Positions 1 to 38,397 of a stretch of DNA of 38,397 nt are shown one piece after another. The DNA is from a virus (Duplodnaviria; Caudoviricetes). The notes beneath the pieces are model-generated. The model saw nothing but the letters and a program-made list of their open reading frames with translations. It was not told the DNA's origin and searched no databases. The position numbers and the translations under genes were made by a program. Where the stretch lies: positions 1 through 38,397 of IMG/VR virus record IMGVR_UViG_3300049137_000165. The stretch is one strand, 5' to 3'. The stretch's first letter is position 1, and the number at the start of each line of letters is the position of its first letter.

Positions 1-96
1 CATGCCCTGTAGGGGCTTTGAGACCTCACGGGCGCGCCCGTCAGATGACGCGATTGTAGTCGGGGATCGTGCCAAGGGTGGTAGGAAGTTGCCCAA

Positions 97-319
97 CGCC
101 GGCCCCGCGGATTATGCGGGGCCGGGCGGGTGGGGCCGCCGTGGCCAGGGCCGGGCACCTGGCGGGCTGCGATCCACGCAGGGTCCGCCCCGGCCTGGCG
201 GCCTGCCACCCAGCTGGTGGGGGGCGGGCCGTTTCACCCAATCCCGCATATGCGCACGTGGCGAGGGGTTTCACAGCAGATCCACACGATCGGTGGATGA
301 AAAACCCCGACGAATGTGC
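97..319 (+). other. Cluster of GC-rich stem-loops upstream of parA (possible structured RNA or ssDNA signal)
   Basis: CCGGCCCCGC 99-108 / GCGGGGCCGG 116-125; nested stems 128-211; GGGGTTT 265-271 / AAACCCC 302-308 enclosing ATCCAC 280-285 / GTGGAT 293-298; no convincing ORF. Confidence 0.4.
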
Positions 320-611
320 CCCTATTAGACAAGTTGTCGACTGGATCTGACCGAACCCTGACAGGCCGTCAGCGGTTTGGCCGGAAACCACACGCCACAT
401 CTGCGCCGCCCAGGACCCGTTACCGCCGCGCCGCCCCGATAGGCTCAGCGCGCGCCCGCGAAAACAGCGGTGCCCCGTCCGGAGCAGGCCGGGGCACCAC
501 ACGGGCCATCAGGACGCACCAACCCCTGTGAAGGAAAGATCGCATGACGGCAACCAGCCCCGAGCCTAGCGGCCCAACTCGCCTCCCGTGCATGGCCCCG
601 GGGGTGTCCCA

Positions 612-1412
612 GTGAAGACCAGCACGCTGCCGCGACAGCGGTTGCAGGAAGTCACCAAGCTGATGATGTCCCGCGATGAAGTCCTGGACGTCATCAAGCA
701 ACTGGGCTGCCTGATCATCGGCGTCGGCATGCTCAAGGGCGGCACCGGCAAGACCACGTCCACCATCTACCTCGCCCTGTACCTGGCCAAGATGCTCAGC
801 CTGCGGGTGTGCGTCGTAGACACTGACGACAACTCCCAGACCGTCGACAACTGGTACAAGGTCAGGGAACGCCGCGGCGAAGACGTCCCCTTCGACCTGG
901 TCACCTACGACCCGAAGGACGAAGACGGGCCGGACTTCGACGACGTTCTTGAGCAACTCGCCGCGTCGTACGACGTGATCCTGGTCGATGTTGGCGGTGC
1001 CGGTAAGGAGACCTACTGGGAGCTCTCGAAGACGGCTCACATGCTGCTGCTGCCGATGGCGCCTTCCGGGTTCGAGACGACCCGTATGCCGGCGACGCTG
1101 AAGCAGGCGTCCCGGGGTGGGAAGCAGAACCAGAACCGGTTCAAGGTGTTCCTGGTCCTCGTCAAGTGCGACAACCGGACCACGCTGCCGGAGGAGCAGC
1201 AGGCGGCTCTCGAGGGCGCTCTGGAGGCGCTGGAGGCCACTCATCAGTTGCGGGTGGCCGTTGACCTCGTGAACGAGGACTTCAACGTGAGCAACGCGAC
1301 GCACTACCCGCGGTCCTGGGACCACACGCCGAAGACACCCGACCTGGAGGAGTACGGGGTGCTGTTCCGCTACATGATGAAGCAGTGGGCGGCGACGGAG
1401 CTGGCTGCCTGA
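612..1412 (+). CDS. parA: ParA family partition ATPase
   Basis: Deviant Walker A KGGTGKTT, VVDTD, YDVILVD Walker B. GTG at 612 follows a G-rich RBS; alternative start 588. Confidence 0.9.
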   Translation: MKTSTLPRQRLQEVTKLMMSRDEVLDVIKQLGCLIIGVGMLKGGTGKTTSTIYLALYLAKMLSLRVCVVDTDDNSQTVDNWYKVRERRGEDVPFDLVTYDPKDEDGPDFDDVLEQLAASYDVILVDVGGAGKETYWELSKTAHMLLLPMAPSGFETTRMPATLKQASRGGKQNQNRFKVFLVLVKCDNRTTLPEEQQAALEGALEALEATHQLRVAVDLVNEDFNVSNATHYPRSWDHTPKTPDLEEYGVLFRYMMKQWAATELAA

Positions 1413-2341
1413 TGGCCCGCGTATCGGTAGGAGCGAAGCAGGACGGCAGGGAGAGTCCGGCGGAGCGGCGCCGCCGGGAGGCGCGCGAGGCTGCCCGGGC
1501 GGCCGCGGCCGAGTCCGGTCCCGCACGGCGGGGCGAGGACGACGAGCAGCAGCAGAACGACGGTCAGCCGCCCGTCTCCGCAGCCGCGGCCGGAGCCGCC
1601 ATCCCGGGTCCCGCCGCGGAGATGCCGACCACCCTGGAAGACAAGGCCGCTGCCGCGTCCGCGCTCAATGCGGCCTTGCCGGACCCAGAAGCCGATCCGG
1701 CCGATCAGCTGGCGGTGTGCGAGCGCGGCATCCACGCCGCGAAGGCCCGCTGGACGGCGAAGGTGGAAGGTGCCAACGATGCGTTCATCGAGGAGGCCGG
1801 CCCGTACCTGGCGTGGGTGCACCAGCACAAGCTGTACAAGCTGATGCTGGACGGATCCGGGAAGCCGTACCGGTCGTTCGCGAAGTACCTGAAGGAGCAG
1901 CACGACCTGACGCGGCGCAGCGGGTACCGGATCACGCAGACGATTCCGTTGTTGAAGGTCCTGAAAGACGGCGGGTATCCGCTGCCCGACCTGTCGGCGC
2001 GGCAGGTCGATGCGCTGCATCCGGTGCGTACCCAGCATGGTGATGATGCGGTGCTGAGGGTGTGGGTGGCGGCCTGGGAGACGAAGAAGGGTCCGCTGCC
2101 GACGCCGGAGGAGCTGGAGAAGGCGAAGCATCTCCTCGGCCTGGTGACCAAGCCAGACGCTGAGGAGCAGGCGGAGTTGACTGCGGCGGCGAGCGACCCG
2201 GGTGCGGCAGTTGAGCGGGCGGCCAAGCTGCTGGTGCCGGCGACCGTACGCGAAGCCGTACAGAAGGACCCGGAGCGCGTCCGCAGTCTGGTGCGGGTCC
2301 TGAGCGCTGCTCTCACCGAGGCGGGTGTGCCTGTGGACTGA
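1412..2341 (+). CDS. Putative centromere-binding partition protein (non-canonical ParB partner)
   Basis: TGATG-coupled to parA; low-complexity N-terminus, then helical motif GPYLAWVHQHKLYK...YRSFAKYLKEQHDLTRRSGYRI; palindromes immediately downstream. Confidence 0.65.
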   Translation: MARVSVGAKQDGRESPAERRRREAREAARAAAAESGPARRGEDDEQQQNDGQPPVSAAAAGAAIPGPAAEMPTTLEDKAAAASALNAALPDPEADPADQLAVCERGIHAAKARWTAKVEGANDAFIEEAGPYLAWVHQHKLYKLMLDGSGKPYRSFAKYLKEQHDLTRRSGYRITQTIPLLKVLKDGGYPLPDLSARQVDALHPVRTQHGDDAVLRVWVAAWETKKGPLPTPEELEKAKHLLGLVTKPDAEEQAELTAAASDPGAAVERAAKLLVPATVREAVQKDPERVRSLVRVLSAALTEAGVPVD

Positions 2342-2353
2342 GAGGCCGGGTTT

Positions 2354-2441
2354 TGTGCCACATGTGGCACACTTTCTGGCTCAAGGCCCGGCGTCCTGTG
2401 TGGACGGCCGGGCCGCTGGTTTTTGTGCCACATGTGGCACA
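2354..2441. repeat. Two copies of perfect 18-bp palindrome TGTGCCACATGTGGCACA (2354-2371, 2424-2441); candidate parS
   Basis: Exact palindrome, repeated 70 bp apart, both copies preceded by TTT and followed by CT, directly after the par operon. Confidence 0.75.
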
Positions 2442-2458
2442 CTCTCGCGGCCCCGGGT

Positions 2459-2593
2459 CTAGTCGTCGTCCTTGAGGTCGTCGTCGCTGCCGTAGGGCTG
2501 CCCGTCCGTATACGCGGGCTCGCGGAACAGGTCGCCTCGTTCCCACAGGGGACGCACGTGTATGGCCTCGGCGGGGGGCGTGGCGGTGGCCAT
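2459..2593 (-). CDS. Small acidic hypothetical protein (44 aa)
   Basis: ATG overlaps the upstream stop (TGATG); typical GC3 bias. Confidence 0.45.
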   Translation of the reverse strand: MATATPPAEAIHVRPLWERGDLFREPAYTDGQPYGSDDDLKDDD

Positions 2594-2796
2594 CACAGGC
2601 TCCTCATCAGGTTGTCGAGCATCTGCCGTTCCACCGCTGCCAGGTAAGCATCGCGGGCGTCCTGGCCCTCGAGGTGGGTGTGGGCGAACTGCCAGTCCAT
2701 GGTGGCGGACCAGCAGGCTTGCTCCATTACGTGGAAGTCTCCGTGGAGAAGGCACATGGTCGGCTGGACGGGCGGGGCTGATGGAGTGGCGAGCAT
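2593..2796 (-). CDS. Hypothetical protein (67 aa)
   Basis: GGAG RBS before ATG; coupled to the downstream ORF. Confidence 0.55.
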   Translation of the reverse strand: MLATPSAPPVQPTMCLLHGDFHVMEQACWSATMDWQFAHTHLEGQDARDAYLAAVERQMLDNLMRSL

Positions 2797-2863
2797 GGCG
2801 GCTCCGTTCGTACGCGGTGATCACGGCTACCGTGCACCAGATCCGCCCGGGTGTTCCCCCGGC

Positions 2864-3100
2864 TCAGGCCTCGCCGTCCAACTCCGCCTTACGCAGGCAC
2901 AGGATGGCCTCTCGCCACGTCTCTGGGGTGTAGCCATGGGCGACGTGTTCCGCCAAGATCTCGATGATCCGGGGCTGAAGGAGTTCGTAGTCGTCGTACA
3001 CCAGGGCGCGCGCTTCACGCCGGTTGCCGTTGACGAGGCAGGTGACGATGGCCAGTGCACCGTCTAGTGCGACCTCGTTGTGGGTGTGCTTGTGCGGCAC
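2864..3100 (-). CDS. Hypothetical protein (78 aa)
   Basis: GGAGG RBS before GTG 3100; globular-looking sequence. Confidence 0.6.
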   Translation of the reverse strand: MPHKHTHNEVALDGALAIVTCLVNGNRREARALVYDDYELLQPRIIEILAEHVAHGYTPETWREAILCLRKAELDGEA

Positions 3101-3165
3101 GGTGCCTCCCGGGTTGGGTCTCGTCTGTTCTGACGTCGCACCGCGGGGATCGTCCGGCAAGGCCG

Positions 3166-3975
3166 TCACGCAACGTCGAAGGCGCGGCGGGGCACGGATC
3201 CTCCGGCGCGTTCCTTGCGGGCGTAGGCGCGTGCGCGGGCGAGGGATTCCTCCACGCTGCCCGGCGCAGGCCCGGATATGGCGTCCGCTTGGGCCCAGAC
3301 GGCGTCGCCGTGCTCGTCCTCGTCCTGCCGACCCGCTCGCAGGGCGGCCTCCTGGCGGCGCATGGCCTCGGCCACGTACGGGTTGACCTCGGGTGCGGGC
3401 GGCCGGTGCTCGAGGACGACGGCGCGCGCGTCCTGGTAGCCGGGGCAGCCGTCGTCCCGGGTCTTCACCGGCACCTCGGGGACGGCCGCGGCCTTCTGCT
3501 CGGGCTGGCCCGCAATGTCATCCTCGGTGGCACGCGGTGTCCCGCCGGGGGCGAGGATGCGCAGCCCGCGAACGGACCGGCTGCCGGTCTTCTCCTGGAT
3601 GCGGCGCAGCGTCTGAGCCTGGAACATGCGCAACTGGGTGGCGTACGCCGGGGATGCGGGGCGCAGGTGCAGGATGCCGGTGTCGTGCTCGAAGCGTTCC
3701 GCGGTCACTTTGTCGGCGAGTTCCGGGGCGATGGTGGGCCACTGGTCGATGATGCTGCCGCCCTGCTCGGGTGTCTCCCAGCCGCGGTCGGTCATCATCC
3801 CGGTGATGGCGGCGGACAGGGCGAGCGGGTCGCGGCCACCGGTGCGGTCTTCCCTTCGGGTGCGGCGGGTCTTCCGCGTCGGGTCGGCCGGCCTGGTCTT
3901 GGCGGCGGCGCGGGCGGCGGCCAGAGCAGCGCGGGCGAGGTCGACGCCGGACGCAGGCGGCTGGGTGTCGGTCAT
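3166..3975 (-). CDS. dciA: DciA / DUF721 family replicative helicase loader with C-terminal extension
   Basis: DLARAALAAAR...GRDPLALSAAITGMMTDRGWE...QWPTIAPELA...PASPAYATQLRM...VRGLRI follows the actinobacterial DUF721 pattern; ATGA-coupled to rep. Confidence 0.8.
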   Translation of the reverse strand: MTDTQPPASGVDLARAALAAARAAAKTRPADPTRKTRRTRREDRTGGRDPLALSAAITGMMTDRGWETPEQGGSIIDQWPTIAPELADKVTAERFEHDTGILHLRPASPAYATQLRMFQAQTLRRIQEKTGSRSVRGLRILAPGGTPRATEDDIAGQPEQKAAAVPEVPVKTRDDGCPGYQDARAVVLEHRPPAPEVNPYVAEAMRRQEAALRAGRQDEDEHGDAVWAQADAISGPAPGSVEESLARARAYARKERAGGSVPRRAFDVA

Positions 3976-5285
3976 GCGGGGCTCCTGTTGAGGAAGGCGA
4001 GGATGTCGGCTTCGGCGTTCCAGGTGGTGGTGTCGGCGCCGGACAGGTCGTCGTGGCCGCGGGCGCGCATGGCCTGCTGGTAGCGGGCCTGGCCCTGACG
4101 CAGGCCGGTCATGAAGTCCAGGCGGGCTGCGGTGGAGGCCTGGAAAGCGCCGACGGTGGGGTTCTCCAGCTCGTAGCGGGCCGCAGCGGCTTCACGACGG
4201 GCAGCGGTCTCGGAACGGTCGGTGAGGACGGTGCGGATGTAGTTCGCCGGCGCTTTGGGCCGCCAACGCAGACCGGAGCACAGGCCGTGCAGGTAGGCGG
4301 CGATGGCGTAGGCGTCCATGCCGTGGTCGATGAGCGGCCGCAACGCGAAGGCCAGGCGGCGCAGCTTCTCCCGCTGGGTCCAGTTCACCAACGGGCGCAC
4401 CTGGCGGGCGATGCGGATGTCGGCGGCGACCTGGAGGGCGTGCCGCCCGGTCCTGTTGCTGCCGCTGTTGTTCGTCGATGGCCGGGTGGGGGATTCGCTG
4501 TCTCGACTCGCTTGCGAGGTGTAGTTACTACCCTCCACTACCTTCAGCTTTCCCTCTTCTTCTACCCAGGTAAGGGAAGGGGGCTCAAGGCCCTGCGAAC
4601 GGGAGTTATCCACAGGGGGGTTATCCACAGGCTCGGAGGTCTCTGAGACGGCCTCGGCGGGGGCCTGGCGGCCACGCTGGTCGATGATGATGCGCGCCTG
4701 GTATCCGGAGCCGATGATCGTGTGCCCCATGGCGTGGTCGTAGCAGGGCGGGATGACCGCGGCGTACACGGTGGCGGTGGCGGCGTAGCCCTTGAGCCCC
4801 ATCAGACGGCGGACGTTGATCCGGGTGCCGTGCTGCACCCACGCCAGCGCACCGAGCTCCCGCAGGTAGCCGATGTGCCGCTTCACGGAGGCCCGGGACA
4901 TGCCGAGCCGTGCCGCCATGTCGTCGAGGCCGTAGCGGACGTGTCCGGTGTCGTAGTCCATGCGGTCGGCCAGGTCCTCGGCGACGCGCAGCGTGGTAGC
5001 GGACGCGCGCGGGTGCAGGCCGGCTGCGATCAACCATTCCACGGCGCGACGCCACCGACGCGGGCCGCTCCTGCGCGACTTGGTGTGGGACACCTCCTGG
5101 CAGGCGCCGCGCACTGGAGCGAACCGATCACCACTGTAGTCGTACGCGTGTTCGAAATCAGGGGTGGGAGTGTGCGTGTCGCGTGACGTCTGGGGGCACT
5201 GGGTGTCGCCCGTCTCGGGGGAGATAAGCCGCGAATCGCCCGTACGAGGGGAGGGAAGCTGACAAGGAAGGGTGCGCTGAGGCAC
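3972..5285 (-). CDS. Putative replication initiator (HTH, RepA-like)
   Basis: Winged-HTH-like LDDMAARLGMSRASVKRHIGYLRELGAL; central linker encodes PVDNPPVDN over DnaA boxes; C-terminal PANYIRTVL; coupled to dciA. Confidence 0.7.
   Translation of the reverse strand: MPQRTLPCQLPSPRTGDSRLISPETGDTQCPQTSRDTHTPTPDFEHAYDYSGDRFAPVRGACQEVSHTKSRRSGPRRWRRAVEWLIAAGLHPRASATTLRVAEDLADRMDYDTGHVRYGLDDMAARLGMSRASVKRHIGYLRELGALAWVQHGTRINVRRLMGLKGYAATATVYAAVIPPCYDHAMGHTIIGSGYQARIIIDQRGRQAPAEAVSETSEPVDNPPVDNSRSQGLEPPSLTWVEEEGKLKVVEGSNYTSQASRDSESPTRPSTNNSGSNRTGRHALQVAADIRIARQVRPLVNWTQREKLRRLAFALRPLIDHGMDAYAIAAYLHGLCSGLRWRPKAPANYIRTVLTDRSETAARREAAAARYELENPTVGAFQASTAARLDFMTGLRQGQARYQQAMRARGHDDLSGADTTTWNAEADILAFLNRSPA
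4606..4629 (+). promoter_or_regulatory. Two consensus DnaA boxes TTATCCACA (4606-4614, 4621-4629); candidate origin inside rep
   Basis: Exact consensus matches in tandem, next to a lower-GC pyrimidine-rich stretch (~4525-4575). Confidence 0.75.
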
Positions 5286-5311
5286 TATGTACCTGCCGTC
5301 CTGCGGACATG

Positions 5312-5514
5312 AAAAAGCCCGCCTGGTGGTGAAGGTGGTTCTGGAGAACCTGATGGACGCCCTCGGGGTGGCACCCGATGGGCCTTAGCTCGGTCCTGGC
5401 AGACCGGGCAGTGGTACGAGGCCGTGAACTCCGGCCGGTGGGTGGCACCACCAAACGGACTCAGCGGCCAGGCGGTAGAGGAAGCGCTCCCCGGCAAGGG
5501 AGCGGCAGGACCTC
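5312..5514 (-). promoter_or_regulatory. Structured leader / attenuator-like element upstream of rep
   Basis: Long-range stem 5319-5326 / 5468-5475 followed on the minus strand by U5 (5312-5316); four internal hairpins; alternative pairing 5324-5331 / 5446-5453. Confidence 0.5.
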
Positions 5515-5530
5515 CCGCCTCAGCTACTCG

Positions 5531-5959
5531 CTACGTCATCTGCTTCCTCTCAGGTGGATCGCTCTTGGCCGTCCGCCAGGCGCCCAGACTGGTAACGCCC
5601 TGATTCACGGAGTCGGCACGGTCAGCAGCCGCCAGAAGCGCCATCGCGAGGCGACGGGCGTCGGTGGGGCGCATGGGGATGAAGTCCAACTGGCGTTCCC
5701 AGTCGTGCTTCACGTAGGGGTCCGGTTGGGCGACGTAGACGCAGTCGCTGGTCTCTGAGTCGTCTACAGCCCGCACGAGCCAGAGGGGAGGCGTGGTGGC
5801 GAAGGGCGCGTCCTGCACGATGCGCCACTCGTGTCCGGCCATGCCGTGCTCGGGCGGGTTGATGACATCGGGCTTGGGCCGTTCCGCGCTGTCGGCGACG
5901 GCGACCAGCCGGTGCAGCTCGTTACGGATGTCGGCCAGGGAAAGGTCATCCGCGTTCAT
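5531..5959 (-). CDS. Hypothetical protein (142 aa)
   Basis: ATG 2 nt after the upstream stop; C-terminal DARRLAMALLAAAD amphipathic helix typical of actinophage proteins. Confidence 0.65.
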   Translation of the reverse strand: MNADDLSLADIRNELHRLVAVADSAERPKPDVINPPEHGMAGHEWRIVQDAPFATTPPLWLVRAVDDSETSDCVYVAQPDPYVKHDWERQLDFIPMRPTDARRLAMALLAAADRADSVNQGVTSLGAWRTAKSDPPERKQMT

Positions 5960-5961
5960 CG

Positions 5962-6168
5962 TCACAGCTCCCACTTCCAGTGCAGGAAGCCGATGACGGC
6001 GCCAGCCCCCAGGAGTCCGCCCAGCATGAAGTTCCCCAGCATCACCACGTCGGGGTCCAGGCTCGGCCACGCCCAGTGCACGGCGAAGGGCAGCGAGAAG
6101 ACGACCGCCGTGACGGCTACGGCGAGCACAGTGGCTACCAGCCAAGGAGAAGGACGGCGGCTGCTCAT
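5962..6168 (-). CDS. Small membrane protein (2 predicted TM helices)
   Basis: Two hydrophobic stretches; ATGA overlap with the upstream gene. Confidence 0.65.
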   Translation of the reverse strand: MSSRRPSPWLVATVLAVAVTAVVFSLPFAVHWAWPSLDPDVVMLGNFMLGGLLGAGAVIGFLHWKWEL

Positions 6169-6479
6169 CGCCCGCTCCCTGCTGCTCGACGCTGACGGGT
6201 GATCTCGTCCATCTCCGCTGCGGTCCTGCCGGAAGCAAGGTCGGACACTGCTTCGGTTACGCAGTCCAGGCAGCGCAGGTCTTCCGCGAACTCGGAGATG
6301 TTGGCGTAGATGCTGCCAAGGGGGAAGAACGACAGTCGGTCGTTAGCGCCGCCTGCCCGGAGCCCGATGGCGCCGATGATCGGGCCTCGGTTGCATTCGC
6401 AGTAGTCCACCGGTTCGATGCCCAGCGAGGGAGCGTCCACGGTCGCGGTCCGGAACAGATTCCGGACGACGGCGGTCAC
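6165..6479 (-). CDS. Hypothetical protein with CxC and CxxC
   Basis: GTGA overlap at 6476-6479; YCEC and CLDC motifs. Confidence 0.55.
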   Translation of the reverse strand: MTAVVRNLFRTATVDAPSLGIEPVDYCECNRGPIIGAIGLRAGGANDRLSFFPLGSIYANISEFAEDLRCLDCVTEAVSDLASGRTAAEMDEITRQRRAAGSGR

Positions 6480-6592
6480 GCGACTGTGCGGGTAGTGGGG
6501 ACAGGGACCGTTCGCGCCAGCGGTGTGATGTTCACGCCGGGATTGCGGGTCCACCTGTCTACGGGGTCGGGTCCCCGGGTACTCTGAGCCAT
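6476..6592 (-). CDS. Possible 38-aa leader / hypothetical peptide
   Basis: GAAGGTG RBS before ATG 6592; stop overlaps the next start. Confidence 0.4.
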   Translation of the reverse strand: MAQSTRGPDPVDRWTRNPGVNITPLARTVPVPTTRTVA

Positions 6593-6831
6593 GTCGGCAC
6601 CTTCACTCGTCAGCAACCTGTGTGGTGTCGTCAGCCCTCGCGTTCCGGCTTCGCAAACCGGGACCGCCACCACGGTGGCAGCGGGGGCTTCCGACTTTGT
6701 CGGAGTGCGATCTCCGTGCAGCCTCGCAACTGACTGCACTTCAAGCGCAAGGCTCAGCCTACCGTTTGACCCCACCATCTGTCCCGATCTCCTTCCCTCC
6801 GTGTCGTATGTACTACTAGTCACACCGGAGT

Positions 6832-7248
6832 TCAGTGCTCGCGCGGATCTTCACCGTCCGCCGGATGCAACACCTGCGGCGCCACCAACCGCCGCGACCG
6901 GGCCACCGAACCACCCATCGCCAGGAAGCCCGCCTCCGCGAACTGGTCGGCTATCCGCTCCAACTGATCCCGATACAAACGCGGCGCCGACGACACCCGC
7001 CCCGCATGGAACCCCACCGCCAACGCCCGTTCCCACACCGCCTGAATGAGTACCGGGTCCCCGTCCGGCCACATGTCCCGCGCCAGCTTCTCCGGACGGC
7101 CCACCGTCTCCAACTGCGCATTGGCGATCAGCCCAGCCAGGAACTGGCCCGACGACATCGCCCGCCCGGTGAACACCGCGTCCGCACGCATCACCTCGAA
7201 CGCGTCGTCGGCGGCGGACGGGACAGGGGTGGTGGGGATCTCGGTCAT
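6832..7248 (-). CDS. Hypothetical protein (138 aa)
   Basis: ATGA-coupled to whiB-like gene; GGAG RBS. Confidence 0.65.
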   Translation of the reverse strand: MTEIPTTPVPSAADDAFEVMRADAVFTGRAMSSGQFLAGLIANAQLETVGRPEKLARDMWPDGDPVLIQAVWERALAVGFHAGRVSSAPRLYRDQLERIADQFAEAGFLAMGGSVARSRRLVAPQVLHPADGEDPREH

Positions 7249-8150
7249 GCGGCAGTCTCCAGACGCTCGTTGCTGGTGGGGAACAGGTCATGCACTTCGG
7301 CCAGGTCGGTCAGCTCGGCCTCCCACAGGGCGAGCTGGCCGTCGACGTCGGCGAACCGGTCCCGGCGCGGGGACGGAACACGCGTCGGCTCATACGGACC
7401 GTCCTCAGCGCGCGAGGCAGGGGGTTCGGCGCGCCCCGGGCCCGCGTCGGGCACGGAACGACACGGCCCCGGCGTCTCCTCAAGCACCGGCCCCGGGGCG
7501 GGCATCCGCGTAGGAGGCGGCACCGCCGGCACCGACCCGTCATCCGGCCGCACCTCCACGCCATCCAAAAGACCCCGCTCCCGGGCAACGGCCAGCGCCC
7601 GCATCCGCGACACGTCCTTCGGCAACCCCAGCAACCGAACCAGACTGGACCGCTGCCAGTTCGCCGTACGCACGTCGACACCAGCCCAAGCCGCCACGTC
7701 GTACGGATCCCAGAACGATGCCAGCGCCTTCAGCACCGCCTGCTTCTGCGGAGTCTCGAACCGCCGGTCCGGAGCAGCCGGCGCAGCATGCCGGGCCTTG
7801 ATGAGCGCCTTGTGCCGCTCCAAGCCCGTACGCCCGCCCCACACACCATCCGGCTCCGCCAGCTTCCCCTCCGGCGTGACCGAGTTCGCGTACACGTCGC
7901 AGGCCACCATCACCGGGCAGCCCAGGCACACCTCGATCGCCGCGTCCTCCCGGGCCCGACGCTCCTTCTGCCCCTCGCCCCCATCCACATCCGGCGCGTG
8001 ATGCGCACCCAACGGAAGCTCCGGATTCCCCGCCATGCGCTGCGGGTTGTCCGGATGCGGGGCGCACCCGCGGTATCGGAAGTGGCGGTGCTCCAGCCAC
8101 GCCTCACGCGCGCCCACAACACTCAACGGCTTGTCGGTGGTACCGGTCAT
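7245..8150 (-). CDS. WhiB-family transcription factor fused to a LuxR-like HTH
   Basis: C...CLGCPVMVAC...GVWGGRTGLER (Wbl signature), then TPQKQAVLKALA...DVAAWAGVDVRTANWQRSSLVRLLG...SRMRALAVARERGLL. Confidence 0.85.
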   Translation of the reverse strand: MTGTTDKPLSVVGAREAWLEHRHFRYRGCAPHPDNPQRMAGNPELPLGAHHAPDVDGGEGQKERRAREDAAIEVCLGCPVMVACDVYANSVTPEGKLAEPDGVWGGRTGLERHKALIKARHAAPAAPDRRFETPQKQAVLKALASFWDPYDVAAWAGVDVRTANWQRSSLVRLLGLPKDVSRMRALAVARERGLLDGVEVRPDDGSVPAVPPPTRMPAPGPVLEETPGPCRSVPDAGPGRAEPPASRAEDGPYEPTRVPSPRRDRFADVDGQLALWEAELTDLAEVHDLFPTSNERLETAA

Positions 8151-8473
8151 ACCGGACCCCCCTTCTCGTGCGGATCAACTCGGGTCGTGTGGGCAAGGGC
8201 AGCGGTCAGGACCTGGTCGGCCTCCGCGAGCACCGCACGCTGCGCCAGCACGGCGCCGATACGGTGCTGGAACGCCTCCATATCCCGGTGCAGACAACCG
8301 GCCGTCAGCCGGGACGACGCCCGCTCCCGCGCCAACTGCGCGTGCAGACGCCGCTCCCGACGAACAACGGCACAAACGGCGACCGCCGCGGCAAGAGCCG
8401 CGGCGGCCATAGCAGTACGAGTGAGCACGACACTCACCTCTCTTCCAGGGGAAGGAGCGGTCGGGGTGGACAT
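8147..8473 (-). CDS. Hypothetical protein with N-terminal hydrophobic helix
   Basis: AMAAAALAAAVAVCAVV segment; ATGA overlap with the whiB-like gene. Confidence 0.6.
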   Translation of the reverse strand: MSTPTAPSPGREVSVVLTRTAMAAAALAAAVAVCAVVRRERRLHAQLARERASSRLTAGCLHRDMEAFQHRIGAVLAQRAVLAEADQVLTAALAHTTRVDPHEKGGPV

Positions 8474-8486
8474 CAGCTGATGCCGG

Positions 8487-8774
8487 CTACGGGTGGAACA
8501 GGGCGTTCACACGGGACCGCTCAACAACCTGCTGAGCCGCCTCCTGGGCATCTGCCTCCGCGTCCAAAGCGGCCTGCTCCGCCATGTCCAGCGACGCGGT
8601 ATCCACGGCCTCCTGCTCAGCCGACGACATCGCGTGCCAGTCGGCCAGCACGTGCGGCTGACGCGTGTACGACGTCAGCCGGCGCTTCTCCCACCACAGC
8701 ATCAGCGGGATCCCAGCAGCAGCGATCAGGAACACGAGCGGCAGCAGAACCCCCAGAACGCGGGCAGCGGACAT
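8487..8774 (-). CDS. Hypothetical membrane-anchored protein (95 aa)
   Basis: GAGG RBS; N-terminal TM helix and Ala/Glu-rich helical tail. Confidence 0.6.
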   Translation of the reverse strand: MSAARVLGVLLPLVFLIAAAGIPLMLWWEKRRLTSYTRQPHVLADWHAMSSAEQEAVDTASLDMAEQAALDAEADAQEAAQQVVERSRVNALFHP

Positions 8775-8869
8775 GACGAGACCTCGATTCGGCACGACGG
8801 CCGTAGTAGGTGAGGTGATGCAACGCCCCAGGACGGGGACTTGAAGGCCCGCGGTGCAGGCCCGGTGAT

Positions 8870-9226
8870 TCAGGACTCCGAGCCGTCGCCGGCGTCGTCC
8901 GGAGTGTCGTGCTCGAACGCCCGCGGCTGATCCGCCAGCGTCAGCGTGCGATAGCAGCCGGCGCACAGCTGCTCGTCACGGAAGCACGTGGTGAATCGAT
9001 GCCGGTCCTCGGCTGGGCGGCCTGGAAACGTTCGCTTCCCGCAGCGCACCACGGTCGGCGTCTCGAACACCGTCGCCAGCACGCTCCCGGTCCCGTCGCC
9101 CATCCGGATCGTCTCCGTCGGCTGCGGTCGGGCCCACACGGGAACCCGCGCCTCGATGTGCACCGAGCCCGTGGCGAGAGTCTCGATGAAATACAGCTCG
9201 GCGTGCTCCGGGAGCGGCTTGGCCAT
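8870..9226 (-). CDS. Hypothetical protein, possible Zn-binding (H, C, CxxC)
   Basis: TGATG-coupled to the ATPase gene; VRCGK and LCAGC. Confidence 0.6.
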   Translation of the reverse strand: MAKPLPEHAELYFIETLATGSVHIEARVPVWARPQPTETIRMGDGTGSVLATVFETPTVVRCGKRTFPGRPAEDRHRFTTCFRDEQLCAGCYRTLTLADQPRAFEHDTPDDAGDGSES

Positions 9227-11232
9227 CAGGCGGCCTGCCCTTCCCCGGCGCCGCCCTGAGCGGCCTTCCGCAGCTGCTTGCCCCGCTCCTGGATCCGCTC
9301 CCCAAGCGTGGTTGGCTGGCCGTCCGGGGTCAGCAGCGGAGCGCCCTCCAGACGGCGCGCACGGACCTTCCGCATCAGCGCGCCCAGGTCCTCGAACGTG
9401 GCGTCTTCCCGGTTCGCCTCGGTGATGAGGTCCTCCACCGGTTCCACCGCGGTGCCGTCCTCCAGCCACGCCCTGATCTGCTGGCCGAACTCGATACCCG
9501 GCTGCCGAACCACAGCGCCCGTCAACGGCTTCGCCCGCGACTTCGTTACGACCAGGGTGTTCTCCCAGTCCATCGAACCCACGATGTCGAATTCGTACTC
9601 CAGCCCCTCCCGCTGCTCCGGCTTCATCCCGACCTTCTTCGGGACCTGCTTGCCGCGGTCGTTGGTCTCCAGCACGTAGTCGGTCTTCGCCCGCATCGTC
9701 ACGATGACGTGCCCCGGGTAGGCGACCAGCGCCTCGATCATCCGGCGCTCCATCGGGCGGGCTTCCTTCCACCCGCCGAAGCTGTTCCCGCCGAAGCCGC
9801 GCTTCGCCGCCTGGTCGACCTGCTCCAACATGCCGCCGGAACCCGACCAGAAGTGCGACAGGGAGTCGACGATGACGACCTCGTAGCCGGCGGACCCGGC
9901 GGCGGCGAGCGCCTCCACCAGATCGTCAGGGGAGAAGTAGGCGAGCTCCAGGACGTCGAACGCGAACTCGTTGGCGTACTTGCTTGCCGAGCCGCGCTCG
10001 GTGTCAATGACCGCAATACGCGAACCGAGCGCCATCGCGATGGTCAGCGCCGTGTAGGTGTTGTGGGTGACCGCGCAGTGAGCCGTGACGTACAGCCGAT
10101 CCGCAGCATCCACGGAGATGCACTGCACGGGCTTCCGGCCTACCAGCTCCACCTTGTCGATGAACCGGGTGGGCTGGTACTTGGTCCGCGGCCTGTAGGC
10201 GTCTCGCTTTCGCGGCAGCCGGAAGGGAGCCAGCCATCCGGGGAGGCGCAGATGGATCCGGTACGACAGTGCCCCGGTCCTGCTCTCTCCCTTGTGCTGG
10301 TAGCGAGGTGTTCGGGTCGTGACGGTGACAAGTCCGCCAAGCGATTCCACCAGGAAGCGGACCTGGTCGGCGAGGTGCTGCGAGGAGGTGGAGTACTCCA
10401 GCGTGCTGCCGTCGGCATAGCCATCGGTGTCCAGGAGTCCCTGGAGGACTGCAATCCGGGTCTTGGACGTGCCGTAGAGGTACTTCTCCGGGATGAACTT
10501 GTCCGTGGACCTGGTCCCCGCCAACCCGACCTGCCGTACGGCGTCCAAAAGCGGGTTCGGGCCGCTCTGTGCGGTGCGCCGTATCGACACATCGGTGATC
10601 TGGCTGGAGTGCTGCCGAAGCTCCACGCCTTCGGGGAGAAGTGGGGTCACCAGAGCGTGCAGCTCAGGCTCGATGTTGCACAGCCTGACGAAGTGCTCGT
10701 TGAGGTGGCCGTCTCCGAGGAGGACGCCCAGGAGGTAGGGATCGATGGGCAGGGTGTCGTCGGAGTCGAACTCGATGGGCTTGACCAGGGGAATCCTGTG
10801 GTTCCGCTTGCCGTTCCGGTCCAGGAGGGTGGCCGCGATCTCCTTCAGCGGCTTGACGGTACCCGGGCGCTTCGCGGCGGCGTCCAAGTACGTCTGAGTC
10901 AGCCACAGGTGGTCATCGGTGCACTCGACAATGGCACCGTCGTTGAACGTGACTTGGTAGATGGGCTGCTCTCCCTGCGGATAGATGCCCGTGACGAGCG
11001 CGCTTCCGCCATCTGAAGACGTGACGCGGTCTCCGGCCTTGAGGTCGCCCATGTGGCGCCATCCGGTCGGCGTGAGGATCGGCGCGTCCAGTGGCTGAGC
11101 TTTCCCGGATCCTGACGGGCCGTCCAGGGCGACACGCGCCTTGGACTGCTCCTTGGTGGCCGGGGCGAACTGAAAACGGGTGTGAGAGGTCGGACCGCCC
11201 GCGGATGCGGCGGCCTGCGAGGCCGTAGCCAT
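9226..11232 (-). CDS. AAA_24 / Sak4-like phage ATPase (321 aa after splicing) interrupted by an intein
   Basis: RVALDGPSGSGK|TYTAL Walker A split by intein; IAVIDTERGS, VVIVDSLSHFW, HVIVTMRAK, GLEYEFD motifs; GGAG RBS. Confidence 0.85.
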   Translation of the reverse strand: MATASQAAASAGGPTSHTRFQFAPATKEQSKARVALDGPSGSGKAQPLDAPILTPTGWRHMGDLKAGDRVTSSDGGSALVTGIYPQGEQPIYQVTFNDGAIVECTDDHLWLTQTYLDAAAKRPGTVKPLKEIAATLLDRNGKRNHRIPLVKPIEFDSDDTLPIDPYLLGVLLGDGHLNEHFVRLCNIEPELHALVTPLLPEGVELRQHSSQITDVSIRRTAQSGPNPLLDAVRQVGLAGTRSTDKFIPEKYLYGTSKTRIAVLQGLLDTDGYADGSTLEYSTSSQHLADQVRFLVESLGGLVTVTTRTPRYQHKGESRTGALSYRIHLRLPGWLAPFRLPRKRDAYRPRTKYQPTRFIDKVELVGRKPVQCISVDAADRLYVTAHCAVTHNTYTALTIAMALGSRIAVIDTERGSASKYANEFAFDVLELAYFSPDDLVEALAAAGSAGYEVVIVDSLSHFWSGSGGMLEQVDQAAKRGFGGNSFGGWKEARPMERRMIEALVAYPGHVIVTMRAKTDYVLETNDRGKQVPKKVGMKPEQREGLEYEFDIVGSMDWENTLVVTKSRAKPLTGAVVRQPGIEFGQQIRAWLEDGTAVEPVEDLITEANREDATFEDLGALMRKVRARRLEGAPLLTPDGQPTTLGERIQERGKQLRKAAQGGAGEGQAA
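10060..11100 (-). mobile_element. 347-aa intein with LAGLIDADG homing endonuclease, class 3 type
   Basis: Starts AQPLD, ends VTHN|T; block B CTDDHLW; block F VQCISVD; endonuclease motifs YLLGVLLGDG and LQGLLDTDG. Confidence 0.9.
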
Positions 11233-11315
11233 GAGGTCTCCTATGGGGTTGTGCGATGTACGGGGTGCGTGGCCGGACTGGTGTCGGCATCCAGTCCAGC
11301 CCGCACCCGGCGGGC

Positions 11316-11900
11316 CTACTCGGCCGTGGTCTTCTTCTCCGGCAGCAGCACGTCCAACTCCGCCCGGAAGTACTCCTTCAGATAGGCGATCGAGCTGCCG
11401 CCCTCGGTCAGCTTGTAGCCCAGCTCGTCCGACAGGACGGGAAGCCGCTTCCGCAGGTCGCCGCGCAGGGAGTCCTCCACGGTCACGTTCAGCACCGCCC
11501 GCGGATCGTTCACCGCGGACTCACCACGCCGCACCACCCGAACAGGCTCCGGCGGCGTCCACGACCCGTCCAGCGTCCTACGGTGCCCCTCGGTCACCAC
11601 TGCGGTCAGCGTCACATTCCGCTGGTCCGCCGCCTTCTTCAACGCGTCCTTGAGGGACTTGCGCATCGTCAGCGGAAGGTTCGTCGTGAACGGGGCGTCC
11701 TGCTCACGTAGCAGCGTCCACCCGCCCGGGGCCAGCACGGCAGTCACAGCGGCAGCAGAGTCGGGGTGGCCGGCCTCCTCCAGCTGGCGGGCGGCGGTCG
11801 TCAGGCGGTCTCGCATGGTGCGGGCCACAGGGCGGGGTCCTTTCGGCGGGCGCCGTTCGGACCGGGGCCGGCCAGGCGGGCGCGTGGGGGCGTTGGCCAC
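11316..11900 (-). CDS. Putative transcriptional regulator with two ribbon-helix-helix-like units
   Basis: TNLPLTMRKSLKDALKKAADQRNVTLTAVV and AVLNVTVEDSLRGDLRKRL; GGAGG RBS; divergent from the WYL gene. Confidence 0.6.
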   Translation of the reverse strand: MANAPTRPPGRPRSERRPPKGPRPVARTMRDRLTTAARQLEEAGHPDSAAAVTAVLAPGGWTLLREQDAPFTTNLPLTMRKSLKDALKKAADQRNVTLTAVVTEGHRRTLDGSWTPPEPVRVVRRGESAVNDPRAVLNVTVEDSLRGDLRKRLPVLSDELGYKLTEGGSSIAYLKEYFRAELDVLLPEKKTTAE

Positions 11901-11916
11901 CTAGTGTCCTCCAATC

Positions 11917-12025
11917 AGCATTGTGACGCCATGCCGGGTGTGGCCGGGCGGCCGGGACGCCGTGTCCCAACAACCACAACAGTACGGCACAGAGCATTGC
12001 AGTGCAATGCTTGATGGTCTAGTGT
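11917..12025. promoter_or_regulatory. Divergent promoter region with operators
   Basis: Perfect IR AGCATTGC-agt-GCAATGCT 11993-12011; degenerate copy AGCATTGT-gac-GCCATGCC 11917-11935; candidate rightward promoter TTGCAG(11997)-17 nt-TAGTGT(12020). Confidence 0.6.
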
Positions 12026-12057
12026 TGGAACCACACCGCACCAAGGGGGACACCGCA

Positions 12058-12489
12058 ATGAAGCTGACGGCCAAGCAGAACGTGAAGAACACCCTCGCCG
12101 ACCTGTACCGGAGCATCGACCGACAGCACGCCGTCACCCTCACCTTCGACAAGGAAGAGAAGGACGACAACGGTAAGAAGACCGGCCGCCTCGTCGAAGA
12201 CGTCCGCACCGTGGAGCCGTACGACATCCAGACCACCCTCGCCGGCCACATCGTCATCAAGGCCATGGACCGGCAGACCGGAGAGTCCCGAACCATCCGA
12301 CTGGACCGGGTGCACGCCTACACCCTGCACCGGATTCCGTTCATCATCGAGGTACCCGAGGCAACGACCCCCGCCGGACGCCCCACTGTGGTCCGTAGCG
12401 CCGCCCAGGTCATCGCCCGCGAACTTGGACGCGACTACCTTCCCGCCGCCCGCCGCATCACCCAGACCGACACCCGACTCGCCGCATAG
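12058..12489 (+). CDS. Stand-alone WYL-domain protein
   Basis: RTVEPYDI...IKAMDRQTGESRTIRLDRV matches the WYL core; AAGGGGG RBS before ATG 12058; no HTH or WCX domain. Confidence 0.8.
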   Translation: MKLTAKQNVKNTLADLYRSIDRQHAVTLTFDKEEKDDNGKKTGRLVEDVRTVEPYDIQTTLAGHIVIKAMDRQTGESRTIRLDRVHAYTLHRIPFIIEVPEATTPAGRPTVVRSAAQVIARELGRDYLPAARRITQTDTRLAA

Positions 12490-12497
12490 GAGGGGCC

Positions 12498-12725
12498 GTG
12501 GCCGTGTACCAGTCACCCAACGAGCTGCGCATTACCGCTCATGCCGAAGCGCACGGCTGGACCGTGCGGAGCCGCGACCTGTACGGGACCGTGAACTACC
12601 GGAAGCGCGGCAAGGGCTACCTACGGGTCACCTTCGGGATGAACGGTCACGTCTACCACGCCACCACAGCCGAGCGCGCACTCAGGGGAACCCAGGCCGT
12701 ACTGCGCTACCTGGAGACAACATGA
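12498..12725 (+). CDS. Hypothetical phage protein (75 aa)
   Basis: AGGAGG RBS; coupled to the next ORF. Confidence 0.65.
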   Translation: MAVYQSPNELRITAHAEAHGWTVRSRDLYGTVNYRKRGKGYLRVTFGMNGHVYHATTAERALRGTQAVLRYLETT

Positions 12726-12994
12726 CCGCGCCCCTGACGGCTGACGCATTCGCCGAGCAGCTGCGGGCCTCTGGCTGCCGTGTCGAGATCGACCGCAGTT
12801 ACGCCCGGGCCACGTACCTGCGCGCCTCCAAGGTCGGCGAGACCGACACGGACACGTGGATCGTGTTCGAGGGCGACCGCTTCAAGCGCGCCTTCGCCGT
12901 CTGGATTGGCGTCTCGCGGCGCCGCTGGCCCAAGTTCCGCACCATGAAGAGCATCCGCGCCCACCTGGGCGTGACAGGAGAGAAGACATCATGA
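12722..12994 (+). CDS. Hypothetical phage protein (90 aa)
   Basis: GGAG RBS; ATGA overlaps at both ends. Confidence 0.65.
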   Translation: MTAPLTADAFAEQLRASGCRVEIDRSYARATYLRASKVGETDTDTWIVFEGDRFKRAFAVWIGVSRRRWPKFRTMKSIRAHLGVTGEKTS

Positions 12995-13185
12995 GCCGCC
13001 CCAAGTGCGAACCCCTTGTCGGCGCCTGTCCGTCGCCCGCCATTTGGAAGACCCGGGAACCTGGCGACTCGACAGAAAGGAACTGGGTCTTTTCCTGTGG
13101 CCGACACCTGAACCAGATCGCTGCCGATCAGGCCTTTGACACCGGGATGCAGCTTGACCTGGTGCGTATCAAGGCGGACGAGTAG
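12991..13185 (+). CDS. Hypothetical protein (64 aa), possible Zn-binding C..C..CxxH
   Basis: AGGAG RBS; KCEPLVGAC...SCGRH. Confidence 0.6.
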   Translation: MSRPKCEPLVGACPSPAIWKTREPGDSTERNWVFSCGRHLNQIAADQAFDTGMQLDLVRIKADE

Positions 13186-13192
13186 ACGCCAA

Positions 13193-13224
13193 AGGCCACC
13201 GCCCCGAACCGGGGTTGGTGGCCT
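13193..13224 (+). terminator. Putative intrinsic terminator hairpin
   Basis: AGGCCACCGCCCC-gaacc-GGGGTTGGTGGCCT right after the stop of the small-gene operon. Confidence 0.55.
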
Positions 13225-13304
13225 CTCATAGAGATCGCGCAAAGCGCAGCTTACTTTCGGATCGGTTCATCCCGCTACCCCTTCCACGGATCACACTGGA
13301 AACC

Positions 13305-13499
13305 ATGTCGATGCAGCGTCAGGAAGCCCTCGCCGAGGTGGAGTCCGGGCCGCGCCGGCGGGTGTGGTGCCGGGGCTGCCGCCGGCAACTCAGCGACCCG
13401 GAATCGGTTCGTCGCCGGTGGGGGCCTGAGTGTGATCCCGACACCCGCAACAGCCACCAACGGCACGACGCCGACCAAGACCCGATACCCGGACTGTAG
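13305..13499 (+). CDS. DUF6011-like Zn-finger protein
   Basis: CRGCRRQLSDPESVRRRWGPEC pattern. Confidence 0.7.
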   Translation: MSMQRQEALAEVESGPRRRVWCRGCRRQLSDPESVRRRWGPECDPDTRNSHQRHDADQDPIPGL

Positions 13500-13510
13500 G
13501 AGAAGACCCC

Positions 13511-13969
13511 ATGAACACGAGTCGTGACCCTGAGACCGAGTTCGCTGCGCGGGTTCGAGACGCGGAGATCCGGCGTGAGCTTGTCGAGACTCGCCCGCGG
13601 GGTGCTGTCACCGAGCCGATCCGCCCCTCCGACATCCGGCGCGGCGATCTGCTGCGGGTCGTCAGGCGCGGCATCCCGGGCCGGGTGGAGATCCGGGCCG
13701 AGCGGGTTGAGGAGGACTTCCTTGGCCTGGTCGTCAGCGACGGGGAGCGGGAGGTGAAGGTCTACCGCGAGTACCTCCAGCGAGTCCTGGTGGAGGCGGA
13801 CACGGATCCGTTCGGCCCGTACGAGTACGTGGAGGCCGGTGACCGGTGCCACGGAGCGGAGGGCGAGTGCGGCAACCGAGCGTGCACCCAGCGGGACAGC
13901 ACCTGCCGCTGCATGTGCCCGGCGTGCTGCGGCGACACCCCAGAGGTGTGGGGCGGCCCCGTCCACTGA
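13511..13969 (+). CDS. Hypothetical protein with Cys-rich C-terminus
   Basis: AGGAG RBS; IRPSDIRRGDLLRV SH3-like start; eight Cys near the C-terminus. Confidence 0.65.
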   Translation: MNTSRDPETEFAARVRDAEIRRELVETRPRGAVTEPIRPSDIRRGDLLRVVRRGIPGRVEIRAERVEEDFLGLVVSDGEREVKVYREYLQRVLVEADTDPFGPYEYVEAGDRCHGAEGECGNRACTQRDSTCRCMCPACCGDTPEVWGGPVH

Positions 13970-14090
13970 CCCGCCAGGGGGATGCCGGGGGATAGCGGCT
14001 CAGACAAACCACGCCGGGCGGCATAGCGTTCTCTCACGACCTCGGGAGGGCTCCGGAAAGGGCCCGATCCTCCATCCGACCTGCGTGTTT

Positions 14091-14202
14091 ACAAAACTTC
14101 GGGACCCCACCCACTAGGAGCAGTGCGCACGATCCCCGCCCCGCACATCCCCGCACACCGCCACCACAGGCGGACCGGGGAAAGGTAGCTCCGAAGTTTT
14201 GT
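14091..14202. repeat. 12-bp perfect inverted repeat ACAAAACTTCGG / CCGAAGTTTTGT, 88 bp apart
   Basis: 14091-14102 and 14191-14202; AT-rich in a GC-rich background; 40 bp upstream of the recombinase-like gene. Confidence 0.6.
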
Positions 14203-14242
14203 GACTTGATCGTCGGGGGTTTTCCGGGAACAGTGGGACGTC

Positions 14243-15127
14243 ATGGACGCCGCTACCCTGCTCCGTGACTGGCTGGACACCTCCGCCCTGCGCCCCTCCT
14301 CGCAGGCCGAGTACCAGCGCGAGGTCGGATCCTTCCTCACCTGGTGCCTCGAGCAGAAGCCGCCCATCGACGCGCTGACCGCCCGCCCGAAGGACATCGC
14401 CGCCTGGGCCTACGAGCGCTACCTGCACGAGTACCTGCCCGGCATCCCCTTCCACGGCCCCGACGCCCTCGCCCACCTCGCCGACCAGCACCCGGACGCC
14501 GCCCGTACCCACGACCGGCGCATCACCGCGCTCACCATGTACTTCAAGGCCGCCAAGGACCGCGGCATCATCACCCTCCCCCCGGACCTGAAGCGGCTGC
14601 GCACCGGCGTCAACCGTCCCGCAGGCGCCCGCAACCGGCTGGACGACACCGAACGGGCCGCCCTGTTCACCACCATCGGCGCCTGGGGCCCGCACCGCTC
14701 CAAGCGCTGGCAACGCGACCGACTCGCCGTCTACCTGCTGCTGGAGGGAATGCGGCCCTCGCAGGTGATCCGCCTGGACCGCCGGCACATCTACCCCCAG
14801 CCCGACGGCACCACCCAGGTACGCGCCCCCGACGACCACGAGAGCGTGGGCCGCCAGTTCGTCCTCAACCGCATGACCAGCGCCGCCCTGTCCGCCTACC
14901 AGACGGTCCGCCCCGAACCGGCCGACCCGGAGGAGCACGCGCTGCTGCTCAACAGCCGCCGCGAGCAGCTCCAGTTCCGCTGGGTCAACAAGCTGGTCGG
15001 CGAGATGGTCGCCACCGAGCCCCTCCTGGGCGACCGGGACCCCGCCGTCACCGCGGACACCATCGCCCACACCGGCTTCCTCGACACCCCGGCACCTCCA
15101 ACCGGCCAGGAAATCAGGACATCTTAG
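14243..15127 (+). CDS. Tyrosine-recombinase homologue with degenerate active site
   Basis: SAM-like N-domain (LRPSSQAEYQREVGSFLTW), RDRLAVYLLLEGMRPSQVIRLD box I; box II reads TADTIAHT instead of TPHxLRHT; protein ends before the catalytic Tyr. Confidence 0.75.
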   Translation: MDAATLLRDWLDTSALRPSSQAEYQREVGSFLTWCLEQKPPIDALTARPKDIAAWAYERYLHEYLPGIPFHGPDALAHLADQHPDAARTHDRRITALTMYFKAAKDRGIITLPPDLKRLRTGVNRPAGARNRLDDTERAALFTTIGAWGPHRSKRWQRDRLAVYLLLEGMRPSQVIRLDRRHIYPQPDGTTQVRAPDDHESVGRQFVLNRMTSAALSAYQTVRPEPADPEEHALLLNSRREQLQFRWVNKLVGEMVATEPLLGDRDPAVTADTIAHTGFLDTPAPPTGQEIRTS

Positions 15128-15170
15128 ACATCGTCACCGTCGGGACATGGACGGCGGGACAATCGACGGT

Positions 15171-15485
15171 ATGACCTGCGAAGACACTCCCACCCGCCTG
15201 ACCTGGGAAATCCAACTGTACGAGCCGTTCTCCCGGGTGTGGATCTGCAAGGGGTACGGGCGCGCCACCACCACCGCCCAGCCTGGAGACATCGCCCGCG
15301 CCGTCCTGGCCGGCTACCTCGCCGGCCAACCGGCCGGGTTCGGGGAAACGCTCCGCGCCATCGCACGGCCCGACGGGGGACCGCCCGTCACGGTGGCCGC
15401 CGCCGACCTGGACGCGGACGCCGTCACGACCGATCCGGTCGTCCGCCAGGCCCTGCCGCTGTACCTGCGAGACGCGCTGGCCTGA
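15171..15485 (+). CDS. Hypothetical protein (104 aa)
   Basis: Strong GC3 bias; convergent with the serine recombinase. Confidence 0.6.
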   Translation: MTCEDTPTRLTWEIQLYEPFSRVWICKGYGRATTTAQPGDIARAVLAGYLAGQPAGFGETLRAIARPDGGPPVTVAAADLDADAVTTDPVVRQALPLYLRDALA

Positions 15486-15502
15486 CCAAGCGGCAGCAGC
15501 GG

Positions 15503-16330
15503 TCAGCGTTGCGCGAGCAGGCGAGCCGCGCGCTCCCGGCGCTGCTGCTCCTTGCGTTCCGCGCGGGCGCGGGCGGACTGCTGGCGTGCCTTCTCCCGGG
15601 CTTCTGGTGAGAGGACCCGGGCCACGGTAGCGGGATGCCACTTGCCGCCGCGCTTGCTGGGCAGGCCTTCGGCGTTGGCGCGGGCGGCGATGGCGCGTAC
15701 GCCGAGGCCTTCCTCGTCGCGCCAGCGTTCCATCTGTTCGGCGATGGCGTTCTCCCGCTCGTCGGCGGTGAGTTCCTTGTCGACGGTGCGCTGTCCGAAG
15801 CGGGGGGAGCCGTAGGCGTAGCCGCCGCGGGAGCCCTTGGCGGCGCGGCCTTCGGTGAGGCGTTTGATGATGAGGCCGCGGTCGAGCTGGTGGAAGACGC
15901 CGCGCATTTGGCGCATGGCGGTGCGCATGGGGTCGGAGGCGTCGTCCTCGAGGTGTTCGCCGTGGTCGGCGGTGTAGACGCGGCCGCCGATGGCCCACAC
16001 GTAGGACAGGACGGCTTCCTGGACGGTGAGTTCGCGGGCGAGGCGGTCGAGGTTGGGGGCGAGGATGCCGTCTGCCTGGTCGTCGGCGATCCACTGCATG
16101 GCGGTCATGAGGCCGGGGCGTTCGTCGAGGAGGGTGGTGCCGGACTTGCCGGCCTTGCTGTCTCCGTCGGTGACCATGTGGACGATGCGGACCGGTGGGG
16201 TGGTCTGGGGGGTGGCCCAGCGGCGGCAGTCGGCTTCCTGGGCGTCGAGGCCGTAGCCGTCGACGGCTTGGCCGGCGGTGGAGACGCGGCGGACCAGGAT
16301 GAGGCGTAGCGCGGTGTCGAGCGCGTTCAT
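15503..16330 (-). CDS. Serine recombinase (resolvase catalytic domain plus recombinase DNA-binding domain, no Zn ribbon)
   Basis: RVST..Q, ERPGL, LDRLAR, GSPRFG, RAIAARANAEGLPSKRGGKWHPATVARVL; alternative start 16369. Confidence 0.9.
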   Translation of the reverse strand: MNALDTALRLILVRRVSTAGQAVDGYGLDAQEADCRRWATPQTTPPVRIVHMVTDGDSKAGKSGTTLLDERPGLMTAMQWIADDQADGILAPNLDRLARELTVQEAVLSYVWAIGGRVYTADHGEHLEDDASDPMRTAMRQMRGVFHQLDRGLIIKRLTEGRAAKGSRGGYAYGSPRFGQRTVDKELTADERENAIAEQMERWRDEEGLGVRAIAARANAEGLPSKRGGKWHPATVARVLSPEAREKARQQSARARAERKEQQRRERAARLLAQR

Positions 16331-16399
16331 GATCTGATCGTAGACCGGTGCGTGAACAACTATGCCCATAGATGTAACACCGCATCATCCGGGGCCGCC

Positions 16400-16513
16400 T
16401 GCATGACTATGCGGCTGGTTATGCACCCTGTCGTGGCGTCGGAGAACGGAAGGTTATCCGACGTCACAGGCGATGATCCCTCCGGCGGGCGCTCTTAGGT
16501 CCTGGTTAAGAGC
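16400..16513. repeat. Three successive inverted repeats upstream of the serine recombinase (candidate res site or RNA hairpins)
   Basis: 16400-16425, 16433-16467, 16491-16513; each has GGTTA at or next to the start of its right arm. Confidence 0.45.
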
Positions 16514-16534
16514 ATCCCCCAGGGCCATCCTGTG

Positions 16535-16717
16535 TCACCAGTCCATCTTCAGGATGTGCGCCAGGGCGTAGTGCCCGCGGTAGCCCCGGACGGTGGCGAA
16601 CCGTTCCCCGCACTGGCACTGCTTCCTGAACAAGCCGCGAAACGGTTCGGGGATCGAGGGGACCCATTCCCCCTTGAGGTTCTTGGTCATGACCCCGGGT
16701 TCGTAAGTGCTGTCCAT
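16535..16717 (-). CDS. Small protein with C2H2-like Zn finger
   Basis: CQCGERFATVRGYRGHYALAH; GGAG RBS. Confidence 0.6.
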   Translation of the reverse strand: MDSTYEPGVMTKNLKGEWVPSIPEPFRGLFRKQCQCGERFATVRGYRGHYALAHILKMDW

Positions 16718-16832
16718 GCAGCCACGCTCCCACGGTGGGCGGTGGGCGTTCCCTCTGCTGCCGGGCCGAGATCAGGAACATTAACCGCAGCCAGGCGCGC
16801 CGTTGCCCTAGAAACGGGTACGACCCCCTGTG

Positions 16833-17117
16833 TCAGTGCTTCCACTCGGGCAGGAAGTCGGGGTGGTCGCTCCACTGTCGGGCCGCGATGGTCAGGTAGA
16901 AGTGCGGCATGCTCGGGTTGTCGCCGCGTTCGATCTCCGCCTGGGCGGCTCCCTTGATGACGGTCGCCATGTCGAGCAGGGCTTGATGGGGTCGTTCATC
17001 GGTGGAGCCGTACGGGATGGCGTCGCGCAGGGGCGTGACGCGGGCCTTGATGAAGGCGATCACCTTATCGATGTCGTCCATCGTCTTGTCGGGCGGCGGC
17101 ATGTAGGCGTCGGGCAC
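16833..17117 (-). CDS. Hypothetical protein (94 aa)
   Basis: C-terminal AARQWSDHPDFLPEW resembles DUF6221-type Streptomyces phage proteins; good GC3 bias. Confidence 0.65.
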   Translation of the reverse strand: MPDAYMPPPDKTMDDIDKVIAFIKARVTPLRDAIPYGSTDERPHQALLDMATVIKGAAQAEIERGDNPSMPHFYLTIAARQWSDHPDFLPEWKH

Positions 17118-17157
17118 GGCATGTGAGCTTATCGCGCCTCACGGACCGTCAGATTCT

Positions 17158-17457
17158 TCACTCAGAGCGATTCTCCGGTGAAGCAGCGTCTTCGGGCTCG
17201 GCGCGCTTCCCGGTCGTCCGCCCCTCGGCGATCTGCTGGGCCCGAGCCCGGCTGACGCCCAGTTCCTTGCCGACCTCGGCGTGGCTCATCCCATCGCCGC
17301 GCATCTCCCGTACGGCGTACTGCCGGATCTCGCGCAGCCAGTGCTGTAGCTCCGGGATCGCTTGGAGGGCTGTGCTGACGTCCTTGGCGCGCTGGACGGG
17401 ATCTCCTTGTTCGGCAAGGTGCTTGAGGTTCTCGAAGGGGGGTGGTGGCGTCGTCAT
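17158..17457 (-). CDS. HTH DNA-binding protein (sigma-70 region-4-like), probably leaderless
   Basis: GMSHAEVGKELGVSRARAQQI; -10-like TACACT 6 nt before ATG on the minus strand. Confidence 0.8.
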   Translation of the reverse strand: MTTPPPPFENLKHLAEQGDPVQRAKDVSTALQAIPELQHWLREIRQYAVREMRGDGMSHAEVGKELGVSRARAQQIAEGRTTGKRAEPEDAASPENRSE

Positions 17458-17478
17458 GGACTCAGTGTAGGGGGAGGG

Positions 17479-17508
17479 TTGACATCACGTAAGGGGATCC
17501 CTTACATT
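17479..17508 (+). promoter_or_regulatory. Sigma-70/HrdB-type promoter overlapped by a palindromic operator
   Basis: TTGACA 17479-17484, 18-nt spacer, TACATT 17503-17508; IR GTAAGGG-gat-CCCTTAC 17489-17505. Confidence 0.75.
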
Positions 17509-17513
17509 CGAGG

Positions 17514-17901
17514 TGTCGGGGCAACCCGGCAACAACTCCACAGAGGGCGAAGCGGAACCCGGGCGGTGTGTCGAAAGGCGCACCACACACAGTGGCCAAC
17601 CCGGGGTGAGCGCGATCATAAGGCTCTGTCGTCGACCGTGGACTGTTCGGTCATCTTGGGAAAGTTCCCCGGCGGCAAAGATCTTCAAGTGAAGGTTCGG
17701 TCCGTTCCGATCCCGCTGAGAAAGTTGCTTCGCTCTCTGTGGGGTCCGACAACTCCACAGAGAGCAGACCTCCCGTGAGTGCTGGCTTCACGGGCGTAAC
17801 CATGGGACAGGCGGCGCTGAAGAGGGCGCGGAGAGCACCCGACGGATTAAATCCCCTCGAAGACAACGCATTACCCGCCATGGCAGTTCTGCTCTCTGTG
17901 G
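17514..17901 (+). ncRNA. Putative structured ncRNA: 5' GNRA hairpin plus two tandem modules each closed by a related long stem
   Basis: 21-bp stem 17535-17555 / 17725-17745 (4 G-U); 14-bp stem 17755-17768 / 17888-17901; repeat ACAACTCCACAGAG at 17532 and 17749; GCAA and GAAA tetraloops; begins just after the promoter; no credible ORF. Confidence 0.7.
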
Positions 17902-17929
17902 TCCCAAAGAGACCAGTCAGGAGGATCCG

Positions 17930-18250
17930 ATGCCGCGCATGAGCAAGGAAGAGGAAGACCTCCTGTCGATCGAGCAGTTCGGCTCGGACGTCCAGGGTGT
18001 GTACGACCGCTTCTCCACCGCACTGGACGCGCAAGGCGTTCCCCACCGCTACTACGGCTTCAACAACGGCGGCTCGGCCACGGACAAGCAGAAGAACTTC
18101 CTGCGCTCGCTCCTGCGCAAGCACGCCGGCACCGAGACGGCTGAGGCCATCCGGAACTACTTCAACTGCCGCCGCGTGACCCACGAACCGATCAGCTTCG
18201 GCGAAGTCTCCGACTCCATCCAGGCGCTCAAGAACCTCAAGGAGGACTGA
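17930..18250 (+). CDS. Small protein with ATxKQ...S..E.S..I..L helical motif (DUF3072-like)
   Basis: AGGAGG RBS; ATDKQKNFLRSLL...ISFGEVSDSIQALK; strong codon bias. Confidence 0.75.
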   Translation: MPRMSKEEEDLLSIEQFGSDVQGVYDRFSTALDAQGVPHRYYGFNNGGSATDKQKNFLRSLLRKHAGTETAEAIRNYFNCRRVTHEPISFGEVSDSIQALKNLKED

Positions 18251-18286
18251 CCGTCATCGTACGTACGCGCGACCACGGCCGCCGGA

Positions 18287-19723
18287 TCAGGTCCAGGTAC
18301 CGGGCGAACCCGCTGTCGTGCACAAGTGCCAGGCCCCGGCGGAGTCCAGGACCACATCACCCGCCGCCCACGCGCCCGTCGTCGGTGCGCCCGCCGTAGC
18401 CTTGAACCCGGCCAGGCGGATATTCGTCAGGCCGTTCTTCTTGCCCAGCCCGGCAACGCCGGTGGTGGCGTCCAGGTCGTGGATGTTGTCGTACGGGCTG
18501 GTGCCGATCTGTACGCGGCCGATCAGGTGCGGGCCCGCCGCCTCCCACCGCATCAACGCCTTCTGCGTGCCTGTGAAATCGGCGTTGGCCCAGTGGGAGA
18601 CGATGCAGTCCAGTCCTGCAACCTCAAGGTCCAGGCCGCCGCCGGTGGTGCGGAACCGGTACGCGCCGAGGCTTCCCGGGGTGTCCCGGCTGACGGTCAG
18701 GTTGTCGCCGACGACGTTGACCGGGCCGGTGGAGTTGACGCCGTTCAGCCATGCGGTGCCCTGCTCGATCGCTGCCACCCGGGTCAGGCAGTCGTTGAGG
18801 AAGACGTCAATGTTGGACACGATGGTGATGGTGGCGAACTGGCCGGTCGCCCAGGCGCGGTCGCCGTGCGGATCGGTCGCTCCGGAGTGGTCGGTGACCT
18901 TGCTGGTGGCGCCTGCGGTCGTCTCCAGGGCGGTGGTGTCCGGGATGCCGTGGACGTCGGTGGTGTCGGCCGCGTGCGCGGTGACGGCCGTCGTGGCGGT
19001 GCCTGCTGGGTCGGCGCCGATCGTGGCCGGGGTGATCGGGTCTGTGCCGCCGGTGGCGTGGGAGGCGGCGTGCGCGGTGGGTGTGCGCGGGTTGGTGGTG
19101 GTCGGGTCGGTGGAGCGCAGCGCGATATCCGCGCCCGCACCGGCAGAGCCGAGTTCGGGCTGCGGTCCCTCGGGTCCGGTGGCGCCCTGCGGGCCGACCA
19201 GCGACGCCAACCACTGCGCCTCGCTGCCGACGAACCCCTCCGTGACGGCGACCTCGTAGGCGCTGTCCCCGTCCTCGCCATCCTCACCATCCTGGCCGTC
19301 CGGTCCCGCGGCCCCCGCCGGGCCCGTGGGACCGGTGGCGCCCTGCGGGCCCGGCAGATAGACGACAGTTCCGCCGCCAGTGATGGTGTCCGTCAGGTCG
19401 GCGCGGATCTCCCCAGCCCAGTACGGTCCCCCGGTCGCCGGCACCACCACGTAGGTGTTGATCGGTGTGCCGTCCTTCGCGCGGCCCTCCTGGATCGCCC
19501 ACAGCGTGTCCCCCGCATCGGACTCGATGAGCGAGTTCGCGGTCAGCACGGCCGACCAGTCCCCGTCGCTGTCGGGGGTGATGGGGACGGGGCGTACCAG
19601 CTCGCCGGGCACGCTGGCCACGTAGCCGACCGCGTCCTTGCCGGTGACGTCGACCAGGAAGGCCTTCATCTCCACCCGCTGCGGACTCGCCGCCCCGATC
19701 AACTTCCCGGTCACCGTGGTCAT
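18287..19723 (-). CDS. Tail fibre / minor structural protein with collagen-like repeats
   Basis: Gly-X-Y runs, GDSAYEVAV..GFVGSEAQWLASLVGPQG, HAASHATGGTDP and DPHG motifs; AGGAG RBS. Confidence 0.75.
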   Translation of the reverse strand: MTTVTGKLIGAASPQRVEMKAFLVDVTGKDAVGYVASVPGELVRPVPITPDSDGDWSAVLTANSLIESDAGDTLWAIQEGRAKDGTPINTYVVVPATGGPYWAGEIRADLTDTITGGGTVVYLPGPQGATGPTGPAGAAGPDGQDGEDGEDGDSAYEVAVTEGFVGSEAQWLASLVGPQGATGPEGPQPELGSAGAGADIALRSTDPTTTNPRTPTAHAASHATGGTDPITPATIGADPAGTATTAVTAHAADTTDVHGIPDTTALETTAGATSKVTDHSGATDPHGDRAWATGQFATITIVSNIDVFLNDCLTRVAAIEQGTAWLNGVNSTGPVNVVGDNLTVSRDTPGSLGAYRFRTTGGGLDLEVAGLDCIVSHWANADFTGTQKALMRWEAAGPHLIGRVQIGTSPYDNIHDLDATTGVAGLGKKNGLTNIRLAGFKATAGAPTTGAWAAGDVVLDSAGAWHLCTTAGSPGTWT

Positions 19724-19732
19724 CACGTACTC

Positions 19733-20428
19733 CTAGTCGCGGCGGCGGTCGCCAAGCAGGCCGAGCGGGAGCAGCCCCGACTCGGTGTCGCTGGGGGAAG
19801 GCTCCTGACTCGGCGTGGGCGTGGCGCTGGGTTCCGGGTCAGGGCTGGCAGTGCTGGTCTGGGTGCACCGGTAGCGGGGATTGTCCGGGTCGAAGTCCTC
19901 GACCGGCGTGCAGCGGTAGGTGTTGCCGTCCTGGTCGGTGTACGTCCACTCCGAGGGCGGGGAGCCGTCTTCTCCGTCCGTGCCGTCTGTGCCGTCCTGG
20001 CCGGGCGCGCCGGTGGCGTCCTGCCCGGCTGGCCCGGTCGCCCCAACGGGGCCCGGGACAGTGGAGTCGGCGCCCGGCTGTCCCGATGGACCGGCAGGAC
20101 CGGGCGGACCAGCACTGGGGGTGATCGTGGGAGCGGCCTTGCCCGGCGCCCCGGAAGGTCCGGGCGGACCAGACGGCCCGATCAACCCGGCGGCACCGGC
20201 CTCCCCCTGAGGGCCGGCGACCGGGGTGCCGCCCATGTTCTCGACTTGCTGAGTCAGCAGAGCGACATCGCGGCGGGAATCCGCCAGCTCCCTGGACATG
20301 ATCAGGAAGCCCGTGACCACAGCGGCCAACACGCCGGCGGCGAGGACGATCGCCGCGGCAGCGTTCAGGTTGCCGCGGCGACGCTGCTTGCGTGCTTCCA
20401 CCCGGCTGCCAGGCCTCGGGGGGGTCAC
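19733..20428 (-). CDS. Membrane-anchored collagen-like protein
   Basis: N-terminal TM, short coiled coil, Gly-X-Y repeats, YRCT...YRCT; GTGA-coupled. Confidence 0.75.
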   Translation of the reverse strand: MTPPRPGSRVEARKQRRRGNLNAAAAIVLAAGVLAAVVTGFLIMSRELADSRRDVALLTQQVENMGGTPVAGPQGEAGAAGLIGPSGPPGPSGAPGKAAPTITPSAGPPGPAGPSGQPGADSTVPGPVGATGPAGQDATGAPGQDGTDGTDGEDGSPPSEWTYTDQDGNTYRCTPVEDFDPDNPRYRCTQTSTASPDPEPSATPTPSQEPSPSDTESGLLPLGLLGDRRRD

Positions 20429-20769
20429 GTTTTGCCTCCTGCCATGAAGAGGATGACGGGGACGAGAATGCCGAGCAGGGAGATGAACGCTCCGACCAGC
20501 CAGCGCCGGGTCTGAGTGACCTTGTCGGCGTCCTCATTGCGCTGCTGTTGGATGGCTGCCACGTCCCGCTCCTGCTTAGCGGACAGTTGCTGCACTGTCT
20601 TCTCGAGGTCCGTGATGTCCTTGACCAGCGCCGCCTTCTCAACGGCGTAGACATCGATCGACACCAGCCGGTCCAGGCGGGTGTTGATCTGGGCGTAGTC
20701 GTCACGGACGTCATCCCGCAGTGCCCGGATGAGTCGCCCCAGTTCGCCCAGAGACGGCTCATCGTTCAC
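20425..20769 (-). CDS. Coiled-coil protein with C-terminal TM helix (lysis-cassette membrane protein)
   Basis: Heptad pattern, then WLVGAFISLLGILVPVILF; GGAG RBS. Confidence 0.75.
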   Translation of the reverse strand: MNDEPSLGELGRLIRALRDDVRDDYAQINTRLDRLVSIDVYAVEKAALVKDITDLEKTVQQLSAKQERDVAAIQQQRNEDADKVTQTRRWLVGAFISLLGILVPVILFMAGGKT

Positions 20770-20803
20770 GTTGTGCTCCGGTGGGGGGGTGTTAACGGGA
20801 CAG

Positions 20804-21187
20804 TCACGCCACGGCGGGCGGCTGCTTGACCGGGCTGGACTGTTCGATGCGCAGGGCAGTGATCGGTGCAGTCACCTGCGGGCGGACGATGAACAGAGCG
20901 ACCAGGCCCTCGATGGCGAACATCCACTGCGCCTGCTGCTCGGCGCTCATGTTCAGCCCGAAAGCCAGGTAGAGGGCGATCGCTGCGTGCCCGAGGTTGA
21001 CGAGCGCGGCGAACGCGGCGCCGGTCTTCAGGATGAACGCCTCAGCGACGGCTACGACGCAGGACAGGAACACCATCACGGCGGCCTGAAGTTCGGCGGA
21101 CACGTCCAGACCGTAGGCGGAGCCGAGCTTGAGTGCGACAGCGATGAACGCCAGGATCGTCACCGGCTCGCGACCGAAGATCTTCAC
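20804..21187 (-). CDS. Putative holin
   Basis: Four hydrophobic segments, REPV start, RPQVT end; directly after the endolysin. Confidence 0.75.
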   Translation of the reverse strand: MKIFGREPVTILAFIAVALKLGSAYGLDVSAELQAAVMVFLSCVVAVAEAFILKTGAAFAALVNLGHAAIALYLAFGLNMSAEQQAQWMFAIEGLVALFIVRPQVTAPITALRIEQSSPVKQPPAVA

Positions 21188-21219
21188 GGGTTTCTCCTAG
21201 GTGGAAGGGTGTGGCGGGG

Positions 21220-22320
21220 TCAGGCGACGACGTCGAAGCCGTACGCGGCGCCGAGTCGCTGGAGGGAGTCGCGGCCGGGGACGCCGTCGGCGGCCTTGCC
21301 GGTGTAGCTGCCGCCCGCCTTGGAGCGCTGCCACTTGGCGTACGCCTCAAGCGTGGACGTGCCGTAGTGCCCGTCGGAGAACTTCTTGGCCAGCAGACCC
21401 GCGTCCACCAGGGCCGTCTCCACGGTCTTCACGCCGCTGTAGGTGACCGGTGCTCCCTTGGCGGACGGGTTGGACTTGGCCGCCGCGACCAGCTTGGACA
21501 GGTCCACCGTCGGCTTCTTCGGCGTCGGCAGGGGCGTGGCCTTGGGGACGACGAGTTCCTGACCGGGGTAGATCTCGTTCGGGTCCTTCAGTCGGTCCCT
21601 GTTCGCATTGAACAAGGCCGGCGCGGTGACACCGTGGGCCTTGGCGATGCCGCTCAGGGTGTCACCGGGCTTCACCGTGTACGTGCCGCCGCCGGTGGAC
21701 GGGGGCGGGGTGGGCTTGCTCGGCGCGCCGGCGAGGCGGGCCCGGATGCGGGTTCGCATCGAATCCATGGTGAAGCCGCGCGGGTCGACCTTCCCGGGCT
21801 GCCACTCCAGGTGCCCGATGACGGAGCGCTCCGACCAGCCGTGGTGACGGCAGAGGGCAGCCGACACCCGCTCGATCGCCTCCAGTTGGGCGGCGGGCCA
21901 CGGGTCCTTGCCGTCGCCCATGTTTTCGCACTCGAAGCCGTAGAAGTGCCGGTTGCCGTCGGTGCTGGCCTCGTTGTCGGCGGGCAGTGTGCTCTCGTTG
22001 ATGACGGCGCGCAGTACGTCGTCGTCGCCGAGGCCGGCGTGGTTGGCGCGGCCGTAGCCGACGAGGTGGACCTTGCCGTCCTTGGCGATGACGCCGTGGC
22101 ACAGCGGGCCGGGCAGGGCGGAGTGGCCCTTGCGGCACAGCTCCACCGTGTTCGCGGTGCCCTTGGTGACGGTGTGATGGATCATCACACCGTGCAGCGG
22201 GCCCCACGGCCCCTTGCTGTTGCGGTTGTGGGTCTCCCAGTTTCCGACTTCGACGACGGTGACGCCCTCGGCGCGCAGCAGCGCGGCGAATCTGGAGGCG
22301 GATGGGGGCGAGGTGGACAT
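21220..22320 (-). CDS. Endolysin: N-acetylmuramoyl-L-alanine amidase + LysM + PG-binding domain
   Basis: GVMIHHT, ANHAG, GFECEN, VIGHLEW..GKVDP; LysM YTVKPGDTLSGIA...IYPGQEL; C-terminal DGHYG...ADGVPG. Confidence 0.92.
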   Translation of the reverse strand: MSTSPPSASRFAALLRAEGVTVVEVGNWETHNRNSKGPWGPLHGVMIHHTVTKGTANTVELCRKGHSALPGPLCHGVIAKDGKVHLVGYGRANHAGLGDDDVLRAVINESTLPADNEASTDGNRHFYGFECENMGDGKDPWPAAQLEAIERVSAALCRHHGWSERSVIGHLEWQPGKVDPRGFTMDSMRTRIRARLAGAPSKPTPPPSTGGGTYTVKPGDTLSGIAKAHGVTAPALFNANRDRLKDPNEIYPGQELVVPKATPLPTPKKPTVDLSKLVAAAKSNPSAKGAPVTYSGVKTVETALVDAGLLAKKFSDGHYGTSTLEAYAKWQRSKAGGSYTGKAADGVPGRDSLQRLGAAYGFDVVA

Positions 22321-22322
22321 GC

Positions 22323-22694
22323 TCAGGACTCCTCAGGGAAGGGGGTGACGCGTGGAACCTGGAGGCGTTCCCAGGCGGTCTCGTCAGGGATGCCGGACAC
22401 GTCGCCGGATCCCTTGGGGCGGAGCTGGCGCTGCCAGGCGGCGAACGCCGCCTTGTGGGCGTTGGTCCAGTCCGGGCCCAGGTAGCGGCCGTCGCCGCAG
22501 CCCTCCGCCTCGAGGCGGCGGGCCATCGCGGTGACGATGTCGGAGTGGCGGCCACCGTGGAAGAACGTGGCCCCCGGGTACGGCTCGTACCGGGCTGCGG
22601 TGTCCTCAGGGGCGGCGGATTCGGCTACTGCCTCCACGGACGGCGCGGGAGCGGTCTTCTCGGTGTCATCCGGCTGGTTCTTGGCGGGGGTCAT
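22323..22694 (-). CDS. Stand-alone peptidoglycan-binding domain protein
   Basis: PYPGATFF...IVTAMARRL...AFAAWQ...GIPDETAWERLQVP. Confidence 0.75.
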   Translation of the reverse strand: MTPAKNQPDDTEKTAPAPSVEAVAESAAPEDTAARYEPYPGATFFHGGRHSDIVTAMARRLEAEGCGDGRYLGPDWTNAHKAAFAAWQRQLRPKGSGDVSGIPDETAWERLQVPRVTPFPEES

Positions 22695-23509
22695 CGAGCG
22701 GTGTCCAATCGTGGTTGCACGAGGTCCACCTCGTGTCGGAGGGCGCGGTACGTCCGTACGGTCATCCGGCCTTGGCCCTGGTCACCCCAGCTGGCCGACC
22801 AGCTTTGGACGAAGCGCAGGACGGTGGAGTCGGACAGGGTTCCGTCGGGGTTGGTGGTGACGTCCTCGAGGGCGGTGATGCACACCTCGTGGCCGCCCTC
22901 GATGGGCGAGCTGGCCCACATCGGGTCGGCGTCGACGAACCCGTACGGTCCCGGGGTGCTGAACGCGCTGAGCCACGGCAGGCCCATCAGCACGGGGCCG
23001 GTCTGGAGAAGCTGGCCGAGTTCTTCGGCGGTGGTGGCGTGCCCGTACTGGTCGATGAGGCCGCGGGCGCGCAGGGCCTTGGCGACGCCGAGCCCGGAGG
23101 CTCCGCAGTCGCTGGCCGGCCACGTCTGCTGGTGCCATTGGTCGCGGTGGGTGGCGTCGGAGTACAGGCCGATCGCCCACCGCTGGCAGGCGGCGGGGTC
23201 GGTGGCGTCCAGGCCGACCGCGCCGAGCGTAGGCGCGTCGTGGAGGACGGAGACCAGGGCGGTGGCGGCGTTGCCAGTGCAGGAGGCGAGGGCGTGCACG
23301 TCGTCGACGCCCTCGAACAGGCTGCTGGTGCGGATGCCCTGGGAGATGAGGTCCTGCTGGTTCAGGACCGGGATCTTCGGTGCCCATTCCACGGGGTGGA
23401 CCGGGTCACCGGTGTAGGGGCGGCGGTAGGCGAGGCTGCGCGGATCCAGCACGAGGTGCCTGCCCAGGGCAGGGGTGACCTCGTACGTATGGATCGTCAA
23501 TTCGGGCAC
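22691..23509 (-). CDS. Papain-like (C1A) cysteine protease
   Basis: NQ...SCTGNA (Cys), GPVLMGLPW, GGHEV (His), QSWSASWGDQG; AGGAG RBS. Confidence 0.8.
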   Translation of the reverse strand: MPELTIHTYEVTPALGRHLVLDPRSLAYRRPYTGDPVHPVEWAPKIPVLNQQDLISQGIRTSSLFEGVDDVHALASCTGNAATALVSVLHDAPTLGAVGLDATDPAACQRWAIGLYSDATHRDQWHQQTWPASDCGASGLGVAKALRARGLIDQYGHATTAEELGQLLQTGPVLMGLPWLSAFSTPGPYGFVDADPMWASSPIEGGHEVCITALEDVTTNPDGTLSDSTVLRFVQSWSASWGDQGQGRMTVRTYRALRHEVDLVQPRLDTAR

Positions 23510-23661
23510 TCGCCCGTGCTCCTGAACTCCCCGCGCCCAGAGCGTGCATGGTGGCGGACCACATCGTGGTCGTCCCTCGGGAGATGGAGACCGGGCGGAG
23601 GGTCGCCCTGTGTGATCAGGCTACGGCTTGTGAGGACGCGTGTTCCCCCGGGCCGGTTCGG

Positions 23662-23886
23662 TCAGTTGGGGAGCGGCGGGAGCTGGGTGACCGGGAATGT
23701 CTGCTCTCGCCGCTCAGCGGTTGTGGCCACGACGTCTGTGACGTTGTCGAGCAGCCATTGCTGGATGACCTGAGTGAGCGCTGCTTCGTCGACCGGGAAG
23801 AACTCGGAGAAGACGTGCACGTCCACGAAGACCTTGTGGTCTTCGGTGTTGGTCAGCCCTTCGACCCTGTTGTACGGGTAGTCCAT
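23662..23886 (-). CDS. Hypothetical protein (74 aa), possibly tail-fibre associated
   Basis: ATG 2 nt after the tail fibre stop; globular composition. Confidence 0.6.
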   Translation of the reverse strand: MDYPYNRVEGLTNTEDHKVFVDVHVFSEFFPVDEAALTQVIQQWLLDNVTDVVATTAERREQTFPVTQLPPLPN

Positions 23887-23888
23887 GA

Positions 23889-26588
23889 TCAGGCTACTTT
23901 CTCGAGTCGCAGATGCGAGTCGGTGTAGAGGGTGGTTGCGGTCGCGTTGCTGGTTCCTTGTGCCCAGGCCAGTGCGATGTTCCCGGCGGTGCCGCCAACT
24001 CGGAACAGGGCGCGTACCTGGACGCCGAAGACGCTGGTGGAGATGCCTCCGTAGGTCCGGCTGATGGTGATGTCGCTGGTCTCGGTACGCACCATGTAGC
24101 CGAACGTGCCGGAGGTGTCGGTCTGGATGGCGCCGGAGGCGTAGCCGATCACGGTGGTTCCGTTTCCGATGCCCTGCCACTCCCCCAGCGTTCCGGAGGG
24201 GAAGGTCCATCCCATCTGGAAGTCACCGGGGCCGCTGTACTTCAGCAAGCCGTCCAGCATGTACACGCCGTTGGCGTCGACGGGGAAGGTGATCTGGGTG
24301 TCGGCGGCGATGGTGGTGTTACTGGTTTTGGTGGCGTCCGATGTGCGGCGTTTGGTCTGCCGCTGACCGATGCCAGATACGGTCAGATTGCCAGCGACGG
24401 TGGCGTTGCCGTCCTTGTCGACGAGGAACTTGTCGACGCCGTTCAGTTGGAGGCGCTGGAGCAGTCCGGTGTGTCCGGTCTCGGCGTTGACCAGCAGCCC
24501 GCTGCTGCTTGAGGGGGGCACGGTGACCGCCATACGGCCCTTGTACAGATGGGCGAAGCCTTCGGTGAGGAACCAGCTGGTGTCGTTCGCGGAGTCGGTG
24601 GTGTCCTGGTATCCGATGGCCGCGTTGGTGGCGGAGAGGATGACGCGGCCGCCGGTGTTGGTGGTAGAGGCGCCGTCGCGGATCCGTTCGGCGACCCAGA
24701 AGTCGTTGCCGAAATAGGTGCGCCATTTCCAGTCCAGGCTGCTGACGGTGAACTTGCCGGAGTTCAGGCCGAGGTCAGCGGCGCCGGCGGTTCCGTCGGA
24801 GACGTTGATGACCGCCTGGTTGGTCTGGTCGGCGTTGGTCAGGGTGATGTTGGGGTAGGTGGCGTTGGGATCGAGGACCATTGCGGCGCCGCTGGATCCG
24901 AGCAGCCCCAGGCCGAGCGCGGACAGCTCGGCAACGACGCGGGTCGCGTCGTACACCTCGATCTTGTTCTCGTCGTCCTCGTTGAGAACGATGCGTTCGC
25001 CGCTGGTGTCGGTCTGGATCAGCGCGCCCGTGATGGTGCCGCCGCTGATGGCCTTGCCGGTGATGGCGTCCGCGGCGATCGCGGTGGCGTCGACGGCGCC
25101 GGCCGCGAGCTTCCCGACGGTGATGGCGTTCGCTGCGATCTTGTCGCCTGTGATGGTCAGCGCGGCTATCTTCGCGGCGGTCACGGCCTCCGCGGCGAGT
25201 TTGTCGGTGAGGACGGCGCCGGCGGCGATCTGCCCGGCAAGGATCGACGCGGCCACGATTTTCGTGGTGGTGATGGCGCCGTCCTGGATCTGCGTCCCGG
25301 CGAGCACCGGGCGGACGACGGAGTTGTCGAACCACACGCTGCCGGCTTGGGCCTGGTAGGACTCCACCCAGATCGTGGCCTGCACCGTGTTCGCGGGCGC
25401 GGTGACGGTGTTGGTGATGCGGGACCAGGTGCTGCCGCCGATGGTGGGCGGGGAGGCCTGCGCCACCCCGTAGCTGAGGACCGCGCCCGCGGAGTCTTCC
25501 CAGCGGGCGTACATCTTCACCGCGGCGGTGGCGGTGTAGTCGCTGGACGTGAGGTAGTCGGTGGCGATGTACAACTGGTCGGCGGGCAGGATCGGCACCG
25601 TCGTGATCTTCATGGAGCGGCTGGTCGGTGACCCGGCAACCGCGTTCACCTTCAGCGACTTGGCGGAGCCGTTGCCGGTGGCGTCTTGTGTCCAGGAGGC
25701 GCTGCCGGACACCAGGGCGGCCGTGTAGGCGCCCTCGTAGGACGGGTCGGACAGCAGGTTGGCGCCGCCGGTCACGGTCAGCTTTTCGGTGGTGATGGCG
25801 CCGGCGGCGACCTTCGCGGCGGTGACAGCCCCGGCGAGGATCTTGTCTGCGGTGACGGCGTTCGCTGCCAGTTTGGCCGTGGACACGGCCTCCGAGGCGA
25901 TGGCCGCGCCGGTCACGGCGTTGTCAGCGAGCTTGCCGACAGCGACGGCCGCCTCGGCCAGGTTCTCGGTCAGGACGGCCCCGTCCTGGAGGGCTACCGT
26001 ACCGACCGCGTTCGCCGCGATCTTCGCCTCGGTGACGGCTCCCGCGGCCAGCTTGGTCTCGGTGACGATGCCGTCCAGGATGTCGTCCGCGACCACCGGG
26101 GTCGGCCCGTACGGTCCCACAATCGCGGACGCCGTGGACGCGGTGCCGGAGGTGTTGCGGGCCAGCAGACGCACATAGACCGCGGTGTCGCACGGCACGA
26201 CCACGGTGGCGCCCTGGGCGGTCTCGATGGTGCCCTGGAGGGTGGCCGACATCGGATCGTAGGGGGTGACGATGGAGGCGTGGACCTCCACCCGCGCCCA
26301 GTCCAGCGGCAGCACCGATCCATCGGCGAACAGGCCGTCCCAGGACACGGTTACGCCACCGAGGACGGAGGCGACGATCGGCGCGGACGGCTGAGGCGGC
26401 GGCGGCCCGTTCACGACGTTCACCGCGGTGGTTCCGTCGGCCTGCATGCCGAGCAGGCCGCGCAGGCCGCCCGCGCTGTCACGGACCTCCACCGAGGTGT
26501 CGTCGATCGCCGCGTGCGCCAGGCGTGGGGAGCGTTCCACCCGGGTGAGCCGGTTGTCGAGGTTCTGGAGCTTGCGGCCGATGTCCAC
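23889..26588 (-). CDS. Tail fibre / central tail spike (899 aa)
   Basis: FN3-like region, 10-aa AVTxxKI/LAA repeats, CBM-like NLLSDPSYE...VWFDN domain; GTG overlaps the upstream TAG. Confidence 0.85.
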
Positions 26589-27691
26589 TACTGACCCCCG
26601 TAGCTGTACATGGCGGACGGTTTGAGGCTGACGACGGCTTGGGGGCCGCCCTTGGCGGTGGGCTTGATGGTCCAGCCGGTGATGCGGCACCAGCCGGTGT
26701 ACGACGTCCACGCGTTGTGGATGCGGACCGAGATGTCGTCGCCGACCTGCCAGGAGCCGAACGGCGCCGCAGGGGTGTTGCGCAGGGTTACCTGTTCGAC
26801 GGCGCCGAGGGTCTGCCGCCAGGCGCGTTCCCACTCCACGCGCTGGCGCAGGGTGTCGTTGCCGTTGATCTCGGGGAAGTCGACGGCGGCCTCCAGCCGC
26901 AGGCGGCCATTGCGGACGGCGGAGATCTGCCTCAGTTTCGCCGAGCCGTCGCCGGCGCCGGTGCCGATGACGACCTGCGCATAGTCGTCCCCGGACAGGG
27001 ACTCCTCCGGGTCTTCGATGATGTTCACGCCGGACGCGAAGGTGATGTCGGTGCGGCGGGTGCCGAGCCTCGGCCAGCCCAGCCGGATGCGTTTGACGAC
27101 CGCGGTCTTGTCCGTGTTCCAGGAGCTGGTGCACGTGTACTCGGGGGTGGCCTGGTCAGAGACGAGTTCGTCGACCTGGTCGCCGAGGCTCTTGGTGTCG
27201 TACCAGTAGGAGTGGTGCACCTCGGACGGTGTGCCGATCTTTGAGGTGCTGGTGGTGGTGTCCACGGTGACGCCGAGGTCGCCGTCGGCGATGGACTGCG
27301 CGTACTGCCAGATGTTGCGGATGATCTGGCAGCGGTCCGTGAACACGTAGGGGCCCAGTCCGCCGTGTTCACCGTCCAGGTCGTACCTCTTTTGCAGGTA
27401 CGACGACCAGGAGGCGGCCTCCATCGTGTAGTCGCTGCCGGAGGCGCGCACGTCCCAGATGAGTCCGCCCCACTGGATGTGCCCGCCGGACTCCACGTAA
27501 ATGGCCGTGGTACCGGGGTCGACGAACGCCGGGTTGGAGGCGACCAGCTTCGGGGACAGGCGCCCGCGCAGGTCGCCCGGCCCGGACAGTTCCGGCCCGT
27601 ACTCCAGGTCGGTGACGGGCAGCGCGGTGTGCAGCCACGCCCCGGTGAGGGCGTGCTGCACCATTACCCGGTCCTGCTGGGGGGTGGTCAC
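26588..27691 (-). CDS. Minor tail protein (Tal / baseplate hub-like)
   Basis: Position after Dit; [17 protein letters not shown]...RITGW; GTGA overlap. Confidence 0.75.
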
Positions 27692-28626
27692 CGGGGGGCT
27701 TCCTCGAACTGCATGTCGGCGCACAGGGTGGTGCCGGAGTCGACGTAGATGCGTCCGGCCTGTCCGGCGTCCAGTCCGGAGGCGCGTACGCGCAGGGTTT
27801 GGCTGGTGCCCCGGTAGGCGGTGGGGATGGTGAGGGTGTCGGCGATGATCGCCGGGATGCGGCGGGCTCCGCTGCCCTGGTTGTCGTCCAGGGTGATGTC
27901 CTGGGTGGCCAGGCTGGCGCCGTAGGTGGCGCCCACGCGGCCCCAAAAGTTCCCCAGGTCGTAGCGGATCGGCGACACGTCGATCTTCACGATGAGTTTG
28001 GTGGCCCAGTCCGGGACGGTGATGTTCCAGCCGGCCGCCGTGGAGAAGTAGCTGTAGCTGGTGGACGATCCGATGCCGGCGCTGAGGCTGGCCGGGGACT
28101 GCGTGAACACCGACCGTCGTCGGCGCGGGTTCGCGCACGACCGCAGATCGGTGATCATCGCGTCGGTGATGGTGCTGGTGCTCGCCGGGATGTCGATCCG
28201 GGCCAGCGGGACACCGGTCCGGCCGTCCGGGATGGCCGTCGCCGAGCTCGACACGTTGGAGATGACCTGGAAGTAGGCGACCTCATCGGTCTCCGGGTCC
28301 AGGGTGCCCTCGTAGTCGGGATCCTCCACCCTGAGGATCACCATGTCGGACCGGGTGGATCCACCGGTCGCGGCGATCGCAACGTCCGTGGCGCCGATGT
28401 TGCAGGCCGCGTACGAGCCTTGGAAGGTGTTCGCCCTTCCGCGCACCACCGCGGATCCGTCCGCGACCAGGACGCCGCCGCCTGGGGTGGCCCGCTGGGT
28501 GACCTTCAGGTCGTCGCCCTGGGTGATGCCCTCGGCGCCGTTGGCCAGGTCGCGCACCAACATCCGGAACTGCTGCGCGGAGTGGGTGGCGCCATCCACC
28601 AGGATGGGCCGAGGGAACAGGGCCAT
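27688..28626 (-). CDS. Minor tail protein
   Basis: RSDMVILRVEDP...PLARIDIPASTSTITDAMITDLR typical of actinophage minor tail proteins. Confidence 0.8.
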   Translation of the reverse strand: MALFPRPILVDGATHSAQQFRMLVRDLANGAEGITQGDDLKVTQRATPGGGVLVADGSAVVRGRANTFQGSYAACNIGATDVAIAATGGSTRSDMVILRVEDPDYEGTLDPETDEVAYFQVISNVSSSATAIPDGRTGVPLARIDIPASTSTITDAMITDLRSCANPRRRRSVFTQSPASLSAGIGSSTSYSYFSTAAGWNITVPDWATKLIVKIDVSPIRYDLGNFWGRVGATYGASLATQDITLDDNQGSGARRIPAIIADTLTIPTAYRGTSQTLRVRASGLDAGQAGRIYVDSGTTLCADMQFEEAPR

Positions 28627-28638
28627 GTCGGCTCTCCT

Positions 28639-29538
28639 TCAGAGGGCGATGTACGCGTCGCGCCAGGTGACGCGCAGGCGGGCGGAGTTGGTGCTGTCGA
28701 AGGCGGTCCAGCGCATCTCGGACGTGCCCGGAGGGATGGCGAACTGGTCGATGCGGCTGCTCGGGGTGAGGTAGGCGGAAGCGTTTCCGCCGTTGTCCCA
28801 GGTGACGGTGCGGTATCCGGGCCGGGTGTCGATGTCGATCCACCGGCCGGCGGCCAGGTTCAGGGTGGGCAGGGACAGGGCGCGCCCGGATGCCACGTGG
28901 GTGATGGTCACGGTGGCGCACGGCCCCATGACCCGGAAGATGGGCCAGGTGTCGGCGTCGCCTGCGTTGGTCACCCAGCCTGGCCGGTCCGCTGCCACCG
29001 TGCCTGACTGAACGTAGATCGGCGCGGTCACGGGGGCAGCGAACCCGCCGCCGGTCAGCCAGCCCAACGGCAACTCGGTGATGTTGTCCTCGTCCGCGTA
29101 GAACGTCGGGTCCTGGGCGACGTACTCGATGTCCAGCGGCACGTAGCCGTGGATGGCCTGCCGGTACTCCGGGTCCAACTTGCGGATCCGGCCGACCAGT
29201 TGCTTCACCGGACGGCCCGGCCGCTTCATCCGCAGCGTCAGCCCCTGCCCGCCGACCAGCCGCACCGCAGCAGCGTCGGTGACGGCCTGGAGAGAGGCCA
29301 CCATGTCGTGGCAGGCGCCCGGATCCCCGGGGATCTTGATGGCGGCGTCGAACTGCACCTGGCGGGCCGCCCAGTAGTCCGGGCCCGCGAACTGCCCGTC
29401 CATGGACGGCTGGTCCACATCCGAGTCGCGCACCGGTGGCCGGCCCAGGCCGGTGGTCTCGATGACGTCCACGTTGGTACCGGCGCCGATGAGGACACCG
29501 CCGAGGTCGTACTGCCAGTCGTCCAGGTCAAGCGGCAC
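28639..29538 (-). CDS. Distal tail protein (Dit)
   Basis: Immediately after tape measure; DPTFY, NAGDADTWP, IDIDT, WRDAY motifs. Confidence 0.8.
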   Translation of the reverse strand: MPLDLDDWQYDLGGVLIGAGTNVDVIETTGLGRPPVRDSDVDQPSMDGQFAGPDYWAARQVQFDAAIKIPGDPGACHDMVASLQAVTDAAAVRLVGGQGLTLRMKRPGRPVKQLVGRIRKLDPEYRQAIHGYVPLDIEYVAQDPTFYADEDNITELPLGWLTGGGFAAPVTAPIYVQSGTVAADRPGWVTNAGDADTWPIFRVMGPCATVTITHVASGRALSLPTLNLAAGRWIDIDTRPGYRTVTWDNGGNASAYLTPSSRIDQFAIPPGTSEMRWTAFDSTNSARLRVTWRDAYIAL

Positions 29539-32500
29539 GGGCGCTCACCCCTCCCCTGCGGGCGCGGCGGACGGAGCGTCCGACCTGTGCGCCGATGTCG
29601 GCGGCGCTCGCGCCGGTACGGACCGCGGTGACGTTGACGTGGGTGTCGCTGCCGCCGCGGATGATGACGATCGGCCGGGTGGCCTGTGCGTCGGTCAGGC
29701 CGAGACCGAACCTGCTGGCGACGTCCGCGAGCACGGGAAGGGCGTGGCGACGCTTGTTCGGACCGAGGGGCAGGTACGCCTCCCCGCCGGTCTCCGGCTC
29801 ACCGAACTTGATGATCCCGTCTCGGGTGCCGTAGATCCCGGCCCGGATGCCGCCGTTGGCGTACGCCTTGCCCGCGTTGGCGTTCTTCAGGTCGGCCAGG
29901 AACCGGTCGGAGCGCGATCCGAGAGACGACTTGATCTGGCTGCGGGCCTTGTTCGCCACGGCGATGATCTCATCTTCGCCCAGGCTGGTGGCCGCGGCGA
30001 CGTCGTGAATGCCGGTCTTGTTTGTCTTGATCGCTGCGATGATCTGCACCAGCTCGCTGACCTGCTCGGACGTGAGCGCGTTGTTCGCGGTCTTCGCTGC
30101 TGCGTTGGCCTTGGCCGCCTTGCTCTTGTCCTTCGATGCGGCGTCGGCGAGCTGTTGGGCTGCGGTGTCGCCCTGCTCGGCGAGTTGGGCTGCGAGGTCG
30201 CCGTAGCCCATGGCCGCCAGCTTGGCGAGGTCGTCGGCGAACTCTTTGTTGCTGGTGTTGGCCTTGCCCAACTGGCGGGTGTAGTCGGTCAGGCTGGCCT
30301 TGGCCGTCTTTTGGAGGTCGCGCAGGGCCTTAGCCATGTCGTTGATGTACTTCGTGGAGCCGTTGGCCATTTTGTCGGCCAGCTTCATGCCGTCCTGCCC
30401 CATCGCGGCCAGGGCCTCGGCAACATCCCCGCCGACCCGGTCGGCGACCTTCTGAAGGTCCGCGTTCCATGCCTGGGTCGCCTTCGCGGCGGACTTCAAC
30501 TTCTTCTCCACCGCGCCGACGTCGAAATACTCGACCTCCTTGACCTTGCCCTTGACCTTCACCTTCTTCGTCTTGTGGCCGGCCTGCCCGGCGTCGGAGG
30601 CGGAGTACAGGGACCCGGTCTGCGGGTCGTAGCGCCAGTCGGTGACGGATCCGTCCGCATTCCACTGGATGGCCGCCGGGTCGCCGCCGAGTCGGCGCAC
30701 GATCTCCTCGGTGATGGCTCGGGAGCGGGTCCGCTTCGACATGGCGAACGGCACGTAGCCCTCGCCGCCGGTCTCGGGCTCACCCCACACCCGCCACGAT
30801 CCGGCGGGGGCGATCTGCGCGACGTGGTTCTCGGCTCCGGCTGCGAAGTGGCGGATGCCGCCGCGCTGGATGCCGCCGTCGGCGTAGTAGTCCACGACAG
30901 CGCCGTCCGCATAGTCACGGTGAGCCGGAGCCACCTTGCTGGGTGTCCCCTGCGTGGTGAAGACGGTCTGTCGGACGGTGGTGATGGTGTTCGTGGTGGA
31001 TGTTCTGGCGGTCTTGCCGTCCAGGCTGTCCAGCGCCCTGCGGACCGCGTCGATGTTCCCGATGGCCTCCCCGTTGGCCGTGTACACCTCGGTCTGGCCG
31101 TTGGGCAGCTGCCGGGTCTTCAGGCCCACCTTCTCCAGGGCGGCGATCGCGGCCGCGTTCAGCGTGTCCACCGTGACCGTGTGCGCGTCGGGAGTCGCCT
31201 TGATCGCAGCCTGCACCGATTCCAGGCCGCGCTGCGCCTCTTCCTTCTCCATCTTGATCAGGGTCGTTACCTGCTCCGGCGTACCGAGCAGCGTGTTCAC
31301 GTACTCGCGGGCCTTCTTGGTGTTCCCGCCGAACGCGTCTGTGGCCAGGCGCATCATCTCGGCGCGCAGCCCGCTGGACTTCTGCGTCATCGAGGTCAGG
31401 GAGTCTCCGGCCGCGATACCCGAGGCGATGAGTTCGTCCTGCGCGGCCGCCGCCGCCGACATCGCGTCACGGTTCGCCCGGCCCGCCTCGGTGTCCGCGC
31501 TGAGCGTCGCACCGTGCTCCTTGAACGAGGCGGTCAGGTCATCAACAGCCTTACCGAACTGGGTCTCCGCGTCGTGGGCCGACCGGTTCACCTCGTTCAA
31601 AGCCAGGATGCTGGCCCGCAGGCCGTCCGCTGCGCCCTTCTGCGCGTCCAGTTTCGCCGAGGTGTCGGCGGCTGCCTGGCCGAAGATGCCCATCGACCTG
31701 GCCGTCAGCTCGGCCTCGTACTTGGCGTCTGCCAGGGCTGACGTGTACTGCGGGAACAGTTCCTGGATCTCCTTGGTGGTCTTCCCCGAGGCCCGCAGGG
31801 CGGTCTCGAACTTCTTGAAGTCCTCCGCGGCGGCCTCAGCGTGCCCGCCCTTCGCCAGGTCGGCGAACGCCTGGTCGAAGGCCGCGAAGTCCTCCTTGGT
31901 CGCCGCGAGGCTTTTCGTTCCGTTGACCAGGTCATCGACCTTCCCGGCCAGCTTCTCCACGATCGGCCCGCCCGGGATCAGGTCGAGGAACGGCTTGGCG
32001 GTGTCGGCGTCCTTGGCGGCCTGGTCCATCTGCTTGATCTTCGCGATGAAGCCGTCCATGTCACCGAACGTGGACTTGAGTTCGCCGCTGAACTCGCCTG
32101 ACGTGGCCAGGCCCTTCAGCGACGTCGCCAGCCTGTCGACGTTCGGCGGGGCGCCGCGCGACATCTCCGCCAGCTTGTCGATGCCCAGGGCCAGGCCGAC
32201 GACCCCGGCCGCGAGGATGCCGAACTTGGCAGTGCTGGAAAGGGACGCGAAGGCCGCCGACAGGCCGGCGATTCCGCCGCCCGCTGCCGCGGAGGCGGCC
32301 CGTAGCGCGGCGATCCTGACACCCAGGGTGGCGACACCCCCGGCCACCGCAGCCGCCCCAGCGCCCGCCAGCTGTATCAGCTTCAGCCCGGCGGCCACCT
32401 GGATCAGGATGCCGATCAACTCCGGGGGCAGCGCCGACACCAGGCGGGCGACCGCGTTGACCAGGTTCAGCATCGTCGGACCGGCCTCGGCCGCGCCCTC

Positions 32501-33598
32501 GAACAGGTTGCCGACCGCGTCCCCGAGGTTGCCGAGGGTTTCGCGGGCTTCGTCGCCGTGGGCGTTGATGTAGTCCAGCACCCCCGAAAGCGGGCCCTCG
32601 GCCTTGCCTTCGGACAGCAGCCTCAGGACGTGGACGAGCTTGTCGCCCATGCCGTCCAGGGTCCGGTCGGTGAAGTCCGCGAACCGGTCGGACACGGCGT
32701 CGAAGCCGGGTGTGGCGACGGCGCCGCTGGCCAGAGTGATAGCCCGGTCCAGTTCCCGGGACATCGACTTCACCTGCGGGGTCAGGTGCGGCAGCAGCTG
32801 CTCCATCAGGGCGAAGGAGTGGATGACGGGCTGCATGGTGTCGCCGGACAGGCTGTCCGACCACTGCCGGTAGGAGTCCTTCAAGTTGGTCAGGGCCGCC
32901 GCCGCTTCCTGCGCCGCCGGAGGCAGAGCGGCCAGCTGCTTCTGGTAGTCCAGTTGCGCCGTGGCCGCTTCCGCGGAGCCAGCGCCGTGCTCGCGCACAG
33001 CGTCCTGGTACTTCTGCTCGGCTTCCGTGACCTCGGTGAGGGGGCCGATCTGTCCGGCGACCGCGATCCCGAATGCGGCCATGCCCGCCCCGGAGGCGGC
33101 CAGCAGACCCGGCAGCGGTGCCAGCGCGGTGGTCAGCGGAATGATGGCCGGGGACAGCAGGAGCAGGCCCTTCAGGCTTCCTGCCGCCCCGCTGCTGCTG
33201 CCCGAGTTGTTGTTCAGAGTGGTGTTCAGGCCGTTCAGCGCGCTGGTGTCCGGGTTGATGCGGACGGTGACGGTCTGGTTGACCGACGCCCGGCGCACAG
33301 CGGCGGACACGTCGCGGCGTAGCTGCGCGGGGTCCGCCACCCGCAGGTTGACGGCCAGCCCTTGCCCGGAACCGGCGTCATTCAGAGCAGCCCTCACGTC
33401 GTTGCGGAGGCTGCTGGCGTCGACGCGGACGCGCAGGCGGATGCCTCTGCGGGCGGAGTTGCGGAGCTGGTCGATGTCGCGGCGCAGCGCGTTCACGTCG
33501 CGTGAGGCGGCGCGGGCCTCACGGGCGGTTTGCCGCAGGGTGCGCGACAGGTCGGAGCCCTGCCCGGTCAGCCGGACACTGAGGTTCCATTCGGACAT
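29528..33598 (-). CDS. Tape measure protein (1356 aa)
   Basis: Long Ala-rich helical ORF after the tail chaperones, with hydrophobic segments and two GEPETGGE motifs. Confidence 0.92.
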   Translation of the reverse strand: MSEWNLSVRLTGQGSDLSRTLRQTAREARAASRDVNALRRDIDQLRNSARRGIRLRVRVDASSLRNDVRAALNDAGSGQGLAVNLRVADPAQLRRDVSAAVRRASVNQTVTVRINPDTSALNGLNTTLNNNSGSSSGAAGSLKGLLLLSPAIIPLTTALAPLPGLLAASGAGMAAFGIAVAGQIGPLTEVTEAEQKYQDAVREHGAGSAEAATAQLDYQKQLAALPPAAQEAAAALTNLKDSYRQWSDSLSGDTMQPVIHSFALMEQLLPHLTPQVKSMSRELDRAITLASGAVATPGFDAVSDRFADFTDRTLDGMGDKLVHVLRLLSEGKAEGPLSGVLDYINAHGDEARETLGNLGDAVGNLFEGAAEAGPTMLNLVNAVARLVSALPPELIGILIQVAAGLKLIQLAGAGAAAVAGGVATLGVRIAALRAASAAAGGGIAGLSAAFASLSSTAKFGILAAGVVGLALGIDKLAEMSRGAPPNVDRLATSLKGLATSGEFSGELKSTFGDMDGFIAKIKQMDQAAKDADTAKPFLDLIPGGPIVEKLAGKVDDLVNGTKSLAATKEDFAAFDQAFADLAKGGHAEAAAEDFKKFETALRASGKTTKEIQELFPQYTSALADAKYEAELTARSMGIFGQAAADTSAKLDAQKGAADGLRASILALNEVNRSAHDAETQFGKAVDDLTASFKEHGATLSADTEAGRANRDAMSAAAAAQDELIASGIAAGDSLTSMTQKSSGLRAEMMRLATDAFGGNTKKAREYVNTLLGTPEQVTTLIKMEKEEAQRGLESVQAAIKATPDAHTVTVDTLNAAAIAALEKVGLKTRQLPNGQTEVYTANGEAIGNIDAVRRALDSLDGKTARTSTTNTITTVRQTVFTTQGTPSKVAPAHRDYADGAVVDYYADGGIQRGGIRHFAAGAENHVAQIAPAGSWRVWGEPETGGEGYVPFAMSKRTRSRAITEEIVRRLGGDPAAIQWNADGSVTDWRYDPQTGSLYSASDAGQAGHKTKKVKVKGKVKEVEYFDVGAVEKKLKSAAKATQAWNADLQKVADRVGGDVAEALAAMGQDGMKLADKMANGSTKYINDMAKALRDLQKTAKASLTDYTRQLGKANTSNKEFADDLAKLAAMGYGDLAAQLAEQGDTAAQQLADAASKDKSKAAKANAAAKTANNALTSEQVSELVQIIAAIKTNKTGIHDVAAATSLGEDEIIAVANKARSQIKSSLGSRSDRFLADLKNANAGKAYANGGIRAGIYGTRDGIIKFGEPETGGEAYLPLGPNKRRHALPVLADVASRFGLGLTDAQATRPIVIIRGGSDTHVNVTAVRTGASAADIGAQVGRSVRRARRGGVSARAA

Positions 33599-33616
33599 TG
33601 GCGGGCTCCTTCCTGC

Positions 33617-33991
33617 TCAGTGGTGGGTGCGCTGGACTTCCAGGGCGGCGTGCACGCTGGTCGGGACCAAAAAGACCTTCACGCCGTGCCCCTCGTCACC
33701 GTCGGGGACTTCCTTCTGCTTGTCGGCCAGGAGCTGGCAGCCGATGCAGCGGTGCGTCGAGGCCCGGTAGGCGTCCTCGTCGCCGCCGGCCTGCTCGTCC
33801 CACTCCTCAGGCCGGGTGCCGCATGAGGAGCAGACCTGCTTGAGGTAGTCCTCGTAGGCGAGGGCCTTGCGCCGGTCCAATTCGGTCCAAGTGCCGTCGC
33901 TGTGCCCGCGGAAGTAGCTGTGCGGGATCCGGTACTCCCGACACAGCCGCATCTCGTCACGGAACCGGGCATCTTCAATCAGCCTTTTCCC
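33617..33991 (-). CDS. Tail assembly chaperone, -1 frameshift extension (gpT-like part of gpGT)
   Basis: Open -1 frame PGKRLIEDARF... starting at the slippery site; CSSCG and CIGC. Confidence 0.8.
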   Translation of the reverse strand, partial: GKRLIEDARFRDEMRLCREYRIPHSYFRGHSDGTWTELDRRKALAYEDYLKQVCSSCGTRPEEWDEQAGGDEDAYRASTHRCIGCQLLADKQKEVPDGDEGHGVKVFLVPTSVHAALEVQRTHH

Positions 33992-34512
33992 AGGTCGGTC
34001 CGCTTGCGGCGCTGAGCCGACCAGGCCGCACCCCACAGGTCATCGGAGTCCGACAGAGACCACTTCTTCAGCGCGTTCGCCGCGTACTCGACAGGCATCC
34101 CGTCCACCGATGAGGCGGAGATCAACTCCGGTGCGAAGGTGTCGAAGTGGAAGTCGGTGCCCTTCTCCTCGTCCTCCTCCGTGGCCGGATGCTCGGCCAG
34201 CAGCCGTTCCAGGTGGTCGCGTTCGAGGGCCTGGAAGGTGAGGTAGACCGTCTGGGCGTCGTACTCCGGCTTGACCTCATCCAGTTGGTCCTGCGCCTCT
34301 TTGACCTTCTTTTCCACCAGGGCTCGGGCGTCCTTGTCGGCGTCCTTGCCCAGGGACTTCAGGTACTCGTCTGCGCGTGTGTGGGTCTGGACGGCTGCTT
34401 GGTAGCGGTCGCGGAGGTCGGCGTCTGCGCACAGCGCCAGAGTCCTGGTGGGCTTGGGCAGGTCGTTGAGACGCTTCTCGAGCGCTGCCCAACCGTTGGT
34501 GTTGCTGGTCAT
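33979..34512 (-). CDS. Tail assembly chaperone (gpG-like)
   Basis: Between tail tube and tape measure; GGAG RBS before ATG 34512. Confidence 0.8.
   Translation of the reverse strand: MTSNTNGWAALEKRLNDLPKPTRTLALCADADLRDRYQAAVQTHTRADEYLKSLGKDADKDARALVEKKVKEAQDQLDEVKPEYDAQTVYLTFQALERDHLERLLAEHPATEEDEEKGTDFHFDTFAPELISASSVDGMPVEYAANALKKWSLSDSDDLWGAAWSAQRRKRTDLGKG
33985..33991 (-). other. Programmed -1 frameshift heptamer G GGA AAA
   Basis: XXXYYYZ in the correct phase, one sense codon before the chaperone stop. Confidence 0.85.
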
Positions 34513-34621
34513 CGGTGGCTCTCCGAGGGGGAAGGCCCGACCGGGCGCGCGTAGCGCCCTTCCCGAGTACGCCACGGACCCGGCCGGGGGTCTGTTGGGG
34601 TGTGCGGAAGGAGCGGCCGGA

Positions 34622-35086
34622 TCAGGACGGGACGGTGCCGTTGAGCAGCGGACGCGCTGTGATCACGAACTGGACGTTGATCTTTGCGGCTTCGTTGTCC
34701 GTGGAATACGGCTTGGAGTTCGACGACACCTTGATCGGGAAAACGTCCATGCCCTTGGCTGCGGCCGTCTTCCCCTTCGAGAAGATGATCACGTAGCCGA
34801 CGGTTCCCTTGGCCAGGTCCGTTTCGACATCGTCGGTGACGGAGTCCTCGTAGAAGCCTAGGCTGGAGTCGGGCGCCGAATCGTCCCCGTCGATCTTGCC
34901 GACGAAGGTGGACGCCATGTCCGGCGTCTCGATCGGGCTGTTCTCCAGGTTCCAGCCGTCGATGCTGTGGATGTGCTGCGTCCAGTCCGTACCTGCGGTG
35001 ATCTCAGCGGTGGTCGGGATCAGCGTGGTCGCGGCGATCGTCGGCACGTAGTAGATCTTGGTGACGCCTTTGCGGTTGAACCTCAT
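34622..35086 (-). CDS. Major tail (tube) protein
   Basis: KIYYVPTIA...PTTAEITAG...ETPDMASTF pattern; position; strong codon bias. Confidence 0.8.
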   Translation of the reverse strand: MRFNRKGVTKIYYVPTIAATTLIPTTAEITAGTDWTQHIHSIDGWNLENSPIETPDMASTFVGKIDGDDSAPDSSLGFYEDSVTDDVETDLAKGTVGYVIIFSKGKTAAAKGMDVFPIKVSSNSKPYSTDNEAAKINVQFVITARPLLNGTVPS

Positions 35087-35207
35087 GGTGGCCCCTCGCG
35101 GATAGGGGCCAAGAGGGGGCCCCTGCTACACGTGTTGGTGTGGCGGCCACCCGCCTGGGGGTGGCGTCCGCGTGGGGTCCCGCCGCGGTGCGGTCTGCCG
35201 CCTGATG

Positions 35208-35675
35208 TCAGGCGGTCTTCACCAGGTACAGCCGGTACCTGATCACACTGGTGATGATTGCATCGTTCGGGTCCCGTGTTCCCCCCGCTTCCCGGGCCTC
35301 ACGCCGCCAGCAGGACACACCCGCTCCTACGTTGAGATCGTGCGCGTAGCCGGGGCTTCCATCGGCGGGGCGCTCCACCACCTCCCAGCCGCGGTCGGCC
35401 ATCCACTGCGCCTGCTCGTCACCGCCCCGGCTGTCGGGCGCACCCGGGAGGGGGCCGGACACGTACGTGGCCTGGTAGTCGACGATGGCGGCCTTGTTGT
35501 CGTCGGCCAGGGTGTTGTCGTCGTCCAGGCGGCCCAGGGGGTCCAGGATCGTGTACGGGGGCGGGACGGGATGCCCGTTGGCGTCCAGGGGGACGGTGCG
35601 ACGGCCGACGGGCCGGCCGGTGAGTTCCTCCAGGAGCGCCTTGAAGCCGTCAGTGACGGGCAGCCTGTCGATCAC
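35208..35675 (-). CDS. Putative tail terminator
   Basis: PPYTILDP, YQATYVS; position before the tail tube gene. Confidence 0.65.
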   Translation of the reverse strand: MIDRLPVTDGFKALLEELTGRPVGRRTVPLDANGHPVPPPYTILDPLGRLDDDNTLADDNKAAIVDYQATYVSGPLPGAPDSRGGDEQAQWMADRGWEVVERPADGSPGYAHDLNVGAGVSCWRREAREAGGTRDPNDAIITSVIRYRLYLVKTA

Positions 35676-35676
35676 G

Positions 35677-36069
35677 TCACTCTCCGAACATCCGGTCCAG
35701 GGACTGGTGGAAGGCTCGTTCGTAGTCCTCCGACAGCTCGTTCACGGCAGGCTCGACGTGCGGGAACGGGGGCTGTCGATAAAACCGTCCGAGGGAGTCG
35801 TACATGTTCATGAACCCGTACTCCAGGCGGCGACCCTGCGGCTCCCGGGTGCCGACCTCCACTCCCCCGCCGTCGGGGACCGGGAACGGCTCCGGCTTCC
35901 ACGACCCGCGGTAGTCACCGCTGATCACGTTGGGCCCCGGCCGGCCGGACGCGTTCTCCATGATGAGCGCACGCAGAAGACGGCCCTGCTGCTGCACCGT
36001 ACGGTCCGTCTCCGGACCGACACGGCCGGCAGCACGCTCCAAGCGCGACGCCAGGTCGTCGAGGTCCAT
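35677..36069 (-). CDS. HK97 gp10-like tail completion protein
   Basis: SGDYRGSW, RRLEYG, QPPFPHVEPA. Confidence 0.75.
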   Translation of the reverse strand: MDLDDLASRLERAAGRVGPETDRTVQQQGRLLRALIMENASGRPGPNVISGDYRGSWKPEPFPVPDGGGVEVGTREPQGRRLEYGFMNMYDSLGRFYRQPPFPHVEPAVNELSEDYERAFHQSLDRMFGE

Positions 36070-36509
36070 CACACCTCCCCTGTACCGGCGATCTGGTCCA
36101 GCATGGTGATACGGACGACGCCGAGGGTTCCGGCGATGGCCGGGTCCTGCACCCGCCACTGCCGGCCGAGCAGGGACAGGTCCCCTCCCGTGTGCACGGT
36201 GACCACGGTGACCAGGGTGTCCTTCGCGGCGATCGGCGCGTCCAGCGGGGTGAACATCCGGTACCTGGAGCGGGTTTCCGACACCCACGGCAGGTTCGCG
36301 TTCGGGGTGGACGCGGTCACGTCGGCCGTGTACGCGCTCTGCACCGCGCCGCGGCCTTCGTACACCAACTGGCCTTCCGGGTACACATACTCGCCGGTGA
36401 CGGGGTTGAACACGGGCGGCCCGGAGGCCGGGGTGGTGATGCGTACGGTGTCCAGGAGGATCAGGTCCTCCACGACCGGGACCAGCCCGGACAGGTCGAT
36501 GCCCGCCAT
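36069..36509 (-). CDS. Head closure / DUF6093-like protein
   Basis: DTVRIT...NPVTGE...VYEGRGAVQ; TGATG-coupled at both ends. Confidence 0.7.
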   Translation of the reverse strand: MAGIDLSGLVPVVEDLILLDTVRITTPASGPPVFNPVTGEYVYPEGQLVYEGRGAVQSAYTADVTASTPNANLPWVSETRSRYRMFTPLDAPIAAKDTLVTVVTVHTGGDLSLLGRQWRVQDPAIAGTLGVVRITMLDQIAGTGEV

Positions 36510-36901
36510 CAGGAACCGCCCCCGCCCCGCGCCCACTCGGTCAGGGTGGCGAGCATGGCCCGCGCCGTGGCACCTTGCCCGCCGCCGTAGTCGGCCCGGT
36601 TGAGGGCCTCCTGGTCCAGCAGGACGGGGTCCACCTCGGAGAGGAACGCGGCCACGATCTCGCCGGGGCTCTTGGTGACACCGACCGCGACCCGAGCCAA
36701 GCCATCGAACTGGGCGCCAGCGGGCTGCCGGGTGTGCACAACCAGGGTGGGCAGGACGCCACCCTGGATGTCGTGGTGCAGGCTGTACCCGGTGACCTGG
36801 TCCGGCGGCAGAGTGGTGCCGTCGAGGGCGATGGTGGCGTGGCCGGGCTGCGCGTCGATACGGACACCGCGCGCCTGCGGCTCTGCCGGCTGATCGGTCA
36901 C
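36509..36901 (-). CDS. Hypothetical protein (130 aa)
   Basis: Overlapping start and stop with neighbours; good codon bias. Confidence 0.65.
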   Translation of the reverse strand: MTDQPAEPQARGVRIDAQPGHATIALDGTTLPPDQVTGYSLHHDIQGGVLPTLVVHTRQPAGAQFDGLARVAVGVTKSPGEIVAAFLSEVDPVLLDQEALNRADYGGGQGATARAMLATLTEWARGGGGS

Positions 36902-37470
36902 GCGTCACCTACTTCTTCTTCCGGCTTCCGCCGGTCTTCTTCATGCCCGGGTACCGCTTTGTCACCGCGGCGCGGACCTTCTTCTGCTGCGCCTTCGTCC
37001 CGTGCTGCTTGACCCGAGACAGTGCTGCTCGGGCGTGGGCCTTGTCGTGGATCGGATAGGCCCGCTTTCCGGGCAGGGCGAACGACTTCTTCGGGAGCTT
37101 CTTCCGGCTCTTGGCGGTCAGCTTGGCCATGGTCTTCTCCGTCCGTCGTGGGGTCGGCCGGGAAGGTGGTCTTGAGTGGGACGGTGCGCTGGAAGGTGAC
37201 GGCTCTGCGGGTGAGCAGGTTCTGTTCTTTTGTGCCGTCGGCCCGCGTGAAGTACTGGTGCAACACGATGACCTGCACCAGCCAGGGTCCGCCGTCGTCA
37301 GCGGTCTCGGGTGGGCGGAACGGCACGGTGAGGATCGTGATGGGGTGATCGGCTGACACGTCGGAGGGGACTACGTCATTGGCGGTCAGCCATGCGGCGA
37401 TGAGTTGCCGCCGCCAGTTCGGCAGCCGGCTGTTGCCGTCGTGGACGGTGAAGGCGGGGGCGTCGGTCAC
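36898..37470 (-). CDS. Hypothetical protein (190 aa); 3' part overlaps the basic-protein gene in another frame
   Basis: AGGAG RBS, GTGA overlaps at both ends; ordered-looking N-terminal ~110 aa. Confidence 0.6.
   Translation of the reverse strand: MTDAPAFTVHDGNSRLPNWRRQLIAAWLTANDVVPSDVSADHPITILTVPFRPPETADDGGPWLVQVIVLHQYFTRADGTKEQNLLTRRAVTFQRTVPLKTTFPADPTTDGEDHGQADRQEPEEAPEEVVRPARKAGLSDPRQGPRPSSTVSGQAARDEGAAEEGPRRGDKAVPGHEEDRRKPEEEVGDA
36909..37130 (-). CDS. Very basic 73-aa protein (DUF6582-like)
   Basis: RKKLPKKSFALPGKRAYPIHDKAHARAALSRV; GGAG RBS; 25 K/R versus 1 D. Confidence 0.8.
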   Translation of the reverse strand: MAKLTAKSRKKLPKKSFALPGKRAYPIHDKAHARAALSRVKQHGTKAQQKKVRAAVTKRYPGMKKTGGSRKKK

Positions 37471-38312
37471 AGGAGGGCTCCTGAGCTGATTTCTGTGCGC
37501 CCTATGAGGTCCAGGCGGGGCAAGAACTCCCGGACACAGTGAGCGTGCGATGTCGGGTGCGCTAGAGCGTCCTGGACCGTTCGCAACGTCCGGTCCGCCT
37601 TGTCCTCGTCCTGATGATCACGCCATCCGCAACCGTGTCCGTCCCGAACCTCCACGTAGCTGACGCCGAGTTCGTCCAGCGCGGTGCGGGCGGCGGCGGT
37701 GTTGGCGGTGGTGACGGCCTGCCAGGTGATCGCGGCGCGGGCCCAGGAGTCCACGGGGTGGCGGGCGTTGTTGGCGTAGATGACGGTGTCGAGGGGGTGG
37801 TCTCGGCGCAGGGCGGCGATGTCGAAGATGCCGCGGGTGGTGTCTCGGGAGGCGTCTTGCGCCGCGCGCAGGAAAGCACGGGCGCGGCGCAGGGCCTCGG
37901 CGATGCGGTTGGTGAGGTCGGCGTAGTACTGGGCCGAGGCGGCGGTGACGGAGGCCTGATGGCGGGCGGTCCAGGTGAAGGTCGACTGTCTCCGGTCAGC
38001 GTTGTCCAACAGGGTCCAGGCACCTTCCCGGTAGATGACCGGAAGGTCCACGCTGGCCCAGCGTTCAGCGAACGCGCCAGCCGCCCGGGCGAACACGCCG
38101 AGCGAGGTGTTGAACGCTGCGATTGCGGCACGGAGTCGGGCGCCGGTGCCGGAGGAGAAGCCGGGTCGGATGCCAGCGAGTGCGTTGAGGAGGCGGGTTT
38201 GGGCGAGGGTGAGGATGGACCAGGCGCGGGTGAGCCGGTCGACGGCGTCGGTGATGAAGCCGAGGAGGCGTTGGCGGAGGGTGCGGCCTCGGCGCCGTAC
38301 GGGCGTGGTCAT
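37467..38312 (-). CDS. Phage minor capsid / head morphogenesis (MuF-like) protein
   Basis: YANNARHPVDSW...GC...HPTSHAHCVR equivalent of the HPNCR motif. Confidence 0.7.
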   Translation of the reverse strand: MTTPVRRRGRTLRQRLLGFITDAVDRLTRAWSILTLAQTRLLNALAGIRPGFSSGTGARLRAAIAAFNTSLGVFARAAGAFAERWASVDLPVIYREGAWTLLDNADRRQSTFTWTARHQASVTAASAQYYADLTNRIAEALRRARAFLRAAQDASRDTTRGIFDIAALRRDHPLDTVIYANNARHPVDSWARAAITWQAVTTANTAAARTALDELGVSYVEVRDGHGCGWRDHQDEDKADRTLRTVQDALAHPTSHAHCVREFLPRLDLIGRTEISSGALL

Positions 38313-38397
38313 CGCCGGGGCCGTTCAACAAGGCGGGCGACGCCGATGTAGGTGTCGTTGCCGGTGCCGGCGGGGTCGTCGGGGGCGGGTGGCTCGC
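38309..38397 (-). CDS. 3' end of an upstream structural gene (partial)
   Basis: Frame EPPAPDDPAGTGNDTYIGVARLVERPRR* with ATGA overlap to the next gene. Confidence 0.5.
   Translation of the reverse strand, partial: EPPAPDDPAGTGNDTYIGVARLVERPRR

Follow-up and report, generated by a model that had tools for sequence, protein, structure and literature searches.

A set of uncatalogued phage RNA families enclosed by one processing-type stem

The DNA analysed here, which we call the window, is a virus record of 38,397 bases from a GC-rich temperate phage carrying integrases, ParA- and WhiB-like genes and a tail-lysis block. At the end of the tail block lies a compact locus (Table 1) in which a promoter, divergent from a small helix-turn-helix (HTH) gene and overlapped by a palindrome, leads to a hairpin, two RNA modules each closed by a long stem (the clamp), and an ORF for a 106-aa protein. 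A convergent tail gene ends 37 bases past this ORF. An earlier sequence-only reading had proposed the promoter, palindrome, hairpin, both stems, ribosome binding site, ORF and divergent HTH gene, and all were found where it had placed them. The promoter is the sole promoter-like site in 17100-18400, where shuffled sequences average 0.1. No + strand terminator was found in the region, and no near-identical RNA repeats stand in tandem at the locus. The ribosome binding site starts 17 nt beyond the clamp of module 2, and no structure in the window overlaps a terminator or this site as in a riboswitch.

Table 1. Positions of the features of the RNA locus in the window.
Feature	Position	Strand	Remarks
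HTH gene, 99 aa	17158-17457	-	phrog_686 HTH, E 1.7e-8; divergent from promoter
Sigma-70-type promoter	-35 17479-17484, -10 17503-17508	+	also conserved in homologous loci
Palindromic putative operator	17489-17505		in promoter spacer, overlaps -10; kept wherever this HTH locus was read
5' leader hairpin, GNRA-type loop	17514-17531	+	counterpart before clamp in L013, L016, L018, L046
RNA module 1 (family B)	17532-17745	+	unpaired 5' tail, 21-bp clamp, two-domain interior
Module 1 clamp	17535-17555/17725-17745		21 pairs, 4 G-U
Predicted RNase III product, module 1	17553-17729	+	175-177 nt, consensus geometry
Predicted long-range pseudoknot, module 1	17588-17593 with loop 17642-17647	+	hairpin 17634-38/17648-52
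TGTCGTCG/CGGCGGCA and GATCTTC/GAAGGTT			stems proposed in module 1; basis: window sequence only
RNA module 2 (family A)	17749-17901	+	begins with same 5' 14-mer as module 1
Module 2 clamp	17755-17768/17888-17901		14 perfect pairs
Module 2 helices	17772-79/17787-94, 17800-05/17878-83, 17822-26/17854-58	+	
Module 2 invariant loops	17779-17787, 17832-17838	+	5-bp kissing pair possible
Shine-Dalgarno	17919-17924	+	outside clamp
106-aa ORF	17930-18250	+	predicted all-helical accessory protein

With four kinds of query (the ORF, the HTH protein, interior motifs and the 5' 14-mer), the searches brought together 16 clamped modules of 153-286 nt, spread over 14 loci in phages, prophages or metagenomes. 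The sources are Streptomyces records, a phage linked to Nonomuraea, and contigs of viral or metagenomic origin. Of the 14 modules outside the window, ten came up through a neighbouring protein or a motif of the interior, with no use of the clamp, and every one of these was clamped. By their interiors the modules form family A (6 members), family B (4) and family C (4), with L010 and the first module of L016 as singletons. BLAST detected no similarity between any two of these groups, a search that also misses module 1 of the window as a member of family B. The covariance model of family B scores module 1 at 96.9 bits and does not match L010. Between the interiors of modules 1 and 2 BLAST shows no similarity either, as the sequence-only reading had it. 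Two different RNAs stand in tandem in 2 of the 14 loci, the window and L016, which have the same second module and different first modules. Across the 14 loci, module number and content vary between phages.

The 5' 14-mer is invariant, including its unpaired tail, in 15 of the 16 modules, and L108 is one base off. It was found in 15 of 401 Streptomyces genomes (17 matches, versus 4 for a reversed control). Among 68 distinct matches to the 14-mer over all scans, nine have a partner stem of 12-19 bp and 59 one of at most 6 bp, with none at 7-11 bp; the degenerate module of L019, which has one mismatch, counts in the low group. Because of this two-way split, the clamp is not a product of chance. 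A metagenome scan for clamps turned up 54 loci, of which L093 had a full module, L052 had one truncated by the contig end and the others were unclamped; matches to a junction pattern in viral contigs were discarded as chance (7/7). Neither a module nor a homologue of the ORF was found in GenBank phages or PLSDB plasmids. As for chromosomal homologues in hosts, the family A model gave 0 matches in 151 genomes (positive control: 3/3 known carriers, with laxer filters) and the family B model gave two, both known carriers; these searches score few candidates per genome, and their zero means not found rather than absent. No family B interior was found without a clamp.

The view that these RNAs do not belong to a described family agrees with an empty scan of Rfam 15, which gave no match at the gathering score in the window (best E 2.3 on 17440-17960) and no match on any module in 12 other loci. 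ARAGORN reported nothing in the window. Resemblances noted by eye to RNase P, the hammerhead, the lysine riboswitch, SRP Alu and pistol had no support from Rfam. The same holds for a supposed K-turn, where covariation fixes a plain Watson-Crick register. Hairpins with an AGAGCA loop were not enriched in five carrier elements. In the literature, the 12-mer of the clamp occurred only in two unrelated mammalian papers, and nothing matching was found on structured RNAs or RNA decoys of Streptomyces phages, subscription papers lying outside the scope. The clamp was absent from six supplement files of PMC10690425, of which three further files could hold such RNAs.

Compared with shuffled sequences, module 1 folded with z = -4.33 and module 2 with z = -3.00, and the two together gave -3.83 on the + strand versus -2.20 on the - strand. 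Without the clamp, the interiors folded no better than shuffles (z of -0.87 for module 1 and -0.21 for module 2). Just 2 of the 16 module interiors had z below -2, and the interior of module 2 folds better on the - strand than on the + strand. The z-scores of full modules thus stem from the clamp, and the case for structure rests on covariation. The counts below come from small samples (4-6 members) of related sequences and are not probabilities. In family A (module 2 of the window with L001, L002, L013, L025 and L016), 11 of 49 pairs showed compensatory changes, compared with 0/500 shuffles and at most 2 in slid controls, and 99% of the alignment cells pair. In family B (module 1 with L018, L039 and L019), this was the case for 12 of 48 pairs (0/500 shuffles, slid controls at most 3), and a further six pairs vary on one side, by changes to G-U. 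Family C gave 17 compensatory pairs of 52 predicted, a count without shuffle control from an alignment that is poor in its 3' half.

The inner part of the clamp covaries too, and compensatory changes are present in homologues of both window modules. The original proposal of two structured + strand RNAs is thereby upheld, as to structure by covariation in both modules. Assignment to the + strand follows from the direction of the promoter and the one-sided changes to G-U. Homologue lengths (153, 157 and 158; 211, 218, 271 and 286) differ by numbers that are not multiples of three, so the modules are not coding. The RNAs are conserved as structures and have the clamp in common.

Within module 1, the hairpin of the predicted pseudoknot shows compensatory changes in four of its five pairs. 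The long-range pairing itself can form completely (6/6) in L018 and L039, with one compensatory change, and to 5/6 in the window and 3/6 in L019. As for the local GAGC/GCTC stem of the earlier reading, the segment around 17611-17617 pairs over a long range with 17709-17715 in the family B homologues (helix 6). In module 2, the two loops that could form a kissing pair are invariant in sequence in 6/6 members and hence offer no covariation; with a shuffle p of 0.06, the modelled contact is suggestive only.

The clamp resembles the stalks from which host rRNA is processed. In both rrn operons compared, the pre-16S and pre-23S stalks pair an AACT-nn-ACAG arm with a CTGT arm, and the same type of pairing is present in 15 of the 16 modules, L019 having one mismatch. 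The likeness to the Streptomyces pre-16S stalk that the earlier reading had named is therefore real in the rrn comparison and extends to 23S. Stalks and modules have in common such a stem around a large folded RNA. Unlike the stalks, the modules are phage-borne, with 13-21 bp enclosing 120-250 nt that lack similarity to rRNA; a comparison of 14 modules with two rrn operons gave short chance words only. The modules keep the inner part of the stalk and leave AACT mostly unpaired. Whereas host stalks pair through the boxA part 5' of ACAG, modules generally do not, and an extra 2-3 bp of 5' pairing occurs only where two modules stand in tandem, and there in the first one. The 5' tail of the clamp equals the 3' half of the host boxA-like motif. 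Because AACT is mostly unpaired and the upstream TTTG is missing, the modules are not full boxA sites, and the suggested recruitment of Nus factors through boxA is not supported, this core being absent from all 16 clamped modules. In Streptomyces genomes there are also copies that lack a clamp and have a fuller boxA-like sequence (L021, L022, L027 and L032), the first three with an intact TTTG core.

RNase III has a role in 16S maturation (PMC12096830), and S. coelicolor rnc mutants accumulate a 30S precursor (PMC10126417). The E. coli enzyme has a consensus with outer boxes WNAGWG and CWCUNW, which the source itself calls weak (PMC4357697). The outer boxes, in a helix of at least 11 bp, are present in 16/16 5' arms and 15/16 3' arms, five of the 16 modules having first been found by a pattern that contains the outer box. 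The inner boxes CWU and AWG agree at 0-2 of three positions per arm. This is the E. coli consensus, and the Streptomyces enzyme may differ: the S. coelicolor RNase III is described as cutting at internal loops, at sites different from those of the E. coli enzyme (PMC10126417). Cuts placed by the consensus would fall at 17553/4 and 17728/9 in module 1, releasing 175-177 nt, and would release 117-119 nt from module 2. A dRNA-seq study gives a candidate RNase III site at +52 after 16S, with the partner cut not seen in the data described there (PMC4681348); the clamp-like 3' stalk arm lies about 160-190 nt after 16S, not at +52. The clamp, together with its unpaired tail, hardly varies at all, a stricter conservation than cutting by RNase III would demand.

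One RNA library bears on this prediction. The soil metatranscriptome run X1, the sole RNA run listed with words of the window (7% of words), contains a 176-nt contig of depth 3.3, of which 172 nt align to 17555-17726 with five differences. At either end, the contig stops no more than about 2 nt from a predicted cut in module 1. This fit at both ends is striking, if weak, evidence: it is a single contig that shows neither RNA ends nor strand, DNA carry-over is possible, and the stem itself could halt reads or assembly there. X1 has no cover on other parts of 17100-18300, a gap over module 2 and the ORF that proves nothing alone, there being no silent-stretch control. The consensus match and this contig lend some weight to the earlier suggestion of RNase III release, and we regard release of the module RNAs by the host enzyme as the probable course, predicted largely from sequence.

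The slot in which the modules lie is more general than the RNAs. HTH homologues with 75-81% identity are present in four RNA-bearing loci, and relatives occur in seven loci that lack an RNA. The combination of a window-type HTH gene, promoter and palindrome was found in nine viral loci, two with a module and seven without; in the latter, the promoter leads directly to a ribosome binding site and an unrelated gene. Promoter and palindrome are the same in 9/9 of these repressor loci, and also in L016 and L018, as expected from the proposed operator. The HTH protein thus very probably represses the slot promoter via the palindrome. Describing the locus as a repressor-controlled cassette overstated the connection, since repressor and promoter form a general slot that usually (7/9) has no RNA. 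Modules also lie behind other small divergent genes (L010, L039, L093 and L108) and elsewhere behind a bare promoter. Their place is always between promoter and first gene, with 21-33 nt left to the start codon.

The gene behind the module changes as well. Members of the 106-aa ORF family follow a module in 9 of 13 loci, with L108 as a tenth, and they do so after families A, B and C and in both singleton-bearing loci. All three families are found in front of unrelated genes too (L013, L025, L039 and L046). Seven of the nine loci found through the protein have a module, and L109 and L110, which encode longer homologues, have no RNA. The window and four other carriers have only the ORF and a few genes of lysis, tail or unknown kind in common, and in L001, L002 and L026 the module is followed by several small genes in a row. 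From phage to phage, the slot of repressor and promoter may thus contain another RNA, two RNAs or none, and its protein gene changes as well. Because RNA, gene and repressor mix freely, we take the RNA to be cargo in its own right that has moved horizontally.

The 106-aa protein is modelled as all-helical (pLDDT 90.8), with a C-terminal three-helix module at about residues 46-104 that may be DUF3072-like. It has 15 close matches, itself included, and a profile search gave 50 relatives. Among 31 distant relatives scanned, 11 also carry DUF6011 and one has a DUF3072 match below the cut-off; the DUF3072-likeness of the ORF is an Atlas lead (0.79), the ORF itself being without a Pfam match. No Pfam, NCBIfam or PADLOC family was assigned to the protein, and no match to RNases of the ToxN, AbiQ, CptN or TenpN type was found. 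Foldseek gave no match to the model at E 0.001, and the best VIA match (Z 5.0) was a designed helical bundle; these searches establish neither a known nor a new fold. Nothing marks the protein as a toxin or an RNA partner.

Several known systems invite comparison. P1/P7 c4, P4 CI and the RNAs of type III toxin-antitoxin systems are phage-associated, structured and cut from a precursor. Unlike c4 and CI, the modules have no cloverleaf and no C4 match, and unlike type III systems they have no repeat array, terminator, toxin family or fixed partner gene. In acr-aca loci, a small HTH protein (Aca) exerts control through an operator over the promoter, and the window HTH gene with its palindrome resembles this arrangement. 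RNA anti-CRISPRs (Racrs) are phage non-coding RNAs that act as protein decoys (PMC10651486), and the modules may act in a similar way. They are solitary mimics of CRISPR repeats, whereas the modules are multibranch folds of 120-250 nt and matched no CRISPR-repeat family in Rfam, which has only some of the repeats. DicF, from the dicBF locus of the E. coli Qin prophage, derives from a repressor-controlled polycistronic transcript with involvement of RNase III (PMC5069750). Like this prophage RNA, the modules lie in a phage slot, and their maturation by RNase III is predicted. In contrast, DicF is a short Hfq-bound antisense RNA, whereas the modules are larger covarying folds without a target word above chance, and DicF lacks a counterpart of the one standard clamp around several folds. 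The B. subtilis scRNA precursor, in which RNase III makes the mature 5' end in a terminal stem (PMC4838370), yields a chromosomal SRP RNA of a single fold, and the modules have no SRP match. We assign the modules to none of the systems compared and take them as an uncatalogued set of phage RNA families with one processing-type handle.

Our preferred reading, to which we give a probability of roughly 0.45, is that these are phage RNAs of several folds that share one rRNA-stalk-like stem, are freed by RNase III and act as protein decoys. The HTH protein would repress the promoter through the palindrome, and a single transcript starting near 17514 would carry the hairpin, both modules and the ORF. 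RNase III (AbsB) would read the clamp and cut near its inner end, giving the two RNAs of predicted length, which would be stable and compact. These pseudoknotted products might then titrate an RNA-binding protein of host defence or of a rival phage, rather than pair with mRNA. The decoy role is argued from the exclusion of other roles and from the cargo context. Phage conflict genes show just such a pattern, with varied and exchangeable cargo in a slot under repressor control, and it is this pattern that leads us to commit to decoys.

Other explanations account for parts of these data. The modules might act in cis as 5' leaders, altering RNA polymerase or tuning the stability or translation of the next gene, as do nut and put sites and the RNase III-cut leader of lambda N. 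Their constant place between promoter and first gene would fit, as would the boxA half in the tail, the fuller boxA-like copies without clamp in Streptomyces, and the small-gene runs in L001, L002 and L026. However, the TTTG core is missing throughout, the region has no + strand terminator, and with the convergent gene so close behind the ORF there is little to antiterminate in the window. Moreover, the same promoter drives module-less genes in 7/9 loci, the ribosome binding site is outside the structure, and a single function would need neither several folds nor tandem pairs. We therefore consider leaders unlikely, and about equally so an uncut clamp that is bound by one shared host or phage protein, each module being an RNP scaffold. 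The terminal stem of Y RNA binds Ro in this manner, and invariance of the 14-mer beyond the demands of a weak RNase III consensus would be explained. Yet the sole RNA-library contig is without either clamp arm, and the carriers have no common partner gene: no Ro, RNA ligase, Cas protein or reverse transcriptase was among 79 selected proteins of three carriers, and no reverse transcriptase, the expected neighbour of a retron or DRT ncRNA, among 71 neighbouring proteins of 12 loci.

Processed antisense RNAs for immunity or regulation, as in P1 c4, P4 CI and DicF, appear improbable. The longest words that an interior has in common with its own element are 11-13 nt on either strand, not above shuffles in 6/6 tests, although the test covers only the own element and is blind to short seeds of 7-8 nt. 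The invariant loops are short and apparently engaged in tertiary pairs, and there was no tRNA-like or C4 call, so that the earlier suggestion of c4/CI-type immunity is not supported by these tests. More improbable again is a selfish MITE-like or intron-like insertion, which the optional presence between promoter and ribosome binding site and the inverted-repeat ends might suggest. With the family A model, each of three genomes shows a single copy or a single tandem pair and 151 other genomes show none, the flanks have no duplication, the interiors covary as RNA with G-U pairs, and run X1, with one contig only, gave no joint. Least credible is a type III logic in which the RNA serves the 106-aa protein as antitoxin or cognate cofactor. 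The association of the ORF family with modules speaks for it, but the same protein family stands behind every RNA group, the three families also precede unrelated genes, and the homologues of L109 and L110 do without RNA. Neither tandem repeats, a terminator nor a Pfam, NCBIfam or PADLOC family was seen, and the free mixing of RNA, repressor and ORF, which makes a partner role unlikely, tells against this part of the earlier proposal.

Phage RNAs matured by host nucleases are, to our knowledge, known singly (DicF, c4 and CI). For one maturation handle on several unrelated folds, shuffled among unrelated phages, we found no description. The three covarying RNA families are new, and the 14-nt tag can be used to search for others. 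Should the RNAs prove to be decoys, counter-defence by RNA would reach beyond CRISPR mimics and tRNAs. A bolder and distinctly tentative idea is that actinophages hold a plug-in RNA arsenal, in which the stalk handle could have any fold matured by the nuclease that the host uses in ribosome assembly, and the products may be decoys or inhibitors of different RNA-binding proteins of defence or of rival phages, swapped like anti-defence proteins in the same repressor-controlled slot. If true, an entire class of RNA effectors could be searched for by the clamp, and in Streptomyces, the genus that makes most antibiotics, it would offer a ready expression handle for structured RNAs.

The transcript that carries a family C module (locus L026, contig G007:C9) also contains three type II hammerhead ribozymes, all scoring above the Rfam cut-off. 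Each of them is preceded by a small gene, and all three are located downstream of the module. This transcript appears to be designed for cutting into single-gene pieces. A search for the hammerhead motif in four module carriers other than L026 found none.

A different element, a hairpin with an AGAGCA loop, is common to family A, represented in the window by module 2, and the unrelated singleton module L010. The loop could be a decoy motif that is put on display by these RNAs.

Coordinates of the ribozymes and of the shared hairpin
Feature	Location	Source
Type II hammerhead ribozyme, first	L026:2023-2086	Rfam
Type II hammerhead ribozyme, second	L026:2271-2336	Rfam
Type II hammerhead ribozyme, third	L026:2773-2836	Rfam
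AGAGCA-loop hairpin, family A	window 17827-17841	
AGAGCA-loop hairpin, L010 module	L125:2296-2317	

In the tandem cassette of the window, the 3' arm of module 1 and the 5' arm of module 2 are able to pair with each other over 14 bp with a 6-nt loop (17732-17765), and such cross-module pairing can provide an alternative fold for tandem cassettes. Despite this possibility, the two modules stay separate in the minimum-energy fold.

The 14-mer that starts the clamped modules also occurs without the long partner stem. At four loci (L021, L022, L027 and L032, each around position 1500), a fuller boxA-like core lies ahead of such an unclamped copy, and these copies may represent an antitermination signal from which the clamp descends. 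By eye, the copy in L022 adjoins a tRNA-gene-like sequence on the opposite strand. From L037:2967 onward (G002:C29:76966), the 14-mer is followed by a sequence judged by eye to be tRNA-shaped with large insertions, for which Rfam gave no call. This copy and module L001 belong to one 95-kb element, in which a 15-nt word occurs three times upstream of small genes around the module (near 87190, 88490 and 88720 of G002:C29). Locus L035 has two unclamped copies (G004:C205:4425 and 5706), each with an identical hairpin before it and an RBS directly after it, and this arrangement is a repeated leader motif.

Other genes of the window encode a ParA-like protein (588-1409), a protein of 668 aa (9229-11232) whose N-terminal region is primase/terminase-like and whose C-terminal region is AAA_24, a WYL-like protein (11923-12489; PADLOC WYL model, E 2.6e-6) and, side by side, a tyrosine-integrase-like protein (14243-15127, + strand) and a serine recombinase (15503-16369, - strand).

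Upstream of the modules in L010, L039, L093 and L108, other small divergent genes are found instead of the window-type repressor, and the promoters there have GCCAAC-type repeats. The HTH gene, promoter and palindrome of the window type drive seven different small genes at loci L114-L120. The HTH-promoter-palindrome unit is a general, probably autoregulated accessory slot in Streptomyces phages.
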